DNA of 64,000 nucleotides from a phage. Positions 1 through 64,000 of this stretch are shown piece after piece. The stretch is taken from the sequence record NC_135728.1, one strand, 5' to 3'. Both the position numbers and the translations under genes were made by a program. Under the pieces are notes generated by a model. It was not told the origin of the DNA, searched no databases, and saw nothing but the letters and a program-made list of their open reading frames with translations. How positions within the stretch are numbered: the stretch's first letter is position 1; the number at the start of each line of letters is the position of its first letter.

Positions 1-534
1 AACCTTGACGAGTGTAACGTTTGGCAACCCAAAAGGAAACTTGTTAGGGTCAAACTTGAAACTGGCACGTAGCCAACTGATCCCTCTACCTATCATGTCG
101 GGTGACCATGATGGGCAGTGTGTACCCATGAAAGGATCAGATGTTTTTCTGTCGTTATGTAGCTCCCACGATACCAGATCTCCATACGAGGAAATAGGAT
201 TACCGTCGATGAGTATGTCTTCTATACCTTCCAGAGGATGATTAGCAAGAACAATGGCACAATGGAGGGTTCTGTCTCTGTCCTGCTCCAAAAACGCAAG
301 CAGCCCAGACGTGCGTGTCTTCCCATACACTACAGAGCAGGGTGCAGCAGAAGATCTGAGAAGCTTTTGTCTATCTTGCTGACTTCTGTAAGATTTGTTG
401 CCCTCAAAAATCTTATCCAGAGTTCTGGTGGTAACAGTGTTCAGGCTGTCAGCCAGAGCTGCCTTGGATGCGTTCCAGTCATAACTTGAAGATCTTGCAG
501 AAGCAACGATGTTATCAATCATTGCAATTGGCAT
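1..534 (-). CDS. hypothetical structural protein, N-terminal ~177 codons only (gene runs off window start); possible tail-tip/host-specificity-like protein
   Basis: Minus-strand frame open from ATG at 534-532 to position 1; ATG overlaps the stop of the upstream gene (TAATG coupling); absent from the ORF track because no stop lies in the window. Confidence 0.45.
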   Translation of the reverse strand, partial: MPIAMIDNIVASARSSSYDWNASKAALADSLNTVTTRTLDKIFEGNKSYRSQQDRQKLLRSSAAPCSVVYGKTRTSGLLAFLEQDRDRTLHCAIVLANHPLEGIEDILIDGNPISSYGDLVSWELHNDRKTSDPFMGTHCPSWSPDMIGRGISWLRASFKFDPNKFPFGLPNVTLVKV

Positions 535-971
535 TAATACCTCCAGACATCAACAACGATAGAATCTTTCATGTCGAACATAAAGACCCCTTTATCACCT
601 TTCGCCCAAATCTGGTTGTTCCAGAACACACCAGCGGTGAGCCCGTTCAGACCTTCGAAAATGACAATATCTCCACGCTGAACCTGTTTAGGAGTATCCA
701 GCCGAGTCATAAAGAGATCAAAAATAGTAGGCAGGTGTGTGGTTTTGAAACGGAGCATGCACCATCTTTTGCTTTCCAACTCTGTTTTATACGTTCCTTC
801 GAAGTTAGAAAGAAAATCTGTTCCGTACTGGGCATCAACACACTTAGCTGCAAAGGTGCAACAATCGTGGAATCCCCATTCAAAAGGTATGGTGGCCTCT
901 TCGTCAAACACTTTCCACAATCTTTCTTGCCAATCCACTAAACGAGGGTGTGTGCTCATTAAACCTCCCAA
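534..971 (-). CDS. hypothetical protein (145 aa), possible cysteine-peptidase-like tail-associated protein
   Basis: ORF track; tight overlaps with neighbours indicate an operon; HDCC and GDIVIF motifs loosely resemble the NlpC/P60 fold. Confidence 0.45.
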   Translation of the reverse strand: MGGLMSTHPRLVDWQERLWKVFDEEATIPFEWGFHDCCTFAAKCVDAQYGTDFLSNFEGTYKTELESKRWCMLRFKTTHLPTIFDLFMTRLDTPKQVQRGDIVIFEGLNGLTAGVFWNNQIWAKGDKGVFMFDMKDSIVVDVWRY

Positions 972-1525
972 ATGATCGGGCGGCTCGCCACCTGATCCAC
1001 ATATTTAAAAAATCTGTCATTATCGTTTCTTGAGCTGTGGCTTTCCTCCGTGTACCTATAAGGAAAACCTCTTAACCAACTGTTGAAGATGGAAGAGATG
1101 GATATGGACAAAGCACTATTCTCACCTGTCTGAATAGCCATATCTGTTATAAGGCCGTCAAACAAGCCATTAGTTGTAACAGGCAGACCATTCTCCATAG
1201 CGGTAATGTACAACGTGGCACGACAACCAGAATACTCCGTCTTCAGCAGATCACCAACATACTTAGGATCAAACCCGTTCAATGTTGCTACCACAGATCC
1301 GAAGTTGGTGGCATCTTTCTCAGACACAGCAGTTAATGTTGCTGATCCACCTATCCCTATAAAATGTTGCCCCTCAATTACTACAACACCAGTGCCTGAG
1401 CACACCCTGACAGTTCCTGTCGGTAGCTCCAGCTTTGCAGCAATTAAGATCTCAACACCATCAAGCTCCAGCTTTTCAAGAAATAAATTATCTAATGGCG
1501 CTCTGATCATCTTAGAAATCCTCAA
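959..1525 (-). CDS. hypothetical protein (188 aa), tail-module associated
   Basis: ORF track; 13-nt overlap with downstream gene, same strand as tail genes. Confidence 0.45.
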   Translation of the reverse strand: MRISKMIRAPLDNLFLEKLELDGVEILIAAKLELPTGTVRVCSGTGVVVIEGQHFIGIGGSATLTAVSEKDATNFGSVVATLNGFDPKYVGDLLKTEYSGCRATLYITAMENGLPVTTNGLFDGLITDMAIQTGENSALSISISSIFNSWLRGFPYRYTEESHSSRNDNDRFFKYVDQVASRPIIWEV

Positions 1526-2102
1526 AGAAGTTGATAACTATATTATCACCTTTTTGCATAGCATCGACTTTTTGCTTAATTTTATAAATATCTCTGATAT
1601 GAAACCTACCCTTTGGGGATTGAGTTATTATCTTCATAGTATCCCCTGCGGCAATAGGTTTCCTAAGTCTTGGAGATATGCTTATAACAGCAGCCCCAAC
1701 ACCATCGCTGCGTACTGGAGCTGTTACTACTTTCAACTCATCGTTCACAGATATTTTATCACCAGCTCTGGCTATGTCTCTGTTTGGCTCCCACCCGACC
1801 GTCTTCAAAAAATCGTCGTTACCAGTAGGCCCAAGAGCGATTGGCTCATTAGCTGTTACCGAGTGACCGTAAGTTTTAATGAGAAATATGTTCCCATCTT
1901 TATATACCTGATCAACAAAGCTCTTAAGCTCTAACAACTGTGACTCGCTGATATTGGAAACCGTCAAAGTGCCTTTCCAGTTAGGTGTGGCATAGGTTAC
2001 TTTTTGCGTTTTACCTGTAAACGGACTTTTAAACGTAACAATATCTGCTAGCAGCTCCAATCTAATATCTGGAAGGTATCTAGGCCTTTCCCATAAAAAC
2101 AT
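1512..2102 (-). CDS. hypothetical protein (196 aa), tail-module associated
   Basis: ORF track; operon arrangement. Confidence 0.45.
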   Translation of the reverse strand: MFLWERPRYLPDIRLELLADIVTFKSPFTGKTQKVTYATPNWKGTLTVSNISESQLLELKSFVDQVYKDGNIFLIKTYGHSVTANEPIALGPTGNDDFLKTVGWEPNRDIARAGDKISVNDELKVVTAPVRSDGVGAAVISISPRLRKPIAAGDTMKIITQSPKGRFHIRDIYKIKQKVDAMQKGDNIVINFFEDF

Positions 2103-2164
2103 TGTGCCTCCAGGTTAAACAATCATGATAGTTATTTTACCAGATTTTAAGTTAATACGCAATA

Positions 2165-2194
2165 TAAACAAAAAGCCCCCGCCGAAGCGAGGGC
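2165..2194 (-). terminator. rho-independent terminator (GC hairpin with UUCG loop followed by U-run on minus strand)
   Basis: Plus-strand aaaaa-gcccccgccgaagcgagggc; on the minus strand a GC stem with TTCG tetraloop then T-run, just after the stop of the 2200-2532 gene. Confidence 0.6.
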
Positions 2195-2199
2195 AATAC

Positions 2200-2532
2200 T
2201 TAAAATACTTCCAAGGTAGACGCTGGAGGGTCGAACATGTTCAATTTCATCGACTCTACAACTTTTCCGCTTTTTGAGATAATGTTTTCTGCACCTTCGT
2301 CCAGAGTTAAAACATTAACATAAAACAATTCGCTTTTCTCACAAACAGGATAGACAACCATGTTGCCAAACTCATCTTCTGCCTCATAGGTATCTCCCGT
2401 CTCTGTGTAAACAAAGCCAGCAACCTCTACAAGAAGTGTGTTTTGCAACACCTCATTTTCGTAAAAGCCGATTTCATCCATGAAACCGTTGAAGTCCTCC
2501 CTGTCAGTGAACCCGAGGGTAAAGGTATTCAT
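2200..2532 (-). CDS. hypothetical protein (110 aa), possibly fibre assembly/tail accessory
   Basis: ORF track; start-stop overlap with upstream fibre gene at 2532. Confidence 0.45.
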   Translation of the reverse strand: MNTFTLGFTDREDFNGFMDEIGFYENEVLQNTLLVEVAGFVYTETGDTYEAEDEFGNMVVYPVCEKSELFYVNVLTLDEGAENIISKSGKVVESMKLNMFDPPASTLEVF

Positions 2533-5500
2533 TATTCAACACTCTCCATCATAAGTTGGGTATCTGTCAGCGCAGAGTTCCAAACTCTTATGTCCTTAAT
2601 ATGACCAAACAAATGTCTTTCTCCTGTTGCCGTTTGACCACCGATACGGATGAAAGCTCCTCCTGCCAGGAACTCCCAAGAAGACTGTGTTTCAGTGCTC
2701 ACCAGTCCGTTAGCAAAAGAGCAAGTTTTACCGTCTTCTTTTATCCTGAACCCCATCTTCAGTTTACGCGCTTTAGCCATCTCGTAGACACGTCTGTTTG
2801 ACCCTCCAATATCGCAGTATGGATACCCATCCTCTGCAATATTTGTTGCAGAACCAAACCCGAGAATAAAAGCTGCGCTCGTCTGGTGTCCTTCTGTGTC
2901 TATAACCCTAGGGGCTGCGTTAGGAGCTTTGCCCCAACCTCTCCAGTTAGCATCCACAGTAGCGGCGATAGTGAACGGTCTAGGTGCTAAGTTATCCGTC
3001 ATCGGGAATTTGCAAAGGTCTGCCGCTCTAGTTACAGGTGAAGATCCTGTGGGAATAAACGAGGACTCGCAAGAACCTAACTCAAATTGAGGTATTGCAA
3101 CATCAACCCAATCCCCTACAACATGCTGAGCACCTTCAGGTGGAGAAATCTGGAACTGGCACCCGATATTCTTGTCAGAGGCCACTGCCTCAAACGTAGC
3201 GGCAATCCTTACCCAAGCAGGTCCGGCTGTTTGCCATCTCTCAGCTTTTACTTTAATTCTCCCAGCTGCACCACCTGTTGTTTTAACTTCAAGTGTTGAC
3301 AGGTTAACATAAGCGTCACCTTGGAATACTGTGGTGGATCCGTCATACATGTCGAATCTTACACGTAATCTCTGGTTCGCTTTACCTCCCCTTGCAATAA
3401 TAGACCCAGTACAGAATTTCTCAGCACCTGTCACATCGGCACCTCTGGTGGCTGGAACTGTAGCAAGGTTTAACGCTGTTGTTTCCACACCGGATGCAGT
3501 GTTTACTGTAAATCTTGCACCTTTTGTGCCGTTGGTGTTTGTTACAGTACCACCAACAGTAATCTGTTGACTGGCTCCCCATTTACTAGGGTCTTCACTG
3601 TTAAGCATTAGGTTTGTCCTTTGCCCTTCAATAAGCAGACCATCTCTTTCAAACCGAGGATGATCGTTCTGAGCAGTAACCATCACACCGCGTTTAGAAA
3701 AGTATGTTGCTGTAGAAGGTCTGGAGAATACCATCTCTCCCTCACCAAGTGCAGGTTTTAAGTTGGAGGTCAAAGGTAACCAAAGATCAGGCATAACTGG
3801 GGCGGTTGTGCTTTCCGGGAAGCTTGTTCTCTTCCAAGGACTCCAAGCCATTCCACTACCAGTGTTATTATAATACCTTTCCCATGTTCCACCAAGGTAC
3901 ATCTTGTAGATCTGAATACAGCCCGTGCCCTCGTTAGCAGAGTTTCTAAGCACAATCAGCGTACCAGCCATCTGCTGTCCAGGCGGGTAATGTCTTTCAG
4001 CTGTAGCGTTAGCATTCGCCTCTTGATGGTAGATACCTTCACGATCTGCTTTATAATCGTTAAGGTCGCTATTCCCCAGTCCTTGACCACGGTGCTGAAT
4101 AACCTTGTTCCACGCTCTGTGATTTCCCTGCTCTATGGAACGGGTATATAGCTGATCTAATCGACCTGCTATCTGGAAAGCATAGTTCCCAGAGAATGCC
4201 ACAGACAACCCGCCAACAACCATCGAACCTTCAGGCCCGTTAACATTACCAGCCATTATTTTAGAAGGGTTGTTATTCCCGAACTGGTTGTTCCAGTCTG
4301 CACCTGTGTGGCATACAAAACCACCAGGAGCTGAGAAAGTGCCATCTTTGTTGAAGTTGTAGAATCTATGGGATGAACCAACAACATCTCTAACAATGAC
4401 CTGACCAGCCTCTGGGGTAGACCTGAACTCTGCCTGACCTTTGAGACCAGCACCATTACCGCATTTAGAGGTAAATGTACCGTTAGTTAAGTCCTCTGTC
4501 CCATCTGATGCACACTGGAATCCTGCATTAGAGAATAAAGCCTTTCTAGGGCTGCCGTAGCACAAATAGTCAAGACCGTCTGCCCATAGCTCGACTTTTG
4601 GCATATTCATTTTGCTCATCACAGCATAGCGTTCAGCAGTGCCTATATAGTGCCACTGTGTACCGCCGCCAGTGTAGAATCCAGAGGTACCTTTGAAGTC
4701 AACAATAGGTCTGGTGTTGGTATTGTTATCTCCAAGAACAGCAAGATTCAAATCTGCCGACTGGAGAGGTGCAACAAACTTAACCCCGTCCTGATTGTTT
4801 GTTACAGAACCAACCTGGTAGTCTTGTTCTTTGGTAAACACCTCTAAAACATTTCTACTTGCGTATATGCTGACAGGGAAAGCACGCGCCTCTGCATAGA
4901 AAGCAACATATTCTTGTTTACCCCTTGTTGGAGCAACCATCCCAAGAATTGCTTTTTCATTCTGGTAGAAATTTACTACTCCGTAGAAAGAGTCCCCTCT
5001 ATCTGTCCACCCACCAGTTCTATAATGACACTGTAAGGTAGCACAGTTCATGGGGTCACCACCAGATGACGACCTAGTAACTATGGTAATATCGGTGCCA
5101 GTAGCTGGAGCATAATACGGATCTGTTCTAACTATAATTGGGTAGTATTTCCCATCTTCCATCCCTGCGGTTCTTGGCAGCGTTAAGAAATCTTTTACGC
5201 CTGCAGCTATAGGAACTCTAAACAGATTCTGAGCCTCTGCCAAAGTTGTAGCCCCAGTACCACCTGCGGCTTGCGGTAAAGGTTCCCACTTGGCCTTCCG
5301 GTTGTTATAAACACCCCATTCCAGAGTGCCGTTACCGGATTCATCCATCCCGCCATCCCAGATGACCATCTTGGCGGCTTTCTTGGATCCCCAGAAGCCT
5401 CTTTCTGCTCCTGAACTACGGATCCACTCTCCGAGTCCCCAGTTTGTCAGCTGACCAGTAAGATCCCCAACCTGCATGTATTTAGGGCAGTCTAGCACGC

Positions 5501-6971
5501 CGTCTTCTCGGAAACCTAAATATCTATGGGTTTCAGATCCTTTTGCACCTTTGTGCAGGTGGATTGTCAACCAAGCCTTATTGTCGTTTCTTACCTCAGA
5601 ATAGATCCTATAACCATGCTCAAGAACACCATCAGTATTATATTTATCTCCATGGAGAATACCTGAGGCAGATTTAACATCTCCAGAGTATTGAGCTAAG
5701 TAAAGGTGCCCGAAGGCTGGTGAGTTGTTTTTACCAAGGCCGATATGAGATCTGAAGGTATCATCGTTACGAGGTCTGACCATCGGCTGCCATGCAGTCC
5801 ACTGATTTGTGTTGGCCTGATAGGTTCTCAAATACCAAACATCTACGTTAGAGAATGGATAGTATTCCTGACGACAACCTGCACCGCCGTTAGCATTGTT
5901 CTGCCAAACAATCAGGTGACCAGCACCAGAACCTGCTGGGTAACCATTTGCCTCGGTGGCATTGGCAGTCATGGGCTGGTAGTATACACCATCCTGATTG
6001 CCAGTCAAATTGTTAATATTGAAATTTGCCTCAAGGGCTGCACGTTGTTTATAAAAAGTTCCTAAATTAATACGTGCACCTGCGGCATCTCTGGCACCTG
6101 TACCACCTTGCTCTATAGCAAGAGGTTGCCATGAAGATGTCTGTTGGTTCCACATGCCCCAACGACCTGTTGCATCAAGCTGCAAGTACCCGGCTGTGTT
6201 TACATCATCACCAGCACGAATAACGGTTCTTGTTGGGTTGTTTGCCTCTAGGCGTTTAAATTCATCACGAAGTGCTATTCTTTTTGTTGTTGCTACACCG
6301 TTGGTTACTGCAATGGTGTACATAGCTCCGGAGGTAGCGCCACGGAAAATACCATCAACAGTTGTAGTATCACGACGAGATACCACACCGTTCAGGAATT
6401 TTTCACCAGCTGCTACGGAAGGGTAGTTAGTAGTTCTTCCCTCTTCAATAACTGCAGGGCCAACAAAATTGACAAGGTGAATAACATCGCCTACAGTGTG
6501 CACGGTACCAAAATCTACCCGCTGTGCAAGTGCTTTAGCATCGTTGGCGGTCTTAACTGTAACATCCATTACATCCTGGACAGACTGACCTTCAGCTGTC
6601 ATAATCATGGATGCGCCAATAGTTGATTCCAGCTCCTCTCTTAATGATGGATCTGTATATACCATCCATGCAGCATCAGTAATCCCACCATCGGAGTACG
6701 GTGAAGATAGTGCAGGAACGGTGTGCGGAAATTCGCCTTTCCAACGCAGGTAGAGGTCTTCCTCTTCGAAGTAGGCAAAATCCATTGGGCCGTTTAACTT
6801 ACCACCTTCCTTAAAGGAGATTACATGAGAAACAGTCCCATCCACATGGACAACATCGCCAATTTTTACACGACGAGTCAGGTCTGGTTGTTGAACAACC
6901 AGGTAATCATCCTCTGTCACTGCGGTAGTGGCAGGAAGAGATTCAATTCTGACAACTTTAATATCAGCCAT
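2532..6971 (-). CDS. long tail fibre protein (1479 aa)
   Basis: Very large ORF in tail module; internal duplicated segments (NNANGGAGCRQEYY / NSANEGTGCIQIYK); C-terminal lectin-like region; N-terminal motif shared with the 9606-10274 protein. Confidence 0.75.
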   Translation of the reverse strand: MADIKVVRIESLPATTAVTEDDYLVVQQPDLTRRVKIGDVVHVDGTVSHVISFKEGGKLNGPMDFAYFEEEDLYLRWKGEFPHTVPALSSPYSDGGITDAAWMVYTDPSLREELESTIGASMIMTAEGQSVQDVMDVTVKTANDAKALAQRVDFGTVHTVGDVIHLVNFVGPAVIEEGRTTNYPSVAAGEKFLNGVVSRRDTTTVDGIFRGATSGAMYTIAVTNGVATTKRIALRDEFKRLEANNPTRTVIRAGDDVNTAGYLQLDATGRWGMWNQQTSSWQPLAIEQGGTGARDAAGARINLGTFYKQRAALEANFNINNLTGNQDGVYYQPMTANATEANGYPAGSGAGHLIVWQNNANGGAGCRQEYYPFSNVDVWYLRTYQANTNQWTAWQPMVRPRNDDTFRSHIGLGKNNSPAFGHLYLAQYSGDVKSASGILHGDKYNTDGVLEHGYRIYSEVRNDNKAWLTIHLHKGAKGSETHRYLGFREDGVLDCPKYMQVGDLTGQLTNWGLGEWIRSSGAERGFWGSKKAAKMVIWDGGMDESGNGTLEWGVYNNRKAKWEPLPQAAGGTGATTLAEAQNLFRVPIAAGVKDFLTLPRTAGMEDGKYYPIIVRTDPYYAPATGTDITIVTRSSSGGDPMNCATLQCHYRTGGWTDRGDSFYGVVNFYQNEKAILGMVAPTRGKQEYVAFYAEARAFPVSIYASRNVLEVFTKEQDYQVGSVTNNQDGVKFVAPLQSADLNLAVLGDNNTNTRPIVDFKGTSGFYTGGGTQWHYIGTAERYAVMSKMNMPKVELWADGLDYLCYGSPRKALFSNAGFQCASDGTEDLTNGTFTSKCGNGAGLKGQAEFRSTPEAGQVIVRDVVGSSHRFYNFNKDGTFSAPGGFVCHTGADWNNQFGNNNPSKIMAGNVNGPEGSMVVGGLSVAFSGNYAFQIAGRLDQLYTRSIEQGNHRAWNKVIQHRGQGLGNSDLNDYKADREGIYHQEANANATAERHYPPGQQMAGTLIVLRNSANEGTGCIQIYKMYLGGTWERYYNNTGSGMAWSPWKRTSFPESTTAPVMPDLWLPLTSNLKPALGEGEMVFSRPSTATYFSKRGVMVTAQNDHPRFERDGLLIEGQRTNLMLNSEDPSKWGASQQITVGGTVTNTNGTKGARFTVNTASGVETTALNLATVPATRGADVTGAEKFCTGSIIARGGKANQRLRVRFDMYDGSTTVFQGDAYVNLSTLEVKTTGGAAGRIKVKAERWQTAGPAWVRIAATFEAVASDKNIGCQFQISPPEGAQHVVGDWVDVAIPQFELGSCESSFIPTGSSPVTRAADLCKFPMTDNLAPRPFTIAATVDANWRGWGKAPNAAPRVIDTEGHQTSAAFILGFGSATNIAEDGYPYCDIGGSNRRVYEMAKARKLKMGFRIKEDGKTCSFANGLVSTETQSSWEFLAGGAFIRIGGQTATGERHLFGHIKDIRVWNSALTDTQLMMESVE

Positions 6972-7006
6972 TCTTTCTCCTGAAAGGGGGCAAACAGCCC
7001 CCTATG

Positions 7007-9604
7007 TTAAAGGTACAATCCACGGTATTGAGCATAAAGGCCCAGACCGCGAAGGATTTCGCCAGAGTGATAGCCAACCGGATCAGAAACTGCCCAGCAG
7101 CCGTTTAAAACATTATCCCCATTAATGAAGTGGTGCTTTTGCAGTAGCTTCACACAGGCCTCTACAACAATATCTATTTGGGGTATTGTCTCTGAATACC
7201 CGCACAGACCTAGCCAGCAGCAACCTGCAAGCCATTCACCTACCACCCACATCCTGTCGCCTCTATCTTGATAAGAATATCCCCCAGAGGTGTTAAAGTC
7301 TGTAGGTAGGTTTCCTGAATGAGATGACTGGAATCTGTTGAGAAACCATGCCCATTTCTGGCAGAACAGGAATAATCTTTCATCAACAGGTTCTTTATGT
7401 TTCTTGAGCTCATAGATTGTGCGGCACGCAGCAACAAAAGATCTTGACTGGAGTTTAGAGTTATCTACCATCTCCCACCAACCAGTCAACCCTTCATTAC
7501 CTCTTTGCCATACATAACGTGAGGCAACTGGACCCTCTGTCTTAAATGTATTATTATACCAGACTTGAGCGTCATACAGAAAGCCTATTGTATTTGACAA
7601 TCTATGGCGATCTATGTTTTCTGCACCCATGCAGTATACTGCTGGGTATTGCATGCCAGGGTAGGGCCAATTTGGCTTTTCCTCTAAGAGATAGTTTTCC
7701 TTATCTATCACCTTTCCGGCAGGGAACACACCTGGTGTGTGCCTGTATGCACCTTGCTTGTAGTTTCTGACATAGCAATCACCAACCTTAGCGGTTGATT
7801 CTGTCTTGCTTGCCATCCATACGCTAAACCATATTAGATAAGCATCCCTATCTGCAATATAGAACTGCGGCAGCGTGTTTACGCAGTACAGATCAAACAA
7901 GCCATTGCCTATCTGCCTGTCGCTTAGGCTGAAATCTACAGAGGTGAGTCCCTTAGGATTAGCAAAGAAAGGTTTAATCTCTTCTTCGGTGTGATGAGGT
8001 TGTGTCGGATCTAGTTTGAAATCTCCTAGAGTAAGAGTTTCTGTTATCCATTGTCCATTAGTGGCATATAGATCAGCATACCATAACCACCTATCTTTGT
8101 CAAGAAATTTGACCCTTACCATCTCATCATCTGATCGATAAGTTACTGAGTTTAAAGAAATCTCTCTCCCAAAATTGAAAGTTACTTTACCTCTTGCTAT
8201 ATTACAACGGGTGAAGTTGTCAGAGTGGTTGTAAATGTCGGTATCATACTGCATACTAACACTAGCGCCACCGCTTACGACAATGTTTTCCTCTTTAGGT
8301 AAGAGATACGGATTACCGTCTTTACCAACTACCTCTACGAAATCAGTAACCTTGGCAACTATTTCTGTTACCTCTGCCCCTCCAAAAGGAACCCCTATCC
8401 TGTACTGTTTTTTGTTATTGTTGCCATCATTAAGGATGAAATGTGGCTGGAACAGAACCCCTTCTCCTCCGAAATTCATAACAATTTCAGCATCTCTGCC
8501 TATTTTGTATGTAGTCCCTTTTTGAATTATTTCGCAAGGCTGGCGTGCGTTCATTCTAAAATTGATATACCCGTCACTGTCCCTGCTCATGGCAGGAACT
8601 GTTCCTGCAACAAGGCAAGTACCATCTGTAAACGGTGCCTTAATCAACGTGGTCTTCCTAAACAGTTTGTCGTAGGCGTTTATATCACTGAAATTAAGCA
8701 ATTTGTTGTAAGACTGTTTAAACGCGGTGTAATACTTTTCCTCACCTGTCAAGGTGTAGAGTTGATAACAAGCGTCACACCACATTTCTTCCCCGTCCAA
8801 CTCTGGGGCCTGATTATCTGCAACCACGTTTATAGGATTTACAATTACAGGGGATCCTGCAGGTATCACCGATCCGCCCTGCTCTTGAGGTAATCTTACA
8901 CAATAGGTCACCTTGTGGCTGCCTGTAACACCCTTATCTTGTAATTGGATTGTGCCGAACTCTACAGACGTATGACCACTGTCGGCTATGCTACCGTTAG
9001 CCCAATAGCGGTTACCATCCCATGCTATGTACCACTCAACCCCCCAACTTAATCCGGATGTTGTCCAATCTGGGTTAGCATCTGTGCCACCGTAAACATC
9101 GGAGTCTACAGTATCTCTTCCTAACACACCGTTATACGCTTGGAATGCCTTGTCAAGGTATTCCCCCCATGTCGGAGATCCAGCTGGGATTTTTCCTCTA
9201 CCGTTGGTAAAAGACACCACCACATCTTTAAACCCACCATGTGATGGAACCCCATCTGTGGATAGAGGGTAGTGGGACAATCTTTGCATTTTACTTTCTA
9301 CTGCATATGCACCCAGAAGATGACTATTGTAAGCTTCCCAAGCATCTTTTGCCCTATCCAGATAGAAATCGCTTTTCGATGCCCTGTATGCTTCAATGTA
9401 TCCCAGAATCAACACAGCTTGGGACTCATGCATTGCCCAATCATTATTTATCTTATTACCTGCCCACCCTGCAGCTATAAGACCATCAGGGTTTACTAAC
9501 TTATTTTGAGTATGGGTGTTGGTAATACCTGTGTTGTTATCGAGGCACTTCCTGTGCCCCTCAATCATCTGAAATACGTTATCAATGTTGTGTTGAATAC
9601 GCAT
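7007..9604 (-). CDS. tail fibre/tailspike-like protein (865 aa), possible carbohydrate-active domain
   Basis: Large ORF between baseplate and fibre genes; composition suggests a glycoside-hydrolase-like fold (weak, by eye). Confidence 0.4.
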   Translation of the reverse strand: MRIQHNIDNVFQMIEGHRKCLDNNTGITNTHTQNKLVNPDGLIAAGWAGNKINNDWAMHESQAVLILGYIEAYRASKSDFYLDRAKDAWEAYNSHLLGAYAVESKMQRLSHYPLSTDGVPSHGGFKDVVVSFTNGRGKIPAGSPTWGEYLDKAFQAYNGVLGRDTVDSDVYGGTDANPDWTTSGLSWGVEWYIAWDGNRYWANGSIADSGHTSVEFGTIQLQDKGVTGSHKVTYCVRLPQEQGGSVIPAGSPVIVNPINVVADNQAPELDGEEMWCDACYQLYTLTGEEKYYTAFKQSYNKLLNFSDINAYDKLFRKTTLIKAPFTDGTCLVAGTVPAMSRDSDGYINFRMNARQPCEIIQKGTTYKIGRDAEIVMNFGGEGVLFQPHFILNDGNNNKKQYRIGVPFGGAEVTEIVAKVTDFVEVVGKDGNPYLLPKEENIVVSGGASVSMQYDTDIYNHSDNFTRCNIARGKVTFNFGREISLNSVTYRSDDEMVRVKFLDKDRWLWYADLYATNGQWITETLTLGDFKLDPTQPHHTEEEIKPFFANPKGLTSVDFSLSDRQIGNGLFDLYCVNTLPQFYIADRDAYLIWFSVWMASKTESTAKVGDCYVRNYKQGAYRHTPGVFPAGKVIDKENYLLEEKPNWPYPGMQYPAVYCMGAENIDRHRLSNTIGFLYDAQVWYNNTFKTEGPVASRYVWQRGNEGLTGWWEMVDNSKLQSRSFVAACRTIYELKKHKEPVDERLFLFCQKWAWFLNRFQSSHSGNLPTDFNTSGGYSYQDRGDRMWVVGEWLAGCCWLGLCGYSETIPQIDIVVEACVKLLQKHHFINGDNVLNGCWAVSDPVGYHSGEILRGLGLYAQYRGLYL

Positions 9605-9605
9605 C

Positions 9606-10274
9606 TTAGATAGCTCCTGCGATAATCAGTGCTCCGTACCAAGTTAACCCGTTGTCGTAGGTTTCCAACTTGAAAATGTCTGTTGCACCAGCTGTAAATG
9701 TTAGGATAGGATCTCTTCCGTAGGCCCATTTAACATTATCAGGCCAATAGACTTTGTTGCCGCCAGCGGTCTGAGTAATGCATACGGTTATAGTTCTCGC
9801 CACCCCTTCAAGACCTTCTGTTTGATTTTCAAAAGAGATTGTGGTATTTGAAGTTAGTCGAACTTTAAAGGTGTCTGCAACTTCAAGATCCATATCAAGC
9901 TGACCACCGATAGATCCGTAATCAACTATCCTGCCAGAAGAAGTTGCAGCAAGCTCACCAAAAACAGACCATGCTTTTGCAGACACACCCCCAGCACCCT
10001 CTACAGTGGAGTCTGGGAGGATTATTTTAGGATAATCCCCGTTCCACGTGTAGTAGCGCTTGGTCTCTGGATCATAGGCAAAGTCCTTCTTGCTCTTAAG
10101 ATAACCACCCTCTGTGAAATAGATTATTTTAGTAATGCTGAGATCGTTGACAACATCATCAATCTTAGCCTTTCTTGTCCCATCAGTCTGGTTGACAACC
10201 AAGAAGTCATCACTCAGGACTGTTTCTGCATCTTCAAGATCTGGAATTGGTATTGTAGGATAAGCTACAGCCAT
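9606..10274 (-). CDS. tail fibre-related protein (222 aa) sharing the N-terminal attachment motif of the long fibre
   Basis: N-terminus LSDDFLVVNQTDGTRKAKIDDVV parallels DDYLVVQQPDLTRRVKIGDVV of the 1479-aa protein. Confidence 0.5.
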   Translation of the reverse strand: MAVAYPTIPIPDLEDAETVLSDDFLVVNQTDGTRKAKIDDVVNDLSITKIIYFTEGGYLKSKKDFAYDPETKRYYTWNGDYPKIILPDSTVEGAGGVSAKAWSVFGELAATSSGRIVDYGSIGGQLDMDLEVADTFKVRLTSNTTISFENQTEGLEGVARTITVCITQTAGGNKVYWPDNVKWAYGRDPILTFTAGATDIFKLETYDNGLTWYGALIIAGAI

Positions 10275-10283
10275 GATTTCTCC

Positions 10284-11000
10284 TTAGTTAACATCAATAG
10301 CACGACCAGACTGGTTGGCAATAGCCTCATCATTGGAGGTAGCAATAACACCAGAGTATTCGCGCTCATCTGGAGCAAGCGTCCAGGTATTGCGGTTAAT
10401 GGTTTGTTCTGCCTCAGTCATCAGCAGATCTTTATCCTGAGTCAACAGAGAGCCTACAGGGATCGGGTTTTCCATCTCAGGACCAGCATACTGGTTCCAC
10501 CATGTGGCATCTCCGGTTCTAGGCAATCTGAAGTTAATCAGGTAGTACAGTTTATTAGCCCACTTAATCCAACCTTCATCATCACAGAGAGAGGTTGTCC
10601 CAGAATCAGGCTGTGGGTAGGTAAACTGATCAAGACCTACGAAAGCCAGCCTTACAATCTCGTTCTCTTTGGTAACAACCTCAAAGAACGCTTGGTATGT
10701 TCTCGATCTTCGATCCATAGTAGACTGGAAGTTTATGATGTTTAGCACATCCGGCTCTTGTCTTGCCACTTCCATGATCTTGTTATCAAGAACAGTCTTC
10801 ATGACCTTCTTACTGAGAAAGTCCATATAAGGGAAGCCAAACAACTCGTCAAAGTACCAGCTCCCCTTCCACGTATTAAACCTCATCCACAAGCGCTGGC
10901 GCAGACTTACCTGGTTTGAATCTATCAACTCAAGACCTTTGTCTATCGCCAAATCGCCTGTCTGTGGGTCCATCAATATATCACTATAAAGCGTAGCCAT
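10284..11000 (-). CDS. baseplate protein (238 aa), putative
   Basis: ORF track; position between central spike and fibre genes. Confidence 0.4.
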   Translation of the reverse strand: MATLYSDILMDPQTGDLAIDKGLELIDSNQVSLRQRLWMRFNTWKGSWYFDELFGFPYMDFLSKKVMKTVLDNKIMEVARQEPDVLNIINFQSTMDRRSRTYQAFFEVVTKENEIVRLAFVGLDQFTYPQPDSGTTSLCDDEGWIKWANKLYYLINFRLPRTGDATWWNQYAGPEMENPIPVGSLLTQDKDLLMTEAEQTINRNTWTLAPDEREYSGVIATSNDEAIANQSGRAIDVN

Positions 11001-11012
11001 GAAAGCCCTCTA

Positions 11013-11690
11013 TTAGTGCGGTCCACTTGTCTCGCCATCAGGGCAAGAGTGGGTATGACCTTTATATTCTGCATAGAATGAATCCAAATCCACACCAGCA
11101 GCAGTTATAATTCTACCAGATGGGTCTATTGTGGCACCATTCATTCTGATATTTCCATCCACAGCAGCTCGCAAATTGGCAGCACCGTTAGTGAAAGAGA
11201 ACTCCCCGCTGCTGTCGCACCGTAATGTCCCACCAGGTGTTTGAAGCTCAAAATCGCCAGAAGGTGTCAGTTTAAAATAAACCCTATCATTCCATAACTC
11301 TACGTTATCAGGATCGATCTGTAAAGCGTTCGAGTCTGAATGAACAGAGGTGATTGCCCACCCAGGAAACAGGCCGTGAGTTTGTTGATCATCGTTATTG
11401 TTTTCATTTCTCTCTGAAAACTGCAATCCTACAACATCTCCAGCCTTAATAGGAAGTGTTAACCTTGCCTTTCCGCTGTTTGCAGACATCACCTGAATTG
11501 GAACGTCATAGATAAGAGGGTATCTCTCTACATCCCCGTCATCAAACGTAGTTTCAGCTATTGGCTGCACGGCTGCAGAAGGTATACTGTAGTCTACACT
11601 GACAACCCTGGCCCTGATACTGGTGTGGTAGTCCCTCATTATTTTTTCTATAAAAGATCTTACAGCAGCATCTTTCCTATTTATTGCCAT
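11013..11690 (-). CDS. baseplate central spike protein (gpV/gp5-like) with C-terminal HxH apex
   Basis: 225 aa; N-terminal OB-fold-like region (GDVVGLQFSERN); C-terminal GHTHSCPDGETSGP resembles metal-binding spike tips of P2 gpV-type spikes. Confidence 0.6.
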   Translation of the reverse strand: MAINRKDAAVRSFIEKIMRDYHTSIRARVVSVDYSIPSAAVQPIAETTFDDGDVERYPLIYDVPIQVMSANSGKARLTLPIKAGDVVGLQFSERNENNNDDQQTHGLFPGWAITSVHSDSNALQIDPDNVELWNDRVYFKLTPSGDFELQTPGGTLRCDSSGEFSFTNGAANLRAAVDGNIRMNGATIDPSGRIITAAGVDLDSFYAEYKGHTHSCPDGETSGPH

Positions 11691-12694
11691 TATACCTCCT
11701 CAGTTTTGTCAACAACTCCACCCACTGTTTCCCCAAGGCCAAGCTCTGTAGTGTAATCACCACCTTCTATGGTGCCCTTATGATGCACCGTGATCACCTT
11801 ATAGAAGCCTGTATATTGCTTGCTTTTAAGATAAATAGTGGACTCTGGGAGGATAGCTCCGTTAAGGCATGTGGTTACAGTAAGGCCAACATCCTCTCTC
11901 GGGTTTTTCTTTTTCTTTTTAGATGTCGAACCACCTTTGGCAGCAGCTTTAGCTCTTCGTTTTTTAGCAGGTTCTGGGTTTTTAGGAGTAGGAGATCCGT
12001 GCATCCCAGACTCTGCACTTATTTCAAACACAGAGTCCTTGAACCTTTTTCCAACCTTGGTCCAATACAAAGCCCCATCCTGAACGCTAAATGTTGAGTT
12101 GGTCAGCCTTGCAAACCTGCGGAGGTTCTCTGCAGTGTTTCCAGAGAAAGCCATAGAGTATTGCAAAGTCTGGTTTCCAAAACCAACAACCCTACCCTTT
12201 GGCAAGTTCATATCCTTCAGTAGGTCATTAAGCACAGAGTTCAGAGGTGTGCCTTTCTGATAAGATCTTGTGCTTTGGCACTTAATGATGTTCTCAGTGC
12301 CATCCCCAAAGATGAACTTAGTTTTTCTGGTCGGACCTTCCCATCTGTCTTCAACAAACTCCACAGTTCCGGAGAATATCAACTGGTTCTCATTATCATA
12401 GCCAGCTTCAAACATAACTGCAAGGGCATCAGCCTGATGCATATCCAAATAGTTAACTGTATCGTCAGACAGGTTGTAAACTGTCACATAACCTTTGTTT
12501 GGCTCTTTGGTATTGTCCTTTTGTATGTCAAACTCTATATTGGCAGCACCAGTGTCCGAGCTAACTTCATAAACTCCGGAATCACTCTCCCCTTTCTTTT
12601 CAACAGATTTTGGGATATTGGTTTTTGATTTGCCGCCATGTTCTACAGGACGACCAAACAATAATCGCCATGTTCTACGTCTGTACTCTGCCAT
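11690..12694 (-). CDS. baseplate protein (334 aa), putative
   Basis: ORF track; start-stop overlaps both neighbours; contains a basic tract AKKRRAKAAAKGGSTSKKKKKN. Confidence 0.4.
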   Translation of the reverse strand: MAEYRRRTWRLLFGRPVEHGGKSKTNIPKSVEKKGESDSGVYEVSSDTGAANIEFDIQKDNTKEPNKGYVTVYNLSDDTVNYLDMHQADALAVMFEAGYDNENQLIFSGTVEFVEDRWEGPTRKTKFIFGDGTENIIKCQSTRSYQKGTPLNSVLNDLLKDMNLPKGRVVGFGNQTLQYSMAFSGNTAENLRRFARLTNSTFSVQDGALYWTKVGKRFKDSVFEISAESGMHGSPTPKNPEPAKKRRAKAAAKGGSTSKKKKKNPREDVGLTVTTCLNGAILPESTIYLKSKQYTGFYKVITVHHKGTIEGGDYTTELGLGETVGGVVDKTEEV

Positions 12695-13074
12695 TATTCT
12701 AACCCTTGCTGTTCCTTGTAAAGATCAACCGGGGTGCCGTATACAAGCTGTAGCTCAGATCTCGCCCCAAGGTTATATCTTCCAACCCTGCCCCAATATT
12801 GATCGTCTTTAAACGACAGCGCCATCAGTCTACCTTTCGGTAAATCATCTCTGTAATGCAGTCCGTCTAAAATATCTTGACAAGCTGTTACTTTTCTGGT
12901 TACTAAAGGGCTGTCACCTACTGGACCAAGAGATAACCACCAGGACTCATCCCTCTCATTCCATTGCATACGCATTTCATACGTTTCATTGTCTAAAACA
13001 ACACGCATGGTTTGATCAGGAAAGCCATCAATGTCCCACACAAAAGTGATTACACACCAATCTTTAAGCTCCAT
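12694..13074 (-). CDS. hypothetical baseplate/tail protein (126 aa)
   Basis: ORF track; operon position. Confidence 0.4.
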   Translation of the reverse strand: MELKDWCVITFVWDIDGFPDQTMRVVLDNETYEMRMQWNERDESWWLSLGPVGDSPLVTRKVTACQDILDGLHYRDDLPKGRLMALSFKDDQYWGRVGRYNLGARSELQLVYGTPVDLYKEQQGLE

Positions 13075-13085
13075 TGCTGTTCCCC

Positions 13086-13997
13086 TTATTTTCCGTTAAC
13101 TTTGTCGTAGTTTCCCTGCTCTGACGGAACTATAGTGGAAGGTCTTCCATATTCCTGATAGTACCAATCGGCAGCGGACTGGGTAACACCGTTTTCATCT
13201 GTCCACATCATAGACTTGTATGGCTGCCACTCTTCTGCAGCATTTGTGGATGCAGTGTCTGCAAATGCCCCTGTATCTCTCTTGTTACCTACATTACTAC
13301 CATTCTTACAATCGTTGACAGCACCTTTTTGCTGGGTCTTCCCAACTTTTTTAGGATTGCTGTACACTGTTGCATTAACAACTTTGTTCAAGTAAAATGT
13401 GCGGAATTCTGTAAGTTCTACATCAAACACCATTGCAGCTCCTTCACCAACAGACTTGTTGGCAGAAAGGCTGGTTATGATATAGTTCTCAAGGAGTCTC
13501 TCCTCGGTAACCAAGGAAACCAACTGTCGCTTATTGATAATCTCAGTCAAAGCCTCCAATGCAGCTCCTGGTCTCATAGATGCTGCAGGGTTTTTAGAGT
13601 CAGTATTCCTATCAATGTAGTTTTGCTCATAAATTATATGTGGGGATGTATTTACCCTGCCAGTAAAAGAAAATACACCATCTTTAATTACAGCGTGGTC
13701 TGACATGGTAGATTTATCTTCCACTGCAAAACCAGTTTTATCAACAGAATGTTTGAAAGAATAGTTCTCAACCTGGTCGAAGATAATGGCAAGATCGTTA
13801 GTAAAGTTTTTACCCTTCATCTCCGTATTGCGACCACCATAGTTAAGACCGCTGACAAACATAGTGTACTTTACATCACCTTCAGTTTGCTGCTCAGCCT
13901 TTTCAGCCTTTGGAGACTTAACCTCTTGAGGCTTGTACAGATCTTTTTCATCAACTATATTATTTGGCATAACCTCTCCAGGACACTCCGATACCAT
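13086..13997 (-). CDS. hypothetical tail protein (303 aa), immediately downstream of tape measure
   Basis: ORF track; synteny with tail modules. Confidence 0.4.
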   Translation of the reverse strand: MVSECPGEVMPNNIVDEKDLYKPQEVKSPKAEKAEQQTEGDVKYTMFVSGLNYGGRNTEMKGKNFTNDLAIIFDQVENYSFKHSVDKTGFAVEDKSTMSDHAVIKDGVFSFTGRVNTSPHIIYEQNYIDRNTDSKNPAASMRPGAALEALTEIINKRQLVSLVTEERLLENYIITSLSANKSVGEGAAMVFDVELTEFRTFYLNKVVNATVYSNPKKVGKTQQKGAVNDCKNGSNVGNKRDTGAFADTASTNAAEEWQPYKSMMWTDENGVTQSAADWYYQEYGRPSTIVPSEQGNYDKVNGK

Positions 13998-14048
13998 TTA
14001 GATATTGTATCATAAAATAGCTGTTTTTACAACACCGATAAAAATAAA

Positions 14049-14066
14049 GGGGGCCGGAGCCCCCCC
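14049..14066 (-). terminator. GC hairpin (gggggccggagccccc) flanked by A/T runs, possible bidirectional terminator/attenuator
   Basis: Perfect 5-6 bp G/C stem between the tape-measure stop and the next gene start. Confidence 0.45.
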
Positions 14067-14074
14067 GCAGTTTA

Positions 14075-16414
14075 TTACCAAAGATCTGTTGACATAAAGT
14101 TAATATCTTTGCTATTCTCCCACTCAAGTTTTGCATCAAGTATTTTGCTAAACTCACCTTCATCTATAGAAATGGTGATTTTACCATCGCTGATCTCCAA
14201 AGGTAACATTTCCATGGTTCTCAGTTGAGAGGCAAAACCAGGGCCACCAGGTAGCGGAAGGGTTCCACCAGGTAAAGTGTCTAGAGGATTAACAAACCCG
14301 TTGCCACCCGATACTATATCTTTGCGGATCATGTCACTAATAGTATCCAGCTGTTGATTTCTCTCACTGAAAGGGTTGAAACGATCATTAACCATAGCCC
14401 CAGCACTCAATAATGTCCCAAGTATCCCCAACTTACCTAACATACCGGTACCTTTGATGCCTGGTGCTTTTATTCCACCACCTTTTCCTGCTGCGCCACC
14501 TACAGAACCCCCTGTGGTGATGGCACCAGCGCCAGCAGCTCCAGCTGCACCTTTCAGGGTGCTAAGGAACTTAAAAGTTTTTACAAGCATGGATGCCATG
14601 ACAAACCCTTTTGTAAGAGCGTGCACTACCAGCATAATGGCAGCAGCATACCCTGCCCATTTGGCAGTGCTGAAGGTGTCATGCAGCTCTTCGGAATACT
14701 CCTTCGTCTTAGCTGTTATGAACCCCCATTTGATGCCCCACTCAAGGAAAAACAGGCGGATCTTAACTATAGTGTTGTTTAGCTCACCAACAACCCAGTT
14801 AAGGCCTCTAATAAATCCGCTAACAAAATCACCTGAGGCATCCCACACAAATTGCAGAGTCTCACCTGTGCGGATCAAGGTGTAGTAGAACTCTGTCAAT
14901 TCATCTGCCCAACGGGTGAACAGTTTCTGACGAGACAGTTCTATGAAGGTTTTCAGTCTGTTTTCTGCCAGTACGTTAGACTTCTGCATTCTTTCATAAC
15001 CAGCTGCAGATGCCTCGTTCATGTACTTAGCCACATACTTCATGATCTTAGCTGTTTTAACCTCACCTTTCTTCATCATATCCATGAACTGATCCATGGA
15101 GAGTTCAGAAAGACCAAAAGCCTCTTTGGTGGCCTTGATAAAAGGTTCGTATGCACCAGGTAATGCTTCAGCAAGTTGTTGCTTCAGTTCTTCGGACATT
15201 ACTTGTCCCTTGCCTAGCATCTGTTGGATTGCCATGATACCACGCTGGTATTTTACCTCATCGGCACCATAAGCAGCAGCATACTGGGAGTATGCAGAGA
15301 ACAGCTCATGAACCTCCTGATTTGTCATCTGGTTTTTGGCGTTTACCGCCATCTGGGCGTAACCTTGAAGACCAGATTTGAGATCAAAACCAAGACGCAT
15401 AGCCTCTTGCTGGACAAACGCAACCTCACTGTTGGCTTTGTTTGGATCTCCAGTAACAGCAGTAAGAGCAGCACTTGCACCCTCCATCATGTGACCGGAT
15501 CTGTTAACAGCAGTAAATCCAGAAAAAGCCGTATACGCAGCTGTTGCATTAATAACAGATCTACGTAAGTCTCTCATGGCATCGCCTAGTGTAAGCGTTT
15601 GGTTGGTGGCGCTTTTAAACCCAGACTGCAGCGCTGACAGGTGGGCGTTAAAGGTTGACTTCTTCATCTCCCCGCGAGCAAACCTGGACTCTAACTCTGA
15701 GTATCCTGGCAAGCTTCCACGGAATCCGGCCCCATACTTGGCAGAAAGTCTTATCGCGGAGTTGTAGAGGTGGGTTCTCCTTGCCTCACGATCCGACATA
15801 AGCTTATTATCCATACCAGCTTTACTGTCTCTTCTTAGCTGTCTATGATAACGATTCATAGCGGCTGTCTGAGCTTTCACAAGGTTAGGGTCGGAAGCCA
15901 CACCACCCATATTAGGGTTACCGGGGATATATTTGAAAGATTTGGCATTAGCCAAAACTCTTGCCTTAGGTGCCTTATAACCACCGTAAGACACTGGTGC
16001 AGATTTGGCAGCCTTTTTGGCCTCTTTAGCTTGCTGCTGGTAGAACTTACGCATCCTAGCCATTTCTGGATTTTTAGCGGTAAGATTACCTACAGCTTGT
16101 TTACGTCTCGCATTCTCCCTACGTTCTATTGCAGCCCTTACTGCAGCCTCTTTCTTGGCCTGTGCTACGCTCTCTCTGTGCAGTTTAGCATTTGCCTGAG
16201 ATTGCTGTCTGGCAACCCTCTGCATTGTCTGCTGGGTTTTAACAGCTACCGCCTGCCATCTACTCATGGGGTTGGCTGAGTTAAAATCCTCGCCCAGTTT
16301 CCTGAACTCCCTCCCAATACTGCGAATTTTCTCTACAGCTTTTTTGTAGGAGGAGTTCTCTATCTCAAAGCCAATCTTGTTGACTGTTGTGGCAACTATT
16401 TTGTTTGTAGCCAT
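14075..16414 (-). CDS. tail tape measure protein (779 aa)
   Basis: Long, Ala/Lys/Gln-rich helical protein with a Gly-rich hydrophobic C-terminal segment; follows tube and chaperone genes. Confidence 0.8.
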   Translation of the reverse strand: MATNKIVATTVNKIGFEIENSSYKKAVEKIRSIGREFRKLGEDFNSANPMSRWQAVAVKTQQTMQRVARQQSQANAKLHRESVAQAKKEAAVRAAIERRENARRKQAVGNLTAKNPEMARMRKFYQQQAKEAKKAAKSAPVSYGGYKAPKARVLANAKSFKYIPGNPNMGGVASDPNLVKAQTAAMNRYHRQLRRDSKAGMDNKLMSDREARRTHLYNSAIRLSAKYGAGFRGSLPGYSELESRFARGEMKKSTFNAHLSALQSGFKSATNQTLTLGDAMRDLRRSVINATAAYTAFSGFTAVNRSGHMMEGASAALTAVTGDPNKANSEVAFVQQEAMRLGFDLKSGLQGYAQMAVNAKNQMTNQEVHELFSAYSQYAAAYGADEVKYQRGIMAIQQMLGKGQVMSEELKQQLAEALPGAYEPFIKATKEAFGLSELSMDQFMDMMKKGEVKTAKIMKYVAKYMNEASAAGYERMQKSNVLAENRLKTFIELSRQKLFTRWADELTEFYYTLIRTGETLQFVWDASGDFVSGFIRGLNWVVGELNNTIVKIRLFFLEWGIKWGFITAKTKEYSEELHDTFSTAKWAGYAAAIMLVVHALTKGFVMASMLVKTFKFLSTLKGAAGAAGAGAITTGGSVGGAAGKGGGIKAPGIKGTGMLGKLGILGTLLSAGAMVNDRFNPFSERNQQLDTISDMIRKDIVSGGNGFVNPLDTLPGGTLPLPGGPGFASQLRTMEMLPLEISDGKITISIDEGEFSKILDAKLEWENSKDINFMSTDLW

Positions 16415-16427
16415 GGTTTCCTCATAA

Positions 16428-16464
16428 TAAAAAGGGCCAGATCCCAGAAAAGGAATCCGGCCCT
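16428..16464 (-). terminator. rho-independent terminator (imperfect GC hairpin plus U-run on minus strand)
   Basis: agggccagatcc...ggaatccggccct hairpin preceded on plus strand by an A-run. Confidence 0.5.
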
Positions 16465-16468
16465 TAGA

Positions 16469-16717
16469 TTATCCTCTCCTGCGCTTAGCTTTCGCAGCAG
16501 CTGCGGCAGCCTTCTGCTCCCGCTCCATTTCCCTGTTTTGGACGGTATCTAGGAATTCTTCGATATCAAGATACTCACAGAGCTTCAGGAAATACGCCAT
16601 ATCTGCAAGATTTAGCGATTCAAAATTTTCCCCTTTGAAATTCTTGAGCACTCTGCACCAAAGAAAGTCGAACCAGTTGAGTGAACTGTTCTTGGCTGCC
16701 CACTCACTGGCCCTCAC
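16469..16717 (-). CDS. tail assembly chaperone, downstream frame (possible -1 frameshift extension of the 16729-17202 product)
   Basis: 82-aa ORF in the -1 frame relative to the upstream chaperone ORF, 12 nt after its stop; classic position between tube and tape-measure genes. Confidence 0.45.
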   Translation of the reverse strand: MRASEWAAKNSSLNWFDFLWCRVLKNFKGENFESLNLADMAYFLKLCEYLDIEEFLDTVQNREMEREQKAAAAAAKAKRRRG

Positions 16718-16728
16718 AACAACCTTGC

Positions 16729-17202
16729 TTATTCCTGCTCTTCCGGAGTCTGATCCAGGTTGTTCACCTGCTGAATCATACCCATCTGCTGTAACATCTC
16801 CAGAAGGCTTCCTAAACCGTCTTGTGTGAAAAAACAGCCGTAGTTAACCTCCAGAACCTTACCTGCCAGCTTAATCATCTCCAGCAGATGCCCTGCAAAC
16901 ACAACATCTGGGTTAAGCTTATCCACACCATCTACGGTAATATCTTCGAACAAGATTTTAAATAACTCTTCAATAGAGCTATCATCAAGTTCTTGGAACA
17001 GGTAAGCCAGGGCAGTAGGAAGGACCTCTGCCATATTCTGACCGCCTGAGATAATAGATCCACCGATAGCACCTAGCGGAACAGCCACAATCTTACCGAT
17101 TTTAGGCATGTTTTTCATTGCTTTCATCGGTCCCCAGTGGGTGATCACAAAGTTGTGCCCTGCTAAATCAATCTCTGTTGTAGGTCTAAAGTTTATAGCC
17201 AT
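16729..17202 (-). CDS. tail assembly chaperone (157 aa)
   Basis: Position between tube and tape-measure genes; acidic C-terminus. Confidence 0.5.
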   Translation of the reverse strand: MAINFRPTTEIDLAGHNFVITHWGPMKAMKNMPKIGKIVAVPLGAIGGSIISGGQNMAEVLPTALAYLFQELDDSSIEELFKILFEDITVDGVDKLNPDVVFAGHLLEMIKLAGKVLEVNYGCFFTQDGLGSLLEMLQQMGMIQQVNNLDQTPEEQE

Positions 17203-17313
17203 TTTATAGCATCCTTATTAGTCATGTTGTGCACCATATTTGTGTATTTTACCATGATTATGGTGCATTGTCAATTTAACCTTTCAAGCAATTCAAGAAC
17301 GTGTGTCAAAACC

Positions 17314-17348
17314 ATAAAAAGCAAAAAGCCCCACCCTAAGGTGAGGCT
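17314..17348 (-). terminator. rho-independent terminator after the tail tube gene
   Basis: gccccaccctaaggtgaggc hairpin followed on the minus strand by TTTTTGCTTTTT. Confidence 0.6.
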
Positions 17349-17365
17349 TATGCTAAAGTGTGCCC

Positions 17366-17839
17366 TTAGATAATACCTGCAAGACCTGCGAGGCCAGTGA
17401 GAGCACCAGTAATGTTATCACGGTTGAGCCATGCATCCAGAATACCGATATCCCAGTCCAGTTGACCTACTTCGGTTCCGTAAGTCAGGTCTGGTTGTTT
17501 CTGGATCCAACCGATTGTGGAAATACCAGGGCCCTGGCTACCTTCCAGCAGAACCGGGAAGAATACCAGGCCAGTAATCGATGCCTGTTTCTGCCAGTCA
17601 GAGAGGTAAGCGTTCCATACTGAAGTGTTCTGCAAAGACACAGTCATGACACCAGATTGGTTACGGGACAGAGCCGCAGACATTTCACCATCCACACCGA
17701 CGTGAGGATAAATGTTGTCTTCGTTTCTTGAAACAACAATCTTGGTGTCAGCAGCGAAGCCAGTGACACGCTGCTGCATCAGATACAGTTTGACCTTTTT
17801 AGGGTCATACGCATAAGGAGTTAAAATTTGAGTTTCCAT
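17366..17839 (-). CDS. tail tube protein (157 aa)
   Basis: Small protein directly downstream of the putative sheath gene; synteny. Confidence 0.55.
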   Translation of the reverse strand: METQILTPYAYDPKKVKLYLMQQRVTGFAADTKIVVSRNEDNIYPHVGVDGEMSAALSRNQSGVMTVSLQNTSVWNAYLSDWQKQASITGLVFFPVLLEGSQGPGISTIGWIQKQPDLTYGTEVGQLDWDIGILDAWLNRDNITGALTGLAGLAGII

Positions 17840-17849
17840 CTAGGCTTCC

Positions 17850-19226
17850 TTATTCAGTCATTGCAACAGCATTGGTGGATTTAGAACCAACTTTGTCCAG
17901 AAGGACGTTGATCCGGATACGAACGAAGTGCAGGGCGTTATTATACACCAGTTCTACTTTCACACCTTCCAGAACACGAGCAGCCAACTGATTGGTTGGG
18001 ATTTCTGCACGTTTAGGAACTGTGATGATCGGGTCGTAGAATACATTATTGTCTTCGTCGAAACCTGTCAGGATCGCACCATTCTTAATGCCAGTGTTGA
18101 TTGGGTTGTTCATCAGGACAGACTTGATAACCGGAAGATCATCATCAGACATCTTCATGCTCAGACCCATATTAGATCGGCGATGCATGTATCCAAACAT
18201 AGACTCTTCGGATCTGAATTTAATCCAGTGGGCGAAGCGGATAGCATCTGCATACTGACCAGAAGCACATTTACCTTCCCAGAAAGCACCAACACCGTTG
18301 ATTGTTCTGTAGAAGTTAATGTTGTTCTCCCAAATCGCCATGCGCTGGGTCAAGGTCAGGGATGGTGCAAGAACACCAGGCATCTGTTTTAAGTGTAAGC
18401 TGTCGCCGTAGGACGGATCGTTGGATGCCATAGCACCGATAATACCGCCCTCTGGGAAGTCTTTGTCGGCGCGAGGGTCGTACATACCAATACTGTCATA
18501 TTTTGCAGCTTTCAGTTTAGTGGCAATGTTGCTGTCTTTGCCAGTCACATCTTCTGCAGTAGAGTAGACATGCAGTTTGTAGTTAGCCTGAGCCCACTTA
18601 GCACATGCTTCAATATCTGTGTGGTCTTCATGGCACAAGAAGTACCAATTATCCTGCTCAGCGTTGATCTTGTCGATCACGGTAGAAGGTTTTTCACTAT
18701 TGGCAATGTTTTTGATCGTATAATTACCAGTATGATAACCAACAGTACAATCACCAGTGATGGTGATAACACCTTCGTCTGCCTGCACGGTGATACCGTC
18801 TAAGCTATCATCAGCCTCAATTTTTTCCTTCATTGCCTCTGCGATCTGAGTTGCCCCTGTTCCACCAGAGATAGGGACTATCAAGGCAGTATTGTAGTCA
18901 CCTTTTGCAATAGTCATTACGACATCGGTATCAGCTGCGGCAGCAATACCTTTAAAATCTACAGTGGTCTTTTCTTTGGCCTGTCTGCCGATCATAACGT
19001 ATTGTGGAGGGAATACACCACCAAAAGCTTTTGCTGCAAACTCATACGCTGCAGAGCCTTGTGCGAAACCATCTTCCACCATCTGATCCAGCTCCGCATA
19101 TACGCGAGCTCGCTCAGTAAAGTTATTGTGGATAGCGATGAACAGGGGAGTTTCGAAACCTACAGTGTCAATAGGCTGGGTTCCGAGGTTAACTGTAACA
19201 TCTACCACTTTATCTAAATATGGCAT
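17850..19226 (-). CDS. tail sheath protein (458 aa), putative
   Basis: Sheath/tube/chaperone/tape-measure gene order typical of contractile tails; size appropriate. Confidence 0.55.
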   Translation of the reverse strand: MPYLDKVVDVTVNLGTQPIDTVGFETPLFIAIHNNFTERARVYAELDQMVEDGFAQGSAAYEFAAKAFGGVFPPQYVMIGRQAKEKTTVDFKGIAAAADTDVVMTIAKGDYNTALIVPISGGTGATQIAEAMKEKIEADDSLDGITVQADEGVITITGDCTVGYHTGNYTIKNIANSEKPSTVIDKINAEQDNWYFLCHEDHTDIEACAKWAQANYKLHVYSTAEDVTGKDSNIATKLKAAKYDSIGMYDPRADKDFPEGGIIGAMASNDPSYGDSLHLKQMPGVLAPSLTLTQRMAIWENNINFYRTINGVGAFWEGKCASGQYADAIRFAHWIKFRSEESMFGYMHRRSNMGLSMKMSDDDLPVIKSVLMNNPINTGIKNGAILTGFDEDNNVFYDPIITVPKRAEIPTNQLAARVLEGVKVELVYNNALHFVRIRINVLLDKVGSKSTNAVAMTE

Positions 19227-19298
19227 TTGTTTCCTCTTAATATCTGTGCACGGATATCAAACACGCAGTGTAATCATTACACTACACAATTATAACGA

Positions 19299-19850
19299 TT
19301 ACTGACCACTGTCTGTAACCGCTTTACCAGAATTGGGTGAAGGGAAGTGTGTGGTTATTTCAGCCTTAATTCCCTGAAGATCCTCAAAAGCCCCAATGTC
19401 TGTTTCAACAAACCTTACGTTAAATGTCAGCATCACAGTGGCTCTATTTTCATACGTCTGCTTATTCAACGGCACTCTTTGAGGTGAGATTGTTGAATTG
19501 TTAGAGTAGGCAAAGCACGATCCCAGAGGGAAATACTTGTCATAAAACATTGGAAGGTTTATTGCTTGCAATACTCTGCTAAGTGCAGCATATGCCCTGC
19601 CACGATAAGCTGTTAATAGATAAGTAACAGTGTAGCTGTGGGTGACGTAAGCATTACCCTCCGCATCTTGAAATTCATTATCTTCCCAAGTGGTGGGATT
19701 GATCGCTAAGGTTTGTAAAAGTACAAACTCACCTTCCGGCTTCGGTATGGTAGAGCTTTCTGCCAGAACTACAGTTCTTCCTGTGGCAACCTTGACGAGC
19801 TTAGCAATGGTTGTTTCAAGATCAGAAAAAACTTTTTCGAAAGCTTCCAT
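19299..19850 (-). CDS. hypothetical neck/tail completion protein (183 aa)
   Basis: ORF track; start-stop overlap with upstream gene. Confidence 0.4.
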   Translation of the reverse strand: MEAFEKVFSDLETTIAKLVKVATGRTVVLAESSTIPKPEGEFVLLQTLAINPTTWEDNEFQDAEGNAYVTHSYTVTYLLTAYRGRAYAALSRVLQAINLPMFYDKYFPLGSCFAYSNNSTISPQRVPLNKQTYENRATVMLTFNVRFVETDIGAFEDLQGIKAEITTHFPSPNSGKAVTDSGQ

Positions 19851-20275
19851 CAGTTCTCTCCTTCAGGCTCTTCTACCACAAAAAATCTATATCTCCCGCC
19901 GCCGGAGGTAACATATGCATCGCATTTTAAAACGGTAAACCATTTCAAGTCACCACGGATGTCAGGCAGCTGAATTTGGTCAGCCATTGCATATGTTCCT
20001 TCGTCCGGACTATACAACTTGGTTGAGGAGTAAACTGTAAAAGCCTCGTACTGTCTGTCACCTTCAGGGTTTATTTGAGAGGAGTAATCTTTAGCTGCCC
20101 TTCCTGTCAACGGCTGCACAACACACTCTAAGACATCAAACTCTTCATACTCAAGCTCTAACCCCTCGTTGACAAAAGGACCGCCAACTGTTTTGTTATA
20201 CACTCTGTGGCGACCTTTGAATGTTTTACGAGGTATTAGTCTGTTATTTCCTATCAGCTTATAACCTGCTGCCAC
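19850..20275 (-). CDS. hypothetical head-tail joining protein (141 aa)
   Basis: ORF track; synteny. Confidence 0.4.
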   Translation of the reverse strand: MAAGYKLIGNNRLIPRKTFKGRHRVYNKTVGGPFVNEGLELEYEEFDVLECVVQPLTGRAAKDYSSQINPEGDRQYEAFTVYSSTKLYSPDEGTYAMADQIQLPDIRGDLKWFTVLKCDAYVTSGGGRYRFFVVEEPEGEN

Positions 20276-20290
20276 TCAACCCCCTTATTT

Positions 20291-20761
20291 TTACTGTCCG
20301 ATTTTAAAGGTTGCAGATTCAAGCAGCACATCGTAATGCCGCATAGCCTCGTTGAAGCCCTTTTCTTGTGCCCACTGCTCACTAACAGTAGGATTACTAA
20401 ACTGACCAGCCTCAATAACAAACTGGATAGCTTTGGCCCCTGTGTCCCCCATCTGCTTAAGAATAGCCTCTGCACTTGATCCTCTAGCCATAGCTCTCAA
20501 CAATTTTTCTGTCAAGGTCTGTAGTTGAGTGCTGTGAAATGCAAAGGCTGTCTCCATGAAATTGCGAACAGGCAGCCCGTTCCAACCGAAGTTGTGAATG
20601 GCTGCCAATGTTGCCATATTTAAGCCTGACGGGTGAGGTTCGTCATAAAAGCCGTAGGTTATTGTTTTACTTTCAAGTCTCACAAGTTCTTTGTAGAAGC
20701 TATCTAAACGCTTTAGGTTGAACCTTGTTTGACATTTAACCTTTAGCATTATATCCCTCAC
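20291..20761 (-). CDS. hypothetical head-tail connector/completion protein (156 aa)
   Basis: ORF track; synteny. Confidence 0.4.
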   Translation of the reverse strand: MRDIMLKVKCQTRFNLKRLDSFYKELVRLESKTITYGFYDEPHPSGLNMATLAAIHNFGWNGLPVRNFMETAFAFHSTQLQTLTEKLLRAMARGSSAEAILKQMGDTGAKAIQFVIEAGQFSNPTVSEQWAQEKGFNEAMRHYDVLLESATFKIGQ

Positions 20762-20802
20762 TAATGTATTTTACCACAAAGATACATCAAAAGCAACAAT
20801 TT

Positions 20803-21480
20803 TTAAAAACTGCGTTTGCGTCTTGGGTGGCGAGGAGGTTGGTTATTTAGACCACTGATAGGTGTAATACCCTGGACATCGAACGGCCCGTTGCTGTTTT
20901 CATTAAATTTAACCCGAATTCCTTCATCTACACGAACACCACCAATGATAATCATTCTGCTGTAAGCATCTAGCTCAGAATCTACATAGTCTGGGTGTGC
21001 CAGCAGCCAATCAAGGAAATCTTTCCATTGGGCGTAGGAAGATCCACCACGAATCTCTATGGTCTCATCACCTATTTTTTCCAGACGGGAAGTTATACTT
21101 GCATTACCGCTGGAAACTTCCTGCATCATCAGCCATCGCACAAGCTGCACAAGCACATTGTACTTAAGCAGTGGTAGCTTATCAGGGTCTGCCGGATAAT
21201 TTAGTTTCAGCTTCTCCATATCAAGGAATGTTTTAATTACCTCATCAGGGAGTGTTTCCTCATCAACATTGCCAAGCAATAACCTCATAATATCAATAAG
21301 AGGTTGGTCTGGATCAGGTTCCGGAGGTACAGGATCTTCTTTTGGTGGCTCTTCTGGGGTATCGACTACACCATCATGGTTAGGCGGGGACGGGATAATA
21401 TCTTCATCTTCATACCATGCCATTTGAAAATACCTCGTAAAAATAAAGCCCCATTCCTGATTTGGAAGGGGCCTTAACAA
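20803..21480 (-). CDS. hypothetical structural protein (225 aa), Pro/Glu/Asp-rich N-terminus
   Basis: ORF track. Confidence 0.4.
   Translation of the reverse strand: MLRPLPNQEWGFIFTRYFQMAWYEDEDIIPSPPNHDGVVDTPEEPPKEDPVPPEPDPDQPLIDIMRLLLGNVDEETLPDEVIKTFLDMEKLKLNYPADPDKLPLLKYNVLVQLVRWLMMQEVSSGNASITSRLEKIGDETIEIRGGSSYAQWKDFLDWLLAHPDYVDSELDAYSRMIIIGGVRVDEGIRVKFNENSNGPFDVQGITPISGLNNQPPRHPRRKRSF
21439..21472 (-). terminator. rho-independent terminator
   Basis: gccccattcctgatttggaaggggc hairpin followed on the minus strand by TTTATTTTT. Confidence 0.5.
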
Positions 21481-21482
21481 AA

Positions 21483-22307
21483 TTATGCCAGTGCAGCCTC
21501 AAAATCTTTCATCATATTTTGGAAAGTTTTTGCCTTACTTAAGGTAACACCGTGCTCTTTAGCGAAGGTTTGGAGTGCATCTTTTGAACCACTTTTGTCA
21601 TCTTCGTTGTTAAGAGCTGCGGCCTGTTTAAGGATTTCATCCTTATTCTCAACAGCTGTAGATGCGAAAGAGGCTACAGCCACATCTTGTGGATCTGCTA
21701 CAGGACCTTCACCGTCACCCTCTCCAGGCGGCTCAGGCTCTGGTTCAGGCTCAGGTTCTGGTTCAGGTGCTACTGTAGAAGTCAAACCCAGATTTATAAC
21801 CTGAGAACGTTTCTTAGGCCACTCAATGGTGAAAGTTTGGGTATCTTCTTCATAAACAATGTTGCATTGCTCATCGTTTATGGTCACTTTTTTAGGCATT
21901 CCTGCAGGGTCCCATAGATGGCCCTCTGCCACGGAAACCTTGAAAGCAGCATCTACCTCTTTAAACACTGAAGGGGTAAGTGTAATGTTGACATCACCAC
22001 TTTGAAGTGTTAAAGTGCTTTCATCAAGGTTTTCTGTGAAGAACAGAAGAATAACACCCATACGGATAGTTGAAATACCAGTATCAATTGGCAGACCTGT
22101 ATGTTTTGCAATCTTCTCGAAGAAGTCTACAATCGTTCTACATGGATAGTGAACACTGCCAATAACGAATTCTGTTGGTGGCAGAAGGGCTGATAAACCA
22201 ACATTGATTTCTGGATTATATTGTGCTAAAAATTGATAAAAACTTAACTGATTGTTGAAAACTCTTAATAGAGGATCATACTCAACTGGATATACGGCTC
22301 TCTTCAC
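21483..22307 (-). CDS. hypothetical structural protein (274 aa) with (PE)n linker
   Basis: ORF track; contains APEPEPEPEPEPEPPGEGDGEGP low-complexity linker. Confidence 0.45.
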   Translation of the reverse strand: MKRAVYPVEYDPLLRVFNNQLSFYQFLAQYNPEINVGLSALLPPTEFVIGSVHYPCRTIVDFFEKIAKHTGLPIDTGISTIRMGVILLFFTENLDESTLTLQSGDVNITLTPSVFKEVDAAFKVSVAEGHLWDPAGMPKKVTINDEQCNIVYEEDTQTFTIEWPKKRSQVINLGLTSTVAPEPEPEPEPEPEPPGEGDGEGPVADPQDVAVASFASTAVENKDEILKQAAALNNEDDKSGSKDALQTFAKEHGVTLSKAKTFQNMMKDFEAALA

Positions 22308-22330
22308 GGGGCACTCCTGTTAAACCCTAA

Positions 22331-22364
22331 TAAATAAAAAGGGGAGGGGGAGAACCCCCTCCCC
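22331..22364. terminator. strong GC hairpin (ggggagggggagaaccccctcccc) flanked by A/T runs, bidirectional terminator
   Basis: Perfect G/C inverted repeat immediately downstream of the major capsid gene. Confidence 0.65.
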
Positions 22365-22391
22365 ATATGGGATGAATCACCTCAGTGATTA

Positions 22392-23399
22392 TTAATCACC
22401 TTTCAGAGTTGCTTTAACAACCAGCTCTGGACGGGTGTTAACTGCCAGCATAGAAGTTTCAGATTCAATCTTCTCTTCACGCAGGTATGCAGAGTGTTTA
22501 TACCACATATACAGTTCCTGTGCTGGGGTATTTGCTTCGTTAACATCATCTGCCGGAGCAAAGTGCAGCTGGAACATCTGATCAATACCCATCGGCAGAA
22601 TGCGAGCTTCTTTCTTAGGAATATTGCCAGAGATATCTTCGATAAAGGTGATACCTTTATGTTCGAACACACGATAAACGCTGTCCTGACCGCCAGCACC
22701 CAGACGACGACGCAGAGGTTCCTGAGCAGAGCCGTAGTAGGTGTATGCCAGCTCTACCAGCGGGTGGTGAGTGACTGCACTGAAGAACTCAGGAGAGCAC
22801 AGAGCCACGATACGGTAGCCAGCAGCGTTGTCACCAGCTTGCAGGGCGATATGCAGACGAGCGTCTTCCAGAACTTCCATCGGGTCCTGATCTGCTTTTG
22901 CAGGATCGATCTCAACAGATTTCTGAGACACACCCCACAGAGTGTAGTAATCATACTGGCAGGTAGCGTCACCAGGTGCATAGGATTTACCCAGAATAGC
23001 CTGGAACAGCGCTTTCTCACGCAGTGCTTCATGGGAAACACGGATACGGCGAACAACTCGGGTTACTACGTCCTGAACAGTTTTCGGAGCATCAGGGGTG
23101 AAGTAACGACGGAAGTTCTGAACATCTGCGGCGGTGATGCCTTTGTCCAGAGGGAAGAACGGGATGTTCAGGTTTTTAACCTGAGCACGTTCATTACCAA
23201 CGTAGTTACGCTCACCACCACGACGGCGTGCCGGAATGTCGGTTACAACTTCATCAACACGCTCGATCTGAGCAATCGTTGAGGTGCCGAGACGGGTTTC
23301 GAACAGATCCATACCAGTAATCAGTCGGAATTGGCGCGGAACAAGGTCCAGAGTAGCACCTAAATCAACAATGCCAAATTCATCTTTACGAGTAATCAT
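22392..23399 (-). CDS. major capsid protein (335 aa)
   Basis: Size and position after scaffold and small head protein; followed by a strong terminator, typical of highly expressed capsid genes. Confidence 0.75.
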   Translation of the reverse strand: MITRKDEFGIVDLGATLDLVPRQFRLITGMDLFETRLGTSTIAQIERVDEVVTDIPARRRGGERNYVGNERAQVKNLNIPFFPLDKGITAADVQNFRRYFTPDAPKTVQDVVTRVVRRIRVSHEALREKALFQAILGKSYAPGDATCQYDYYTLWGVSQKSVEIDPAKADQDPMEVLEDARLHIALQAGDNAAGYRIVALCSPEFFSAVTHHPLVELAYTYYGSAQEPLRRRLGAGGQDSVYRVFEHKGITFIEDISGNIPKKEARILPMGIDQMFQLHFAPADDVNEANTPAQELYMWYKHSAYLREEKIESETSMLAVNTRPELVVKATLKGD

Positions 23400-23447
23400 T
23401 TATTTCTCCAAAGTAAAACTTAAATATTTTCCCGAACAATTTAGGGC

Positions 23448-23837
23448 TTACTCATCACCAAGAGTCTGGACGTGAACTTTGTTACCTAAAGCTTCCAACT
23501 TATCCAGAATTCTTTGGTCTGCTTTAGTTCCACCTGCACCTAACAGCATGTCTTTTGCAAAGGTAACACCATGGACGGCAACAACCAGGTTATAGGCTTG
23601 ACCTACTTCTAAAGGTTTTGCAAGATGAACCGTACCAGCATCTTTGACAAGAGCACGGTCAACAAGAACGCCGTACACATCAGAACCGTCTGCGTTAGCG
23701 ATGGTACCTGTTTTTGTTACAACAGTGCCAGCGTGGTGATGCTCTGTCAGTGTTACCTTAATCTCTTTAAAATTGTAGCCAGCATCGCTAGAATCAACTT
23801 TGCCGAGCACGATATCAGAATATTGAGCGGTAATCAT
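23448..23837 (-). CDS. small head protein (129 aa), possible decoration/accessory capsid protein
   Basis: Position between scaffold and major capsid genes. Confidence 0.35.
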   Translation of the reverse strand: MITAQYSDIVLGKVDSSDAGYNFKEIKVTLTEHHHAGTVVTKTGTIANADGSDVYGVLVDRALVKDAGTVHLAKPLEVGQAYNLVVAVHGVTFAKDMLLGAGGTKADQRILDKLEALGNKVHVQTLGDE

Positions 23838-23857
23838 TTATTTCCCCCGTTAATGTC

Positions 23858-24835
23858 TTATTTGGCAGATTCTGCACGTGCACGAGCAAGTGCTTTTGCA
23901 ACGTTTTCAGCAAGAATTTCTTCTGCGGATTTTGCAATATCATCCACAACAGGTTCGCCATCATTACCATGTTCAGTGGTGGCAAACTCTTCTTTGGTTT
24001 TATGCACCTCTGCTTCCAGCTCTTTAATTTTGGCTTGAGCTTTCTCCAGCATAGCTACGATAGGTTCGTTAGCTTTTTCCAGCATGAAGTCAACCAGGGT
24101 TGCATGATCTTCTTCACCAACAAAGCTTAAAGCTTGAGCCTTGGTCAGCATTTTAGCTTTTTCAACTTCAACCTGGGCCTTAATAATTTCTTCAGCTTTA
24201 CTCTGGGTCGCTTTCAGCTCTTCTACTTGCTTCAGCAGGTCCAGGTACTCTTTGGTTTTGGTTACGTCCACCGGATTCTCCTCGGTATTTGCGGATTTTT
24301 CAATATCATCCACCTTGGTAGTTTTATCCACCTCAGCAGGTTCCTGTACCGCCTTAATCAGGTTCCCTTCTTTATCGAAGAGATCAGCGGTTACTTGTTC
24401 AAAAATCTGTTGTGTTTTTAACAGACTGTATTGATCTACCACACTAAGCTGCTTGCCTTCTTTTGCAGCTTTATGAATGGTCACGTTATCACAACGCTCT
24501 TCCAGCCATGCAATACAAGACTCTGCGTCAGCTTGCGCCCATTCCCAATCAGGATGCTCTTTAGCCCAAGCCTCTTCTTCAATCTCAAAGCCAAGCATGT
24601 GTGCAAGTGCTTTAGCATCATCATACCACATATCGAAGAAACGACGCAGGTATTCTTCAAAACTAAGCTCCACAGTAACTTGACGAAGTGCCTTAACAAT
24701 ATCGTCTGTTAACTGCTCAGGCTTAAGATCACTCTTCATCAAAAGAGATACAGGTCTGTTGTTAGCGCTATAGCCTTGCGCCTTGTGGCACAGGGCAATC
24801 CCCTTCTCTTTAATAGTAATCGTTTTTTCAGACAT
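23858..24835 (-). CDS. head scaffolding protein (325 aa), putative
   Basis: Highly charged Glu/Lys/Ala-rich helical sequence; position between portal/protease and capsid genes. Confidence 0.5.
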   Translation of the reverse strand: MSEKTITIKEKGIALCHKAQGYSANNRPVSLLMKSDLKPEQLTDDIVKALRQVTVELSFEEYLRRFFDMWYDDAKALAHMLGFEIEEEAWAKEHPDWEWAQADAESCIAWLEERCDNVTIHKAAKEGKQLSVVDQYSLLKTQQIFEQVTADLFDKEGNLIKAVQEPAEVDKTTKVDDIEKSANTEENPVDVTKTKEYLDLLKQVEELKATQSKAEEIIKAQVEVEKAKMLTKAQALSFVGEEDHATLVDFMLEKANEPIVAMLEKAQAKIKELEAEVHKTKEEFATTEHGNDGEPVVDDIAKSAEEILAENVAKALARARAESAK

Positions 24836-25269
24836 TATTCATTGCCCTCTTCTACAACACTGATCCCGAAGTTTACGTTGGTAATTTCACCAGTTTCTTC
24901 ATCAACATTACCTGTTGCCTGAATGCTTAGGCCACCAACAATGCCAGCCTTCTTAGCTTCCCATAATTCAGGATTATTGTATTTAACTTTAGCAACCCAA
25001 GAGCCAGCCTTGATGACCTGCTCAGTGCCAATCACTACAACATCAAACTCTTCTTGAATCCACGTCTTTTCAATGGTGAAAGCATCTGTAGAGGTCAAGT
25101 GAAAAAGGTTTTCAGAAACTAGTCCTGCGGCGTATGCTGCGTCCCAGTTATCTTTAGCCTTTTTGATGGTGTCTTTACTCATCCACTCACCGTGAGCATC
25201 TTTAGTGTCAGGCTCGTAGATGATTTCGTAGGAAATCATTTCTTCCTGTGGCATCTTATTCCCCATGTG
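24835..25269 (-). CDS. head morphogenesis protein, possible prohead protease (start uncertain)
   Basis: ORF track gives 24835-25410 but that overlaps the portal 3' end; internal Met at about 25269 proposed. Confidence 0.35.
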   Translation of the reverse strand, partial: HMGNKMPQEEMISYEIIYEPDTKDAHGEWMSKDTIKKAKDNWDAAYAAGLVSENLFHLTSTDAFTIEKTWIQEEFDVVVIGTEQVIKAGSWVAKVKYNNPELWEAKKAGIVGGLSIQATGNVDEETGEITNVNFGISVVEEGNE

Positions 25270-25321
25270 GATTATTTTATCACGCCAAAGGAGGTTTTGC
25301 AACCCCCTGTGTTGATAATTT

Positions 25322-26878
25322 TTAATTTTCCATGTTGGATATGGAATTATCTCTGGTTGATGACATCTTAGAAGTGCCGTTACCCGTGGATCCTGCAGCC
25401 ATTCCATCACCAGCTCTACTGATGTCCTGGCCCAAGAGCTTCATCAGCTCTTCCTGATCCATGTCCTCGTCAAATCTTTCATCAAACCCACCTACTTCAA
25501 GAATCTTATTAATTACTGCAGGAGTTTTTGGCAAGTAACCTACAGCACCGATCCTCTGGACAAACTTGGAGAAGCTCTCCATGTCCACCTCTTCAATCAG
25601 ACCAGGTTTCAGTTTAGGCATATCATCATCTTCAAGGATGATACCATTCAATGCCAAAAGCTGTGGAATAAGATCTTTATTGAAGGCTTCAGTGATAATA
25701 TCTATATCACGCTGAACAAAATGACCATGGATAGACTGTTTTGACTCAGACAGAGAGAAGGATCCAACGTTATCGTTACCGAGGTTAATAAAGCCAGCAC
25801 CGAAACGGTCAAGAATCGCCTTCTTACGGGCATCAATCAAATCTTTAGTGGAATACTGCTTACCCATACCGTCAACCCCCTTCAGGGTCATGGAGTAAAG
25901 CTCTTTACCAGACTTATCTCTATCAGACGGAAGTATAAAGAAACTTTGCTCACCACTATGGGCGTTTGCTGCGTCAAGCATAAGATCTGCAACCATTCTC
26001 CCTTCCATTGAATTCGGGTCAATGCTGGCCTTGTTCAAAATATTGGAAGGAATTTTCAGCTCAAGTACACCACCAAGGTCTTTGGAACAGCCAACAACCT
26101 CAAGGTTTTCAATCAGAACTTTCTCACGGAAAGATCTGTAGCAACCTATCATAGGTGACACACCTGCAGGGTTAGATTCTGTTCCTGACAGGGTCATGAG
26201 CATAAGTTTTTTAGCAGGGATGAAAATTTCAGGCTCATTAAAGCCTTTTGAAGGCATTGCAGCAAGAGGTCCAGCCCAGCGTGCATTCTGAGTGTTTAGA
26301 AATGCATTAGGTGACTGATAAATACCTGTCAGTGTTCTACTGTTCTTGTCAAAGACAAACGGCTCTGATCTAGACAGACTGGCCTGAGGTCGGAATGCAA
26401 TTTTATCAATAAGAAGCATCCCGGCATATTTACCTTCTTTCTCTCTGCGGTATACTTTCTCAAACAGTGAAAAACCATACTCGTTAAAGGTAGCTGCGCT
26501 TCTTGCAATATCCCGAAGGGTTTGTTGGTTTGCCAAATTACGCAAAGAATACTCTATAAGCTCTGCAGCTTTCTTAGAGTCTTCACTTTTAACATTATAA
26601 AGGATCTTAAAATCATTAAATGCTTTCGTGATGAAAACGTATTTTGTATCTAAGGCAGTAGCAACTGTGGAATCACATTTCATAGTCTCCACTGTGGCAA
26701 TCAGCTGAGGCCAACGCAATTCCTCAACCATCATAGATTGCGATTCTGCCATAATTTGGGAAAGTGCGCCAGAACCGATCTCACTCATACGAACATTATG
26801 AGTTGGTGCGCCTGCGTTCCCAGATTTATTCACAGTTTTGGCTGTGGCGTTGTGTTTCCTGCGGTTCTTTTTGGACAC
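25322..26878 (-). CDS. portal protein (518 aa)
   Basis: Size and position directly downstream of the large terminase. Confidence 0.65.
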   Translation of the reverse strand: MSKKNRRKHNATAKTVNKSGNAGAPTHNVRMSEIGSGALSQIMAESQSMMVEELRWPQLIATVETMKCDSTVATALDTKYVFITKAFNDFKILYNVKSEDSKKAAELIEYSLRNLANQQTLRDIARSAATFNEYGFSLFEKVYRREKEGKYAGMLLIDKIAFRPQASLSRSEPFVFDKNSRTLTGIYQSPNAFLNTQNARWAGPLAAMPSKGFNEPEIFIPAKKLMLMTLSGTESNPAGVSPMIGCYRSFREKVLIENLEVVGCSKDLGGVLELKIPSNILNKASIDPNSMEGRMVADLMLDAANAHSGEQSFFILPSDRDKSGKELYSMTLKGVDGMGKQYSTKDLIDARKKAILDRFGAGFINLGNDNVGSFSLSESKQSIHGHFVQRDIDIITEAFNKDLIPQLLALNGIILEDDDMPKLKPGLIEEVDMESFSKFVQRIGAVGYLPKTPAVINKILEVGGFDERFDEDMDQEELMKLLGQDISRAGDGMAAGSTGNGTSKMSSTRDNSISNMEN

Positions 26879-26892
26879 AAGCTTTACCCCTC

Positions 26893-26931
26893 AAAACAGT
26901 ATAACAAAATAGCCCTCGTGTTAGAGGGCTA
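26893..26931 (-). terminator. hairpin (tagccctcgtgttagagggcta) with U-rich tail on minus strand; attenuator/terminator between terminase and portal
   Basis: 8-bp stem followed on the minus strand by T-rich sequence. Confidence 0.45.
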
Positions 26932-26980
26932 GTATCTCCGATTAATCTATTCTACCACATCTAATTAAGATTGGCAACAC

Positions 26981-28102
26981 TTAGATAAAACGCTTGAACA
27001 TAGAAGGTGATGAGATTGATGGAATCACACAAGGAAGTGCTACCTCCTCTTTCTCCAGGAAATTAATTGCAGAAGCTACACAGTCAGCCCAGTCGTCTTT
27101 TCTGTTAAATGTTGATCTTTCCCCGTTGAATTTTTCAAGTTCGGTCAGAAATGCTTCCAGAGTATCAGGATGGAAACTGGATTTTACAATCCTCACCATC
27201 CCTTGTTGGGCAAGATTGGCAAAAGGTGAGAACCTTGTCAGTTTAGACTTGTTGGAAGGCATTGGGTCTTCTTCAACCCTGAACCCTTCTGCGAGCAAGG
27301 ATCTGGATGAGGTTAAGAACTCACTCTTACCTGCCTGACCAGGGTCCACAGAGAATACGATTATGCAATCATCACCATCAAACTGCGCCTGTTTCCTGAT
27401 GATCACATCTCGTTCACCAGCCTTTTTACAGAACTTGCCTTCCAGACCTGTGGAATACCTCCCGTCATCCACGTTTTCAGGACAATAATCCCCTGACAGG
27501 TAATAAAAGCCGTCGCTATCTTTACTTACCTTAATACTGGCAGTAAAGTCAGGAAATTTATTGCCAGAAGTTCTCTCGGTTCCTGCCTTATCCCATGCCC
27601 TGCAAGATACTGATCCAAGGGGTACTCTATCGGCATCACGAAGGAAAGATCTTTGAAAATAGTTTGCACCCTCAGGCTTTGCAAACCAGTTACCATGGAG
27701 AAGCTGAGCTTTTTCCAGCTCTGGTAGACCTTCGAGGAAAGCAAGGTATTCTGGGTTGTCTCTCAAACAGACAGGATTATCAAATATTGTTGCGCCTATG
27801 AACGAGAATGACAACGGTCTTGGCTTGATCTCTACACCCAGTCCGTTAACCGTGGTGTATTTCTCTATCAACTCTTCCTTAGAGTCTCCCCAAATAAATT
27901 CACCGTCGCGTCGGATAAAATATCTTTTCTTACCACATTTCTCCGGATCTGGATACCCTTCATCGTCCAACCACCATCTAACCAGTTTGGCAAGCATGTG
28001 TTCTGAATCAGGGTTACAGCTGATAACCATCCTTGATGGATACTTTGACTGAGATCGCAGACGAGACATCAGATAGTCTATCTGCTCCCATTCAAATTGT
28101 GT
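26981..28102 (-). CDS. terminase large subunit, exon 2 (nuclease half); 5' boundary approximate
   Basis: Frame continues upstream of the annotated Met (TQFEWEQIDYL-MSRLRS...); contains MVISCNPD motif; different frame from exon 1, reconciled by removing the intron. Confidence 0.75.
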   Translation of the reverse strand, partial: TQFEWEQIDYLMSRLRSQSKYPSRMVISCNPDSEHMLAKLVRWWLDDEGYPDPEKCGKKRYFIRRDGEFIWGDSKEELIEKYTTVNGLGVEIKPRPLSFSFIGATIFDNPVCLRDNPEYLAFLEGLPELEKAQLLHGNWFAKPEGANYFQRSFLRDADRVPLGSVSCRAWDKAGTERTSGNKFPDFTASIKVSKDSDGFYYLSGDYCPENVDDGRYSTGLEGKFCKKAGERDVIIRKQAQFDGDDCIIVFSVDPGQAGKSEFLTSSRSLLAEGFRVEEDPMPSNKSKLTRFSPFANLAQQGMVRIVKSSFHPDTLEAFLTELEKFNGERSTFNRKDDWADCVASAINFLEKEEVALPCVIPSISSPSMFKRFI

Positions 28103-28421
28103 CGTTTATGTTCGGGCAAGGTCGCTAGTCTTGCCCCGCCATTTTCAGGCAGCTGCATGTCTCCATGCAGACCAGACTATATCTTATAAGCGACAACAAC
28201 CGCTTACCCTCCCGTTTCGAATCGCTTGATTCTACGTCTCTCGACTAGTCGTTGAACGTTCATCCTCTCGGATGCTTCGCTGCGGATTATCTAAATTAAC
28301 ACACTGTTACCCTACCTTCGATCTCTCTTCGAAGCCTCTATCATGTTACCATGACAGGTTGGTGGTGTCAATAATAAAGATTTCCCCGCAATTAGGGAGG
28401 TTTTACGAGAGCTGCAAATTA
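28103..28421 (-). ncRNA. group I self-splicing intron (ORF-less, about 319 nt) interrupting the large terminase gene
   Basis: Minus-strand sense contains the four conserved group I core elements: P AATTGCGGGGAAA (plus 28381-28400 region), Q AATCCGCAGC (28279-28288), R GTTCAACGACTAGTC (28243-28257), S AAGATATAGTCTGG (28172-28185); in-frame stop right after the 5' splice site; intron ends in G. Confidence 0.8.
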
Positions 28422-28847
28422 ACCCTCATCGAAGCAAACCATGGTGTACTCAAGCCCCTGATGGTTAAGCTTATCTTGTACATACTCCATGTGGCAGTAT
28501 TTTACAACAGCTCCCTTTTTGCTTCTATCCCACTTACCAGTGTTCGGATCAAACCGTGGAAAAATGAACTTATGATCCTTCTCTCTGAACTTTGGCTTAA
28601 TGTTTTCAGGCAGATCACTATAAATAGCTACTGCTTTAGGCCATAGTCCACCCTCACCTTCCAACTGTGGGGTTGTTCTTCGGAACATAACCACAGAGCT
28701 GTGGGGGTCATCAATAATTTTAAGTGGCATCAACTGCAAGAGGAACGACTTGCCAGACCCTGCGGCACCTCCGATTACCAAAATATCTGCATCGTTTTCT
28801 AGGATCATCTTCTGCTTTTCAGAACACGGTCCGTAAATCTTAGACAT
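28422..28847 (-). CDS. terminase large subunit, exon 1 (ATPase half)
   Basis: Walker A GGAAGSGKS and Walker B VCFDE; ends at ...VCFDEG followed by an intron-borne stop. Confidence 0.8.
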
Positions 28848-29134
28848 TAACCTCTCTCCTTTGGAAACAGTGTTCTAATATAGTCTTGCAAAATGATCAA
28901 TTTAGCTCTATCATTACTACAAGACAGATTATTATCCCTCATAATGCCAGAATTCACCGCATCTGGCGCACCTTTCTTCAAAGGCATAGCTCTAGCAGGT
29001 GGTTTCATGGCACCTTCTGGGGGTTTAACAATCAACCTTCCTACATCTGGAGTGTCAATCCTATATTCTCTCTCAACGCTGGTTGCACACCCACATAATA
29101 ACAAGCACACAATAAACAGTGTAGCAACTCTCAT
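28847..29134 (-). CDS. o-spanin-like outer-membrane lipoprotein (Rz1-like)
   Basis: Signal peptide with lipobox LLCGC, proline-rich mature region (KPPEGAMKPPARAMP); follows and overlaps by 4 nt the i-spanin-like gene. Confidence 0.6.
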   Translation of the reverse strand: MRVATLFIVCLLLCGCATSVEREYRIDTPDVGRLIVKPPEGAMKPPARAMPLKKGAPDAVNSGIMRDNNLSCSNDRAKLIILQDYIRTLFPKERG

Positions 29135-29529
29135 CGATCCTCCTGATTGATACTCTCATTATAAATATCTATAAGCTGATCAGGGAGTGTTGACTTCTTA
29201 CCTTCAGGTGATTGGAGGTAGATAGTCTGCTTTTCTCTACCTGCCCTCTCAGCTATATTTAATTTATCCTGCAGATCAGAAAGAGATTTTTCAAGGTTTT
29301 TAACCTCCTCTGCGTGGCCCATTTTAATTTTGTCGGCCTGCTTTTGTTGCTGATCAAGGATCCGTTCCCACTTTAACTCTGTTGCTGACACACCCTCTTG
29401 GTAGGCATCATTAAGCTTAGAGTTAAACCAATACACGGCCCCAAGATAAGCTGTACCTATAGCCGCTGCAAAAACTAAACCTTTTATGATCCCTCTATAC
29501 CTACTAAGCCATGTTAAACCTGAAATCAT
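29131..29529 (-). CDS. i-spanin-like protein (Rz-like)
   Basis: N-terminal transmembrane segment followed by a charged coiled-coil-like periplasmic domain; paired with a downstream lipoprotein. Confidence 0.6.
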   Translation of the reverse strand: MISGLTWLSRYRGIIKGLVFAAAIGTAYLGAVYWFNSKLNDAYQEGVSATELKWERILDQQQKQADKIKMGHAEEVKNLEKSLSDLQDKLNIAERAGREKQTIYLQSPEGKKSTLPDQLIDIYNESINQEDR

Positions 29530-29544
29530 TTTAAGGCTCCAGAA

Positions 29545-29580
29545 ACGAAAAAACCCCGCAGCTATACAGCTAACGGGGCG
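29545..29580 (-). terminator. rho-independent terminator
   Basis: ccccgcagctatacagctaacgggg hairpin followed on the minus strand by TTTTTTCGTTT. Confidence 0.55.
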
Positions 29581-29634
29581 GGTTAAAATTGAGTAACCTA
29601 AATAGATCGAAACTAACTAAAAGGAGACTAATAC

Positions 29635-29904
29635 TTATCGAGGCACTCGGTGGATGATTCTAACAGTAACTGCATTTTCATTCATCAAGTATGCATCTAC
29701 ATCTCTGTAAATATAAAACTTCTGCTCACTATCAACAACACAAGCTACCGCCCCTTCAGAGTTGTCTTCAAAAAAGACCACCACTGCATCGCAGCTGAGT
29801 TCATGATATGACTCTCGAAGATTTACAGCCAGAGGATTGAAATCGTCACGAAAATCTACAGTATTGGTTGGATTTACACGCTCTACAATTTTAAGTGTAT
29901 ACAT
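29635..29904 (-). CDS. hypothetical protein (89 aa)
   Basis: ORF track. Confidence 0.45.
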   Translation of the reverse strand: MYTLKIVERVNPTNTVDFRDDFNPLAVNLRESYHELSCDAVVVFFEDNSEGAVACVVDSEQKFYIYRDVDAYLMNENAVTVRIIHRVPR

Positions 29905-29950
29905 TTTAAAGGTTCCTTTCGTTTGTATATGTTTAAAGTATAACTAAAGG

Positions 29951-30027
29951 TGGTCTCCACGGAGTGATTCGAACACTCGACCTCCTGATCCCAAATCAGG
30001 CGCTCTACCAAGCTGAGCTACGCGGAG
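29951..30027 (-). tRNA. tRNA-Pro (anticodon UGG)
   Basis: Manual fold: acceptor CTCCGCG/CGTGGAG, D-arm GCTCAGCTTGGTAGAGC, anticodon loop TTTGGGA, T-loop TTCGAAT, encoded CCA. Confidence 0.8.
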
Positions 30028-30038
30028 TATTTATAATT

Positions 30039-30113
30039 TGGTGGCCCTGGGTGGAATTGAACCACCATCTGGCGATTATGAGTCGCTTGCTTGAACCTTC
30101 CAGCTACAGGGCC
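30039..30113 (-). tRNA. tRNA-Met (anticodon CAU; could alternatively be a lysidine-modified Ile2-type)
   Basis: Manual fold: acceptor GGCCCTG/CAGGGCC, anticodon loop CTCATAA, T-arm GGTGGTTCAATTCCACC, encoded CCA. Confidence 0.75.
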
Positions 30114-30114
30114 A

Positions 30115-30190
30115 TGGTGCTGATGGCAGGACTTGAACCTGCAACCTATTGATTACAAATCAATTGCACTGCCAATTGTGCTACATCAGC
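30115..30190 (-). tRNA. tRNA-Thr (anticodon UGU)
   Basis: Manual fold: acceptor GCTGATG/CATCAGC, anticodon stem ATTGA/TCAAT with loop TTTGTAA, T-arm GCAGGTTCAAGTCCTGC, encoded CCA. Confidence 0.85.
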
Positions 30191-30196
30191 AAAAAG

Positions 30197-30294
30197 GTGC
30201 TAGGCGGTGGAATCGAACCACCTATGTATTCAACGACTACCTCGTCTATTTTCAGGATTAAAAATCCTCGCCCTTGCCAAAGGGCTTACCTAGC
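30197..30294 (-). tRNA. atypical tRNA-like gene (about 98 nt; canonical acceptor and T-arm, aberrant anticodon/variable region, CCA not fully encoded)
   Basis: Acceptor GCTAGGT/GCCTAGC and T-arm GGTGG-TTCGATT-CCACC are canonical; only a 4-bp AGGA/TCCT stem with loop TTTTTAA and a ~30-nt region before the T-arm; positions 8-9 are AA. Confidence 0.4.
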
Positions 30295-30392
30295 TCAGTA
30301 TGTTGACCATGTTGCTAGTCGGCGATGACGACTGTAACATTTGATAATCCGGTTCTGCTTCCGGCTTTCGCTTAATTACAAGGTCAACAATG

Positions 30393-30483
30393 TGGCGGAG
30401 AGTAATGGAATCGAACCATCATCGAGTCATCCTCAATGGGACGGTTTTCAAGACCGCTTGAGCACCATTGCTCCCTACCCTCC
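30393..30483 (-). tRNA. tRNA-Ser (anticodon UGA), class II with long variable arm
   Basis: Manual fold: acceptor GGAGGGT/ACTCTCC, anticodon stem GCGGT/ACCGT with loop CTTGAAA, long variable arm, T-loop TTCGATT, encoded CCA. Confidence 0.75.
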
Positions 30484-30598
30484 TTTATAAATTATACTGA
30501 TAATGACACTGATTTTCGAGCAGTTAGTGACTAGTATAAACGACGATAAATATCAATGCCATTATCTGTATTATTTACGCATCTAAAAAATATAAATT

Positions 30599-30685
30599 TG
30601 GTGGGGAGTGGTGGAGTCGAACCACCCGAGTCGCAATGACAATAGATTTACAGTCTACACCGCTACCTCTACGGGATAACTCCCC
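30599..30685 (-). tRNA. tRNA-Tyr (anticodon GUA), class II
   Basis: Manual fold: acceptor GGGGAGT/ACTCCCC, anticodon stem GTAGA/TCTAT with loop CTGTAAA, T-arm GGTGGTTCGACTCCACC, encoded CCA. Confidence 0.8.
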
Positions 30686-30689
30686 AATT

Positions 30690-30764
30690 TGGCACCCCGT
30701 ACTGGACTCGAACCAGTGTCAACGGCTTAGAAGGCCGCTGCTTTATCCACTAAGCTAACAGGGC
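30690..30764 (-). tRNA. tRNA-Arg (anticodon UCU)
   Basis: Manual fold: D-arm GCTTAGTGGATAAAGC, anticodon stem GCGGC/GCCGT with loop CTTCTAA, T-arm ACTGGTTCGAGTCCAGT, encoded CCA. Confidence 0.8.
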
Positions 30765-30822
30765 ACTGGGTGGCTTTCTTTTACACCTTAGCCGCCAGAA
30801 AAGGTGGGAGACCATGTTTACA

Positions 30823-30852
30823 ATATTACACTGTTAAGCAAAGTTTGTCAAG
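30823..30852 (-). promoter_or_regulatory. sigma70-like promoter upstream of the tRNA cluster
   Basis: Minus-strand TTGACA (plus 30847-30852), 17-18 bp spacer, TAATAT (plus 30823-30828). Confidence 0.5.
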
Positions 30853-30860
30853 AAAATATT

Positions 30861-31199
30861 TTAGCTATTGCTAACAGGCTGTATTTCTGTAGTAAATGGC
30901 ATAAAAGGTGCTGGTTTTTCAGCCTCTTCTACTACCACCTCTTCCTCTTCACCAAACATCTCATCATATTCTTCCTGCATTCGGTCTGCCTTATCAAGAA
31001 CATACTCTGCAATGCTTTGACGAATATTTTGTTTGGTTTTCGGGTCCAACATCAGCTCTCTTAAAACTTTGTGAGCTTCTGGAACCATCGCTATGAAAGA
31101 TTCCTTCATATCAAGGATGTTCTTCTCTAGCTGAATGGCGTTGGACTCCTCTTTCAGAGGTCTGCCTCTACGGCGACGCTTTTTAGTTGTATCCGCCAT
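30861..31199 (-). CDS. small AT-hook-like DNA-binding protein with acidic C-terminal tail (112 aa)
   Basis: Start chosen at internal Met (MADTTKKRRRRGRPLK) with GGAGG RBS 6 nt upstream and its own promoter; RGRP AT-hook motif; C-terminus EEYDEMFGEEEEVVVEEAE. Confidence 0.55.
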   Translation of the reverse strand: MADTTKKRRRRGRPLKEESNAIQLEKNILDMKESFIAMVPEAHKVLRELMLDPKTKQNIRQSIAEYVLDKADRMQEEYDEMFGEEEEVVVEEAEKPAPFMPFTTEIQPVSNS

Positions 31200-31227
31200 G
31201 TTTCCTCCATTATCACGTGATAGGTGG

Positions 31228-31256
31228 ATTTTATCATAGCAAATACTGATTGTCAA
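31228..31256 (-). promoter_or_regulatory. sigma70-like promoter for the AT-hook protein gene
   Basis: Minus-strand TTGACA, 17-bp spacer, TAAAAT, followed by GGAGG and ATG. Confidence 0.55.
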
Positions 31257-31545
31257 GTTCGCCGCAGGGTGGTATTCCCTGCGACTTGTCCAGCGTCCTG
31301 GACCAGCAAGACCCAACAAGTGGGTTACCAGAGGCCTATTACCCGCGCTTCGGCCCGACCTTGTTACAGGTTGGCTGGGGTCACATCGTCATGTGCTGGC
31401 TGCCCCTACCATTTTAAGTGTGGTGCACTATCAAGCCCTCTGAGGGGAACTCAGCTTTCTCCGAACCCTGTTTCAAAGCATCCGGAGATAAAGCCATCAA
31501 ATTCATCTTTAAATTGGATATTCATCATGATACACGAAAACAACC

Positions 31546-31788
31546 TCATTGTAAAGCACAAATAAATAAAACATACTTAATTTGTTTGTTATCAGGCTCA
31601 GGGTAGAAGTAGAAGATCTTGCTATCACCGATCTGAACACCACCATCCCAACAGCATAGCCCATAACCTGTATTCATACAAGCTAAGTCGTTGGCAAAAT
31701 CTATTGCATCATCCAGTGCACGAAATTCACCTTCATCTTCTAAATAATCCTCATTCATGGAACGAAAAACGAGCTTAACCTTAAACAT
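31546..31788 (-). CDS. hypothetical protein (80 aa)
   Basis: ORF track. Confidence 0.4.
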   Translation of the reverse strand: MFKVKLVFRSMNEDYLEDEGEFRALDDAIDFANDLACMNTGYGLCCWDGGVQIGDSKIFYFYPEPDNKQIKYVLFICALQ

Positions 31789-31864
31789 AGCATTACCTGT
31801 AGACCTCGTAAGTTAAAATTGCATCACATCATATTGCAGATCTTATCAGGTAACACTATTTTTG

Positions 31865-32074
31865 TCAACAGATTCCGGCCTTATCCTTCCTGTCTGCGTA
31901 TTCTTTAATCGCAACCTCATCTGCATTAGTGACCAGGTCTTCAAAGTAACTCTCAAGCTCCTCATCAATGTCAGGAGACCAGCTCTTTTTCCTGTCAGTG
32001 TGAATTGCAGACTTGTTGAACTTATTACAGTTCTTTGCTACCGGGTTGTTCATTAAGCGCTCCTCAGCGTTCAT
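31865..32074 (-). CDS. hypothetical protein (69 aa)
   Basis: ORF track; overlaps the start of the downstream gene. Confidence 0.35.
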   Translation of the reverse strand: MNAEERLMNNPVAKNCNKFNKSAIHTDRKKSWSPDIDEELESYFEDLVTNADEVAIKEYADRKDKAGIC

Positions 32075-32642
32075 AGTAAATCTTATTTAACATTACCTCA
32101 TCTTTTGCAGAAAGAATACCGAAATATGCATCACCGAATCTACCTGCAACAACCTCTGCATGATACATCACTTCGTTAATATCGTCAAGAGTGATAACTG
32201 GATGACCGTATCTCTCTGAGTATTGTCTCAGAGTGCGATGTAGAGAGTCATCATCATAGGCAGACTTTTTAATATCGCAAACACGACGAATAGCCTTGAT
32301 GTCGAAAAACCCTGTACGATACCAACCAAGAAAAAGGTTTCGTGCAGTGTCAACATCTACATCAATACCATCAAGAACCTTATCTACAAGATAGCTGTCA
32401 TCCTTTGGACCTGCTTCCTTAGTGCGAATGTAGTTGCCATCTTTTCCAGGTGACAGCTCCTTCTCATCACCAACCTGCATGCCATCATTTGGCGGTGTTA
32501 ACCACTTATCCGGATGCTTACGATCACGAGCGTTAGAATGATTACGCTGGAAACCTGGCTTCCACTTGAAAGTTTTCTCCATCTGTTCTTCATTCTGATA
32601 ACGTTTTGCAATCTTTTCACGGTCATCTTTGCGTGGACTCAT
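32064..32642 (-). CDS. hypothetical protein (192 aa)
   Basis: ORF track; GGAGG RBS upstream of ATG. Confidence 0.5.
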   Translation of the reverse strand: MSPRKDDREKIAKRYQNEEQMEKTFKWKPGFQRNHSNARDRKHPDKWLTPPNDGMQVGDEKELSPGKDGNYIRTKEAGPKDDSYLVDKVLDGIDVDVDTARNLFLGWYRTGFFDIKAIRRVCDIKKSAYDDDSLHRTLRQYSERYGHPVITLDDINEVMYHAEVVAGRFGDAYFGILSAKDEVMLNKIYYER

Positions 32643-33145
32643 AGCTGCCTCCTCTTCAAGTTATAGAAAAACTCACTGTATCGCTTTGTAACGAGCTTTT
32701 CTATCAAACTGGTGCGATTGCCTTACTTGGTATAGTTTATATGGCTGTGGAGCGATTTAGGGGCCTCATTGTCCGTTTCCACACATAAACTTTATCCAAA
32801 CTCGCGCGGGAATCTCTCAACCGACTCCTTACGGCGCTGGCAAGCTTTCGTCGGTGGTCCACATTAGTGCTCGGCCTTTGGCCTGCGCTATCGCTTCGCT
32901 CCCACACATGTTAACAGACCTGCATGTATGCACTTCTGTTATTGTGTGCACTATGGAGGCCCGGCATCTCGCCCCTCGTAGGCGAGTGCCAATGAAGGGC
33001 CGACACTACCTATAGAAAGTAATAAATTTAAAACATGGTACTTAGGATCTAGTATATTCTACATAAGTTAAGTATATGTACTTAGTACCATAAGTACTAG
33101 ATCTTTTATTTTTTATTATTTAGTTATTTTAGTTATATTCTTTAT

Positions 33146-33228
33146 GTGTCCGTATCACGGACAGTTAGTGTCCGTATCACGGACAGATGTGTCCGCGTGA
33201 CGGACAGTAGTGTCCGTATCACGGACAG
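33146..33228. repeat. array of four ~19-bp palindromic repeats (GTGTCCGTATCACGGACAG) at 21-22 bp spacing
   Basis: Copies at 33146-33164, 33168-33186, 33189-33207 (centre variant GCGTG) and 33210-33228; half-sites TGTCCG/CGGACA are perfect inverted repeats. Confidence 0.85.
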
Positions 33229-33302
33229 TTAATAGTTTCTGTTCCATGGTGAACATAAAACATACAAATCCTTATAGTACAGATATTTAAGTTTTTACTG
33301 GT

Positions 33303-33653
33303 CTAACCAGTTGTTGACATTCGAATAACTTCTTCTGGTGGCAAAACTTTGGAAAATGTGCATCTTTTACCTCTCCCTTGTGTGGATGTTTCAACAACTC
33401 CTGCACATTCTAAAGTTTTAACGCACGCTGCTGCTTTTGTTTTCTTTATCCCAACATCTGCTGCAATTTTCCTTGTGCTTGGTGTGAAGTGTGAATTTCC
33501 TCCAAGCTTATACCAGTTGTGCAGGTAGCAGTATACAATCTTGTCATACAAGTCAAGAACAACAACCTCCCCAGTTGTGTCATTCAAAACTTTTGACATA
33601 GATAGTATTTCAAGGGGGACTTTAAGATATAGCAGCTTATCCCCATCTTTCAT
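33303..33653 (-). CDS. putative DNA-binding protein (116 aa)
   Basis: ORF track; helix-turn-helix-like segment (TPSTRKIAADVGIKKTKAAACVKTLECAGVV); 75 bp from the palindromic repeat array. Confidence 0.4.
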   Translation of the reverse strand: MKDGDKLLYLKVPLEILSMSKVLNDTTGEVVVLDLYDKIVYCYLHNWYKLGGNSHFTPSTRKIAADVGIKKTKAAACVKTLECAGVVETSTQGRGKRCTFSKVLPPEEVIRMSTTG

Positions 33654-33700
33654 ATCTCCTGATTCTCCTTGTGTGGCAATTTTCTTTAAAATAGCAGGGA

Positions 33701-34255
33701 TTACTCCCTGCTGTCAATATCAAAACTCATTGCAATACGGTATGCCTCTTCTAATGGTAAGAGTCTCCCCCACACATCCCAACCGACATCAAACTGTCTA
33801 CCAAACAACTGTTGTGTGGTTCCGTGAGCATGACCGAACAGTTGGACTGATCCGTGATGCTTTCTGTTCCACGTTGCAAACTGGTAATGGCTCATACAGA
33901 TCAAATTCTTGTTGTGGCGAAGCTCGTAATAATCTACAACCTCATGACCGAACTCTTTCATAATTCTGACAGTCGTCCTTGTGTCATGGTTGCCACGAAC
34001 AAGAATAATATGTCCGTTCAACATATTTAGAATATCTGGAAGTAAGTTGTTGATATTCTTATCATTAGTGCACGCAATATCTCCCAGGTGGAACACAGTG
34101 TCTGCAGGTGACACAACTGAGTTCCACTCGGTGATGATTCCCGCATTCATACTGTCAAGATTGTGATCATATTGAGATCTGTGTTTTTGACATGAATCAA
34201 ACTCCATGACCCGCTGGTGGAGAAAGTGCGTATCGCTTGTTACAAAGTATTTCAT
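33701..34255 (-). CDS. calcineurin-like metallophosphoesterase (putative RNA 2',3'-phosphatase of an RNA-repair set)
   Basis: Motifs DTHF, GDIA, GNHD, GHAH; start set at internal Met with GAGGAA RBS just after the kinase stop. Confidence 0.65.
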   Translation of the reverse strand: MKYFVTSDTHFLHQRVMEFDSCQKHRSQYDHNLDSMNAGIITEWNSVVSPADTVFHLGDIACTNDKNINNLLPDILNMLNGHIILVRGNHDTRTTVRIMKEFGHEVVDYYELRHNKNLICMSHYQFATWNRKHHGSVQLFGHAHGTTQQLFGRQFDVGWDVWGRLLPLEEAYRIAMSFDIDSRE

Positions 34256-34262
34256 ACATTCC

Positions 34263-34673
34263 TCATTTAAGTTTAATGCAGTTTTTAAGCTGGCGTTCCA
34301 TACGATCCACAACCTTGTCTGGAACATCATGAATGCTTTTATTACCGTGGCGGTTTTCAACCACGATTACGGTATAACTATACCCATGACTGATTGCCAT
34401 GTCAACATATTCCTGCACATGTTTTTCTTTTGTAAACGTATTACTTACCACGATACGGTCGTATCCCATACACATCATATCTTCTACGTTATCTTTGCAC
34501 CATTTTGCTGCGAGTGTTACTTTACTTGCATCCCAGTTGTAATTGCCGTCATCGTCATACCAAAACATGTCATTCTCAAAATGTGGATACAGACCTTCTA
34601 AAGATAGCGCATTTGCCAGTGTTGATTTGCCAGACCCTGGCAGACCACGCACGATATATAGCATTTTAGACAT
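34263..34673 (-). CDS. P-loop polynucleotide kinase-like protein
   Basis: Walker A GLPGSGKST near the N-terminus; start at Met of MSKMLYIVRG with GGAGG RBS 7 nt upstream; ORF-track N-terminal extension judged spurious. Confidence 0.6.
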   Translation of the reverse strand: MSKMLYIVRGLPGSGKSTLANALSLEGLYPHFENDMFWYDDDGNYNWDASKVTLAAKWCKDNVEDMMCMGYDRIVVSNTFTKEKHVQEYVDMAISHGYSYTVIVVENRHGNKSIHDVPDKVVDRMERQLKNCIKLK

Positions 34674-34773
34674 AGCAATCCTCCGTTTTAATTTTAATGA
34701 TAGTATACCTAACTGTTTTGTTAATTTCAAGTGTTGACACCAGGTTGTTTGTGTGGCAGGATAGACTGACAAA

Positions 34774-35709
34774 ATGACAAATGAGGAACGTATGATGAAG
34801 TATTTTAATGCAGATGACCTAGTAGACAAAGGTCTTGTAACCAGTCGGTATTATCCAGATCTTGGATTAAAGATCTATAAATATGCCAGAAAAGTATTCT
34901 ACAACAATCTGTGGCATTTGTCTCCGCGTTTACTGGAGTGCCGAGGTATTGTTGTTGGCAATGAGGGGAATGTTGTGGCATGGCCTTTCACAAAAGTATT
35001 CAACTTAGGAGAAAACTCCACCAACCTACCGGACAGTAAACTTGTTACTGCGGTAGAGAAAAAGAACGGATTCCTCGGTGTGGTATCATCTCATAAAGGT
35101 GAACTATTGTTCTCAACAACCGGGTCTCTTGATTCCCCATATTGTAACCTCGCAAAAGAAACCATCAGGGAGCAATGTGGTAATTTAGATCTTATCAAGA
35201 AGGTTATGGGCAATGAAAACATGACATTCATGTTTGAAATTTGCCACCCTTCAGATCCGCATATTGTTCAGGAAGATCATGGCGCATATTTGATAGGTTG
35301 CAGATATAATGATTCTGGAATAATGCTACCAGAAGCAGCTTTAGATGGGATTGCCAAATACCTTGGTGCAAAACGTCCTCACACTGTGCGTGAAATTCCG
35401 TTCAGCTATGCAAAAGAATTAGCTGCAGAAACAAGAGGTGAAGGGTATATGATTCGTAAGCCTTACTACCCTTATGATCTGCAGCTGAAGATCAAGTCTC
35501 CATACTATCTGGCACGGAAGGCAGTAATGAGGGGTAAAGCTTGGAAGATTTGGGATGATGATATCTTTAAACGTGTTGACGAAGAGTTTTACGGTATGGT
35601 AAAATTTATTCGTAGCAACTATACAGAAGATGTGTGGAATTGCTTATTAGAGCAGGAGCGTCGTGAGATACTGGACTACTATTTCCACAACGAGGACTAT
35701 ATGCAATGA
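34774..35709 (+). CDS. RNA ligase, T4 Rnl1-like
   Basis: Stretches resembling T4 RNA ligase 1 as recalled: LECRGI, KVFNLGEN, nucleotidyl-transferase motif I KKNGFL, LFSTTGS. Confidence 0.65.
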   Translation: MTNEERMMKYFNADDLVDKGLVTSRYYPDLGLKIYKYARKVFYNNLWHLSPRLLECRGIVVGNEGNVVAWPFTKVFNLGENSTNLPDSKLVTAVEKKNGFLGVVSSHKGELLFSTTGSLDSPYCNLAKETIREQCGNLDLIKKVMGNENMTFMFEICHPSDPHIVQEDHGAYLIGCRYNDSGIMLPEAALDGIAKYLGAKRPHTVREIPFSYAKELAAETRGEGYMIRKPYYPYDLQLKIKSPYYLARKAVMRGKAWKIWDDDIFKRVDEEFYGMVKFIRSNYTEDVWNCLLEQERREILDYYFHNEDYMQ

Positions 35710-36056
35710 AGAAGTGGATTGTGTGGCTTGATGATTTTAGAGATCCGTCAGATTATGGACTCCCAGACGCTCTGTGGCTAAAGAATTCTTCTGAGTTTAT
35801 GGATTTTCTTAATGATAAGAGAAAGCTCTACAGACGCGTATCTGAGTGGTATTTTGACAATGATCTAGGTGAAGTGCTTGAAGGGTACGACTGCTTCTCT
35901 GCGCTAGAGGAGAAATTTGTATTCGGAAAGCCACCACTTATTGACAACGTGATTATTTTCGTGCATACTTCTAATCCATCGGCAGCTCGTAAATTTATGC
36001 TTGCTGCTGACTCATTCAAGAAGTTTGGAATAGAGATCAAACAAAACATCTACTAA
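35706..36056 (+). CDS. hypothetical protein (116 aa) within the ligase/Sir2 operon
   Basis: ORF track; start overlaps the ligase stop. Confidence 0.5.
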   Translation: MKKWIVWLDDFRDPSDYGLPDALWLKNSSEFMDFLNDKRKLYRRVSEWYFDNDLGEVLEGYDCFSALEEKFVFGKPPLIDNVIIFVHTSNPSAARKFMLAADSFKKFGIEIKQNIY

Positions 36057-36064
36057 GGACATTT

Positions 36065-36826
36065 ATGCGACGACTGATTATTATCTCCGGTGCTGGTTTG
36101 AGCGCTGAATCTGGTATTCCAACTTTCCGATCTGGTAGCACTGCAATGTGGGAGAATTTCAGCATCGATGAGGTGTGCAACATCCACACCTTTGCCAAGA
36201 ACTACTATAAGGTGCATGACTTTTACAATGCACGTCGTGTAGCTCTGGGCAGTGTTGATCCTAACCTTGCACATCTTCGGATCGCTGAGTGGTATTCCCG
36301 CTGGCCTGGTCGTGTGATCAACCTTACCACCAATGTAGATGATTTGCTGGAGCGTGCTGGTGTAAAACATGAAGATATTTTACATGTCCACGGGTATTTG
36401 CCTGAAATCACCTACGAAGATGCTGAAGGTAACGATGTAATTAAAAATATCGGATACACGGAGGTAGATACAGGCAAGTATACCTGGGTTAAGCCTAATG
36501 TAGTGTTCTTCGGTGAGGTTGCTCCTAAGTATACAGACATGTATGACCTGTTGACATCTCTCACAAGCAATGATATGGTGATCCTGGTAGGTTGTTCTAA
36601 CACAGTTATTAATTTTAACTGGGAATTGTTTCCTGCTACTTGTAAAGGCACAAAACTGCTGATTGTAAACAAGTATGACTCGCAGAGTGCAGATGGAAGT
36701 GGCATTTCACGTAGCGACCTTTATCAATATGAGGATCGCGGGATCCCTGTATGGTTTAACGGTGCTGTTGACGCTTTCTCTGATAAAGCATTTATTGAAA
36801 CTGTAGAAAACTTTATGGAACTTTAA
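36065..36826 (+). CDS. Sir2-family (sirtuin-like) NAD-dependent protein lacking the zinc ribbon
   Basis: Sirtuin signatures GAGLSAESGIPTFR, TNVDDLLERAG, HVHG, VVFFGE, ILVGCS; no CxxC pairs between the HG and FFGE motifs. Confidence 0.7.
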   Translation: MRRLIIISGAGLSAESGIPTFRSGSTAMWENFSIDEVCNIHTFAKNYYKVHDFYNARRVALGSVDPNLAHLRIAEWYSRWPGRVINLTTNVDDLLERAGVKHEDILHVHGYLPEITYEDAEGNDVIKNIGYTEVDTGKYTWVKPNVVFFGEVAPKYTDMYDLLTSLTSNDMVILVGCSNTVINFNWELFPATCKGTKLLIVNKYDSQSADGSGISRSDLYQYEDRGIPVWFNGAVDAFSDKAFIETVENFMEL

Positions 36827-36839
36827 AAGGAGACCTTTA

Positions 36840-37553
36840 ATGCTGAATACTAAACTGATCGACAACCTGGAAAAACTGTCTCAGCCTGAAAACTACCTTT
36901 GGTCTGCCAACTGGGTGGAAAACTGGAACCGTGTGGCAGCTAAAGTGAAAAAATCATACACACCATTCGAATTACAGCTTAGCTTCATTGAGGAAGAGTT
37001 CAATGAGGTTTTGGAAGAGCTGGAGAAAGGTGATGGTGGAGATCACCTGCTAAAAGAGGCCTGCGATCTTCACGTTGTCACAAGTTATGCCGCTTATCTT
37101 GTTAATGACAATCACGAAAAGTGGTCAAACCTGTTTGATAATCCACGAGGTCTTAAGTTCAAGATCGGTGAGTTCTATGATACACTGATCGCTGCGAAAA
37201 ACACATCCAAGCAAAGAGCGTCAGCTTACCGCTTAGCGGAGTTGTCAACAGCTTTGCTGTTCCAGCTTCGCGGAGATGTGTGTGGGATGATGCGGAAGGT
37301 TCTCAAATCTAATGACAGTAAGTTTGCACGGATCAACCATCTACGGCATTCACACGGTGCCAGTGCAGATATGCCTGCTGAACAACTCATCGAGTTGGAG
37401 ATTAAAGATCTTGAGCGTCGTTTTGGTGGTCGCTACGAAGGTTTCGTTGCTAAAGAGGAGTTCTACAACGGCAATAAAGTTATTATATTCCTTGACAGTA
37501 AAGGTAAGATTATGAAGCCTTCGAGCTTCAAGGATGTAACAGAGTATATTTAA
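36840..37553 (+). CDS. MazG-like nucleoside triphosphate pyrophosphohydrolase, putative
   Basis: EExxE-type motif FIEEEFNEVLEELEKG followed by KEACDLHVV, resembling all-alpha NTP pyrophosphatases. Confidence 0.4.
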   Translation: MLNTKLIDNLEKLSQPENYLWSANWVENWNRVAAKVKKSYTPFELQLSFIEEEFNEVLEELEKGDGGDHLLKEACDLHVVTSYAAYLVNDNHEKWSNLFDNPRGLKFKIGEFYDTLIAAKNTSKQRASAYRLAELSTALLFQLRGDVCGMMRKVLKSNDSKFARINHLRHSHGASADMPAEQLIELEIKDLERRFGGRYEGFVAKEEFYNGNKVIIFLDSKGKIMKPSSFKDVTEYI

Positions 37554-37557
37554 CAAC

Positions 37558-37584
37558 ATAGCCGGGATTACCCGGCTTTACTTA
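37558..37584 (+). terminator. rho-independent terminator
   Basis: gccgggattacccggc hairpin followed by TTTACTT. Confidence 0.6.
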
Positions 37585-37615
37585 TTATGGAAAGTATGCA
37601 GTGAGGTAGTCAGTT

Positions 37616-37924
37616 ATGTACAAGCATTCCAGAGATCTTGAAAAAGATGCTGTGTTTGGCGACCAGATGAAGGAGCTGATCAAACTTATTGGTAGAATGG
37701 AAGATAAGTTTGACACTAAAATCTACATCGATAGCAAGATCTTCAACCACAAAATATGGACAAATGTGTGTGTTGGGCTACATGGTGATAAAGATATTGT
37801 AAATTTGGTTGTAATAAAGTTCATAGTGTGGCAGAATAGGACTATACGTTATTCCGATCCACACTTACTTGTTTATCCTATAAAAGACCTACTACAGAAG
37901 GAGGACTGCAATGCCGTTATTTAA
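37616..37924 (+). CDS. hypothetical protein (102 aa)
   Basis: ORF track. Confidence 0.45.
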   Translation: MYKHSRDLEKDAVFGDQMKELIKLIGRMEDKFDTKIYIDSKIFNHKIWTNVCVGLHGDKDIVNLVVIKFIVWQNRTIRYSDPHLLVYPIKDLLQKEDCNAVI

Positions 37925-38180
37925 TCTTGCTAAACCTGTAGAAGCACACCAGTTTGACGGAAGCTCTTCATCAGTATCTGATCTGCAACGGTGGATTGAT
38001 ACTGGTGTGTTTACATCGTCGCCTGTTCGGACCAGAGATATTCGTCGCATGTGTGAGCTTATCGAGCCGTTTGGTAACCTTGTCTTGTACCAGGGAGATT
38101 GGCTAGTTGACTTTATGGGAGACTGGTTGGTAATGAGTAAAGAAGAGATGTTTAAAATTTTTAAGGAAGAGGCCGAGTAA
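37911..38180 (+). CDS. hypothetical protein (89 aa)
   Basis: ORF track; start-stop overlaps. Confidence 0.45.
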   Translation: MPLFNLAKPVEAHQFDGSSSSVSDLQRWIDTGVFTSSPVRTRDIRRMCELIEPFGNLVLYQGDWLVDFMGDWLVMSKEEMFKIFKEEAE

Positions 38181-39463
38181 TGCATCAAATCAAAACAACA
38201 CTGTACGCACTGAACAAAGATGGCAGCTACCAACAGTGGAAAGTATTCACTGATGGCGAAAAGGTTATCGTAGAGTTTGGCAAGCTTGACGGTAAATTGC
38301 AGTACAAAGAGACGGTATGCACACCTAAGAACGTAGGTCGTGCCAACGAGACTACAGCTGAGCAACAGGCCGAGCTTGAGGCTATCAGCAAGTGGGAAAA
38401 ACAAGTCCGCCTGGGGTATGTTGAAAACATGGAAGATTGCGAGCAGGGTGTTGATCTTTTACCCATGCTGGTGCATGACTACCTGAAGCGTGGCAAGGCA
38501 CTTAAATTACCTTGCTGGATCTTGCGTAAGTTAGATGGTCTTCGTCTGCTTGTTGTTTTCCAAAATGGTGAGCCTAAATTTATTTCCCGTGGTAATAAGT
38601 CCTACCCTATTCAAGGAAAGCTTTTAGAGCAACTTCGTTCTTTCCATTCTACCACTAGGATTAAACAACTTGATGGGGAACTATACATTCATGGTCTTCC
38701 TTTGCAGAAAATAGTGTCTCTTGCTAAACGGTGGCGCACACAGGAAGAGATTCAGGCCGAGATCGATAAAGACTATGAGGCAGATAAAAAACGCCGTCAT
38801 GCAGCAATTAAGGCAGGCTTATCAACATACAAAAACTTCAACAAGGTAGATATTCCTGTCGATGTTGAGCCTGTTCGTGATGATTTGCGTTACGGCGGGT
38901 ACTGTAGCTACGATCTGGAGTATCACATTTTTGATATTCCTAGCGACAAGGTGTGGTGGGATCCAGAAACAGAGTCTGGGCGCTGCAAGGATCTTATGGA
39001 TGCAGAGGATACCGTTACCACTCTGATGCTTGATCATATCAAGGTTGTTGACGCAGAGCTTGCGTACACAGTTGATCATTGCGAAGAATCTGTTGGTATA
39101 TTCATGTCCGAAGGATATGAAGGTACTATCATGCGTAATTTCTGCGGTAAATATGAGTATGGTCAGCGAACATCTGAAGCATTGAAATGGAAAAAGTTCA
39201 ACGACGCAGAGGTGAAAGTTATTGACGTTGAGAAAGATAAGAATGATGAAGGTGTTCTTATCTGTGTTGACAAGGAAGGTGTTGTTGTTAAAATGAAGAT
39301 GAAAGGCACGCACGAGGAGCGTAGCTATGACAGGATGCAGGAAATGATCGGCAAGTTTGTCACCTTCAAATACCAAGCAAGGACAGAAGACAACAACTAC
39401 CAATTCCCTGTCGGTATCTGCGTCCGAAATGTTAACCCAGACACTTGGGAGGTGCTTGAATGA
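38180..39463 (+). CDS. ATP-dependent DNA ligase
   Basis: Nucleotidyl-transferase motifs I (RKLDGLR), III (LDGELYIHG), IV (EGYEGTIMR), V (LKWKKF). Confidence 0.7.
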   Translation: MHQIKTTLYALNKDGSYQQWKVFTDGEKVIVEFGKLDGKLQYKETVCTPKNVGRANETTAEQQAELEAISKWEKQVRLGYVENMEDCEQGVDLLPMLVHDYLKRGKALKLPCWILRKLDGLRLLVVFQNGEPKFISRGNKSYPIQGKLLEQLRSFHSTTRIKQLDGELYIHGLPLQKIVSLAKRWRTQEEIQAEIDKDYEADKKRRHAAIKAGLSTYKNFNKVDIPVDVEPVRDDLRYGGYCSYDLEYHIFDIPSDKVWWDPETESGRCKDLMDAEDTVTTLMLDHIKVVDAELAYTVDHCEESVGIFMSEGYEGTIMRNFCGKYEYGQRTSEALKWKKFNDAEVKVIDVEKDKNDEGVLICVDKEGVVVKMKMKGTHEERSYDRMQEMIGKFVTFKYQARTEDNNYQFPVGICVRNVNPDTWEVLE

Positions 39464-39586
39464 TGTAGGAAGGTTCAGCAGGTAACGGTAGCCAATTGAA
39501 TGATGGTTTTCAATCGGCACCTACATAACCACACTGTGTAGTGTTGTTGATTGTGTTAGTTATGAGTAAACTGGAGAGTATGAAAA

Positions 39587-40057
39587 ATGAAACTTGATAA
39601 AAATGTTCAACGAAAAGCTTTCTTGGATATGATCGCATATTCGGAAGGCACAGATAATGGTAGGCAACCCACTAAGGATCGGGGATACGATGTCATAGTT
39701 GGTGGCAAGCTGTTTAGCGATTACAGCAAGCATCCAGGTGTGTACGTTAAGCTAAATGCTAAACTTACCTCCTCCGCTGCTGGTCGTTACCAGGTTTTGG
39801 AGAAGTTTGCTAAACACTACATGGAACAGTTAGGATTGCCAGATTTTGGCCCTGCCAGTCAGGACAAGATTGCGTTGCAACTGATCCGTGAGTGCAAGGC
39901 TCTCGCCGACATTGACGAAGGGCGTATCCACGAGGCTATCCATAAATGCCGTTCCCGCTGGGCTTCGTTACCTGGTGCTGGATATGGTCAGCATGAACAG
40001 AAGATCGAGAAGTTGATCGAGGTGTTTAAAAAGGCAGGCGGTGTTGTCCTTGATTGA
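39587..40057 (+). CDS. endolysin, lambda R-type lytic transglycosylase
   Basis: Near-colinear similarity to phage lambda R as recalled (QRKAFLDM..SEGTDNGRQ..GYDVIVGG..AGRYQ..WASLPGAGYGQ). Confidence 0.9.
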   Translation: MKLDKNVQRKAFLDMIAYSEGTDNGRQPTKDRGYDVIVGGKLFSDYSKHPGVYVKLNAKLTSSAAGRYQVLEKFAKHYMEQLGLPDFGPASQDKIALQLIRECKALADIDEGRIHEAIHKCRSRWASLPGAGYGQHEQKIEKLIEVFKKAGGVVLD

Positions 40058-40060
40058 TCA

Positions 40061-40089
40061 TTGACATAACCACAAGGACGTGGTATTGT
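40061..40089 (+). promoter_or_regulatory. sigma70-like promoter with palindromic spacer (CCACAAGGACGTGG)
   Basis: TTGACA, 17-bp spacer, TATTGT; spacer palindrome recurs at 55792-55822. Confidence 0.5.
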
Positions 40090-40120
40090 TACCTCATAAA
40101 ATGTTTAGGAGGGCTTAACC

Positions 40121-40327
40121 ATGAAAGATTTTCTGTTGGCAATTTTGTTCATGGCAGCATGTCTGGCCTGTGGTGTCGTGTTTGCAGGTGAAACAGCGTA
40201 TCTTGTCGATGTATATCGGGACAATGGTAAACGTATTTGCCTTTATGAGACAAGTCAAGGTGAGCTCTACGAGCTTGTGAAACAAGGCGAGGCTGGATCT
40301 TGTCCTCGCACCCATTTCTTTGAATGA
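40121..40327 (+). CDS. small lipoprotein (68 aa)
   Basis: Signal peptide with lipobox-like LACG; RBS GGAGGG upstream. Confidence 0.5.
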   Translation: MKDFLLAILFMAACLACGVVFAGETAYLVDVYRDNGKRICLYETSQGELYELVKQGEAGSCPRTHFFE

Positions 40328-40336
40328 GGAGAATAC

Positions 40337-40801
40337 GTGGAAGACGGACGTTTAATGAAGTCTGAACGCAGGCTTATTGTGCAACTGATCCCAGAAACAG
40401 CTTGGTATAATAACCTCCGAAACGCTGTGAAGAAGAGTGAGTGGGATAAGATCCGTAAGAAGTGCTACAGAGAAGCCAACTACACTTGCGAGGTGTGCGG
40501 AGGTAAAGGCAGCAAACATCCAGTGGAGTGTCATGAACTTTACACTTTCGAAGAAGGAGTGATCCGTCTTGTCGGACTGATAGCGTTGTGCCCAGACTGT
40601 CACACATCGGTGCATCCTGGGTTAGCAAATATCCGTGGAAAGTATGCTCAGGCAGTTAATCAGTTGGCTAAGGTGAATAAGATCACCAAGGGTATGGCAG
40701 AGGCGTATTACCGAGACTGCTTTGCAGAGTGGCGTGAGCTTAGTAAAGTTCCAGAATGGAAGACTGACTTTTCGTGGATAGAGGGTTACCTTGATGGCTA
40801 A
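40337..40801 (+). CDS. zinc-binding HNH-like protein (154 aa), possible endonuclease
   Basis: CEVCGG ... HPVECHE ... CPDCH arrangement of Cys/His pairs. Confidence 0.4.
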   Translation: MEDGRLMKSERRLIVQLIPETAWYNNLRNAVKKSEWDKIRKKCYREANYTCEVCGGKGSKHPVECHELYTFEEGVIRLVGLIALCPDCHTSVHPGLANIRGKYAQAVNQLAKVNKITKGMAEAYYRDCFAEWRELSKVPEWKTDFSWIEGYLDG

Positions 40802-41084
40802 GAAACCTGTAAAAGAGAAATTTGATAAGACAGCTTTTGTATTCGATACACCTTTGGACGATATCATCAGAGGTATGCAAGCCTTGTATCGGAAGTCTGA
40901 ATCTGAGCAGCTGTCGGAATCAGAGCTTTACTGGTTGGGTTGGTGGGAGCTTAATCTACCTAAAGCTGAAAGCTCTGATCTAAAAACCGTTAAAACGTGT
41001 GCCCAAGAAAATGCTGCACTTGGAATTTACCACAAAAGAAAAAGATCAACAAAAAGCTCTCCAAGAAAGACTAAAAAGTCTTGA
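40791..41084 (+). CDS. hypothetical protein (97 aa), basic C-terminus
   Basis: ORF track. Confidence 0.4.
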   Translation: MMAKKPVKEKFDKTAFVFDTPLDDIIRGMQALYRKSESEQLSESELYWLGWWELNLPKAESSDLKTVKTCAQENAALGIYHKRKRSTKSSPRKTKKS

Positions 41085-41111
41085 CAAATGAGTCTCTGAT
41101 CTGATATTATC
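41081..41111 (+). promoter_or_regulatory. sigma70-like promoter
   Basis: TTGACA (41081-41086), 17-19 bp spacer, ATATTA/TATTAT; followed by RBS AGGAGA and ATG at 41144. Confidence 0.5.
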
Positions 41112-41143
41112 AGTTAACTATTTATTAACTAGGAGAACTAGGT

Positions 41144-41452
41144 ATGCTTAAAATTTTTATTGTTGAAGATAAAGATATCGTCCAGTTGTATGCAAACGAG
41201 AATCACAAAGGTATGATTCTGAAGAAGGCAAAAAACCTTCATGAAAACACAATTCAACCGGGTGATGTAATTAAGATCTGTGGTTATATGATACCAGACT
41301 CCTTGATGAAAATAACCCACCACTGGGGGTCTAATCCGTTCCTTTTTGAAAAGTATTGGGATGTTGAGTCACTTATTGCAGAGAGTGATGATGCATTTCA
41401 TTACAGCATCCAACCATCTTGCAGAATAACTAACAGGAGGGGCTTTGAGTAG
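41144..41452 (+). CDS. hypothetical protein (102 aa)
   Basis: ORF track with RBS. Confidence 0.5.
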   Translation: MLKIFIVEDKDIVQLYANENHKGMILKKAKNLHENTIQPGDVIKICGYMIPDSLMKITHHWGSNPFLFEKYWDVESLIAESDDAFHYSIQPSCRITNRRGFE

Positions 41453-42584
41453 AGAATATCCACTTATTGAATCTGTAGATTGTCTTGCTGATCTTCTCGA
41501 ACCTGACGCTATAGTTTATTATGACTTCGACCAGGTTGCATATCAAGCTGCGGCAAGTTGTGAAAAAAGGACAATTGAGGTAACACACAAAGCCTCCGGA
41601 CGTAAGAAGATGTTTAAAACACGAACAGAGTTCTGGGGGCGGCAGAAAAACACCGTTGGTGGTTGGTTAAAAGCTGAGAATACCAACCGTGAAGCCGCAT
41701 GTAAAAAGGCTGGAAAGGAGTTTATTCCGTGGACACGCGAAGATTTCGATGTCTTGGATATCCAAACCCCTGATCCTGTAGAGAACTGCTTACACACAAT
41801 TAAGTGTAAAGCTAATGCAGTTCTTAACTATCTTGGTATTCCGGAAGAGCGATGTGTCGGGGTGTTGGGAGGCACAGGTAACTTCAGACTAGATCTTCCA
41901 ATGCCGGAAAGATACAAAGCCAACCGTAACAATACTCTTCGACCACTGCTGCTTGGAGATGCAAGACAGTATCTCCAAAAGCAGTATAATGCTCAAGTGA
42001 TCAACGGTATCGAGGCTGACGACTGGTTAGCTATCCAGCAATTTGAAGGTTGGAACCACTACCAAAAAACAGGTAAGTTCAACAAGTTTATTATCTCTAT
42101 TGATAAGGACCAAAGAACACTACCTGGACTTGTGTTCGATCCCATGCGAAACGATAAGGGAGATTTTGTAAGGGAAACCCCTATGCTGATCGATAACGGC
42201 ATGGGAAACATCTTCATGAAGCCTAATGGAGAGGTTGGTGGTTACGGAATGCTGTTCTTCGGATACCAAATGCTGTGTGGTGACTCTGCTGACAACATCA
42301 AGCCGTATCAAGGACTTATCGGTAAGGGTAAGTTCGGGGATGCCTCAGCATTCTACCTGCTGTCTCAGTGCAGCACTCCAAAGGAGATGTGGGTGGCTAT
42401 TATTGATCAGTACAAGAAGTGGTTCCCGAAAGGTGTTGTTAAGTATACTGACTTCAATGGCATTGATCGTAGAATTTCCGTAGGTCAATGGATGAGTATA
42501 ATTTTTGACTGTTTGTATATGAAGCGAACATTCAATGATCAAACAAAACTTGTTAACGTTCTTAGAAATGTTGGAGCAATTTGA
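41445..42584 (+). CDS. 5'-3' exonuclease / flap endonuclease (FEN family)
   Basis: Motifs IEADDWLA and GDSADNIKP typical of 5' nuclease family. Confidence 0.65.
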   Translation: MSREYPLIESVDCLADLLEPDAIVYYDFDQVAYQAAASCEKRTIEVTHKASGRKKMFKTRTEFWGRQKNTVGGWLKAENTNREAACKKAGKEFIPWTREDFDVLDIQTPDPVENCLHTIKCKANAVLNYLGIPEERCVGVLGGTGNFRLDLPMPERYKANRNNTLRPLLLGDARQYLQKQYNAQVINGIEADDWLAIQQFEGWNHYQKTGKFNKFIISIDKDQRTLPGLVFDPMRNDKGDFVRETPMLIDNGMGNIFMKPNGEVGGYGMLFFGYQMLCGDSADNIKPYQGLIGKGKFGDASAFYLLSQCSTPKEMWVAIIDQYKKWFPKGVVKYTDFNGIDRRISVGQWMSIIFDCLYMKRTFNDQTKLVNVLRNVGAI

Positions 42585-42916
42585 TGACTAAAAATGCTGT
42601 AGATAATGCAATTATGGAAGCTGTTTTTGAGGATGATCATACAACAGGGACACTTAAAACAAAAAACACATTTATTGTTGCCACAGGTATGTGGCGGTTG
42701 TACGAAGATGACACTATTGCATACATCTTGTATACTGATGATTACGCAGATGACCGTGTATGGTCTGCTGTTTTAAAAGAGGATTGTGAGCTGATTGAGG
42801 GCGAGCGGTTATGCATGTTCACCAGTGTGGAAACAGATGTTAAGCTTTGCTCTCTCGTCTTGTTCAAAGATAAGGCTTATGCTCCTGATGAAGGAGAGGA
42901 GGATGAGAGAGCATGA
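42581..42916 (+). CDS. hypothetical protein (111 aa)
   Basis: ORF track. Confidence 0.45.
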   Translation: MMTKNAVDNAIMEAVFEDDHTTGTLKTKNTFIVATGMWRLYEDDTIAYILYTDDYADDRVWSAVLKEDCELIEGERLCMFTSVETDVKLCSLVLFKDKAYAPDEGEEDERA

Positions 42917-43542
42917 GAGAGCGTCTATTATCCATAGACCAGTCGTTGACACACACAGCTTGCGTTGTATGGGACGATGGAAAGCCTGTTCATAAGGTTG
43001 TGTTACGAACTCAAAGCTCATCTGCAAAAGAGAAGAAACCAGGGACGGTTTCTTTTGCAACAGCTGCTGAGCGCATTGACTGGATCTGCAAACAGGTCAG
43101 ATATTATATCCACACGCACGGAGTTGACACCGTGGTTATGGAAGGGCTTTCCTTTGGATCACGCGGTGATGCCACACGTGAGCTGGCTGGGCTGTTTTAC
43201 GGTCTTGAAATTATGCTTTGGGATGCCTTAGCTGATTGTGAAAATGACGGCCTGTTTAAGGTCCACACAGTGACACCAACAACTGCCAAAAAGTTTGCTC
43301 GTAGTCATCTTCCTGAAGAACTTGCTTTTGAGGAGAAGAAAAAGCTTGACAAAAAGACAGGTAAAGAGCATACTGTGAAGAAACCTGTTACAATGGATAA
43401 AAAGTTGATGGTTAAGGCCTGCGAAGTATCTGAACCTGGGTTCCTAGATGGGATCAATTTGGTACAAGGTAAGGCCGATCTCGCAGATGCTTATTGGATA
43501 GGCAGGGCTCATCTGGAGGGATTATCGCAAAGCGTAAAATAA
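42913..43542 (+). CDS. RuvC-like Holliday junction resolvase, putative
   Basis: RNase-H-like start LSIDQSLTHTACVV, acidic residue in VVMEGLSFG, C-terminal DAYWIGRAHL. Confidence 0.5.
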   Translation: MRERLLSIDQSLTHTACVVWDDGKPVHKVVLRTQSSSAKEKKPGTVSFATAAERIDWICKQVRYYIHTHGVDTVVMEGLSFGSRGDATRELAGLFYGLEIMLWDALADCENDGLFKVHTVTPTTAKKFARSHLPEELAFEEKKKLDKKTGKEHTVKKPVTMDKKLMVKACEVSEPGFLDGINLVQGKADLADAYWIGRAHLEGLSQSVK

Positions 43543-44099
43543 GAAAGAAAGCTGTCAAAGCCCCAGTTCATAACGGGTGGTTAAAAGATTCTAAGGACAT
43601 AGCCAACTTTCGAAAAGAATTGTCAGAGGAGCAGGATGGTCTTGATCCGATCTTGTGCGAGCCACTTCGTAAGCCTTGTTTAGATCATGATCATCTGACT
43701 GGTCGTTGCAGGGGTGTTTTGTCTCAATGCACTAATACCTTTGAGGGATATGTGCTTAAATACTGGATGAAATACTGTAACGAGTATACAGATTGCAGTT
43801 TATCAGAGGCGTTGCGCCGGATGGCTGACTATTTGGAGAAAGACTACAGCGACTTCCCGCTCCACAAAAACTACAGAGATGATATGACAAAGTTCTTGAG
43901 GAGATGCTCTAAAGCTACGATTATTGCACGAGCAGAATCAGATCTAAATCTTGTCATTAATCCGGAGTGCACCAAGCATGAGGCTATTGAGTTCTACATG
44001 CAGGAGTTTATAAAGAAAACTGAGGAGAGAGATTTCTATGGGGATGAAAAAGGTATTCAATCCTTGCGACTCAGTCCTGATCAGGATGAAATACCGTAA
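43494..44099 (+). CDS. endonuclease VII-like recombination endonuclease (start uncertain)
   Basis: CLDHDHLTGRCRGVLSQCTNTFEG matches the Endonuclease VII zinc/HNH-like signature; ORF start overlaps the upstream gene by 49 nt. Confidence 0.6.
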   Translation: MDRQGSSGGIIAKRKIRKKAVKAPVHNGWLKDSKDIANFRKELSEEQDGLDPILCEPLRKPCLDHDHLTGRCRGVLSQCTNTFEGYVLKYWMKYCNEYTDCSLSEALRRMADYLEKDYSDFPLHKNYRDDMTKFLRRCSKATIIARAESDLNLVINPECTKHEAIEFYMQEFIKKTEERDFYGDEKGIQSLRLSPDQDEIP

Positions 44100-44259
44100 C
44101 TGGAAAGGTGTTGTTGCAGATCGCTGCGTTACTGAGCCTAATTTATGGTTTGGATCTACAGAGTATCATAAAGAAGAGCAGTGGTTGATGCGTGCCTTCG
44201 ATGTAGACAAGGGCGAATATCGTGACTTCGCTTTAAAAGACATTCTTCAGTTTTACTAA
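44038..44259 (+). CDS. hypothetical protein (73 aa or shorter)
   Basis: ORF track; overlaps 3' end of EndoVII-like gene. Confidence 0.3.
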   Translation: MGMKKVFNPCDSVLIRMKYRNWKGVVADRCVTEPNLWFGSTEYHKEEQWLMRAFDVDKGEYRDFALKDILQFY

Positions 44260-44271
44260 GGAATCTTAACG

Positions 44272-45255
44272 ATGATGACAAAGTTAACTCTTGAGCAAAT
44301 TTTAACACTAAAGCAACAGGGATACACTAATAGACAAATTGCTCGTGAATTTTTAGGCCGTGAGTCACGTGAGAGCTGGATCCGACTACAGCTTAAACGT
44401 GCACAAGAGAATATGTCAGAGATTGTAGGAGAAGCAACGGAGCGCTTCCTTGAAGAACACAAAGGTGCTAAAGTTTGGGTGTATGATACAGAGACATCCC
44501 CAACAAACGGCTGGTTCTTTGGGCACTATAAGACCAACATTCAAACCTGTGGTATTGAAGTTATGCCCTATATGCTAACTTTCGCAGGTAAGTGGTTAGA
44601 CAGCCCTAGTGTGGTTGACTGCGCTCTTCCAGATTACAAAATGTGGGATGAAGATATTCACAATGATCTCGAATTGATTCAGGATTTGTGGTATTATCTG
44701 GATAAATGCGATGTCGCAGTAGCCCACAATTCAGGTTTTGACTGCGGGTGGGCCAACCAACGATTTGCATTTCACGGGTTGCCTCCAACAAGCCCCTACA
44801 AAGAGGTTGACACCCTTAAAATGATCAAGAAGGCATTCCGTTTGAATGCAAACACTTTGGAGTATGCATGCAAATACTTCCAACTGGCCAGACAGAAACT
44901 GATTGATCACACATTTGAAATGTGGATCAAGTGTGTCCATGGCGATCTTGAGGCATTTAAACAGATGCGGGAGTATAATGTTGGTGATATCCTGTCTCTG
45001 GAAGGACTGTATTTGCTGGCTCGCCCGTTTGCTAAGCAGCACCCAAACATGTCATTGTACTACCAGGACGAGGAGCCAAAGGTTCGTTGCCCACGCTGTG
45101 GTGGAGAACACTTTCACGAGGAAGAAGCTTTGGCATATACTCAGCTGAGTGCATTTAAAACATACCGCTGCGAAGGTTGTGGATCTGTTGTTCGTGACCG
45201 TAACAACATCCGTACCAGAGAAGAAATGAAAAACACCCTGATTCAGATAATCTAA
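44272..45255 (+). CDS. DnaQ-like 3'-5' exonuclease with N-terminal HTH and C-terminal zinc finger
   Basis: DEDD motifs VWVYDTETS, VAHNSGFDCGW, YNVGDI; C-terminal CPRCGG...CEGCG. Confidence 0.6.
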   Translation: MMTKLTLEQILTLKQQGYTNRQIAREFLGRESRESWIRLQLKRAQENMSEIVGEATERFLEEHKGAKVWVYDTETSPTNGWFFGHYKTNIQTCGIEVMPYMLTFAGKWLDSPSVVDCALPDYKMWDEDIHNDLELIQDLWYYLDKCDVAVAHNSGFDCGWANQRFAFHGLPPTSPYKEVDTLKMIKKAFRLNANTLEYACKYFQLARQKLIDHTFEMWIKCVHGDLEAFKQMREYNVGDILSLEGLYLLARPFAKQHPNMSLYYQDEEPKVRCPRCGGEHFHEEEALAYTQLSAFKTYRCEGCGSVVRDRNNIRTREEMKNTLIQII

Positions 45256-45263
45256 CAATTATA

Positions 45264-45291
45264 GGGAGGCTTGCGCCTCCCTTTTCCTTTT
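45264..45291 (+). terminator. rho-independent terminator
   Basis: gggaggcttgcgcctccc hairpin followed by TTTTCCTTTT. Confidence 0.6.
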
Positions 45292-45300
45292 GGAGGCACT

Positions 45301-46119
45301 TTGAGCAAGAAAGAGTCCAACGACAAATATTACACAAACCCTGAGTATGCAGAATATCTTGTTGGTAAAGTAAAAGACAAGTATGGGAATTGTGCATACG
45401 TTGAGCCTTCTGCTGGAAGGGGTTCTTTTTCAAAACTATTTTCAAAGATACTGTCGTACGATCTAGTACCAGATCCTGAATTTGAAGGACCAACACAGTG
45501 CATTCAGGCAAACTTCTTGGAGGTGCATCCTAAGGCAGATGTCTTCATAGGTAACCCACCATTTGGCAAGAATTCATCTTTAGCTTGCAAATTCTTTAAC
45601 CATTGTGCATCATTGCTAGAGCTTGGCGGGGCTATAGCCTTCATCTTGCCACGGACATTTGAAAAAATATTTTTTGCAAACAAACTGGACATGTCTATGC
45701 ACCTTGTCTACAGCGAAAGGTGCCCTAAGAACTCGTTTTTACTTAATGGCAAACCTTACGACGTGCCATGTGTTTTCCAAATTTGGGAGAAAAAGGCGTG
45801 CAATAGGGATCCTGTAGAGATTGGAGAGAATAAGTTATTTTCTTTTAGCACTCCGGATGACTACGACTTCTGTGTAAGACGTGTTGGGTATAATGCTGGA
45901 AAAGTATTGGGGGATGATGACCCAAAATCTGAAGAATCGACATATTTCATAAAATCTTTAGTTGACGGTGTTGACAGAGTGTTTGCCGAATGCTATTCTT
46001 CTTTTCAAGAAGAAGCAGGTAAGACTGCTGGAATGAAGAGTATAGGCAAGAAAGAACTACAATACATTTTGGAGACCCGGTATGATCAAAAGCATAGACT
46101 TGACCAAAGAACTTACTGA
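45301..46119 (+). CDS. DNA N6-adenine (amino) methyltransferase; start uncertain (TTG at 45301 proposed; ORF-track ATG at 45271 lies inside the terminator hairpin)
   Basis: Motif I YVEPSAGRGSF and motif IV IGNPPFG. Confidence 0.65.
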   Translation: MSKKESNDKYYTNPEYAEYLVGKVKDKYGNCAYVEPSAGRGSFSKLFSKILSYDLVPDPEFEGPTQCIQANFLEVHPKADVFIGNPPFGKNSSLACKFFNHCASLLELGGAIAFILPRTFEKIFFANKLDMSMHLVYSERCPKNSFLLNGKPYDVPCVFQIWEKKACNRDPVEIGENKLFSFSTPDDYDFCVRRVGYNAGKVLGDDDPKSEESTYFIKSLVDGVDRVFAECYSSFQEEAGKTAGMKSIGKKELQYILETRYDQKHRLDQRTY

Positions 46120-46540
46120 TGCAAAAGCTTTTGGTGAGACAGCGGTACAAAGAGGCCAGGCGATGGGACTGGCACTACCTTTCGTCTTAAAAGAGCACTT
46201 TACAGATTTTCAACTTATCAAAGGTGATAAGGGAATGCTTATCCTGGAGCATAAGTTGAGTAAGAAACGCTACAAAGTTGTTTTTAATTCTAAAGCCCCA
46301 ACAAAACTTGGATTCAGAACTTACAATCTCAACCCATCCTATACTAAGGGTGTTGGAAGGGTAGAACAACAGCATTTCAGTGCTAGAGCTTCTTTAGCCC
46401 CTTTGATGCTAAATTTCTCAGGAGTGGCTTTAGGATACCTTGATAAGAAAAGAGTTCTTCATGTCCGTTTCACAGACTTTGTAACGCTTTTAGCTAACAA
46501 CGAAGTTGATGAAAAGGGACGTGTAAAAACAAACTTCTAA
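46082..46540 (+). CDS. hypothetical protein (152 aa)
   Basis: ORF track. Confidence 0.45.
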   Translation: MIKSIDLTKELTDAKAFGETAVQRGQAMGLALPFVLKEHFTDFQLIKGDKGMLILEHKLSKKRYKVVFNSKAPTKLGFRTYNLNPSYTKGVGRVEQQHFSARASLAPLMLNFSGVALGYLDKKRVLHVRFTDFVTLLANNEVDEKGRVKTNF

Positions 46541-46555
46541 TAACGCATAGTATGA

Positions 46556-46759
46556 TTGGAGACCGCAATGACACTAAAGTTAACAATTCCAGACAGCTTT
46601 TCAGAAAACTTTATCCCAGAAATGATGGGTAAGATGCGATCATTGCTTGATCAGATTGAGGAAGCTGTTTGGGAAGACGATGCTGTAGTGGCTAACGAGC
46701 TAGTAGATAAGTGTAAAAGTATTATTGATGCAGTTGAAGAATACTACGGAGGTTTTTGA
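46556..46759 (+). CDS. hypothetical protein (67 aa)
   Basis: ORF track; RBS GGAGA. Confidence 0.45.
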   Translation: METAMTLKLTIPDSFSENFIPEMMGKMRSLLDQIEEAVWEDDAVVANELVDKCKSIIDAVEEYYGGF

Positions 46760-47373
46760 TGGATATTATTGTTCTTAACGCCCCACCCAGCAGCGGTAAG
46801 GATCACATTGCAGATCTCTTGTTGGAAGCTATTCCTAACTCACACCATCGTGAGGTTAAGGAGATGCTCTTCAGCGTGGCAATTAAGGCAGCTGGTGTAA
46901 CTCCTCAACTCTGGAATGCACTTTATGACCGCCACTACAAAGAAGAGCCTTGCCCTTTCTTAATGATAGACGGCAAGCATGTTTCTCCGCGAGAGTGGAT
47001 GATCCATTGTAGTGAAAATCTGATTAAACCTATCTTTGGTGAAGATGCTTTCGGTAAGGCCGCAGTCACATCCTTGAAGAAAGATTTCCCTAAAGGTAAA
47101 GGGGTTGTTGTTTACTCCGATGGTGGATTTAAAGAGGAGCTGGCGTGCCTTAGTGAGTACGCATACAGCACAGGTGGAGATCTGTTGTTGTTCCGTATTC
47201 ACCGTGTCGGATATGACTGGGGAAATGATTCCAGAACCTATCTAAGTCTGGAAAAGAACGGAATAAAAGGGATTGAGTTCGATGTTGTAAATCCTGAAGG
47301 TGCACCTTGGGAATGTGCATCGGAGATTGTGTGCAAGTATATTGATGCTAAAGAGGCCCAAGAAGAATGTTAA
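46756..47373 (+). CDS. deoxynucleoside monophosphate kinase-like P-loop protein
   Basis: N-terminal LNAPPSSGKDHIAD resembles phage dNMP kinase P-loop (SGKDT). Confidence 0.45.
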   Translation: MMDIIVLNAPPSSGKDHIADLLLEAIPNSHHREVKEMLFSVAIKAAGVTPQLWNALYDRHYKEEPCPFLMIDGKHVSPREWMIHCSENLIKPIFGEDAFGKAAVTSLKKDFPKGKGVVVYSDGGFKEELACLSEYAYSTGGDLLLFRIHRVGYDWGNDSRTYLSLEKNGIKGIEFDVVNPEGAPWECASEIVCKYIDAKEAQEEC

Positions 47374-47960
47374 TCGGAATTGATGTAGATTTGACACTGG
47401 TAGATTCAGGAACAGCATGGTGGGAGTGGTTGGAGCGTTTGTATGGTCCAGCCAGTAAGACAGTCGTTAAACCTTCTAATGGGCTGATGTATTACGATCT
47501 GTCAAAGTATTGGCCTGATCGCCCCAAAGAAAACATCATAGGACCTTTTGATTTCTGGAGTGATCCGTTCCTCTACGACTTCCTTAAGCCTGAAGAGGGG
47601 GCTATTGAGGTTATGAAAGATTTGGTGGCTCGCGGTCACAAGCTCGCATTTATCTCGGTATGCAAGAAAGGTCACCTTGCATCTAAATCAAGGTTCTTAA
47701 AGCGTTGGACCAGTGATTTTATGGATCTGGATGATCACACCCAGGGTCACGGCTTCTACGCCACACATTTCAAAGGTAATGTGGCTGTAGATGTTATAAT
47801 TGACGACAGGCATGAATACCTGAACCAATTCGCTTCACGACCTGAAGTTATTAAAATCCTAAAAGACACACCTTATGAGCAATTCGAGGAGTTAAAGGTC
47901 AGTGTTGACTATACCACTAATAGCTGGTATAAAATAGGAAAGTTTTTAGAAGGTATTTGA
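47367..47960 (+). CDS. HAD-superfamily hydrolase (possible 5'-deoxynucleotidase)
   Basis: Motif I IGIDVDLTL (DxDxT) and downstream IIDDR. Confidence 0.5.
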   Translation: MLIGIDVDLTLVDSGTAWWEWLERLYGPASKTVVKPSNGLMYYDLSKYWPDRPKENIIGPFDFWSDPFLYDFLKPEEGAIEVMKDLVARGHKLAFISVCKKGHLASKSRFLKRWTSDFMDLDDHTQGHGFYATHFKGNVAVDVIIDDRHEYLNQFASRPEVIKILKDTPYEQFEELKVSVDYTTNSWYKIGKFLEGI

Positions 47961-47961
47961 A

Positions 47962-48162
47962 ATGGGCAGATGTTCTAAAGGTGGCGATCCTGTAGTCAGA
48001 TACGGTGACTGGCTGGAGGTATATGATCTGGGGGGCAAGCTAGTGTATGCCTCCAGGATCACCCAAGACATGTGCTCTGATATGTTTAACAGATACCTTG
48101 CATTTAAGGCTAACATAAGCCCAGACGAAATTTCCAAAATTAAAACAAGGAGAGCTAAATAA
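47962..48162 (+). CDS. hypothetical protein (66 aa)
   Basis: ORF track. Confidence 0.4.
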   Translation: MGRCSKGGDPVVRYGDWLEVYDLGGKLVYASRITQDMCSDMFNRYLAFKANISPDEISKIKTRRAK

Positions 48163-49145
48163 TGCTAAAACTGTGCACTGCAAAGATTATTGCTGACAGC
48201 ATTTCCGAGAAAGGTAAGCGTATCACCACTTTTGAGCTAGAGTATCCTCGAATTATTCACTCAGAGCTTATGACGCACCGAGTGTTCAGCCGAAACGCCA
48301 TGTCTTCCCGTGCAGTACCTGTCGGCAAGATGCTGCAACAGATTGTGGAGAACCCTGCAATGCCAGTACGCTTCGGTGTAAATAAGCGGGGGATGGAAGA
48401 TGGTGGAGAACACGATCAAAAGATCCGTGTAGAGTACACTGACATGGAGTTAACTCCTGAAGAGTTTTGGAAAGAAGCTGCAAAAAACGCAGCTTGGCAT
48501 GCAGAGAAGTTCGCCCTTGCTGGTTACCATAAGCAAGTATGTAACCGCTTAGTGGAGCCGTTTCAGCGCATGAAAACAGTTGTAACAAGCACAGAGTGGA
48601 ATAATTTCTTCCATCTCCGTTGCTGGCACGATGCGGACCCTACTATTCAGATGTTGGCTAATTGCATGTGGGAGGCTCTTATGAATAGCACTCCTGAAAT
48701 CCTTAAACCTGGTCAATGGCACACACCATATGTAGAGCACGTTTATTTGGACGGCGAGTTTAACTATGCTGTACGTGACACAGAAGGAAAGCTTTGCATT
48801 CTCGATACTGGAGAAGCTCTGTCTATTAGTGCTAGTTGCTGTGCACAAGTATCTTATCGAAATATTGACAGCACGTTTGAAAAGGCAGACAGTGTGGCTA
48901 AAAAATTGATTGGTGGGGATCGTATTCATGCAAGCCCTTACGAGCACCAAGCAACACCTATGGATCACGATAACGCAATGGAACGTTTAAACTACTATCT
49001 ATCTTCATGTGAAATCACACAAGACAGCTGTGTTTGGCAGGAAGGTGTAACCCATCAAGACCGTGATGGTAAATTCTGGTCTGCCAACTTTTGTGGGTGG
49101 GTTCAGCACAGACAACTGCTTAATAACCACTTCGTGAAAGGTTAA
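48162..49145 (+). CDS. thyX: flavin-dependent thymidylate synthase ThyX
   Basis: ThyX signature LMTHRVFSRNAMSSRA (RHR-x7-S type) near the N-terminus. Confidence 0.75.
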   Translation: MLKLCTAKIIADSISEKGKRITTFELEYPRIIHSELMTHRVFSRNAMSSRAVPVGKMLQQIVENPAMPVRFGVNKRGMEDGGEHDQKIRVEYTDMELTPEEFWKEAAKNAAWHAEKFALAGYHKQVCNRLVEPFQRMKTVVTSTEWNNFFHLRCWHDADPTIQMLANCMWEALMNSTPEILKPGQWHTPYVEHVYLDGEFNYAVRDTEGKLCILDTGEALSISASCCAQVSYRNIDSTFEKADSVAKKLIGGDRIHASPYEHQATPMDHDNAMERLNYYLSSCEITQDSCVWQEGVTHQDRDGKFWSANFCGWVQHRQLLNNHFVKG

Positions 49146-49174
49146 TCCTATCACAGCGATAGGTAACTTTTGTG

Positions 49175-49203
49175 TTGACTAATATTATCAGATAATCTAT
49201 AAT
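49175..49203 (+). promoter_or_regulatory. sigma70-like promoter (near consensus)
   Basis: TTGACT (49175-49180), 17-bp spacer, TATAAT (49198-49203). Confidence 0.6.
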
Positions 49204-49204
49204 A

Positions 49205-49705
49205 ATGGCTCACTTTGTTGGTGAGCCAGAAATGGAGACAGATATGAGTAATGTTATGATTCCTAAAAAGACATTTATTTCAGTTACTTTAGATTTCCTA
49301 TCTACCGTACCTGGGTTTAACGTTCGCACACGAAACGGTCTCCGAGCTGCACTCTTCGCCGTAGGCTTTGATTTAAAAAATATTGATGTTCTCCGTGGAA
49401 AAAACGTTCGATGCAAAAATAAGCCAACCCATTATCGAAAGGCAGATGTGTTTGCTGGTGTCATGCGTGCAGACTTTAGATACCCACAAATGTATAACGG
49501 TGTAGATATTTTAGATGTAGATAAAGCACCTGGTGAGGCAATGCTTGTTCAAGATCTTCCGTATGATATCCCAGTAGAAGATCGTGTTAATGTAAGAAAG
49601 TATACAAAACAATCTGAAAAGGCTGAAGATATTCATATTGTTGATGAACCTTTCAATTTTGAAGATCTGCATCGCCTAGAAAAATTATTCGGTATTGAAA
49701 GCTAA
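49205..49705 (+). CDS. hypothetical protein (166 aa)
   Basis: ORF track. Confidence 0.45.
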   Translation: MAHFVGEPEMETDMSNVMIPKKTFISVTLDFLSTVPGFNVRTRNGLRAALFAVGFDLKNIDVLRGKNVRCKNKPTHYRKADVFAGVMRADFRYPQMYNGVDILDVDKAPGEAMLVQDLPYDIPVEDRVNVRKYTKQSEKAEDIHIVDEPFNFEDLHRLEKLFGIES

Positions 49706-49946
49706 GGTGGTGAAGATGAGTCATAGCTCCAAGTGGAAGGATCTTGGTTTTGCAAGTCGGGCAGAGTATGTTGGTTGGCTTTGGTTCAACGGTCTGACAA
49801 ACGATATTAAAATGTATGATGATGTTTATTATGACGAGTATACAGGTAAAATTATAAATATCTCTGTAGAAGAGGATACCTTTATCCAGCAAGATACTGA
49901 TACCTGCCTTGATAAATACGTTAATGAAGTGGAGGAAGCAAATTGA
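49695..49946 (+). CDS. hypothetical protein (83 aa)
   Basis: ORF track. Confidence 0.4.
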   Translation: MKAKVVKMSHSSKWKDLGFASRAEYVGWLWFNGLTNDIKMYDDVYYDEYTGKIINISVEEDTFIQQDTDTCLDKYVNEVEEAN

Positions 49947-52258
49947 TCACCAAGGTAATTAAAAGCAACGGATGTGAAGTGGCATTCGATCCAGAACGTT
50001 TAAATAAGGCAGCTATTTTCGGTGACGACGGTAACGGCAATTGGTCACACATTGCACTGGATGCATACAAACGACTGTATGATGGATGTACGACCAAAGA
50101 AGTTAACCAAGCTATCATAGACTCCTGTGTTAGCCGTAAAGACGAAGCACATTCCCGTATGGCTGGTCGTGTTCTTATTGGTCAGATTTATAAAGAGGCT
50201 TTTGGAGGGTTTACAAAGATCCCTTCATTACCATCATTTTACAATACCATGGTTGAGAAAGGGTATTGGGAGGATATGGGTTATAGCTTTACCGAGCTAA
50301 ATACTTTAGGCGCTGTTATTGACCACAGTAAAGATCTCGGTTACGGCTATGCAGTCCTTAAACAGTTTCGCGACAAATACGGGATCAAGGATACTCTTAA
50401 AGACACCCTGTTTGAATCTCCCCAGATGATGTTTATGGGGATAGCAATGGCTGTCATGAAGAATATGCCGAAAGAACGTCGTATCAACGATGTTGTAAAA
50501 TTATACACTTATCTGTCCGACTTAAAGATCAATGCCCCGACACCGTACTTAAACGGGCTGCGCACAGGTAAGACAGGGTATGCATCTTGTTGTGTAATAA
50601 AAGCTGACGATACAGCAAAATCTATTGGTGTGGCACGTGAAGTTGCGTACACTATGACGGTTAACCAAGCAGGTATCGGCTACTATTTATCATCAAGATC
50701 TGCAGGCGATGGTGTTCGTGGTAACACTATTAAACACATGGGTAAGATTCCATATTATCGAGGTATTGATGCTGGGGTTAAGGAGAACAGACAACAATCA
50801 CGTGGCGGTTCTGCAACAGTATCATTCCTTGCACTGGATCCGCAGATTGATGAGCTAATCCGTTTGAGAAACCCTATGACTGTTGCTTCAAAAAGAATCA
50901 ACACCATGGACTACTCTATAGGTATTAACAGGTCGTTTATCAACCGTGTGGCTAAGAATTTAGATTGGATGCTTGTTTCTTATAAGCACGCGCCTCAACT
51001 GCATGAGGGTATCTTCACCATGTCTATGGAGGAGTTTGATGCAGAGGTTGATCGTATCGCTAAAGATGACAGTATTCCTAAAACATGGATCCGAGCTAGA
51101 GATCTTGCTGTTGAGCTGATCACGCAGCGTACTGAGGTGGGAAGACTGTACGTATACTGGACAGATGAGATGAATAGACATACACCTTTTAAAGATGTGA
51201 TCTATTCAAGTAACCTGTGTGCAGAAATAGCCCTCCCGACAAAAGGCTATTCAGATATGCGTAATATCTTCAAGTACGATGCTGATGATGGCGAGGTTGC
51301 ATTGTGCTTCCTGTCATCTCTTGTAGCTGGAAGGGTTACCCCAGAGGAGTATGAGGATGTTGCATATTACACGGTGCTTATGATTGACAATGTTATGGAA
51401 ATCATGACATATCCGTATGAAAATATGGAGAGCACTGTTAAAAAACGCAGATCCATCGGGGTTGGCCTTACCAACGTTGCACATTTTATTGCCAGCCATA
51501 AGGTTACTTACGGATCTCCTGAAAGTAAACAGCTTGTTCACGATCTTGCAGAACTTCACAGCTACAGCTTGCATAAGGCAAGTTTACGGTTGGCAAAAGA
51601 GCGTGGTGTCTGCGAGTGGATGCATAAAACAAAATATCCAGAAGGTTGGTTACCAATCGACACCTATAACAAAGAGGTCGATAGCGTGGTGAAAGATCCT
51701 TCTCTTAAACAGGATTGGGAAGGGTTACGTAAAGAAATCATTGAAAATGGTGGGCTACGTAATAGCGTTCTTGAAGCATATATGCCTAATGAAAGCTCTT
51801 CGCTGGCAACAAACACCACTAACGGGGTTTATCCTGTCCGTGAGCACATTATCTTTAAAAAATCGCCACAAGGGCAGGTGCTGTTTATCGTTCCTGAATA
51901 CGATGAGCTGAAAGAGTATTACACTTCGGCTTGGGACGTTGATACTAACGACATGATCGATATGTATGCTGTGATTCAAAAATTCACAGGCCAGGCAATC
52001 AGCGCGGATTTATACATAGACTACACCAAGTTGAAAGATGGTAAAATTTCAATGAAGGAGCAGCTAGGGTACCTTATCCGTGCCACTAAATTCGGGATGA
52101 AGACATGGTATTATTTAAACTCCAGGGTTGGTGCTGGTGACTCCTTGGCAGAGGAACTTCATGCCAAGAAACAAGCTGAAGATGAAACCAGAAAGAACTA
52201 TCCTTTGATTGCAGATAGTTCAGTTGAAGATCCGTATTGCGAAAGCTGTGCATTGTAA
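49943..52258 (+). CDS. nrdA: ribonucleotide reductase class Ia alpha subunit
   Basis: N-terminal ATP-cone (VIKSNGCEVAFDPERL), active-site NLCAEIALPT, C-terminal CESCAL cysteine pair. Confidence 0.9.
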   Translation: MITKVIKSNGCEVAFDPERLNKAAIFGDDGNGNWSHIALDAYKRLYDGCTTKEVNQAIIDSCVSRKDEAHSRMAGRVLIGQIYKEAFGGFTKIPSLPSFYNTMVEKGYWEDMGYSFTELNTLGAVIDHSKDLGYGYAVLKQFRDKYGIKDTLKDTLFESPQMMFMGIAMAVMKNMPKERRINDVVKLYTYLSDLKINAPTPYLNGLRTGKTGYASCCVIKADDTAKSIGVAREVAYTMTVNQAGIGYYLSSRSAGDGVRGNTIKHMGKIPYYRGIDAGVKENRQQSRGGSATVSFLALDPQIDELIRLRNPMTVASKRINTMDYSIGINRSFINRVAKNLDWMLVSYKHAPQLHEGIFTMSMEEFDAEVDRIAKDDSIPKTWIRARDLAVELITQRTEVGRLYVYWTDEMNRHTPFKDVIYSSNLCAEIALPTKGYSDMRNIFKYDADDGEVALCFLSSLVAGRVTPEEYEDVAYYTVLMIDNVMEIMTYPYENMESTVKKRRSIGVGLTNVAHFIASHKVTYGSPESKQLVHDLAELHSYSLHKASLRLAKERGVCEWMHKTKYPEGWLPIDTYNKEVDSVVKDPSLKQDWEGLRKEIIENGGLRNSVLEAYMPNESSSLATNTTNGVYPVREHIIFKKSPQGQVLFIVPEYDELKEYYTSAWDVDTNDMIDMYAVIQKFTGQAISADLYIDYTKLKDGKISMKEQLGYLIRATKFGMKTWYYLNSRVGAGDSLAEELHAKKQAEDETRKNYPLIADSSVEDPYCESCAL

Positions 52259-52264
52259 TTTTAA

Positions 52265-52280
52265 AGGGGCTTCGGCCCCT
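52265..52280 (+). terminator. GC hairpin with UUCG loop after nrdA (attenuator/terminator)
   Basis: aggggcttcggcccct followed by GTCTT. Confidence 0.35.
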
Positions 52281-52297
52281 GTCTTAGAGGTAGAATA

Positions 52298-53386
52298 ATG
52301 GCTGTATTTAATGCTGAGAACACTGCTCATAAAACTGGTGACTATCCGCTGTTTTTAGGACAGCAAATGGGTATGTACGACTCTATTAACAAAAAATATC
52401 CACAACTGTTCGAACTGTACAAAAAACAAAAAGAACAAGACTGGGCAGAGGATGAAGTGGATTTGTCGCAATCTATTTCAGATTTTGTAACATGCTCCAA
52501 GTCAACTTATGACGTGATGGTGCAGACCTTGATGTGGCAATGGGAGGCTGATAGCGTTGCGGCAAGATCGATCATCTGCCTCTTTTCACCATTCATCACT
52601 AATAGTGAGCTTTTCACTCTATTGATGAAACAGTCAGAGATTGAAGTTCTTCACGCACTAACCTACTCAGAGATTGTTAGACAATGCCTTCCTAATGCTC
52701 GGGAGATTATAGAAGAGATTCAGGAAAACCAGAACGTACTGAGCAGATCTGGAGTTATTGTCAAATACATGCAAGAGCTTGAGGTTATTGGTGCAAAATA
52801 TCGACTGGATCCTTTTAGTGTTGAAGAAGATACTGTGCGGAAATGCATTCTTAGAGCGCTTTTTGCACTTTTAGCTCTAGAAAGTATTGAGTTTATTGCA
52901 AGTTTTGCATGCACTTTCGCAGTAGCTGAACAGGGTATTTTTGTTCAGGTGGCACAGCTTGTTCAAAAAATCATGCTTGACGAAATGCTACATTCGAAAG
53001 GTGATTTTGCCATCATTGATATCCTGCTTAATGATCCAGCATGGGAGAAAAGCTTCCTTGAGATAAAGGGAGAGTTAAAAGAGATTCTTGATGAAGTACG
53101 GACCAAGGAGTACGGTTGGAGTGACTATATTTTCAGCGAAGGAAGAGCGATTATAGGTCTTAACTCACCGTTGCTTAAAGAATGGGTTGACTATAACTGC
53201 TCACCGATTTATGATTACTACGACATCGACAAAGACTTTGTGCCGCCAACAAAGGACCCGCTACCGTTTATGCAGGTGTGGATGAAACCTTCATTGCAAC
53301 AGACGGCTAACCAGGAAATGTCGAACACCGACTACCGAGTCAACACAACTGTTAACGACGCTGAAGAAGAAATTTGGGAGTTTTAA
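52298..53386 (+). CDS. nrdB: ribonucleotide reductase class Ia beta subunit
   Basis: Size, position after nrdA, ferritin-like helical composition and acidic C-terminus. Confidence 0.85.
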   Translation: MAVFNAENTAHKTGDYPLFLGQQMGMYDSINKKYPQLFELYKKQKEQDWAEDEVDLSQSISDFVTCSKSTYDVMVQTLMWQWEADSVAARSIICLFSPFITNSELFTLLMKQSEIEVLHALTYSEIVRQCLPNAREIIEEIQENQNVLSRSGVIVKYMQELEVIGAKYRLDPFSVEEDTVRKCILRALFALLALESIEFIASFACTFAVAEQGIFVQVAQLVQKIMLDEMLHSKGDFAIIDILLNDPAWEKSFLEIKGELKEILDEVRTKEYGWSDYIFSEGRAIIGLNSPLLKEWVDYNCSPIYDYYDIDKDFVPPTKDPLPFMQVWMKPSLQQTANQEMSNTDYRVNTTVNDAEEEIWEF

Positions 53387-53389
53387 TAT

Positions 53390-53668
53390 ATGAGCTGTGA
53401 AAAATCTTTTTTCTTTATTATTTACGGTAAAGATAACTGCCCACATTGTGTAAGAGCAAAAGAATTTGCAGTCAGTAAAGGTCTGCCTTTTGTATATAAG
53501 ACACTTGGAGAGGGATACACAAAAGAAGAGCTTATTGAGAAGTGTAGTCCAATCGTCCCAAGAACGTTACCGCAGATCTTCTTAGAAAGCGATCTTGATA
53601 GTGTCCATGTAGGTGGTGCCGACGATTTCATCTCTTTTGTTAAGAATGATTTTGGAGAGAAAAAGTGA
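53390..53668 (+). CDS. glutaredoxin/NrdH-like redoxin
   Basis: Redox-active CPHC motif near the N-terminus; placed between nrdB and nrdD. Confidence 0.75.
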   Translation: MSCEKSFFFIIYGKDNCPHCVRAKEFAVSKGLPFVYKTLGEGYTKEELIEKCSPIVPRTLPQIFLESDLDSVHVGGADDFISFVKNDFGEKK

Positions 53669-55788
53669 AAGTTGTAAAACGGGACGGTAGAGAAGAGGTC
53701 TATAACGGAATTAAGGTGATCAAGGCGGCAGAGTCCGCCTTACTTGAGTCTGGACATACTGAAGAAGAAGCTTACCGGATCGCCTGCGCGGTTAATGAAG
53801 TTGTTGCTAACAATCTACCAACCGACCAGTGCACGATCTCTGTAAAAAATATCCATATCCTTGTTGAAGACGCTCTTATGGATATGGGTTTAAAATGTGC
53901 AGCCAGAGAATACATCCAGTATAGGCAGACAAGAGATAATAACAGAGAGGCAGGTGGAAAACTGCTTGCAGATATTAGTGGCTTCTTGGATCGCACTTGT
54001 GATGAATTTACAAAAGAAAACGCAAATAAGCCTACCAACCATGTACACACTCATCGTGACCTGCTTGCAGGCATCCTTAGCAAACACCTTGCATCAACAC
54101 AGATCCTGCCAGACCGTGTCTCCGAAGAGCACAATAAAGGCTTCATCCATGTGCATGATCTTGATTATTTGATCAGTCCGTTAACAAACTGTTGTTTGGT
54201 AAATTATCCAGATATGCTGGAAAACGGATTCAACATTGGTAACGCCCATGTCAGTAAGCCGAAGTCAATAGGGGTTGCAACAACAATCCTTAGCCAAATC
54301 TCTAGTGCGGTAGCTAGTGCTCAATATGGCGGTCAGACTATGAGCCATATTGATCATTATCTGGCACAGTATGCTGAAGCAACCTATGAGAAGAACCTTA
54401 AATTTTGCCAGGAACATTGGTTGCCAGATGCTGAGACTGTTGCAATGCAAATGACAGATAAAGACGTATTTGACAGCATGCAGACTTTGCTCTATCAAAT
54501 CAATACGTTAACTTCTGTCAACGGGCAAACTCCATTCATTACATTAAGTTTGGGTCTGGACACCTCAGTATTTGGTAGAATGATTACCAAAAACTACTTG
54601 AAAGTCCACAAAATGGGTCTTGGTGAAGAACGTATCACACCTGTGTTCCCTAAAGTGCTGTTCTTCCTAGAAGAGGGTGTCAACATGAACCCTGGAGATC
54701 CTAACTATGATTTGAAACGATTAGCTCTGGAATGCTCTGCAGAGCGGATTTATCCTGACTTTGTTTCTGTTCCACTAAATCGTAAAGTGACAGGCTCGAC
54801 AGATGGCAAAGTAACGAGCATGGGTTGCCGGAGTTTTCTTAGCAAATACAATGACTTGGAAACAGGTGAGGAGAAATACCTCGGCAGATTCAATTTGGGT
54901 GTTGTTAGTCTTAACCTACCAATGATTGCGGCAAAAGCTAAGACGGAAGGTGTTGATTTCTTTGCCGTTCTTGACGAATACCTGGATCTTGCATACGAGG
55001 CTCACCTTGTAAGGGTTAACCGTCTAAAAGGAACAAAGGCAGGGCAGAACCCTATCATGTGGTGTGAAGGTGCTCTTGCTCGCCTGGATCCTGAAGAGAG
55101 TATTGATAAACTCTTCTATGACGGGTACGCTTCCATCAGTATTGGGTATATTGGTGTGTATGAAACCTGTCAGATTTTGGGCAGGGAGGGTGACAAGGCT
55201 TTAGCTCTTGGAATACTTCAGCACATGAGAGATGCTTGCGAGCGATACAAGAAGGAAAGTAGACTAGCGTTTAGCTTGTACGGCACCCCTTCTGAGAGTC
55301 TATGCTATAAAGCTGCAACCTGTCTGGATCGTGAATATCCTGAAGTGTTGAAGCACGAGCATGAATATCTCACCAACAGTTTCCATCAGCCAGTGTGGAT
55401 CAATAGCTCTCCTTTTGATAAGTGGGAATATGAGGAAGGTTTTGCTATGATCTCCTCTGGTGGCAACATCGGGTACGTAGAGACACCAAATCTGAAAAAC
55501 AACTTAGATGCTTTAGAGGCTCTTGTTGACTTCGGGTATAAACACATTATGTATTTTGGTATTAACCAACCTGTGGATAAATGTCTCAAGTGTGGTTTCT
55601 CTGGTGAGTTCAGTGCAACAGCTAAAGGCTTTGTATGCCCAGAGTGTGGAAACCATGAAGAGGGAACGATCAGTGTGATCAGACGTGTATCCGGGTACCT
55701 GTCTAGTCCAAACTCCCGTCCTTACAATAAAGGTAAGCAAGCGGAAGTTATCGAGCGGGTTAAGCACTATGGAAGTTGTAGTTGCTGA
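53665..55788 (+). CDS. nrdD: anaerobic ribonucleotide reductase (class III)
   Basis: N-terminal ATP-cone, C-terminal glycyl-radical motif RRVSGYL, zinc site CPECG. Confidence 0.9.
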   Translation: MKVVKRDGREEVYNGIKVIKAAESALLESGHTEEEAYRIACAVNEVVANNLPTDQCTISVKNIHILVEDALMDMGLKCAAREYIQYRQTRDNNREAGGKLLADISGFLDRTCDEFTKENANKPTNHVHTHRDLLAGILSKHLASTQILPDRVSEEHNKGFIHVHDLDYLISPLTNCCLVNYPDMLENGFNIGNAHVSKPKSIGVATTILSQISSAVASAQYGGQTMSHIDHYLAQYAEATYEKNLKFCQEHWLPDAETVAMQMTDKDVFDSMQTLLYQINTLTSVNGQTPFITLSLGLDTSVFGRMITKNYLKVHKMGLGEERITPVFPKVLFFLEEGVNMNPGDPNYDLKRLALECSAERIYPDFVSVPLNRKVTGSTDGKVTSMGCRSFLSKYNDLETGEEKYLGRFNLGVVSLNLPMIAAKAKTEGVDFFAVLDEYLDLAYEAHLVRVNRLKGTKAGQNPIMWCEGALARLDPEESIDKLFYDGYASISIGYIGVYETCQILGREGDKALALGILQHMRDACERYKKESRLAFSLYGTPSESLCYKAATCLDREYPEVLKHEHEYLTNSFHQPVWINSSPFDKWEYEEGFAMISSGGNIGYVETPNLKNNLDALEALVDFGYKHIMYFGINQPVDKCLKCGFSGEFSATAKGFVCPECGNHEEGTISVIRRVSGYLSSPNSRPYNKGKQAEVIERVKHYGSCSC

Positions 55789-55791
55789 TAC

Positions 55792-55822
55792 TTGACAAAA
55801 GCCACAAGGATGTGGCATATTA
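55792..55822 (+). promoter_or_regulatory. sigma70-like promoter with palindromic spacer (CCACAAGGATGTGG)
   Basis: TTGACA (55792-55797), spacer palindrome, CATATT/ATATTA; followed by RBS GGAGG and ATG at 55852. Confidence 0.5.
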
Positions 55823-55851
55823 TTGACACACAGTGAGCTAGGAGGTACAGT

Positions 55852-55968
55852 ATGTCTAAAGGTATTTATAAAATTTGCAAGTGTGGTTGTCGTTGCAATC
55901 TTCGTTGGTGCAAGGCACTTGATGATTTTATTTGGCATTGCCCTGAATGCGATGCGGAGTACTTATAA
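55852..55968 (+). CDS. small cysteine-rich protein (38 aa), possible zinc ribbon
   Basis: Not in ORF track (short); ATG with strong RBS (GGAGGT, 7 nt); encodes MSKGIYKICKCGCRCNLRWCKALDDFIWHCPECDAEYL. Confidence 0.5.
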   Translation: MSKGIYKICKCGCRCNLRWCKALDDFIWHCPECDAEYL

Positions 55969-56119
55969 GCATAAGGGGTCGAAATGCGGAAATCTATCAA
56001 GAAAATCAAGATAAGATTGTTGGTACTGAAGCGTAAGTATAAAAAGTTATACGGCTTCATTAAATGGACTTTTATAGGTTTATCTTGAATAGAAGCACAC
56101 CACAGAAGAGAGGTTCCTT

Positions 56120-56356
56120 ATGATAGGTGTCTGTGTAAAAGCTAACAGATGGTTTACATTCGGTAAGGATTACGAAATTATCTTTCATTCGGACAGAGCC
56201 ACAACAGTAGAAAGCGATGATGGGTGCTACTGGTTCGTTAGTTACCATGGTGATGGGTATTATAGATCTACTGATTCCAGAGGGGAAGAAGCTGTTTTCT
56301 TAGATAGAGCTTATTGTGGGCCTGAATATCCCTACCTCAAAGAGGATAAGGAATGA
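56120..56356 (+). CDS. hypothetical protein (78 aa)
   Basis: ORF track; start-stop overlaps nrdG. Confidence 0.45.
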   Translation: MIGVCVKANRWFTFGKDYEIIFHSDRATTVESDDGCYWFVSYHGDGYYRSTDSRGEEAVFLDRAYCGPEYPYLKEDKE

Positions 56357-56826
56357 ATGTTGTTAATATTATAGAGTGTAGCATGGTTGACGGCCCAGGC
56401 ATTAGGACAACGGTGTTCTGTTCTGGTTGCCCACATCACTGTGTCGGTTGCCAAAACAAAAGTGTTTGGTCACCAGCTAAAGGTGAACCGTTAACAAATG
56501 ACACTATTGAGAGTATACTTCACTCTATAGAGCCGAAACATATTACTGGCGTTACATTATGCGGTGGCGAACCTTTAGCGCCTTACAATATCGATGGTAT
56601 GTACTCGATCATTCGCGCTATCCGTGAACGCTTCGGCAACACAAAAACTATCTGGGTGTACACAGGGTATTTGTTTGAAGAGGTTCCCGATCACATTAAA
56701 GATAGTGTCGATTACATTATGGATGGTAAGTACGAAAAAGATAACCCTACCAAAAAAACCTTCAGAGGTAGTGATAACCAAAGAATGTTTAAAAAGGTAG
56801 CAGGCGGTTGGGTTCAGGTTGACTAA
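56353..56826 (+). CDS. nrdG: anaerobic ribonucleotide reductase activating protein (radical SAM)
   Basis: N-terminal CSGCPHHCVGC cysteine cluster; follows nrdD. Confidence 0.85.
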   Translation: MNVVNIIECSMVDGPGIRTTVFCSGCPHHCVGCQNKSVWSPAKGEPLTNDTIESILHSIEPKHITGVTLCGGEPLAPYNIDGMYSIIRAIRERFGNTKTIWVYTGYLFEEVPDHIKDSVDYIMDGKYEKDNPTKKTFRGSDNQRMFKKVAGGWVQVD

Positions 56827-56829
56827 TTG

Positions 56830-56859
56830 TTGACAAAGCTTTGTTAAGTTGGTTATAAT
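56830..56859 (+). promoter_or_regulatory. sigma70-like promoter
   Basis: TTGACA (56830-56835), 17-18 bp spacer, TTATAAT; followed by RBS GAGGAGG and ATG at 56883. Confidence 0.6.
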
Positions 56860-56882
56860 TAGGAAAGCAGAGGAGGTGCCAA

Positions 56883-56996
56883 ATGGCTAAAAAAGCCTTG
56901 AAGAAGGCGTACAAAAAAGAAATTGCGCTTGAGCTTAAGAAAAAACACAAGCGTGAAAAGAAACATCATGAGGATGAAGAGGGGGTGCAACAGTGA
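56883..56996 (+). CDS. small highly basic protein (37 aa)
   Basis: Not in ORF track (short); strong promoter and RBS upstream; MAKKALKKAYKKEIALELKKKHKREKKHHEDEEGVQQ. Confidence 0.45.
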   Translation: MAKKALKKAYKKEIALELKKKHKREKKHHEDEEGVQQ

Positions 56997-57343
56997 CACA
57001 AGAACGTATCGATTTGGCTAATAAGTTTGTAGATCTCATTTTGCCACGGTTAGTTACTCAACATGCAGACGCTATTTCTACTAATCTTGATGGCTTACGC
57101 CTAATGCTGAATCGCACAGATGACCCTCGTATTCGGGCTGATTTAGAAGCCTCTGCCAACAAACTGGAAAAGTTCTTGCAAGTAGACACGCAAGAAGCCT
57201 TACACAAGATTATGGTGGAAGGTTTCTCTAAAGAATTTACCATTAAAGAGCTTAAGGAGCTGATCCACCAAGAAGAGATGAATATCCGAGTTCAGGCTGT
57301 TGCAAGCAGCATGGAAGCGGCTATTGAAAAACTGTTGCAGTAA
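56993..57343 (+). CDS. hypothetical protein (116 aa)
   Basis: ORF track (GTG start overlapping upstream stop). Confidence 0.45.
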   Translation: MTQERIDLANKFVDLILPRLVTQHADAISTNLDGLRLMLNRTDDPRIRADLEASANKLEKFLQVDTQEALHKIMVEGFSKEFTIKELKELIHQEEMNIRVQAVASSMEAAIEKLLQ

Positions 57344-57381
57344 AAGTACTTGACACATCTCAATCTGAAAGGAGTCCCAAC

Positions 57382-58170
57382 ATGGGTCGAGCTAAAGAAA
57401 CAAAACGCATGCGTGATGAAGCTAGAGAGGCTCGCAAATCTGATCGCCTGCGTAAGGCTGCTGAGAAATTTGCTGACGAACGAGAGCACACAGCTCCAGC
57501 TCTCCGACCAATGAATAAAAAGCAGCAAAAGTATCTTGATTATCTAGGGTCACGTAAGATTATTATTGTAAACGGTGTGTTTGGATCCGGTAAGACATTC
57601 ATGGCATCTGCATATGCAGGTGATCTTCTGCGTAAGAACGAGATTGATAAGATCATTGTTGCACGTCCTTACGTTCAGACAGGAAAGACTTCAGGATTTA
57701 AACCTGGAAATGCAATGCAGAAACTGTGGCCCTATCTTAGAAGCATGATGGACACGATTTGTCGTCGTGTTGGCAAAGGTGCTTTTGCCGCAATGCTGGG
57801 AGACGGTCAGAACAGCCGTATCGAGATTTGTGAGGTTGAAAGCATTCGTGGTCGTAGTTTCGATGAGCGATGCTTTGTCCTGATTGACGAGGCACAGCAA
57901 ACTAACCCTGAAGAAATGTTGTCAATTATCACAAGGATCTCTGATCAGGCCACTCTTGTAATTATGGGAGATAATAGTCAACGTGACATCCCTGGTAAAT
58001 CTGGCCTTGCATGGGTGACAGATTTCTTTACTCGTCATCCAGATCCTGAGGTTGGAATGATCAGCTTTGATAGTCCAGACGATGTCGTTCGTTCCGGGTT
58101 GGGTCGTCAGATTGCACTCAATCTTATTGAGGATCGTGCAAATCATATTTGGACCCCTGTTTCCGAGTAA
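57382..58170 (+). CDS. phoH: PhoH-like ATPase
   Basis: Walker A GVFGSGKTF and Walker B-like FVLIDEAQ in PhoH arrangement. Confidence 0.8.
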   Translation: MGRAKETKRMRDEAREARKSDRLRKAAEKFADEREHTAPALRPMNKKQQKYLDYLGSRKIIIVNGVFGSGKTFMASAYAGDLLRKNEIDKIIVARPYVQTGKTSGFKPGNAMQKLWPYLRSMMDTICRRVGKGAFAAMLGDGQNSRIEICEVESIRGRSFDERCFVLIDEAQQTNPEEMLSIITRISDQATLVIMGDNSQRDIPGKSGLAWVTDFFTRHPDPEVGMISFDSPDDVVRSGLGRQIALNLIEDRANHIWTPVSE

Positions 58171-58214
58171 CACAGAAGGGTGGTTATTCCACCCTTAGAT
58201 ATCTAAAACAGTTG

Positions 58215-58243
58215 TTGACAAATAGGTAAGCTTTAGATATTAT
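58215..58243 (+). promoter_or_regulatory. sigma70-like promoter
   Basis: TTGACA (58215-58220), 17-bp spacer, TATTAT (58238-58243); RBS AGGAGAAGGAG before ATG 58269. Confidence 0.6.
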
Positions 58244-58268
58244 TATCGGACAAGGAGAAGGAGATAGT

Positions 58269-58580
58269 ATGGCTACAGTACAAGAGAAACTGAATAAAAT
58301 ATACTGCCTGTTTGTCTATAACGGCGAGACAATTCTGGCATATAAAGGATCCAAGAATGTATGGATCAAGGACAGTGGTGGTAATATAATCAACTTAGCG
58401 TTGCTACGTGAGCGCCGACACAGATTCTTTATCGAGTCTCGGATTATTGAAAGCAGCACCTGCTACAGAACAGGCGATAAAGTAATTGTTGACAATGATA
58501 CGTGGTATGTGGTAGACTGGCAATCATTGAGCTGTGATGCTTCTGACAATCGTAAGTATTCTATAGTGATTGCTAAATAA
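58269..58580 (+). CDS. hypothetical protein (103 aa)
   Basis: ORF track with promoter and RBS. Confidence 0.5.
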   Translation: MATVQEKLNKIYCLFVYNGETILAYKGSKNVWIKDSGGNIINLALLRERRHRFFIESRIIESSTCYRTGDKVIVDNDTWYVVDWQSLSCDASDNRKYSIVIAK

Positions 58581-58639
58581 AGGTAAATGTGAATCAGGTT
58601 TAATAAATAGCTTTCAACTTCCAATATTAAGGATTTCTC

Positions 58640-59689
58640 ATGAATTTAACACCTCGCAGCACCATGGTACACGGCATGAAAGAAAAACAGAACGGTTTCG
58701 AACCTATGAGTAATAAAATGTTTGGTATGCCAGGTGGTATTATGGAAACATACAGCTACCCAACACCAGTTGTTGACCACGTTCTTTATATCGACGATTT
58801 GGAAGACTTACAAGATCATATGTCTCGTCTACAGACGATCCGTATGGCTCAGCCGGAAGAAAGCATTCGGGTGATCATCAATAGCCCTGGGGGTTGCGTG
58901 CACATTGCAATGGCTTATCTGCAGGCATTCCGTGAGTCTCAGGCAAGCGTTGTTGCACATGCTGAAGGGATGTGCTGCTCTGCGGGAACAATCTTATGGC
59001 TGGGTTGCAAAGAGCGCACTGTTGCTCCGGACACAGAGTTTATGTTCCACTACTACCAAGGTGGCACCTATGGTAACGGTGTGAACATGAATACCCAGAT
59101 CAACTACTGGAAGAAACGTTTTGAACGCCTGATCGAAAAATACTACGGTGGGGTGTTAACAGAAGATGAGATCGCATCCATCACAGCTGGCGGTGAAGTG
59201 TGGTTAGATGGAGAAGAGCTGGCATCTAGAACTGGTGCTATCATTCTGGACGATGAAAACATTCAGCGCATTCAGAATGGACAGAAACCGAAAAAGCTTT
59301 TGGCAAAAAGTGATGAAGAAGGTGTGCTAGGCGAAGCAGGCCTGCCAGAGATTCACCAATGCACATCTCTGGACGAGCTGGTTCATGCTGTTGAGTCTGC
59401 AAAAGCAAATGGTATGAAAGATGATGTTCACACTGTGTTCCTGAATCTGCAGATGGAAAGTGGCGAGACAGTCAGGATCGCCCTGGGTGAAATTACTTCA
59501 GAAGATCTGCAGCGATTCTCTGTCGTCGAACTTCAGGATATTCTGTCTCAATTGAAGACTACTCTGAACGGCGGTGAAGAGGTTAAGGTGAAAGACAAGA
59601 CCCGCAAGCGTCTGATGGACAATATCATTAAAACAGCAAAAGAGCTCAATGAAAAAATCCTGGGTTCAGGAATTGTCGAAGAAGCTTAA
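58640..59689 (+). CDS. ClpP-like serine peptidase with acidic C-terminal extension
   Basis: ClpP-type motifs INSPGG and GMCCSAGT (Ser nucleophile context). Confidence 0.55.
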   Translation: MNLTPRSTMVHGMKEKQNGFEPMSNKMFGMPGGIMETYSYPTPVVDHVLYIDDLEDLQDHMSRLQTIRMAQPEESIRVIINSPGGCVHIAMAYLQAFRESQASVVAHAEGMCCSAGTILWLGCKERTVAPDTEFMFHYYQGGTYGNGVNMNTQINYWKKRFERLIEKYYGGVLTEDEIASITAGGEVWLDGEELASRTGAIILDDENIQRIQNGQKPKKLLAKSDEEGVLGEAGLPEIHQCTSLDELVHAVESAKANGMKDDVHTVFLNLQMESGETVRIALGEITSEDLQRFSVVELQDILSQLKTTLNGGEEVKVKDKTRKRLMDNIIKTAKELNEKILGSGIVEEA

Positions 59690-59700
59690 ACATTAATTCT

Positions 59701-59727
59701 AAAGCCCTCTTCGGAGGGCTTTTATGA
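59701..59727 (+). terminator. rho-independent terminator
   Basis: aaagccctcttcggagggcttt hairpin with UUCG loop followed by T-run. Confidence 0.6.
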
Positions 59728-59740
59728 TCTGGAGATTTGC

Positions 59741-60274
59741 ATGACTTGTGCTAGAAAACCTGATGAACAACGTAACGCATACGATGAGTATGTGACACCG
59801 GAGTGGTGTGCAGAAGGGCTGTATGACCTTATTCCGTTCCCAGAGGACTGGACCTACTTAGAGCCTTGCAGGAATAGTGCCTCAGGTGTGTTCTACTCCC
59901 GTATGCCGTTAGGATCTGCATGGGGAGAAATCCAAGAAGGTGTTGACTATCTGAATACAGAATACAACCATGTTGACTGTATTATCACCAACCCACCATA
60001 CAGTCTGGCCCGTGAGTTTGTAGACAAGGCGTTGAAAGATGCTGACGTAGTTATTATGCTTTTGCGTCTTAATTTTCTGGAAAGCAAAGCCAGATTTGAA
60101 TGGTGGCTTGATAATGCACCTACCACTGTGATCACAATATCTAAGCGTCCATCATTTCAATCAAATGGTAGAACTGACGGGCAAGCATATGCATATTTTG
60201 TGTGGGATAAGAAAAACCGTTTAGACTTGCCGCCATTTATGTGGTTGGCACCCCCAGAGGTAGACCTGAAATGA
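59741..60274 (+). CDS. DNA methyltransferase (amino-methyltransferase, NPPY motif)
   Basis: IITNPPYS catalytic motif; second methyltransferase in the window. Confidence 0.55.
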   Translation: MTCARKPDEQRNAYDEYVTPEWCAEGLYDLIPFPEDWTYLEPCRNSASGVFYSRMPLGSAWGEIQEGVDYLNTEYNHVDCIITNPPYSLAREFVDKALKDADVVIMLLRLNFLESKARFEWWLDNAPTTVITISKRPSFQSNGRTDGQAYAYFVWDKKNRLDLPPFMWLAPPEVDLK

Positions 60275-60555
60275 AAATGAGTGCTAAGGACAAATTACAC
60301 CAACTGGCGCTAAAACGTCCTGTAACGCTTCCTGACGAGCTTAACTCTATTTATGATGCGATTGTAGGGGAGATACAAAATAAAGCGTTAGCAGGCTTTC
60401 TGGGATGCGGATTTTCGATAAATCTACCCTCGCATCTCTCAGATTACTTCCCGCATATTGTTGGGGATTTGAGGGCAGGAGGTCTGCAGGTAGATGTTGT
60501 TGGCATCTCTCCAGAGAAAAATAACACGGTTGCCTACTTGACAGTAACTTGGTAG
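60271..60555 (+). CDS. hypothetical protein (start adjusted to ATGA overlap with upstream stop)
   Basis: ORF track 60241-60555; internal Met at 60271 overlaps the methyltransferase stop. Confidence 0.4.
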   Translation: MKMSAKDKLHQLALKRPVTLPDELNSIYDAIVGEIQNKALAGFLGCGFSINLPSHLSDYFPHIVGDLRAGGLQVDVVGISPEKNNTVAYLTVTW

Positions 60556-60566
60556 TTGTGTATTGT
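60538..60566 (+). promoter_or_regulatory. sigma70-like promoter
   Basis: TTGACA (60538-60543), 17-bp spacer, TATTGT. Confidence 0.45.
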
Positions 60567-60829
60567 TGTTATCAACAAGGGGGTCATTTATGTACAAGTC
60601 ATTTTCAATTTACTCAAGACAGGCGAAACATTACACAGAGATTCTAATCACTCAGAAAAAATCTGTAGAAGGTGAGTGGGAATATCATCATAAAATGTTG
60701 CGTCCAGACTGGGTTTTTGATAGGCTTATTGCTATGATCCCTCTTGGAGAAGTATACCCTCTGACAGGTCATAGGGATGCTTGGGATTTAATTGATTACA
60801 TAGATTCATTTAAGGAGCCTAGTGTATGA
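60563..60829 (+). CDS. hypothetical protein (88 aa)
   Basis: ORF track. Confidence 0.4.
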   Translation: MLLSTRGSFMYKSFSIYSRQAKHYTEILITQKKSVEGEWEYHHKMLRPDWVFDRLIAMIPLGEVYPLTGHRDAWDLIDYIDSFKEPSV

Positions 60830-61224
60830 AGATTGAGATCACTAAAGAAGGTAAGAAAGTGTCTGGCGATTATGCAACAGTAATTCGGGATGTAATGTTC
60901 GAAGTAACCCAGACTGGTACGTCTAAGGTTGGTCAAACGGTAAGTGTGCAAGGTAATATTGCCGCAGGTGAAAAGATAATCATCGTGATCAAAGGACAAG
61001 ACCCTGTGGAAGGAACAGTGGGCCGAGGAGGCTACCTGTGTATTTCTGAAGAACCTCGTATGCTGGTTGCTGATAACTCCACAGGTAAAAAGCGGGTATG
61101 TAACACGGACGAGGTGATGATTATCTATCCAGTCAACCCAGATGATCCGGCAACATGGATTGTGGGAAATGAAATCTTCTCTTTAGAAGAGTTATCCTTC
61201 CCAGCTCCGCGCTCTGTTCAGTAA
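60826..61224 (+). CDS. hypothetical protein (132 aa)
   Basis: ORF track; start-stop overlap. Confidence 0.45.
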   Translation: MKIEITKEGKKVSGDYATVIRDVMFEVTQTGTSKVGQTVSVQGNIAAGEKIIIVIKGQDPVEGTVGRGGYLCISEEPRMLVADNSTGKKRVCNTDEVMIIYPVNPDDPATWIVGNEIFSLEELSFPAPRSVQ

Positions 61225-61263
61225 TAATTTATCTTACCAGGGACGGTAGAAGTAGGAGGTAGC

Positions 61264-61497
61264 ATGAAAGTTAAATTTCTTACAGATTTAGGGTACCCTT
61301 CCTTGGTTGACTGTGTTGGTAAAATTGTGGAAGCAAAACGGCTATCTGCAAACGAGAATGTTGTCATGGTTAAGGGAAAAGATTTATTAGCTGCAGGTGC
61401 AGAGTCTGGCAGGGTCTCTCCTGACTATACGTATTACCTGTCTTTAAGTAATCTACCAGAACGAGGCGGCAAAGGCCTTGAAGTTGTGGAGGAGTGA
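61264..61497 (+). CDS. hypothetical protein (77 aa)
   Basis: ORF track; RBS AGGAGG. Confidence 0.45.
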   Translation: MKVKFLTDLGYPSLVDCVGKIVEAKRLSANENVVMVKGKDLLAAGAESGRVSPDYTYYLSLSNLPERGGKGLEVVEE

Positions 61498-62027
61498 CAG
61501 GTATGCTTCTGATTAACTGGGAAGACCTCTATGGGGACAAAGACCCTGTTGCGTTTGTTGATCGTAGATGGAGATATACTGAAGAACAACTGGCTGCAAA
61601 AAATTTAACTGCAAAACGCAGAAAGATCATCCAGTGCAAGTATAAATACGCACAGTTTGCTGCAAAAGTGTCTCCCCAAATCGAGAGCTTTGTGCTTAAA
61701 TTGTATGACGAGTACCTCAAATTCAAACTGGATTTTGTACAGGTATACCGTGCACAGATACGCCCAGATACCAGCATTTGTAGATGGAAGGTTGTTTGTG
61801 ACGGTAAAGATTTGCCACTCAGCTTGACAATTGAGCAGCGTTGGGGGTATCATGAGTGCGGTCTGTATGAGACTTGGGATGTCATTGTAGATCCTGCTAA
61901 GTACCTGAACACAGAGGAGCTGGAATATATCAATAAGGTTATTCTCGATATGTTTTTCAGATACACCTGTGAAAACTCTGAGAAAGAACGGGATAATTTT
62001 CTTGACACCATCAGCAACCATCTGTAG
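61494..62027 (+). CDS. hypothetical protein (177 aa)
   Basis: ORF track. Confidence 0.45.
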   Translation: MTGMLLINWEDLYGDKDPVAFVDRRWRYTEEQLAAKNLTAKRRKIIQCKYKYAQFAAKVSPQIESFVLKLYDEYLKFKLDFVQVYRAQIRPDTSICRWKVVCDGKDLPLSLTIEQRWGYHECGLYETWDVIVDPAKYLNTEELEYINKVILDMFFRYTCENSEKERDNFLDTISNHL

Positions 62028-62057
62028 TATACAATTTAACCTACAAAGGGAGGGCTA

Positions 62058-62294
62058 ATGAGTATAAATGTTGTGCTAATAGGTTACCTGGTAATAGCAG
62101 TTATAACAGCGGTATTCTTGACAGGTATATGCATCGTGTCTAGACGAAGGGTGAAGTTTGATGATTTTATCACCATCATCACTGCTGCACCTTTTTGGCC
62201 TATTGTTATCTTCATCGTAATAATGTGCCTAGTTGATTACTACAAGAATATCCGTAAGGAGAAAAAGGAGAGTAGGGATGGAGACCGCGCCTAA
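62058..62294 (+). CDS. small membrane protein with two predicted transmembrane segments (holin candidate)
   Basis: Two hydrophobic stretches (VVLIGYLVIAVITAVFLTGICIV and ITIITAAPFWPIVIFIVIMCLV) and charged C-terminus. Confidence 0.4.
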   Translation: MSINVVLIGYLVIAVITAVFLTGICIVSRRRVKFDDFITIITAAPFWPIVIFIVIMCLVDYYKNIRKEKKESRDGDRA

Positions 62295-62430
62295 AACTGT
62301 TTATACTGTTCTTAAAGAGATTGCGTTCTACGCAGATCTTAGCCAGGCACCTTTATGGGAAAAGAGCATGTATTTAAAATGGTGCGTTAATTTATGGAGA
62401 CCTTCCAGTGTTTCAAGCCATGTTTATTGA
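62278..62430 (+). CDS. hypothetical small protein (50 aa)
   Basis: Internal Met of ORF 62233-62430 preceded by strong RBS (AAGGAGAGTAGGG). Confidence 0.3.
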   Translation: METAPKTVYTVLKEIAFYADLSQAPLWEKSMYLKWCVNLWRPSSVSSHVY

Positions 62431-62513
62431 GATGCTATCTGGGGTATTGTTACTGGTAGCCATCTTAGGTGGTGCAGTTCTGATGTATAACTATCTTGAA
62501 AAAGGAGACAGCA

Positions 62514-62699
62514 ATGGCAAAAAATAAATCTTTAGAGCAGGCTGAAAACCTTCTCCACGAGCTAGTAAAGGAGTGGAAAGTTGAATACTCAGATTTTAAT
62601 GCACGAGAGGGTGAAGATTATTGGCCTACGGAGCGCTCAGAGGGCGAATGGTATCAAGATTTTATAGAGTGGTTATATCAGACGTGTGATGAGGGGTGA
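62514..62699 (+). CDS. hypothetical protein (61 aa; start at second Met with RBS)
   Basis: ORF track 62496-62699; AAGGAGA RBS precedes the ATG at 62514. Confidence 0.4.
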   Translation: MAKNKSLEQAENLLHELVKEWKVEYSDFNAREGEDYWPTERSEGEWYQDFIEWLYQTCDEG

Positions 62700-63157
62700 C
62701 GATGTTTGTTAAATATGTAAAAACGTGCCTCAACAGTCTTGGCAGAGAGCATTGGTACACCTTACTTGAAAAAGGAGAAATTTTAACAAAATCTGGAAAG
62801 ATAACTTTGATACCCTTGGACGATAAAGACCCGTCACTCCTTGTCATAGATGATTACGTTACAGGTGTGTCGTACGAGGTCTCTGTGGAGAGGTTAATAC
62901 GCAGATCTGGAGGTCCTTATGACCGAAGAGAGTATGTTTTCGATTCTGTTACAGAGAAGGAAGATCCGTCTCTAATGTTCAGGATGGTAATCAGAGATAT
63001 GAGGTCATCTATAGACAGGATCGTAAAGGACATTAAGGAGCCTTTTAGGGTAAAAGTTAAGAAGTTTTTTGATTCTAAGATTAACATACTTGCCGTTGTG
63101 CTAGGCGTAATTCAACTTCTGTTAATTTTGCACTATCTTGAACTGTTGTTTAAGTAG
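62696..63157 (+). CDS. hypothetical protein (153 aa), C-terminal hydrophobic segment
   Basis: ORF track. Confidence 0.45.
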   Translation: MTMFVKYVKTCLNSLGREHWYTLLEKGEILTKSGKITLIPLDDKDPSLLVIDDYVTGVSYEVSVERLIRRSGGPYDRREYVFDSVTEKEDPSLMFRMVIRDMRSSIDRIVKDIKEPFRVKVKKFFDSKINILAVVLGVIQLLLILHYLELLFK

Positions 63158-63217
63158 TGTGCAATAAGGCACAAAGGATGTGCCATAACTAAATAAACTA
63201 AGAAAGAGGTAGAGAGA

Positions 63218-63565
63218 ATGCCAAAGATTAAATCGATATTAATGTGGGTAGCTGTTGTGGCTTTTGTAGGATACTGGACTTGGGAAACTGAATTAAAAGA
63301 TATCGGATATACCAGTCTTGAGAACAAGGCGTGCATTGGCATAACCGATGCATTCAGGCAAAATGCTATGGATCACGAATGTGTCGATGCAGACATAGAT
63401 GAGAAACTGTCTAAGGACAAAGACTTCTACCACGGGTATGCTTTGCTTGATAGTGGAGACACTGTAGAGTTCTGGTCGTGGTTCCGTAAAGATGGAACAA
63501 TAAAAACAGCAGTAAAGATCTCTAACAAAGAGTTAATGCTGTTGCAGCAGAAGGAGGCTCAATGA
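63218..63565 (+). CDS. hypothetical protein (115 aa) with N-terminal transmembrane/signal-anchor segment
   Basis: ORF track; hydrophobic N-terminus ILMWVAVVAFVGYW. Confidence 0.45.
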   Translation: MPKIKSILMWVAVVAFVGYWTWETELKDIGYTSLENKACIGITDAFRQNAMDHECVDADIDEKLSKDKDFYHGYALLDSGDTVEFWSWFRKDGTIKTAVKISNKELMLLQQKEAQ

Positions 63566-63849
63566 TCTGGATATCCTATGCTGATGGCACCATGCTGTAT
63601 ACTGCAGGTACCAGATATGAGGTTCAGGAGAACGATAAAAAATTTATCGTAAGAACATTTGACAAGGACGACAACCTTTTGCTAGAATTAACTTACAAGG
63701 TTGGGGATGTATCTAGCATCCAGTTGGATTGCGGTCATAAAGATAACCCACTCAAGAAACCTGGGGTAGGTAAAGCTTCAGAAAAACGCCTGTCTCGTAT
63801 TGCAGAAAGCGTTTCTGCACAAAAATCTAAGAAGGGGACTAGAAAATGA
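63562..63849 (+). CDS. hypothetical protein (95 aa)
   Basis: ORF track. Confidence 0.4.
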   Translation: MIWISYADGTMLYTAGTRYEVQENDKKFIVRTFDKDDNLLLELTYKVGDVSSIQLDCGHKDNPLKKPGVGKASEKRLSRIAESVSAQKSKKGTRK

Positions 63850-64000
63850 AAAACTTACGTTTTAACACTTATTACTACAACACATTGAATGATTTGTATT
63901 ATATTGTTCGAAGTAAAAGTCCTGAAACAGTCCTATTCTGCCGCGAACCTTTCAAAGGGGAGGAAGTAGAGTCTGAGATGAATGTTAGCCATATTACCTC
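63846..64000 (+). CDS. hypothetical protein, 5' part only (runs off window end)
   Basis: ATG at 63846 overlapping the upstream stop; open frame to the window end. Confidence 0.3.
   Translation, partial: MKNLRFNTYYYNTLNDLYYIVRSKSPETVLFCREPFKGEEVESEMNVSHIT

Follow-up and report, generated by a model that had tools for sequence, protein, structure and literature searches.

The 319-nt segment at 28103..28421 on the minus strand of the window (the whole 64,000-nt stretch of phage DNA that we analyzed, NC_135728.1) is, judging from its sequence, very probably a td-like group I intron that interrupts terL, the gene for the large terminase subunit, in an rV5-like coliphage of the genus Vequintavirus and that would be removed by two-step, guanosine-initiated transesterification. 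The element is ORF-less and has a subgroup IA architecture, with P7.1 and P7.2 present and P2 absent. It is built as a group I ribozyme, its boundaries can be placed to the nucleotide, and its removal restores a single terL reading frame. The identification rests on a match to Rfam model RF00028, on an explicit model of the core, and on terL alleles of related phages in which the segment is absent.

The RF00028 match ran from 28457 to 28153 (−) and scored 79.4 bits (gathering score, 50; E value, 1.6e-18). It spanned model positions 1 to 253 of 253 and was the sole intron match in the 64-kb window. We also used R1, a 176-position core covariance model that extends from P3 to P9 with the P5 extension trimmed; it scored 212 bits at the intron, its single match in the window. 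The sense strand of the intron holds no ORF and has stop codons in all three frames. On the opposite strand, a 124-aa ORF starting with ATG (28272..28646, +), the one listed ORF over the segment, overlaps the intron and exon 1, and we took it to be spurious since no gene is annotated there in relatives.

The P, Q, R and S elements lie in canonical order on the minus strand. P, AATTGCGGGGAAA (AAUUGCGGGGAAA), occupies 28381..28393 and includes the 5′ strand of P4 (28390-28385), and Q, AATCCGCAGC (AAUCCGCAGC), occupies 28279..28288 and includes the 3′ strand (28286-28281); P4 was paired in the hand model. R, GTTCAACGACTAGTC (GUUCAACGACUAGUC), at 28243..28257, contributes the 5′ strand of P7 (GACUA, 28250-28246), and S, AAGATATAGTCTGG (AAGAUAUAGUCUGG), at 28172..28185, contributes the 3′ strand (UAGUC, 28179-28175). 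The pattern of R followed by S occurred once in the window and in none of 100 shuffled sequences. The two P7 strands are perfectly complementary and form a pseudoknot with P3 (CCUCCC, 28400-28395, with GGGAGG, 28213-28208), a helix placed both by RF00028 and by hand; covariation is uninformative for P7, whose bases belonged to the search pattern with which the relatives were collected.

The remaining helices were placed by hand modeling, in part together with the predicted fold. P1 (28405..28429, −) joins the exon sequence AUGAGGGU (28429-28422) to the guide GCUCUCGU (28412-28405) across a 9-nt loop; all eight of its pairs are standard, with a U28422·G28412 wobble at the 5′ splice site, and the same helix appeared in the unconstrained minimum free energy (MFE) fold. 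P5 and its extension of three hairpins (P5a, P5b and P5c) were located at 28290..28380 (−) by the MFE fold and the hand model. The P6/P6a hairpin (CAUCC GAGA GGAUG; 28256..28280, −) was supported by the fold, the hand model and covariation. P7.1 (GUC GAGA GAC) and P7.2 (GAAUC AAGC GAUUC), both in the hand model and the second also in the fold, lie at 28219..28245 (−), in the interval from P7 to the 3′ strand of P3, and the P8 hairpin (AAGCGG UUGUUG UCGCUU), 18 nt long, lies at 28188..28205 (−). The 3′ part of the intron (28103..28170, −) consists of P9 (28170-28153), P9.1 (28152-28136), P9.2 (28135-28115), the tail GAACAUAAAC and the terminal ωG at 28103.

Every listed helix of this explicit model is made solely of standard pairs. 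The MFE fold recovered P1, P3, P4, the P5 extension, P6a, P7.2, P8, P9 and shortened versions of P9.1 and P9.2, and its energy (z = −5.06) was equaled by none of 100 shuffled sequences. The sequence-only reading had described near-consensus P, Q, R and S elements in this order and had expected that a search with covariance models would find a group I intron, that the RNA would fold into P1 to P9, and that an internal guide would pair with the GAGGGU exon end. All four elements were placed, the RF00028 score exceeded the gathering score, the model extends from P1 to P9.2, and the guide was found in GCUCUCGU.

P2 is absent, because the spacer between P1 and P3 is merely AAAA. We also looked by eye for a P10 helix that would pair the P1 loop (UAAUUUGCA) with the first bases of exon 2 (ACACAAUUU); the best pairing had 3 to 5 pairs and was offset by 3 nt from the 3′ splice site, and we do not claim it. 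Extra hairpins such as P7.1 and P7.2 in the stretch that separates P7 from the 3′ strand of P3 are a hallmark of subgroup IA, as Michel and Westhof reportedly set out in 1990. Since P2 is absent and subgroup IA2 is heterogeneous (PMC11878797), we file the intron as "IA, td-like" and not as strict IA2.

Comparison with related introns supports most of these helices. The R1 search set comprised the window and 84 loci, mostly IMG/VR contigs collected with the R...S pattern, and R1 matched 93 related introns, one of them in the window. Across these 93 relatives, 94.1% of the cells were standard-paired, versus 58.4% after column shuffling and 37 to 43% in slid-partner controls, the first figure being inflated by the fitting of the alignment to the structure of the model. 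In the same fitted alignment, 41 of 43 pairs changed on both sides. Double changes occurred in six of six pairs of P3 (helix 1), and P7.1 and P7.2 (helices 6 and 7) were about 98% paired with every pair doubly changed. Independent of any fitting, the window and phage rV5 differ by a compensatory C·G-to-U·A change in P5b, and P9 and P9.2 show compensatory changes among the window, T4 td, PA7 and Jarilo. Six of the IMG/VR loci (L033, L085, L096, L081, L052 and L051) carry three to seven td-like intron cores within a few kilobases; in L033, seven R1 matches fall between 2206 and 6413.

According to the mechanism that we propose, terL would be transcribed as a single pre-mRNA in which the intron would fold into its P3-P9 core and GCUCUCGU would pair with the last eight bases of exon 1, AUGAGGGU, to give P1. 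An exogenous guanosine held in P7 would attack 3′ of the wobble-paired U28422, and the 3′-OH of exon 1 would then attack after the terminal G28103. These steps would join ...GAG GGU to ACA CAA..., with a predicted ligated junction of ...GATGAGGGT|ACACAATTT..., and a single 515-aa TerL (...VCFDEG-TQFEW...) would be made. We infer that the segment is spliced, and by this chemistry, from general knowledge of group I introns and from the 52 viable phage isolates that depend on terL. Literature searches for splicing experiments on Vequintavirus or on this terL intron found none.

It is unlikely, in our estimate, that the segment is a true group I intron whose removal in vivo needs a protein cofactor from the phage or the host and which fails to self-splice in vitro. 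Such a dependence would be in keeping with the absence of P2 and the weakness of P10, and for some group I introns of phages, splicing occurs in vivo but fails in vitro (PMC11878797), so protein-free self-splicing is not guaranteed. The near-consensus core, its closeness to the self-splicing T4 td intron and the stability of the predicted fold (z = −5.06) nevertheless favor self-splicing.

We next turn from the RNA to the protein that the two exons encode. Exon 1 (28422..28847, −), taken from the ORF list and its translation, encodes the N-terminal part of the ATPase with a Walker A motif (GAAGSGKS) and a Walker B motif (VCFDE, within MVCFDE), and its final codon is GGT. The ORF that holds this half runs over 28419..28847 (−), its product ending in ...MVCFDEG before TAA. 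Exon 2 (26981..28102, −), defined by conceptual splicing and Pfam, encodes the rest of the ATPase domain and the RNaseH-like nuclease domain; its first codons, ACA CAA TTT, read TQF, and the frame is open from 28102 to 26981 (−). The exons are in different frames (28847 mod 3 = 2 versus 28102 mod 3 = 1) across the 319-nt gap. Conceptual splicing produced an ORF of 1,548 nt and 515 aa with the junction ...VCFDEG|TQFEWEQIDYL..., and the length of 1,548 nt is that of the uninterrupted terL of phages MaxTheCat and FV3. In the spliced protein, Pfam found Terminase_6N at residues 25 to 294 and Terminase_6C at residues 394 to 489. The Terminase_6N match is unbroken over the junction at residues 142/143, one residue past the Walker B glutamate. 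A search of spliced TerL against PDB sequences returned no match at an E value of ≤0.01.

The phages MaxTheCat (MZ501094) and bov11CS3 (MT884009) encode residues 1 to 287 of the spliced protein uninterrupted and with 100% identity (tblastn), and the exon 1 protein is 100% identical to the N terminus of their intron-less TerL. Since these sister phages encode the stretch as one, the two halves of TerL are not separate genes. This bears on the very improbable case that the insertion stays unspliced and TerL consists of two polypeptides, translated separately and assembled afterward. There is a precedent in Aeromonas phage Aeh1, whose NrdA is split by a mobE insertion, and nonsplicing splits of this kind are described in PMC7344957; here, an in-frame TAA ends exon 1 directly after GGT, and many depositors, such as those of Pr121LW, have annotated two "terminase" coding sequences (CDSs). 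Exon 2, however, has no start codon at the junction, and its first in-frame ATG, at 28069, would lose TQFEWEQIDYL and has no well-spaced Shine-Dalgarno sequence. The split would also fall one residue past the Walker B DE, inside the single Terminase_6N domain. A full ribozyme core kept with compensatory changes is unexpected for a nonfunctional spacer, and a U at position −1 that is fixed in the intron-carrying alleles alone points to selection for P1 function.

The boundaries of this intron, 28421 and 28103, are fixed by three independent lines of evidence: the intron-less alleles, the group I rules and homology to td. In DNA alignments with MaxTheCat and bov11CS3, the intron is one clean 319-nt block missing from the intron-less alleles. 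The last base of exon 1 is U28422 and the last base of the intron is G28103. The 3′ end of the intron, ...GAACAUAAACG|ACACAA, aligns with that of the T4 td intron, ...GAACAUAAUG|CUACCG, and the terminal ωG at 28103 has the same offset from the conserved GAACAUAA as the final G of td. Shifting both boundaries by 1 nt (GAGGG|...C|GACACAA) would give the same protein, but with G at −1, C at ω and the P1 wobble broken, and we rejected that placement.

From the letters of the window alone, it had been proposed that an ORF-less group I intron splits the large terminase gene, that the ATPase half (Walker A/B, ending ...VCFDEG) and the nuclease half are in different frames separated by about 320 nt without an ORF, and that the segment follows an exon U and ends in G, with boundaries good to a few nucleotides. 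The model and structure, the intron-less alleles and the continuity of the domain bear this proposal out. The frames do differ, across 319 nt, stop codons occur in every sense frame, the flanking bases are U28422 and G28103, and 28103-28421 proved to be exact. Alignment with intron-less homologs, which had been suggested as a way to find the insertion point, placed it at FDEG|TQFEW, and those homologs have one continuous 1,548-nt gene where two normally separate genes would have spoken against an intron.

Upstream of terL, homology to the BASEL phages identified the spanins: an i-spanin at 29131-29529 (−) and an o-spanin at 28847-29134 (−) with the lipobox LLLCGC. The terL start codon shares bases with the stop codon of the o-spanin gene (TAATG). 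A tRNA cluster (29951-30764, −) immediately precedes the spanin and terminase genes, and in it ARAGORN called Pro, Met, Thr, Ser, Tyr and Arg tRNAs as well as an odd 99-nt tRNA with a 4-base anticodon at 30196-30294. Rfam at threshold called only five of the genes in the cluster.

The window shares 97 to 99% identity with rV5-like coliphages (genus Vequintavirus), and we used intron and junction searches to classify terL in 118 related records. About 66 were intron-less, 22 carried the ORF-less intron (319 to 320 nt), and 30 carried an ORF-containing form of 883 nt. In the 883-nt form, a longer and different P8 stem (GAAUGUGUAAUAC...GUAUUUACACAUUC) encloses an ORF for a 196-aa Endonuclease_7 protein (PF02945), whose stop codon lies within the S element. 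The earlier statement that the intron has no homing endonuclease gene thus holds for the copy in the window and does not extend to these 30 records. In phages such as JES2013, DrSchubert and APECc02, which have the ORF variant, the ribozyme is about 98% identical to that of the window outside P8 and sits at the same site with the same flanks, GGT|ACA CAA; the difference is an endonuclease in a long P8, for a total of 883 nt, versus an 18-nt P8 hairpin in the 319-nt intron of the window. Because its P8 differs from the longer stem, the ORF-less form is not a simple deletion scar of the ORF-containing form.

The flanking exon sequences also distinguish the alleles. The five sampled intron-carrying alleles all read GGT|ACA CAA, whereas the eight sampled intron-less alleles read GGC ACG CAG or GGC ACG CAA, the differences all being synonymous. 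The −1 base was accordingly U in every one of the five sampled alleles with the intron and C in every one of the eight without it, and the T at this position in the intron-carrying alleles is what the U·G wobble of P1 requires. The differences at +3 and +6 fit co-conversion or divergence of the homing site. The existence of three alleles in one genus suggests that the intron has spread or persisted by recombination and co-conversion, and the ORF-less copy possibly makes use in trans of the endonuclease of coinfecting relatives.

The ORF-less block recurs, with 96 to 99% identity, in the complete genomes of 22 independent phages, and 30 more records carry the form with the ORF, 52 in total; with terL essential and all core elements intact, this leaves next to no room for a terL pseudogene that holds the decaying remnant of an intron or for a sequencing or assembly artifact, even though an apparent duplication and frameshift close to the site in phage V18 resemble an assembly error. 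In V18 (L015; NC_041937), at about window position 28430, TGGTTTGCT is tandemly duplicated, a G is missing beside the Walker B codons, and terL is given as two CDSs. This irregularity looks like an assembly error or a frameshift and not like an intron. About 18 GenBank records numbered MG0656xx ("Campylobacter phage C2, C15, A12a, A116 ..."), with Campylobacter jejuni labels, are 98 to 99% identical to rV5-like DNA (compared with window positions 26900-28900) and show the same three terL intron alleles. Either the host labels are wrong or the records are contaminated, probably.

The first terL intron of rV5 is the same element as that of the window: it is ORF-less, it has an identical insertion site, and it is 97.5% identical over 319 nt, differing by a few point changes that include the one compensatory pair in P5b. 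The terL gene of rV5 also has a second, downstream intron with an HNH gene, which the window lacks. This second site corresponds to about 27785-27789 (−) of the window, in the codons GGC GCA ACA ATA TTT GAT (GATIFD). The intron found there in rV5 is about 980 nt long and carries an HNH_3 homing endonuclease, and the one in RudolfGeigy is about 270 nt long and ORF-less (RF00028, 95.6 bits at L002:1706-1932). Neither the window nor MaxTheCat has an intron at this site, and the flank reads ACC in RudolfGeigy versus ACA in the window, a synonymous difference.

Outside the genus, the closest relative is an intron that the phiKZ-like jumbo phages PA7, SL2 and U5 carry in the gene for the beta subunit of RNA polymerase (73% identity over intron positions 130 to 316; R1, 118.7 bits). 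In PA7, it lies in a gap of about 320 bp that is flanked by the two RNA polymerase CDSs and in which no gene is annotated. The phiKZ-like intron differs from ours in host gene, phage family and bacterial host. A related intron in PhiPA3 encodes the endonuclease described in "An intron endonuclease facilitates interference competition" (PMC11620839). Pectobacterium phage Jarilo has a related intron with an Endonuclease_7 gene in its DNA polymerase gene.

The T4 td intron is a classic self-splicing phage group I intron. It is about 82% identical to positions 238 to 316 of the window intron, from the S element to near the terminal G, and by BLAST only this 3′ quarter aligns. The two share the P/Q/R/S core, P7.1 and P7.2, and the 3′ end ...GAACAUAAxG|. 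The td intron (subgroup IA2) lies in the thymidylate synthase gene and carries the GIY-YIG gene I-TevI, whereas the window intron lies in terL and is ORF-less. The td intron has P2; the window intron, unlike td, lacks P2 and has a P5 extension. At the gathering threshold, RF00028 gave no match to T4 td, Jarilo or the second intron of rV5, presumably due to the large ORF insertions in these introns, and we compared these three by BLAST and MAFFT.

Introns in terminase genes have been found in several other phage groups. [quoted passage not shown] Splicing has been shown by reverse transcription-PCR for a terL intron of Pectobacterium phage CB7 (PMC7344957) and has also been shown for terminase introns in the Bastillevirinae, in which SIOphi and phiAGATE have group I introns in terL (PMC11878797). 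The terL introns of Bacillus phage phiAGATE and Nitrincola phage 1M3-16 belong to the same family as ours (RF00028, 60 and 64 bits, respectively; R1, 93 bits each). Exon 1 of the Nitrincola phage ends in ...TGRGFG, apparently a Walker A P-loop, and phiAGATE terL is split elsewhere, so that both sites differ from that of the window. More generally, the LL-H, CB7, Bastillevirinae and Nitrincola introns all have insertion sites different from the one reported here. The TerL families of the Nitrincola phage and phiAGATE also differ from that of the window, with no match by tblastn. When we searched the loci fished from IMG/VR with the TerL of the window (tblastn), only L099 and L133 were TerL-like. 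Given this yield and the different sites in Nitrincola phage 1M3-16 and phiAGATE, we see no evidence, L099 and L133 aside, of homing into the Walker B site across genera.

The terL intron itself was already known. The rV5 genome paper (Kropinski et al. 2013, Virol J 10:76) has a section entitled "Introns in terminase" (PMC3606486), in which the introns were deduced from BLASTX and expert inspection alone and in which Shub is named in connection with their location. The rV5 GenBank record (DQ832317) gives terL as a three-piece join, "ORF64ABC," and the records of the BASEL phages also write terL as joins; according to the BASEL paper, the intron boundaries came from comparative annotation (PMC8594841). 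A 2018 paper lists the protein with an Endo VII motif of "Escherichia phage 2 JES-2013" as intron encoded (PMC6083498). The element is therefore not of a new kind, and the new detail is the three-allele picture of the population.

Many deposits have two separate "terminase large subunit" CDSs at this locus, among them Pr121LW (MH752840; L004), naswa, magaca and slur16, and in Mangalyan a "hypothetical protein" is annotated inside the intron. The correct annotation of terL in the window is the join of 28847..28422 and 28102..26981, not two "terminase" genes, and many GenBank relatives are wrong in this respect. Because TerL serves routinely as a marker in phylogenies and as the basis for calling the packaging type, a missplit terL distorts both.

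The three alleles at one site, with their diagnostic flanks, form a natural series that would be handy for studying homing, co-conversion and intron competition in coliphages that are candidates for therapy. One possible, if on balance doubtful, reason for the persistence of the ORF-less intron is that it splits the Walker B target site and may thereby make terL immune to an Endonuclease VII-type enzyme of coinfecting relatives, a defense in interference competition of the kind demonstrated for the related RNA polymerase intron in the phiKZ family, while perhaps still being copied in trans. If this is true, the flank differences between GGT|ACA and GGC ACG would in part stem from an arms race in which the cleavage site is at stake, beyond what the U·G pair of P1 needs.

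Follow-up and report, generated by a model that had tools for sequence, protein, structure and literature searches.

A predicted two-component spanin encoded against the large terminase gene of an rV5-like phage, apart from its lambda R-type endolysin

Analysis of a 64,000-nucleotide stretch of phage DNA (sequence record NC_135728.1; hereafter, the window) revealed two overlapping genes, at positions 29131-29529 and 28847-29134, that very probably encode the two-component spanin of an rV5-like phage, coupled to the large terminase gene (TerL) and accompanied by a separate endolysin of the lambda R type. This reading was built on sequence features, family membership, coupling to TerL, synteny, and conservation. 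Judging by nucleotide identity, the source phage is an rV5-like myovirus coliphage belonging to Vequintavirus, as the 4.5-kb stretch around the pair aligned over its full length, at 98% identity, with vB_EcoM-Pr121LW, Mangalyan, rV5/V5, and many other phages of that group. The features identified at this locus were the following:

29635-29904, minus strand: 89-aa hypothetical protein, equivalent to rV5 gp069 (phrog_8729, unknown function; no transmembrane domain, TMD)
29548-29579, minus strand: terminator-like hairpin, GCCCCGU.AGCU-GUAU-AGCUGCGGGGU plus U6 (from the fold of 29525-29634, minus strand)
29131-29529, minus strand: predicted i-spanin, Rz-like, equivalent to rV5 gp068/ORF67 (phrog_4297, hydropathy, AF2 model, annotation of relatives)
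28847-29134, minus strand: predicted o-spanin, Rz1-like outer-membrane lipoprotein, equivalent to rV5 gp067/ORF66 (phrog_1267, lipobox, homologues)
28423-28847, minus strand: large terminase exon 1, with Walker A motif GGAAGSGKS (alignment to the intron-less EmilHeitz TerL)
28104-28422, minus strand: group I intron in TerL (Rfam RF00028; boundaries from the alignment to intron-less TerL)
26981-28103, minus strand: large terminase exon 2, with the nuclease domain (alignment to the intron-less EmilHeitz TerL)

The product of the first gene of the pair, of 132 aa, matched over its whole length the PHROG family phrog_4297, labelled "Rz-like spanin" (E=3e-48). The hydropathy scan revealed one N-terminal TMD at about residues 14-36, peaking at residues 14-32, with R10, R12, and K16 on its N-side, and the predicted topology is N-in, C-out, in a protein that has the single N-terminal TMD and the 100-200 aa length expected of an i-spanin. 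An AF2 model obtained from the single sequence (pLDDT 74.7) presented one long helix (5-104) and a short one (115-127), separated by a linker of low confidence at 105-114 that includes P108 and G110, so that the modelled structure is the helix-hinge-helix, two-helix arrangement expected of this class of proteins. The protein contains no cysteine at all, and the i-spanins of Proteus phage Mydo (Mydovirus) and Escherichia phage Av-05 (Avunavirus) aligned to it with 25-29% identity. In relatives of the phage, the two members of the pair are labelled either "I-spanin" and "O-spanin" (Mangalyan, EmilHeitz) or "Rz-like spanin" (RefSeq entries for rV5 gp068 and gp067).

The second protein, of 95 aa and about 96% identical to its rV5 counterpart, also matched a PHROG family labelled "Rz-like spanin" (phrog_1267, E=7e-22). 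It is a predicted signal peptidase II substrate, in which a signal peptide is followed by the lipobox L13-C14-G15-C16, fitting the PROSITE-type pattern, and the residue at position +2 is Ala and not Asp, which leads to a prediction of outer-membrane sorting. The mature part (80 aa) contains 10% Pro and a single further cysteine, C72, predicted to be periplasmic. Homologues were found by tblastn in 191 phage records, all of them large phages of enterobacterial hosts resembling Vequintavirinae; the hosts in these records include Escherichia, Klebsiella, Salmonella, Cronobacter, Erwinia, and Proteus. The motifs L-x-G-C and KPP..AM.PP are invariant in the homologues from Mydo and Av-05, which share only 30-37% identity with the window protein, and L-x-G-C and the PP motifs are kept down to 30-39% identity; this conservation throughout a family of such size argues against a chance pattern. 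Regarding cysteines, at least one periplasmic residue was counted in 507 of 528 spanin systems (criteria of Summer 2007 and Kongari 2018), and in the window pair the residue that could serve for a homotypic intermolecular disulfide is Cys72 of the o-spanin, with none from the i-spanin. In the alignments, Cys72 was not conserved in the o-spanins of Mydo or Av-05, and the Mydo pair apparently has no periplasmic cysteine. Pfam searches with both spanins yielded no match to the Rz or Rz1 families at E<=0.1, and homology to tested spanins therefore cannot be demonstrated from the sequences; the pair belongs to PHROG and SpaninDB families of its own.

The i-spanin gene lies directly upstream of the o-spanin gene and overlaps it, which is the gene order used as a criterion for spanin pairs, with the stop codon of the former and the start codon of the latter sharing the 4-nt sequence ATGA (29131-29134) and a GGAGG ribosome-binding site being located inside the i-spanin gene. 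The stop codon of the o-spanin gene overlaps in turn the start codon of TerL (TAATG) at 28847; given these overlaps, the i-spanin, the o-spanin, and TerL are expected to be translationally coupled. An identical order of the three genes was found in rV5, Mangalyan, EmilHeitz, Mydo, and Av-05, and in Mydo, the run from the spanins to TerL sits downstream of a tRNA cluster. Upstream of the i-spanin gene in the window, only the 89-aa ORF was found, followed by seven tRNA genes; this ORF (29635-29904) is not a holin candidate, as its product lacks a TMD. The strong hairpin at 29548-29579, which was missed by a simple terminator scan and revealed by RNA folding, ends 18 nt before the ATG of the i-spanin gene, with a GGAG ribosome-binding site coming next, and its appearance is that of a terminator for the unit formed by the tRNA genes and the gp069 homologue. 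Within TerL, the RF00028 match covered 28153-28457 on the minus strand (79.4 bits, E=1e-19), and no homing-endonuclease ORF was found in the intron (28104-28422). Introns in TerL were already published for rV5 (Kropinski 2013) and LL12 (genome announcement). The window phage, with one intron and no HNH gene, differs both from rV5, in which the TerL annotation is split into three segments with a gene for an HNH endonuclease in between, and from EmilHeitz, the TerL of which is intron-less.

The first-pass annotation of this DNA had described the pair as an Rz-like transmembrane coiled-coil protein and an Rz1-like proline-rich lipoprotein immediately upstream of the terminase gene, and it had proposed transmembrane and lipoprotein predictions as a check. 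The description is borne out in its three parts: by phrog_4297 together with the TMD from the hydropathy scan and the long helix, by phrog_1267 together with the LCGC lipobox from the pattern match and the proline content, and by the ATGA and TAATG overlaps.

The other genes considered in relation to lysis are located on the plus strand, together with two promoter-like sites:

39587-40057, plus strand: endolysin, lambda R type (predicted lytic transglycosylase), equivalent to rV5 Gp89/ORF89 (PDB 1AM7/3D3D, phrog_90)
40061-40089, plus strand: sigma-70-like promoter, TTGACA-17-TATTGT, TG-extended (promoter scan; P90 in the rV5 annotation)
40121-40327, plus strand: 68-aa protein with an N-terminal signal peptide, equivalent to rV5 ORF90, "putative membrane protein" (phrog_4641, unknown function)
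62002-62030, plus strand: sigma-70-like promoter, TTGACA-17-TAGTAT, directly upstream of the gp129-like ORF (promoter scan)
62058-62294, plus strand: 78-aa protein with two TMDs and a charged C-terminus, equivalent to rV5 gp129/ORF129, holin candidate (hydropathy; phrog_10061, unknown function)

The assignment of the endolysin came from its alignment with the lambda lysozyme 1AM7 over residues 4-154 (E=3.4e-56), with the catalytic motif SEGTDNG aligned ("ysEGTDNG"), from matches to PDB 1AM7/3D3D at E of about 4e-56, and from phrog_90 (E=3e-56). By full-length similarity, the Glu of SEGT, and the absence of an export signal, the protein is assigned by sequence comparison to the lambda R type. 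It showed no TMD, no N-terminal hydrophobic segment, and no signal or SAR sequence, and it is predicted to be soluble and holin-dependent because it lacks a hydrophobic N-terminus. A Pfam search with this protein gave nothing at E<=0.1; the rV5 paper (Kropinski 2013) named the lysin Gp89 and reported pfam00959. Endolysins of this type were found in 126 records. In the window, the gene has a DNA ligase gene as its neighbour on one side and an HNH endonuclease gene on the other.

Coordinates and strands of these ORFs place the spanin pair on the minus strand and the endolysin on the plus strand, 10,058 bp away from the start of the i-spanin gene. A hydropathy scan of all the window ORFs detected no real gene coding for a TMD-bearing protein in the flanks of the spanin pair or of the endolysin, and matches within the structural region were mostly antisense or out-of-frame ORFs, which were dismissed. 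The earlier view of dispersed lysis genes, with spanins adjoining the terminase, a lambda R-type endolysin 10 kb off, and no holin beside either, was therefore reproduced in full.

In the mechanism that we propose for the spanin pair, the i-spanin would be a helical protein anchored in the inner membrane and the o-spanin a lipoprotein of the outer membrane, so that the pair would span the periplasm. The spanin genes would be the first ORFs of a run that continues into TerL, the portal, and the head and tail genes, and coupling to TerL would cause both proteins to be made late, along with packaging and virion proteins. The complex would be held inactive by the intact peptidoglycan mesh until the wall is degraded. 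The soluble lambda R-type transglycosylase, encoded 10 kb off in an oppositely oriented DNA-metabolism unit, would be released by a holin, and once the peptidoglycan has been destroyed by it, the spanins would complete lysis by disrupting or fusing the outer membrane. The steps of assembly, caging, and outer-membrane disruption are drawn from established spanin biology (Young laboratory). Since the complexes would be inert while caged by the peptidoglycan, no linkage of their genes to those of the endolysin or the holin would be needed; with activity gated by peptidoglycan integrity, spanin genes need only be expressed late, and a position in the packaging and structural run satisfies that.

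Which protein acts as the holin in this scheme is a separate question, for which the 78-aa protein encoded at 62058-62294 is a possible, if rather doubtful, answer: gp129 would release the lambda R-type endolysin, leaving the three lysis functions unlinked in the manner of T4. Among the real genes of the window, only this one encodes two predicted TMDs (at about residues 3-25 and 38-59), and the small size and charged C-terminal tail of the product, rich in K, R, and E (7 K/R and 5 D/E among the last 19 residues), are those described for class II holins. The same proposal had been made by Kropinski 2013 on the same grounds, as gp129 was the only two-TMD protein found when TMHMM and Phobius were run on the rV5 proteome, and it was put forward as a holin "separated from the lysin as in T4". 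The first-pass annotation had also named it the best holin candidate of the window, a choice with which our scan agrees and which is an independent re-derivation of the hypothesis published in 2013. In addition, gp129 homologues were detected in 115 records, all from Vequintavirus, a distribution roughly like that of the lambda R-type endolysin (126 records), and always together with the upstream neighbour ORF128. The gene adjoins neither that of the endolysin nor those of the spanins.

However, several observations argue against this assignment. The protein matches no described holin family in Pfam or PHROG, it is restricted to a single genus, and its charged RRRVK loop suggests, by the positive-inside rule, an N-out/C-out topology, unlike that of class II holins. 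The gene is located in a stretch of small genes that is rich in promoters, with 15 promoter-like sites found between 60500 and 63700 for 7.7 +/- 2.7 expected; this block and the sigma-70-like promoter directly upstream of the gene make up an early-type context. Furthermore, when the short CDSs annotated throughout the genome of the relative EmilHeitz were scanned, about 20 small proteins with TMDs were detected, which makes the pool of holin candidates wide. The annotators of BASEL picked another protein as "putative holin", a two-TMD protein of 123 aa (MZ501062, 88483-88854) encoded outside the window, which likewise had no match to a holin family in Pfam or PHROG. No holin was identified in the announcements of the rV5-like phages LL12 and Gotham, nor in the paper on the Vequintavirinae relative KPP-1. 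Searches of Pfam and PHROG with all the plausible small membrane proteins of the window and of the EmilHeitz genome returned no match to a holin family. The only faint match, to XhlA (E=0.016) by a coiled-coil protein encoded outside the window, was discarded as compositional.

The neighbour of gp129, ORF128 (61494-62027), is labelled "putative glycosidase" in BASEL, and a mini lysis cassette formed by such a glycosidase and gp129 was considered. No match to ORF128 was found in the PDB at E<=1, only two protein clusters were found for it among 5.8 billion proteins, and its AF2 model was poor (pLDDT 52). No distant homologue of gp129 was found beside lysis genes of other phages, the protein being confined to Vequintavirus.

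A composite alternative, which we regard as improbable, holds that gp129 is not the holin, that the holin of rV5-like phages belongs to no described family, and that a 46-aa protein, the predicted mature product of the ORF following the endolysin gene, is a factor in lysis timing. Its first element derives from the early-type promoter context of gp129, which may mean that the candidate is wrong. Under this alternative, the holin could be some other small membrane protein, for instance a 104-aa protein with a TMD and a coiled coil (homologue of MZ501062, 38551-38865), encoded in the tail-fibre module of relatives and outside the window, and the secreted, disulfide-containing 46-aa protein could act on timing from the periplasm, in a loose analogy with RI of T4. 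Beside this analogy, we note that these phages also carry rIIA and rIIB. Phages of the rV5 type are used in cocktails for biocontrol and therapy, and the identity of their holin, and hence the control of lysis timing, is of practical interest.

The ORF at 40121-40327 itself had been labelled a small lipoprotein in the first-pass annotation, with the suggestion that it could act as a second o-spanin or as a Cor-like superinfection-exclusion lipoprotein. At first sight, a hydrophobic N-terminal signal, a PROSITE-style lipobox pattern at Cys14 (FMAAC), a position directly downstream of the endolysin, and near invariance across Vequintavirus (at least 95% identity in 119 of 123 records) fit that label. 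The comparison with the only distant homologues found, from Serratia phage ChuuTotoro and Salmonella phage SSBI34 (35-38% identity), counts against it. In the alignment, Cys14 and Cys17 are absent from both homologues, and the family thus lacks the invariant +1 cysteine of a conserved lipobox, whereas an AxA| site for signal peptidase I is common to the three proteins (VFA|G, ASA|S, and AHA|G) and the cysteines C40 and C61 of the mature part are conserved in all of them. Moreover, the protein is not proline-rich, it has no i-spanin partner, and its gene has a sigma-70-like promoter of its own directly upstream (40061-40089). In ChuuTotoro and SSBI34, the homologue likewise belongs to the ligase-to-exonuclease module, but the annotations show no endolysin close to it, and within the phage collection, the ORF and the endolysin gene are neighbours only in Vequintavirus records. 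On this evidence, the lipoprotein label does not stand, and a role as second o-spanin or Cor-like lipoprotein appears improbable. Cleavage at VFA|G probably yields a secreted periplasmic protein of 46 aa, neither a lipoprotein nor a second o-spanin, and we conclude that the mature form would be a small disulfide-bonded protein made early. A periplasmic role in superinfection exclusion, or another early function, is possible. Relabelling this ORF as encoding a secreted protein avoids a mis-annotation.

Finally, a non-spanin function for the two genes preceding TerL, in packaging or otherwise at the envelope, is hardly credible, for instance as a stand-in for the small terminase (TerS). No TerS is present in the phage annotations examined, the pair occupies the usual TerS position in translational coupling with TerL, and the i-spanin is of coiled-coil type and TerS-like size. 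A TerS identity was rejected on membrane signals, as a cytoplasmic, DNA-binding TerS cannot be reconciled with an N-terminal TMD or with a partner bearing a conserved lipobox. Both proteins also matched PHROG spanin families, and terminase-adjacent spanins have been described in podoviruses, SP6 and VP4 among them; in T7, spanins 18.5/18.7 lie between genes 18 and 19.

The observation of a predicted two-component spanin coupled to the terminase is correct but ordinary, and it matters little beyond correct annotation. The layout is already known for rV5-like phages, and every element of it has been annotated or published, with the exception of the corrected label of the 68-aa protein. Dispersed lysis genes with spanins adjacent to the terminase are documented in rV5-like, PVP-SE1-like, and CB7-like phages, as well as in some podoviruses. 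The "rv5" families of i-spanins and o-spanins were placed in SpaninDB under the "separated" architecture (Kongari 2018), and the endolysin, the i-spanin, and the o-spanin were named in the announcement of LL12. In the sources consulted, the spanins of rV5 type are described from bioinformatic evidence.

Comparison with known lysis systems revealed a mixture of shared and distinct traits. Phage T4 is the classic example of lysis genes (e, t, and pseT.3/pseT.2) that are not linked, and endolysin, holin, and spanin genes are likewise unlinked in rV5-like phages. In both, moreover, the i-spanin lacks cysteine and the capacity to form disulfides resides in the o-spanin, and homologues of rIIA and rIIB are present in the rV5-like genome. 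However, no sequence similarity was detected, PseT.2 needs two cysteines whereas the window o-spanin has one, the spanin genes of T4 are not located beside the terminase, and T4 has a known holin, T, whereas holins of the rV5 type are candidates.

With respect to lambda, the endolysin aligns with R over residues 4-154 and retains SEGTDNG, and the spanins present the same topology signals as Rz/Rz1, with a predicted helix-hinge-helix i-spanin. In contrast to lambda, the spanins of the window have no match to the Pfam Rz and Rz1 families, their genes are not embedded in one another, and the window contains neither an S-R-Rz cassette nor a holin similar to lambda S. In T7, gene 18.7 is embedded in 18.5, unlike the arrangement of the window pair, and the holin 17.5 is identified and encoded nearby; the location of the T7 spanins, between genes 18 and 19, was mentioned above.

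The spanin genes of the window directly precede TerL, among the late packaging genes and away from any lysis cassette, a position shared with podoviruses of the SP6 and VP4 types and with T7. According to the CB7 paper (2020), the spanins of CB7, rV5, and PVP-SE1 adjoin the large terminase instead of lying in a lysis cassette, and those of SP6 and VP4 likewise adjoin the large terminase. The rV5-like lineage differs from the podoviruses SP6, VP4, and T7 in being composed of myoviruses with genomes of about 137 kb. In rV5 itself, gp068 and gp067 are the same proteins as those of the window pair, encoded in the same order, with the same 4-nt overlap and in the same position upstream of TerL.

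The holin candidate, a two-TMD protein of 78 aa (ORF129), is encoded next to a larger upstream neighbour, ORF128, and the two genes show an identical distribution, occurring in 115 phage records.

61494-62294 (+), ORF128 (177 aa) and ORF129 (78 aa, holin candidate)
62408-62527 (+), single-TMD peptide of 39 aa, phrog_15251

Both proteins fall into two lineages, an rV5-type and an FV3/JES2013-type, with only ~50-55% identity between them, in contrast to the 68-aa ORF adjoining the endolysin, for which identity is 95% or more in nearly all records. A set of 5.8 billion proteins contains just two clusters of ORF128, and the BASEL label of this protein, "putative glycosidase", found no support in a PDB sequence search (E ≤ 1). 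The pair lies in a series of small ORFs (60500-63700, plus strand), several of them encoding tiny single-TMD peptides such as the 39-aa one listed, and this block is enriched in sigma-70-like promoter matches (15 observed vs 7.7 ± 2.7 expected).

Two further lysis candidates were located beyond the window, with coordinates from the rV5-like genome MZ501062.

MZ501062 38551-38865, protein of 104 aa, N-terminal TMD followed by a charged coiled-coil tail
MZ501062 9009-9509, SleB-type cell-wall hydrolase (Pfam Hydrolase_2, E = 2e-19)

In rV5-like phages, the gene for the 104-aa protein sits within the tail-fibre module. The protein is a plausible holin-type candidate besides ORF129; no naming of it as a lysis gene was found in the annotations or literature examined. 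The SleB-type hydrolase carries a typical cleavable signal peptide in these phages, and its gene directly precedes rIIA/rIIB; a possible role is that of a second muralytic enzyme, Sec-exported and holin-independent.

Around the spanin genes, analysis of the minus strand revealed the following features.

26981-28847 (-), TerL (large terminase), intron-split
28104-28422 (-), group I intron inside TerL (Rfam RF00028, 79 bits)
29548-29579 (-), strong hairpin followed by U6, 18 nt ahead of the i-spanin start codon
30196-30294 (-), atypical tRNA of 99 nt, one of seven in a cluster (ARAGORN and Rfam)

TerL contains a single intron with no homing-endonuclease ORF, whereas the rV5 annotation divides it into three pieces, with an intervening HNH endonuclease gene, and in EmilHeitz it is uninterrupted; therefore, TerL intron content is polymorphic within the genus. 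The atypical tRNA, with a four-base anticodon (atcc) according to ARAGORN and an Rfam tRNA score of only 31 bits, is labelled tRNA-Lys or "tRNA-OTHER" among relatives, and may contain an insertion or intron, or else be a pseudo-tRNA. Searches with window regions 26900-31400 and 39400-41100 also recovered ~18 GenBank records titled "Campylobacter phage" (MG0656xx), 95-98% identical to the E. coli phage of the window in every region tested; these are apparently rV5-like coliphages that were mislabelled or present as contaminants.

As the hairpin with its U6 lies so close to the i-spanin start codon, no promoter space is left between them; the putative late run from the spanins to TerL may be transcribed by read-through or from an upstream late promoter. 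Where Mydovirus and Avunavirus carry an unannotated ORF of ~450-485 aa at the i-spanin start, the same position in rV5-like phages holds only an ORF of 89 aa.

Proteus phage Mydo 625-2082 and Av-05 724-2079, unannotated ORF, overlapping the i-spanin start by 4 nt

The Mydo spanin pair seemingly lacks a periplasmic cysteine altogether and, if so, would join the roughly 4% of two-component spanins without cysteine.

Follow-up and report, generated by a model that had tools for sequence, protein, structure and literature searches.

The window, that is the whole stretch of 64,000 nucleotides of phage DNA analysed here (NC_135728.1), carries a tRNA operon on its minus strand. The operon comprises seven genes, transcribed in the order Arg(UCU), Tyr(GUA), Ser(UGA), a tRNA-like element, Thr(UGU), Met/Ile2(CAU) and Pro(UGG):

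30851-30823, minus strand: promoter-like TTGACA-17-TAATAT, found in the sequence; P(tRNA) is annotated there in the rV5 RefSeq record
30764-29951, minus strand: tRNA operon (ARAGORN)
30764-30690, minus strand: tRNA-Arg(UCU) (ARAGORN)
30685-30599, minus strand: tRNA-Tyr(GUA) (ARAGORN)
30483-30393, minus strand: tRNA-Ser(UGA) (ARAGORN)
30294-30196, minus strand: tRNA-like gene (ARAGORN, Rfam tRNA at 31.0 bits, fold, orthologues)
30190-30115, minus strand: tRNA-Thr(UGU) (ARAGORN)
30113-30039, minus strand: tRNA-Met/Ile2(CAU) (ARAGORN)
30027-29951, minus strand: tRNA-Pro(UGG) (ARAGORN)

The first-pass annotation had placed an atypical tRNA-like gene at 30197-30294 inside a tRNA cluster, and both the position and the setting are right. 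The gene has 97-99 nt; counted as nucleotides 1-99 of the RNA, G1 is 30294, A73 is 30198 and C74 and C75 are 30197-30196. The six neighbours had been described as cleanly folding, in agreement with six clean ARAGORN calls and with Rfam, whose models give them 60-77 bits as tRNA or recognise them as class II tRNAs. Over 900 bp, the tRNA region shares 98-99% identity with rV5-like coliphages (Vequintavirus, Vequintavirinae), and parts of it are common to 737 phage records. This E. coli rV5-like cluster also matches, at 98% identity, about 18 records that are named "Campylobacter phage" and give C. jejuni as host (MG0656xx); the host labels look doubtful, perhaps a result of contamination or mislabelling. 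The flanking ORFs (29635-29904 and 30861-31199) matched only PHROGs of unknown function.

Two spacers within the operon are themselves structured. The 98-nt spacer at 30295-30392 (minus strand) is closed by GUUGACC...GGUCAAC and folds better than shuffled sequences (z = -2.6), and the 115-nt spacer at 30484-30598 (minus strand) forms an imperfect hairpin of about 25 bp (z = -3.9 against shuffles) and contains a promoter-like TCGAAA-17-TATAAT at 30519-30491 on the same strand. Both could be further small RNAs or processing signals. The tRNA with the CAU anticodon (30039-30113, minus strand) is a tRNA-Met in most records and a tRNA-Ile (AUA, lysidine type) in BASEL phages.

A standard tRNA call with a clean cloverleaf, which the first-pass annotation had named as the result that would speak against its hand-made fold, was not obtained for the tRNA-like gene; ARAGORN, Rfam and the public annotations disagree with each other (none, tRNA-OTHER, tRNA-Lys, tRNA-TERM). 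ARAGORN reports a "tRNA-???(atcc)" at 30196-30294, amid the six clean tRNAs, and makes no call on the Seunavirus and Mydovirus orthologues. The Rfam tRNA model RF00005 matches with 31.0 bits (E = 4e-4), a marginal pass of its gathering score of 29, and its alignment gives the anticodon UUU, a 26-nt insertion in the variable region and the deletion of one anticodon-stem position. Prokka-type records carry the gene as "tRNA-OTHER ???(atcc)", BASEL phage records as "tRNA-Lys, codon AAA" and phage SophiaRose as "tRNA-TERM", and the orthologue in the Henunavirus Hena1 is annotated as tRNA-sup(tca). The gene is not annotated in the rV5 RefSeq record and is omitted from the six tRNAs listed in the rV5 genome paper. 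We found no paper on a tRNA-like RNA of Vequintavirinae or on a variable arm in rV5, and the papers on KPP-1 and Septuagintavirus give tRNA counts and do not discuss the element.

The RNA can be read as follows, all on the minus strand:

30288-30294, minus strand: 5' strand of the acceptor stem, GCUAGGU, pairing with 30199-30205 in 7/7 pairs
30270-30287, minus strand: A8 and A9, then the D arm GCCC-UUUGGCAA-GGGC, as parsed; 3/4 D-stem pairs covary
30253-30269, minus strand: anticodon-like arm G, AGGA, UUUUUAA, UCCU, G, with UUU at 30260-30262; the stem covaries
30223-30252, minus strand: extra domain of AAAAUA, a predicted hairpin GACGA-GGUAG-UCGUU and the linker GAAUACAUA; the linkers are nearly invariant
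30206-30222, minus strand: T arm GGUGG-UUCGAUU-CCACC (Rfam model, covariation)
30191-30205, minus strand: 3' strand of the acceptor stem, GCCUAGC, A73, CC and a U5 spacer to tRNA-Thr, which starts at 30190 (sequence)

The acceptor stem (GCUAGGU/GCCUAGC) and the T arm are thus canonical, as had been claimed. The D arm is followed by G, the arm AGGA-UUUUUAA-UCCU, G, a 30-nt stretch with a 5-bp hairpin, and the T arm. The parse reproduces the 4-bp stem with loop TTTTTAA seen at first pass; it is alternatively 5 bp with a 5-nt loop, if U-A closes. The estimate of about 30 nt before the T arm is equally accurate, with 31 nt counted between anticodon stem and T stem in the window copy. Instead of a 4-bp stem, a 6-bp stem with a 4-nt loop can be drawn for the D arm. 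The minimum free energy fold is a cloverleaf with five arms, more stable than shuffled sequences (z = -3.1).

Orthologues are widespread in the subfamily. The window-type copy was found by blastn in 123 Vequinta- and Avunavirus-type records, and a Seunavirus copy used as query gave 188 records of the genera Seuna-, Mydo- and Henunavirus, whose hosts are Escherichia, Klebsiella, Salmonella, Cronobacter, Erwinia, Enterobacter, Proteus and Raoultella. Orthologues span five genera (Vequinta-, Avuna-, Seuna-, Mydo- and Henunavirus) and occur in metagenomic relatives as well. IMG/VR and metagenome pattern scans added the divergent members L032, L038, L040, L041, L045, L048, L051 and L055/L060; our collection comprises 31 distinct versions, plus L055/L060. 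A loose 5'-pattern scan of genome contigs gave 85 matches, none of which passed the T-loop filter, and these were treated as chance matches. In L041, a metagenomic relative with a UCA-type element, ARAGORN calls an amber-suppressor-like "tRNA-Pyl(cta)" at 7862-7934, which hints that some relatives carry suppressor-type tRNAs.

The comparison with related phages, which had been proposed as a check, revealed compensatory changes across the subfamily far beyond chance. Pairing was scored for 27 distinct sequences at 20 pairs (acceptor stem, D stem, three anticodon-stem pairs, T stem and one tertiary pair). Every one of the 540 pair cells (100%) is a standard pair, and 11 of the 20 pairs have changed on both sides, among them five of the seven acceptor pairs. 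None of 500 shuffles reached the observed pairing and covariation, and partners slid out of register pair in at most 47%. The fourth anticodon-stem pair covaries too (A-U, U-A, C-G, G-C), and the stem occurs as AGGA/UCCU, AGGUC/GACCU, GGGC/GCCC, AGGC/GCCU and AGGG/CCCU. The tertiary pair of the elbow, G19 (30277; column 18 of A3) with C56 (30215; column 93), is GC in 18 sequences and UA in nine, without exception: the D-loop UUUGGCAA occurs only with the T-loop UUCGAUU, and the D-loop UUUGUCAA only with UUAGAUU, i.e. G19-C56 has become U19-A56. Since this pair covaries perfectly, the L-shape of a tRNA is itself under selection. With a 7-bp acceptor stem, a 4-bp D stem, a 5-bp T stem with T-loop and the 19-56 elbow of D-loop and T-loop kept in the 27 sequences, the RNA has these parts of a canonical tRNA and therefore adopts the L-shape.

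Two features that had been listed as irregular read differently in this light. The letters AA at positions 8-9 are there, but they are no sign of decay, since A8 is invariant in the family. U14 is invariant as well; an 8-14 pair in swapped form is conceivable, as is a 6-bp/4-nt D arm like that of tRNA-Sec, and since both columns are invariant, covariation does not separate these alternatives. The CCA end is indeed incomplete, CC being followed by U5, but this is no mark of a dying gene either, as most relatives encode U73-CCA. In Mydovirus the 109-nt element diverges by 0-2% and its 500-nt flanks by 5-15%. Taken together, the alignments argue that the tRNA-like gene is real, functional and under strong purifying selection, which excludes a pseudogene.

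The anticodon-like arm differs from that of any ordinary tRNA in all lineages. A canonical 5-bp stem with a 7-nt loop after N26 is found in none of them; stem and loop sizes are 4+7, 5+6, 5+5 or 4+6. Henunavirus and most divergent metagenomic lineages (group A) have GGGC-NAUCAAR-GCCC, 4 bp with a UCA-centred 7-nt loop and A33; Seuna- and Mydovirus (group B) have AGGUC-CNNCCA-GACCU, 5 bp with 6 nt or 4 bp with 8 nt; Vequinta- and Avunavirus (group C) have AGGA-UUUUUAA-UCCU or the loop UUUAUAA; and L038 has AGGG-GUGAUA-CCCU. An invariant G on either side flanks the arm in all lineages. By genus the "anticodon" is UUU, UAU, NCC or UCA, and near-identical Mydovirus copies carry AU, CA, CG, UU or CU at two central loop positions, with four other variable sites. 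The "anticodon" is thus the least constrained part of the molecule, the reverse of what holds for a decoding tRNA.

The region between this arm and the T arm measures 30-40 nt across lineages and consists of a GAAAA linker, a hairpin and ...AUACAUA. The GAAAA linker is essentially invariant (GUAAA in L032), and AUACAUA precedes the T stem in all but the most divergent lineage, L055/L060, which has AUACGAAA. AUACAUA was contained in two of the scan patterns, so its invariance is partly a matter of ascertainment; members found by blastn or with the 5' pattern carry it too. The hairpin is unrelated in sequence between lineages, yet folding predicts one each time (21 versions, mean z -2.15, 17/21 below -1.5). 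Pairing between the linkers (AUGUGU/AUACAU) is possible in Henunavirus-type copies only and was dismissed as not conserved. Between phages Mydo (L012) and K45PH128C2 (L013), whose flanks share 99% identity, the elements differ at nine positions, all in the extra hairpin, which amounts to a cassette exchange between phages. The "unusual long insert" considered at first pass is therefore a fair description, but the insert did not arise lately by chance: every genus has this conserved extra domain, in which A-rich linkers that do not vary enclose a variable hairpin, and outside the tRNA parts nothing in the molecule is better conserved. An origin by duplication of a neighbouring tRNA was also rejected, the body being only generically similar (about 40/57 positions) to any tRNA of these phages' clusters.

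In Seuna-, Mydo- and Henunavirus the tRNA-like gene is directly followed by a conserved non-coding element of about 185 nt (L010 717-905, L016 714-900, L005 3108-3297), which has no counterpart in the window; nhmmer found no homology to the window's spacers, and Rfam had no match for it. The two ends of this element, AACAUAUUUU or AAUCUAUUUUG on the 5' side and AAAAUAUGUUU or CAAAAUAGAUUU on the 3' side, are complementary to each other, and where genera differ the changes compensate; some phages have two tandem copies. Two identities are conceivable, a second structured RNA and a small mobile element whose ends are inverted.

The element does not fall into any of the known classes of tRNA-shaped RNA to which we compared it. 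Like class II tRNAs and bacterial tRNA-Sec, it has a long extra arm between anticodon and T arms, but the linkers of its hairpin are single-stranded, conserved and 6-9 nt long on each side, compared to 1-2 nt in those tRNAs, and its anticodon is not that of Leu, Ser or Tyr. With tRNA-Sec it also shares the possible 6-bp/4-nt D arm and, in some lineages, a UCA-centred loop; RF01852 is the best-matching model for the Henunavirus copy, and its score of 39 bits in Hena1 is the highest in the family, but stays below the threshold of 47. tRNA-Sec has an 8/5 helix of 13 bp, UCA and G73; the family has a 7/5 helix and U73 or A73, and the window copy UUU and A73. The tRNA-like domain of tmRNA is defined by G3-U70, a tag ORF and the lack of an anticodon arm, whereas pair 3-70 is U-A here. 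ARAGORN made no tmRNA call, and Rfam gave for permuted tmRNA a 17-bit match away from the element and for the Y RNA YrlA one sub-threshold match across two neighbouring tRNAs; tmRNA, permuted tmRNA and Y RNA were set aside, as their matches were all sub-threshold and none lay on the element itself. Viral and cellular RNAs such as the MHV68 vtRNAs, mascRNA and bacterial YrlA Y RNA are tRNA-shaped, are matured by tRNA enzymes and do not use their anticodon arms for decoding; they belong to other kingdoms and have other architectures than the element. The nearest coliphage analogue is species 1 RNA (rnaC) of T4, which together with species 2 RNA (rnaD) is a small stable RNA of unexplained function in a coliphage tRNA cluster. 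It has a canonical T arm (CCGGG-UUCGAAU-CCCGG) and extra hairpins, but is 139 nt long and has no evident D or anticodon-like arm, whereas the Vequintavirinae RNA keeps the cloverleaf and the elbow. A comparison by eye showed no sequence similarity between the two.

The closest resemblance of the window copy is to tRNA-Lys(UUU). Its loop is canonical, with U32 U33 U34 U35 U36 A37 A38 closed by A31-U39, and its 3' end is GCCUAGC-A-CC, so that the anticodon UUU with U33 and A37 is combined with A73; groups A and B have U73-CCA. UUU and A73 are what we take to be the identity set of E. coli LysRS; likewise, NCC, U73, G1-C72 and C2-G71 are presumably close to the identity set of GlyRS. This hints that the identity elements move together, anticodon with discriminator, as judged from only two transitions. 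A loop xUUUUAA with A31-U39 and A73 is also found in tRNA-Lys(UUU) of E. coli and T5 (PMC11464382, PMC12409363). In contrast to tRNA-Lys(UUU), the anticodon stem of the element is one layer short, position 8 is A instead of U8, the class I variable loop of 4-5 nt (5 nt in tRNA-Lys) is replaced by the 31-nt extra domain, and the orthologues in other genera are wholly un-Lys-like. A phage with 98.6% identity in the BASEL collection, annotated genome-wide, has tRNAs in this cluster only, and the phage studied here should therefore have no other, canonical tRNA-Lys; larger relatives encode one.

tRNA-Lys(UUU) is a target of phage defence. [quoted passage not shown] In the window, the arm has U36-A-A-U-C-C41 as its 3' strand. 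C41 thus matches the resistance change of T5 (Mut2), whose tRNA-Lys(UUU) is a PARIS-resistant viral tRNA likewise encoded in a phage tRNA cluster. That phage tRNAs can serve as supplements or as decoys against defences that cut tRNA is documented (PMC13096335, PMC11464382). Three other tRNAs in the small set of the phage, Thr(UGU), Pro(UGG) and Tyr(GUA), have been reported to be targets of PARIS or of retron-Eco7/Septu (PMC12409363, PMC13096335). The phage tRNA-Thr(UGU) (30115-30190, minus strand) keeps the exact AriB motif U36AAUC|A41 and is, by that criterion alone, non-resistant. An RNA heal-and-seal module (33701-36056; Pfam, BASEL annotation) lies 3.4-5.8 kb from the element:

33701-34360, minus strand: metallophosphoesterase (Pfam)
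34263-34829, minus strand: P-loop (polynucleotide) kinase-like protein (Pfam)
34774-35709, plus strand: Rnl1-family RNA ligase (PF09511, 55.5 bits)
35706-36056, plus strand: cyclic-phosphate-processing cREC domain (Pfam)

In T4, such an enzyme set repairs tRNA-Lys cut by PrrC. Rnl1 homologues, present throughout Vequintavirinae, are shared by many phages that lack the element, and the proximity of the module is for this reason weak evidence, context rather than linkage. A SIR2-family protein is encoded after the module, at 36065-36826; module and SIR2-family protein suggest pressure from RNA-cleaving and NAD-related defences.

What is the function of this RNA? The element is not an ordinary decoder; it is no normal tRNA, but it is not dead either. 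While loop identity and length change, body and extra domain are conserved, so the common role in the family is probably not decoding. Of the first-pass suggestions, that of a tRNA-derived RNA fares best, in so far as a tRNA-derived functional RNA is the most plausible class; the regulatory role attached to it found no support. Our tentative preference is for a tRNA-Lys look-alike that counters host nucleases targeting tRNA, of the PrrC or PARIS type, in its likeliest form as a non-decoding decoy. Going by general tRNA biology, the element would be transcribed together with the tRNA operon, its 5' end would be cut by RNase P, and the host CCA-adding enzyme would complete the CCA after 3' trimming of ACC-UUUUU. 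The mature RNA would then display the loop and A73 of tRNA-Lys(UUU) and compete for, or resist, host anticodon nucleases, presumably by binding host factors that recognise tRNA, as a competitor or decoy without a part in decoding, with a nuclease-resistant spare tRNA-Lys as a close second. What counts against a decoy is that it should mimic a host tRNA, and the loops of Seuna-, Mydo- and Henunavirus do not fit; to our knowledge, neither C-CAUCCA-G (Seuna- and Mydovirus) nor CAUCAAA with A33 (Henunavirus) matches a known nuclease target.

The spare just mentioned, a bona fide aberrant tRNA-Lys(UUU) that is charged by LysRS and serves translation when host tRNA-Lys is cleaved, its odd body making it a poor nuclease substrate, is a possibility to be taken seriously, if with less confidence than the decoy. 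Real decoding by the window copy is plausible given its canonical U33, A37, A38 and A73, and the 7-nt loop with A31-U39 closing pair, the presumed LysRS identity set, the discriminator that departs from the U73 of other genera jointly with the anticodon, the intact L-shape and C41 as in T5 all speak for it. So do the position as the sole Lys-type gene of the phage, where larger relatives have a canonical tRNA-Lys, the BASEL annotation and the passed Rfam gathering score, marginal as this score is. On the other hand, all lineages have an anticodon stem of 4 bp or else lack N26, and no Lys tRNA is known to have a 31-nt extra region with long single-stranded linkers. Loops of 6 or 8 nt and other anticodons occur in orthologues whose body is under strong selection, which rules out Lys decoding as the conserved function. 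Avunavirus copies with UAU have U73 or C73 and encode no CCA. A recoding tRNA, be it a quadruplet or frameshift decoder ("atcc") or an opal suppressor similar to tRNA-Sec, is very improbable. The idea takes up the ARAGORN call, the tRNA-sup(tca) annotation of Hena1 with its 39 bits, the loop NAUCAAR with UCA at its centre in many lineages and the drawable 6-bp/4-nt D arm. The four-base fold was rejected as it needs an AUUUU/AAAAU pairing that is confined to Vequinta- and Avunavirus, the U-run being absent elsewhere; the opal suppressor is attractive for Henunavirus-type copies and inapplicable to the UUU loop of the window, quite apart from the 7/5 helix, the absence of G73, A at position 33 and the sub-threshold score.

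Two further explanations dispense with a free RNA that does something. The element could merely recruit RNase P as a punctuation mark that releases or stabilises neighbouring RNAs, in keeping with its invariable location within tRNA operons, its place in other genera between the preceding tRNA, 2 nt away, and the conserved, structured element of about 185 nt, which follows directly, and, in the window, its place after the structured 98-nt spacer. We regard this as improbable: a minihelix of acceptor and T arm would suffice for it, and the invariant linkers, the elbow pair, the encoded CCA and the anticodon-loop-like signature would be left unexplained. Least credible of all is the functionless, decaying pseudo-tRNA carried along in the cluster, an option raised at first pass. 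The non-canonical anticodon arm, the incomplete CCA and the omission from the original rV5 annotation may seem to favour it, and Avunavirus copies do look more relaxed, with a variable discriminator and with G1-U72 in L039. Moreover, in Escherichia phage V18 (L006 1451-1547) half of the element is gone: a deletion has joined tRNA-Tyr, of which the 5' half is left, to the element's 3' half and has removed tRNA-Ser and both spacers, leaving Arg, Thr and Met as the remaining tRNAs. This natural deletion tells us that the element is dispensable for growth in at least one isolate. Decay is contradicted by the purifying selection across genera, by helices and G19-C56 maintained through compensatory change, the tertiary pair being one of 11 compensated pairs, by the divergence of 0-2% against 5-15% in the flanks, and by the invariant linkers of the extra domain.

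On the present view, phage tRNA clusters serve in part as counter-measures against tRNA-cleaving immunity. In the Vequintavirinae these clusters contain a previously undescribed family of tRNA-shaped RNAs, which is present in well over a hundred sequenced phages, including therapeutic-type coliphages and phages of Klebsiella, Salmonella, Cronobacter and Erwinia, and whose annotations, where there are any, are of four mutually incompatible kinds. If nothing else, the tRNA counts and isotype calls of these phages should be corrected. A conserved extra domain combined with fast-changing specificity loops makes the RNA a candidate for an RNA decoy or a nuclease-proof tRNA. It is tempting, if rather speculative, to go further and to regard the family as a dedicated tRNA-shaped chassis, in which body and extra domain are fixed and loop and hairpin are retargeted, and which would serve as a counter-defence decoy or nuclease-proof substitute; its opponents would be tRNA-cleaving immune systems such as PrrC, PARIS and retron-Eco7/Septu. 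If this is true, the family would add a new class to the anti-defence RNAs and might be analogous in function to the species 1 and species 2 RNAs of T4.

What the first reader, a model, noticed from the sequence alone, without database searches (positions are those of the whole stretch)
30861..31199. AT-hook protein with poly-acidic tail under its own promoter
A small protein combining a basic RRRRGRP AT-hook with an acidic C-terminal tail (EEYDEMFGEEEEVVVEEAE). This resembles nucleoid-protein antagonists or DNA-mimic-bearing factors. It is driven by a dedicated sigma70-like promoter just downstream of GC-rich island A.
Basis: partly seen in the sequence, partly recalled or inferred. Interest (0 to 1): 0.35.

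Follow-up and report, generated by a model that had tools for sequence, protein, structure and literature searches.

The report
Likely missing small terminase of rV5-like phages
This small phage gene, labelled "hypothetical" in every genome checked, is most likely the unrecognised DNA-recognition (small terminase) subunit of the genome-packaging motor of rV5-like phages, with a short basic AT-hook-like arm where the usual DNA-binding domain would be.

Summary
A 112-aa ORF lies on the minus strand (31199→30861). It has K6-KRRRRGRP-14, an acidic stretch (residues 76-94) and an 11/12 σ70 promoter with an extended −10. The window is an rV5-like phage (Vequintavirus), and the ORF is rV5 gp74, "hypothetical" everywhere.

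The nucleoid-antagonist or DNA-mimic reading has no support. Four independent lines point to a minimal small terminase (TerS):
- **Profile comparison.** The gp74 family matches a TerS family anchored on the solved NV1/PaP3 TerS structures (88.5%; controls ≤1.5%).
- **Structure.** A confident helical-hairpin model (pLDDT 90.5) has NV1/PaP3 TerS chains as its six best PDB matches (~1 Å).
- **Synteny.** TerL lies downstream on the same strand in 24/24 informative loci, and abuts the gene in one relative.
- **No competitor.** No TerS is annotated in any record examined, and gp74 is the only TerS-like ORF in this window.

The canonical HTH is absent. An invariant GRP arm replaces it, analogous to the minor-groove N-terminal arm of HK97 TerS. 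The acidic disordered tail parallels that of PaP3 TerS.

Oligomerisation, DNA binding and TerL binding are untested. Confidence is about 0.6. I rate it a new variant of a known kind, of moderate interest.

The parts
30861..31199 (-). gp74-like ORF (112 aa plus stop), the candidate small terminase (TerS)
   Evidence: phrog_3330 E 8e-47; identical to rV5 gp74 and its Vequintavirus orthologues
31228..31256 (-). σ70-type promoter (P074 of rV5): -35 TTGACA 31256-31251, 17-nt spacer containing TG, -10 TAAAAT 31233-31228
   Evidence: published in Kropinski 2013 Table S4; a >=10/12 equivalent is conserved in 14 of 19 related loci
31204..31208 (-). Shine-Dalgarno GGAGG, 4 nt upstream of the ATG
   Evidence: annotated as RBS in phage Mangalyan
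31155..31199 (-). N-terminal basic arm, residues 1-15 (net charge +7 over residues 1-16), predicted disordered; proposed DNA (minor-groove) contact
   Evidence: analogy with the HK97 TerS N-terminal arm (PMC11331095)
31158..31169 (-). R11-G12-R13-P14, the AT-hook-like core; GRP is invariant or nearly so in the family
   Evidence: sub-threshold Pfam AT_hook hits in 5 of 22 relatives
30954..31154 (-). Helical hairpin, residues 16-82 (helix 16-51, turn D52-K56, helix 57-82); proposed oligomerisation core
   Evidence: AF2 models (core pLDDT 90.5, pTM 0.60); the six best Foldseek PDB hits are NV1/PaP3 TerS chains
30987..31115 (-). Residues 29-71, the segment that aligns to the alpha4-alpha5 hairpin of TerS families
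   Evidence: hhalign 88.5%, E 2.7e-6 with controls <=1.5%; BLASTP 15/32 identical to NV1 TerS; tblastn and HMM of the TerS family against the window hit only this place
30918..30983 (-). Acidic linker, residues 73-94 (11 D/E, net -10); acidic/Asn-rich composition conserved but sequence variable; largely predicted disordered
   Evidence: parallels the acidic disordered tail (residues 122-152) of PaP3 TerS
30882..30899 (-). C-terminal tip motif P101-F-T-T-E-I106 (P, F, T104 and I invariant in Vequintavirinae); proposed TerL-docking or stalk-forming peptide
   Evidence: distant relatives carry G-[IM]-V-[IV]-[ND]-[FLW]-G here instead, shared with the TerS-like protein P0047
30823..30851 (-). Second σ70-type promoter (PtRNA of rV5), TTGACA-17-TAATAT, directly after the stop codon
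29951..30764 (-). tRNA array of 7 calls (Arg, Tyr, Ser, an odd 99-nt call, Thr, Met, Pro) lying between the ORF and the packaging genes
28847..29529 (-). i-spanin (29529-29131) and o-spanin (29134-28847), directly upstream of TerL
   Evidence: Rz-like spanin PHROGs
28458..28847 (-). First exon of the large terminase (TerL), 2.0 kb downstream of the ORF on the same strand
   Evidence: the exon ends at the group I intron 28153-28457

Best explanation
The ORF (rV5 gp74) is the so far unannotated small terminase subunit (TerS) of rV5-like phages (Vequintavirinae and more distant relatives), in a minimal 13-kDa form.

Shown: it has a confident two-helix hairpin that matches the alpha4-alpha5 oligomerisation hairpin of the NV1/PaP3 small terminases in both sequence and structure. 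It is always encoded upstream of the large terminase gene on the same strand.

Inferred: the hairpins assemble into a ring of roughly 8-12 subunits. The fifteen-residue basic N-terminal arms (KKRRRRGRP), which replace the usual helix-turn-helix domain, reach into the DNA minor groove at AT-rich packaging-initiation sequences, as the N-terminal arm of HK97 TerS does. The disordered acidic linker with its conserved PFTTEI tip recruits or regulates TerL, or alternatively forms the stalk of the ring. The strong σ70-type promoter P074 starts the transcription unit gp74 - tRNAs - spanins - TerL.
For: 1. Remote homology. The gp74-family profile (A4, 22 sequences) was compared with family A3. A3 is itself homologous to the solved TerS structures 7JOQ (E 1.6e-10) and 6W7T (E 5.7e-8). 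hhalign gives 88.5% probability and E 2.7e-6 over 43 columns, covering gp74 residues 29-71. Reversed and 30 column-shuffled controls give <=1.5%. gp74 compared directly with NV1 TerS is 15/32 identical.

2. PHROGs. After its own family, the only recurrent hit is 'terminase small subunit': phrog_2538 in 4 members and phrog_7344 in 1, out of 22.

3. Reciprocity. A tblastn of the TerS-like P0047 against 50,697 phage genomes finds one annotated TerS that overlaps its TerL. Every other listed hit among the remaining 171 records lies in a Vequintavirinae-type phage, at gp74-homologue coordinates wherever I could check. An HMM of A3 scored against all 684 stop-to-stop segments of the window hits only gp74 (E 7e-4; next best 0.29).

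4. Structure. The core model has pLDDT 90.5. Of 350,542 PDB chains, the six best Foldseek hits are NV1/PaP3 TerS chains (probability 0.91-1.00, rmsd 0.9-1.2 Å, 32-40% identity). E217 TerS also appears, at rank 18.

5. Synteny. TerL is downstream on the same strand in 24 of 24 loci with enough flanking DNA. Gaps range from 4 bp to 6.8 kb. In L008 the gene's last codons carry the GGAGG for the abutting TerL. The larger gaps examined are filled with tRNA arrays, HNH endonuclease genes and spanins.

6. No TerS is annotated in any Vequintavirinae record examined, and every name found for this protein is 'hypothetical'.

7. Architecture. PaP3 TerS has the same hairpin followed by an acidic disordered tail. 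HK97 TerS lacks a defined HTH and puts a basic N-terminal arm into the minor groove next to an essential A:T-rich tract.
Against: - The similarity to known TerS covers only about 40 residues of a helical hairpin. Database-corrected E-values are weak: 0.25-0.41 for the profile against PDB and 0.13-0.65 for Foldseek.
- The HTH domain that a review calls the most conserved TerS feature is absent (model). No beta-stalk is predicted.
- At 13.1 kDa the protein is below the usual 15-21 kDa.
- In the window itself the gene is 2 kb from TerL.
- In several genera the gene sits inside the tRNA array behind a strong σ70 promoter. That arrangement would also suit an early gene. No expression timing data were found.
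- The one Vequintavirinae phage with mapped termini (KPP-1, 514-bp direct repeats) has them far from the loci described here. There is therefore no nearby packaging site to support the assignment.
- Oligomerisation, DNA binding and TerL binding are all untested.
Confidence: 0.62

Rival explanations
1. An early DNA-binding host-takeover or regulatory protein. The AT-hook arm would bind AT-rich DNA, and the acidic tail would act as a DNA mimic or decoy for H-NS/StpA or another nucleoid protein. Alternatively it would be a transcription factor for the downstream tRNA, lysis and packaging unit.
For: An RGRP core with a basic flank and an acidic tail are present and conserved. A strong σ70 promoter with an extended -10 is conserved directly upstream in most relatives. 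One GenBank record calls the homologue a 'putative regulatory protein'. The position ahead of lysis and late genes resembles that of late regulators in other phages (my own knowledge).
Against: There is no similarity to any known regulator, DNA mimic or H-NS antagonist family in Pfam or PHROGs, even at permissive thresholds. The acidic segment is sequence-variable and predicted disordered. This reading does not explain the specific sequence and structure match to the TerS hairpin. It also does not explain the direct abutment and likely translational coupling with TerL in L008. In rV5, σ70-like TGnTAAAAT promoters also precede structural genes 36 and 51, so the promoter type does not imply an early function.
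Confidence: 0.15
2. A TerS-derived accessory protein rather than the TerS itself. It might modulate packaging or TerL, or be a remnant whose DNA-recognition role has been lost, as proposed for sequence-independent packagers such as T4 or E217. The true specificity factor would lie elsewhere or be absent.
For: It has only the hairpin plus tails. It has no HTH and no stalk, and it is smaller than solved TerS proteins. T4-like and E217 TerS bind DNA weakly or not at all in vitro.
Against: The invariant GRP arm and the conserved C-terminal tip argue for retained, selected interactions. No other TerS candidate was found in the window or annotated in the relatives examined.
Confidence: 0.12
3. An RNA-binding protein that uses the arginine-rich arm. 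It would be tied to the tRNA array in which it is embedded in many genera (tRNA maturation or protection), or act as a lambda-N-like antiterminator for the downstream unit.
For: In Seunavirus-, Mydovirus- and Certrevirus-like loci the gene is flanked on both sides by tRNA genes. The N-terminus is an arginine-rich stretch. A structured GC-rich non-coding island lies just upstream in Vequintavirus.
Against: Distant family members have no neighbouring tRNAs but still sit next to TerL (L005, L008, L031). The protein is acidic overall (pI 4.9) with a confidently folded hairpin, unlike the disordered basic N proteins. The GC-rich island is confined to Vequintavirus, whereas the protein family is much wider.
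Confidence: 0.06

Closest known systems
Small terminases of Pseudomonas phages NV1 and PaP3 (PDB 7JOQ, 6W7T)
   Same: The alpha4-turn-alpha5 hairpin matches: 15/32 identical to NV1, Foldseek rmsd about 1 Å, and these are the top PDB hits. Both are followed by an acidic disordered C-terminal tail. Both genes are encoded upstream of TerL.
   Different: NV1/PaP3 TerS have a three-helix N-terminal HTH domain (residues 18-63) and a beta-strand that forms a nine-stranded barrel. gp74 has neither. Instead it has a 15-residue basic arm with an RGRP core, and its acidic segment precedes a conserved hydrophobic tip. gp74 has 112 aa against about 152-157.
HK97 small terminase (gp1) bound to DNA (PMC11331095)
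   Same: It is a TerS without a defined HTH domain. A basic N-terminal arm (K4, R5, R7) lies in the DNA minor groove beside an essential A:T-rich tract. The N-terminus MADKRIRSDS... compares with MADTTKKRRRRGRP... in gp74; the HK97 N-terminal sequence is quoted from my memory.
   Different: No sequence homology to HK97 TerS was detected here. HK97 recognition also needs a C-terminal helix with Arg128 in the major groove, and the DNA passes through the ring tunnel. None of that can be said for gp74. HK97 has no GRP core.
T4-like (44RR) gp16 small terminase
   Same: It is a myovirus TerS whose crystal structure is a simple helical hairpin without a canonical HTH.
   Different: No detectable sequence or Foldseek match was found here. 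T4 gp16 is encoded immediately upstream of gp17 and has no AT-hook-like arm.
AT-hook motif (Pfam PF02178; HMGA proteins)
   Same: The core is R-G-R-P preceded by a run of K/R. Distant relatives read KRGRGRP[RKP]K.
   Different: There is a single copy at the extreme N-terminus. It is followed by an acidic helix cap (KEES) rather than a basic flank. It scores below the Pfam threshold. Minor-groove binding is untested.

Membership tests
Phage small terminase (TerS) | Central oligomerisation core made of a helical hairpin | tested here: met
   The AF2 core model has pLDDT 90.5 with helices 16-51 and 57-82. The six best PDB Foldseek hits are NV1/PaP3 TerS. hhalign to a TerS family gives 88.5%, with controls <=1.5%.
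[quoted passage not shown]
   Only 15 disordered basic residues precede the hairpin. Exceptions without a defined HTH are known: HK97, P22 and 44RR.
Phage small terminase (TerS) | Gene upstream of, and co-oriented with, the large terminase gene | tested here: met
   This holds in 24 of 24 informative loci. The gap is 4 bp in L008, 392 bp in L005 and 2.0 kb in the window, with tRNAs and spanins inserted.
Phage small terminase (TerS) | Protomer of about 15-21 kDa with a flexible C-terminal moiety | tested here: inconclusive
   The protein is 13.1 kDa, slightly small. Residues 83-112 are predicted disordered, which is consistent.
Phage small terminase (TerS) | Ring oligomer of 8-12 subunits | not testable with these tools
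   No multimer prediction or experiment was available.
Phage small terminase (TerS) | Binds phage DNA at the packaging site, and binds or regulates TerL | not testable with these tools
   This needs EMSA or footprinting, pull-downs and genetics.
AT-hook (Pfam PF02178) | G-R-P core, usually R-G-R-P, flanked by basic residues | tested here: met
   R11-G12-R13-P14 is preceded by KKRRR. GRP is invariant or nearly so in the family. The C-terminal flank is L-K then acidic, so only one side is basic.
AT-hook (Pfam PF02178) | Score at or above the Pfam gathering threshold (17.4 bits) | tested here: not met
   The window protein has no hit at E<=10. Five of 22 relatives hit below threshold, the best at 16.1 bits.
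AT-hook (Pfam PF02178) | Binding to the minor groove of AT-rich DNA | not testable with these tools
   This needs EMSA with netropsin or distamycin competition.
DNA-mimic or H-NS-antagonist phage proteins (e.g. Ocr, Arn, T7 gp5.5) | Homology to a known family, or a folded acidic surface that imitates DNA | tested here: not met
   No such Pfam or PHROG hit was found. The acidic stretch is a variable linker predicted to be disordered.
Lambda-N-type arginine-rich antiterminators | Small, basic, intrinsically disordered protein with an N-terminal arginine-rich motif | tested here: not met
   An arginine-rich N-terminus is present, but the protein is acidic (pI 4.9) and has a confidently folded hairpin.

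The most novel reading that the evidence does not exclude
A ring of TerS subunits would recognise the packaging site purely through multiple AT-hook-type arms inserted into AT-rich minor grooves, with no HTH domain at all. The acidic tail would compete with DNA for the basic arms, or for TerL, acting as a built-in switch. This would be a DNA-recognition mode not yet described for terminases. It would also identify the packaging-specificity factor for the whole Vequintavirinae subfamily.
Probability: 0.3. Interest if true: 0.6.

Novelty: new variant of a known kind. Interest (0 to 1): 0.42.

Why it matters
rV5-like phages (Vequintavirinae) are among the most frequently isolated coliphages and are candidates for therapy and biocontrol (PMC8594841). 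Even so, none of the records or papers I examined names their small terminase. Carefully curated genomes open at the spanin/TerL operon without one.

Assigning gp74 (phrog_3330) as TerS would fill that gap for at least the 220 phage records with homologues found here. It would give a handle on how these phages choose DNA for packaging, which bears on transduction risk and on engineering. It would also add a very small, HTH-less TerS with an AT-hook-type arm to the debate on how small terminases read DNA.

If the assignment is wrong, the protein is still a conserved, strongly expressed DNA-binding-type factor that is worth a knock-out.

Tried and rejected
- **Pfam on the protein.** Only noise was returned (NCAB2, Adeno_L433K).
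- **Full-length AF2 model.** The model (pLDDT 69, pTM 0.29) gave no Foldseek hit in PDB and only noise in BFVD. Trimming to the hairpin and using the more diverse alignment was needed.
- **The search for related loci.** With the close alignment it returned only Vequintavirinae-sized contigs.
- **Rfam.** Nothing was found in the GC-rich island upstream at E<=1. The island is restricted to Vequintavirus, so I did not tie it to the protein's function.
- **Other TerS candidates.** gp68 (89 aa, directly upstream of the spanins) and the other neighbours gp75-gp79 hit only unknown-function PHROGs or unrelated ones. No counterpart of gp68 appears in the compact distant loci. An HMM of the TerS family scored no other ORF in the window.
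- **Literature.** Searches for a named TerS in rV5-like phages found only generic statements. The phi92 and PVP-SE1 papers were not held. A preprint that mentioned terS together with 'Vequintavirinae' described its work on phage Bas33, which I believe is T5-like rather than rV5-like (my own knowledge), and it gave nothing on rV5-like TerS.
- **Packaging site.** I looked for a genome terminus next to the gene. The only mapped termini (KPP-1, 514-bp repeats) lie in a cluster of small genes far from it. Another report calls a Vequintavirus headful. The packaging mode therefore remains unclear.
- **Expression timing.** No expression time-course for this subfamily was found.

Full report
**What is there**

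The window is a Vequintavirus (rV5-like myovirus). Positions 28000-33000 are 97-99% identical to rV5 and many relatives. The finding's coordinates hold a minus-strand ORF from ATG 31199 to stop 30861, encoding 112 aa.

- K6-KRRRRGRP-14 forms a basic N-terminal arm (net +7 over residues 1-16).
- Residues 73-94 carry 11 Asp/Glu (net -10).
- The acidic run is not the end of the protein. Eighteen further residues follow, ending in P-F-T-T-E-I-Q-P-V-S-N-S.

Upstream on the same strand are TTGACA-17 nt-TAAAAT with a TG extension (31256..31228; 11/12) and a GGAGG 4 nt before the ATG. A second promoter, TTGACA-17-TAATAT (30851..30823), follows the stop codon and precedes seven tRNA calls.

The gene order on this strand is gp74, tRNAs, an 89-aa ORF, i-spanin, o-spanin, TerL (interrupted by a group I intron), then portal, protease and capsid genes.

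The ORF is rV5 gp74 (13.1 kDa, pI 4.9, no function assigned). The two promoters are P074 and PtRNA of Kropinski et al. 2013.

**Is it a real, selected gene?**

Yes.

- It matches phrog_3330 (unknown function) at E 8e-47.
- It is found in 220 phage records, 114 of them at >=99% identity.
- An exhaustive HMMER search of 1.84 billion representative proteins gives only 22 relatives, all but three fragments and one 207-aa protein being 97-144 aa.
- Within Vequintavirinae, G12-R13-P14-L-K-E-E-S-N-A-I-Q-L and P101, F102, T104, I106 are invariant, while the acidic linker varies in sequence but stays acidic or Asn-rich.
- Across the whole family (down to about 22% identity), G-R-P remains invariant or nearly so.
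- A TTGACA-17-TG-n-TAnnnT promoter scoring >=10/12 lies upstream of the homologue in 14 of 19 loci from several genera, 17-28 nt before the start codon in most of them.

**What the protein looks like**

AlphaFold on the full length gives a disordered arm (1-15), two long helices (16-51 and 53-82) and a disordered tail, at modest confidence (pLDDT 69). The hairpin alone, with a more diverse alignment, gives a confident model (pLDDT 90.5, pTM 0.60; helices 16-51 and 57-82 in gp74 numbering).

**Evidence for a small terminase**

1. *Sequence profiles.*
   - A profile of close homologues already ranked the NV1 small terminase (PDB 7JOQ) second in PDB, though weakly (E 0.41).
   - The most distant family member, P0047 (207 aa), matches phrog_3330 (E 1e-7). 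It also matches phrog_2538 'terminase small subunit' (E 5e-9) and the solved NV1 and PaP3 TerS (E 0.0014 and 0.026).
   - Its own family (alignment A3) is clearly TerS. It matches 7JOQ at E 1.6e-10 and 6W7T at E 5.7e-8, has a GerE-type HTH in front, and members sit directly before a TerL-sized gene and a portal gene.
   - Profile-profile comparison of the gp74 family without P0047 (A4) against A3 gives 88.5% probability, E 2.7e-6, over 43 columns covering gp74 residues 29-71. Reversed and 30 column-shuffled controls never exceed 1.5%.
   - gp74 itself is 15/32 identical to NV1 TerS across the helix-turn-helix of the hairpin (P40-A71).
   - In PaP3 this region is the alpha4-alpha5 hairpin (residues 64-105), which together with a beta-strand forms the nonamer core (PMC7672466).

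2. *PHROG survey.* Among 22 family members, the only annotated families hit more than once are TerS families: phrog_2538 in four members and phrog_7344 in one.

3. *Reciprocity.* P0047 searched by tblastn against 50,697 phage genomes finds one annotated TerS that overlaps its TerL (Desulfofustis phage). Every other listed hit among the remaining 171 records lies in a Vequintavirinae-type phage, at gp74-homologue coordinates wherever I could check. An HMM of A3 scored against all 684 six-frame segments of this window picks gp74 alone (E 7e-4; next 0.29).

4. *Structure.* With the confident hairpin model, the six best of 350,542 PDB chains are NV1 and PaP3 TerS (probability 0.91-1.00, rmsd 0.9-1.2 Å over 40-41 columns, 32-40% identity). 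E217 TerS appears at rank 18. The E-values (0.13-0.65) are weak because the match is short.

5. *Synteny.*
   - In all 24 loci with enough downstream sequence, TerL lies downstream on the same strand.
   - The gap is 4 bp in a 110-kb metagenomic phage contig (L008), where the last codons (F-G-G-stop) contain the GGAGG for the TerL start.
   - The gap is 392 bp in L005, 1.4-2.2 kb in rV5-like and phiTE-like phages, and 3.5-6.8 kb where large tRNA arrays, HNH endonuclease genes and spanins intervene.
   - The conserved partner is TerL, not the tRNAs. L005, L008 and L031 have no tRNA next to the gene.

6. *No competitor.* No TerS is annotated in the Vequintavirinae records examined, including curated BASEL and CPT genomes. 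The rV5 paper names only TerL. Every source name for this protein is 'hypothetical', with one 'putative regulatory protein'. The neighbouring small ORFs have no TerS signal.

**How it would work (inferred)**

A review defines the TerS protomer as an HTH domain, a helical-hairpin oligomerisation core, a stalk and a flexible C-terminal moiety (PMC9611059). gp74 has the core and a flexible tail, but no HTH and no predicted stalk.

There are precedents for TerS without a defined DNA-binding domain: P22, 44RR and HK97. In the HK97 TerS-DNA structure, a basic N-terminal arm (K4, R5, R7) lies in the minor groove next to an A:T-rich tract that is essential for binding (PMC11331095).

I therefore propose the following.
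- gp74 rings present their KKRRRRGRP arms to AT-rich minor grooves at the packaging initiation region.
- The acidic linker plus the PFTTEI tip contacts TerL, or alternatively forms a stalk.

PaP3 TerS likewise carries an acidic, disordered C-terminal tail. Distant relatives replace PFTTEI with G-[IM]-V-[IV]-[ND]-[FLW]-G, a tip they share with the TerS-like P0047.

No intrinsic terminator is detected between gp74 and the tRNAs. The nearest terminator listed by the rV5 authors on this strand follows TerL. P074 may therefore head the gp74-tRNA-spanin-TerL unit. In rV5, the same TTGACA...TGGTAAAAT promoter type precedes structural genes 36 and 51. A σ70-type promoter here therefore does not imply an early-only gene.

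**Weak points**

- The homologous stretch is short and helical, and the database-level statistics are modest.
- The HTH criterion fails, and the protein is small.
- Its embedding in tRNA arrays behind a strong promoter would also fit an early function.
- No timing data exist.
- The only mapped termini in the subfamily are not near the gene.
- Only this 64-kb window, not the whole genome, was scanned for alternative TerS candidates.
- Oligomerisation, DNA binding and TerL binding are untested.

The AT-hook-like core is real and conserved, but it does not reach the Pfam threshold. The DNA-mimic or H-NS-antagonist idea has no supporting homology or structure. It remains a minority possibility that only experiments can exclude.

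**Verdict**

The ORF is most probably (about 0.6) the missing small terminase of rV5-like phages, in a minimal HTH-less form with an AT-hook-type arm. That makes it a new variant of a known kind. It is useful for annotating a large, practically important phage subfamily and of moderate mechanistic interest.

Noticed in passing
window 28153-28457 (-): A group I intron (Rfam RF00028, 79 bits) interrupts the large terminase gene after its first exon. Some relatives carry an HNH homing endonuclease here. The rV5 paper already reports TerL in three segments.
   Followed up: partly
window about 31260-31450, and a second island about 32725-33025: These are GC-rich non-coding islands (53-57% GC against about 40% around them). 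The first lies between gp75 and the P074 promoter. It folds moderately better than shuffles on the minus strand (z -2.5; plus strand -1.3). It has no Rfam match at E<=1 and is found only in Vequintavirus genomes (118 records, 90-99% identity). Its function is unknown.
   Followed up: partly
window 30196-30294 (-): ARAGORN calls a 99-nt 'tRNA-???' with a four-base anticodon (atcc). Relatives annotate it variously as tRNA-Lys, tRNA-OTHER or tRNA-TERM. Rfam's tRNA model does not reach threshold for it, nor for the tRNA-Ser at 30393-30483.
   Followed up: no
loci L022, L023, L025, L027, L028, L030 (positions about 9800-10600): In Seunavirus-, Mydovirus- and Certrevirus-like phages the gp74 homologue is flanked on both sides by tRNA genes within arrays of 20-25 tRNAs. 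tRNA-Cys ends about 90 nt upstream, and tRNA-Tyr starts 6 to about 210 nt downstream. The gene still keeps its own σ70-type promoter.
   Followed up: partly
search result, (records MG0656xx): Eighteen GenBank records named 'Campylobacter phage' with host Campylobacter jejuni are about 98% identical to E. coli rV5-like phages over this region. They are probably mislabelled or contaminant phages.
   Followed up: no
L012 (Pectobacterium phage phiTE) 4902-4960: The pseudo-ToxI RNA, a known escape locus against the ToxIN abortive-infection system, lies between the gp74 homologue and TerL. This is the same insertion-prone interval that holds tRNAs and HNH genes in relatives.
   Followed up: no
window 33303-33653 (-): rV5 gp79 (116 aa) has conflicting labels. 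PHROG calls it a 'replication initiation protein' (E 3e-79). GenBank relatives call it a 'putative transcriptional regulator'. The rV5 paper calls it a 'structural protein (MS evidence)'.
   Followed up: no
L034 (Klebsiella phage KPP-1) about 8300-8830: The reported 514-bp direct terminal repeat of this Vequintavirinae phage lies at a strand-switch region among small genes. Another paper calls a Vequintavirus a headful packager. The packaging mode of the subfamily is unsettled.
   Followed up: partly
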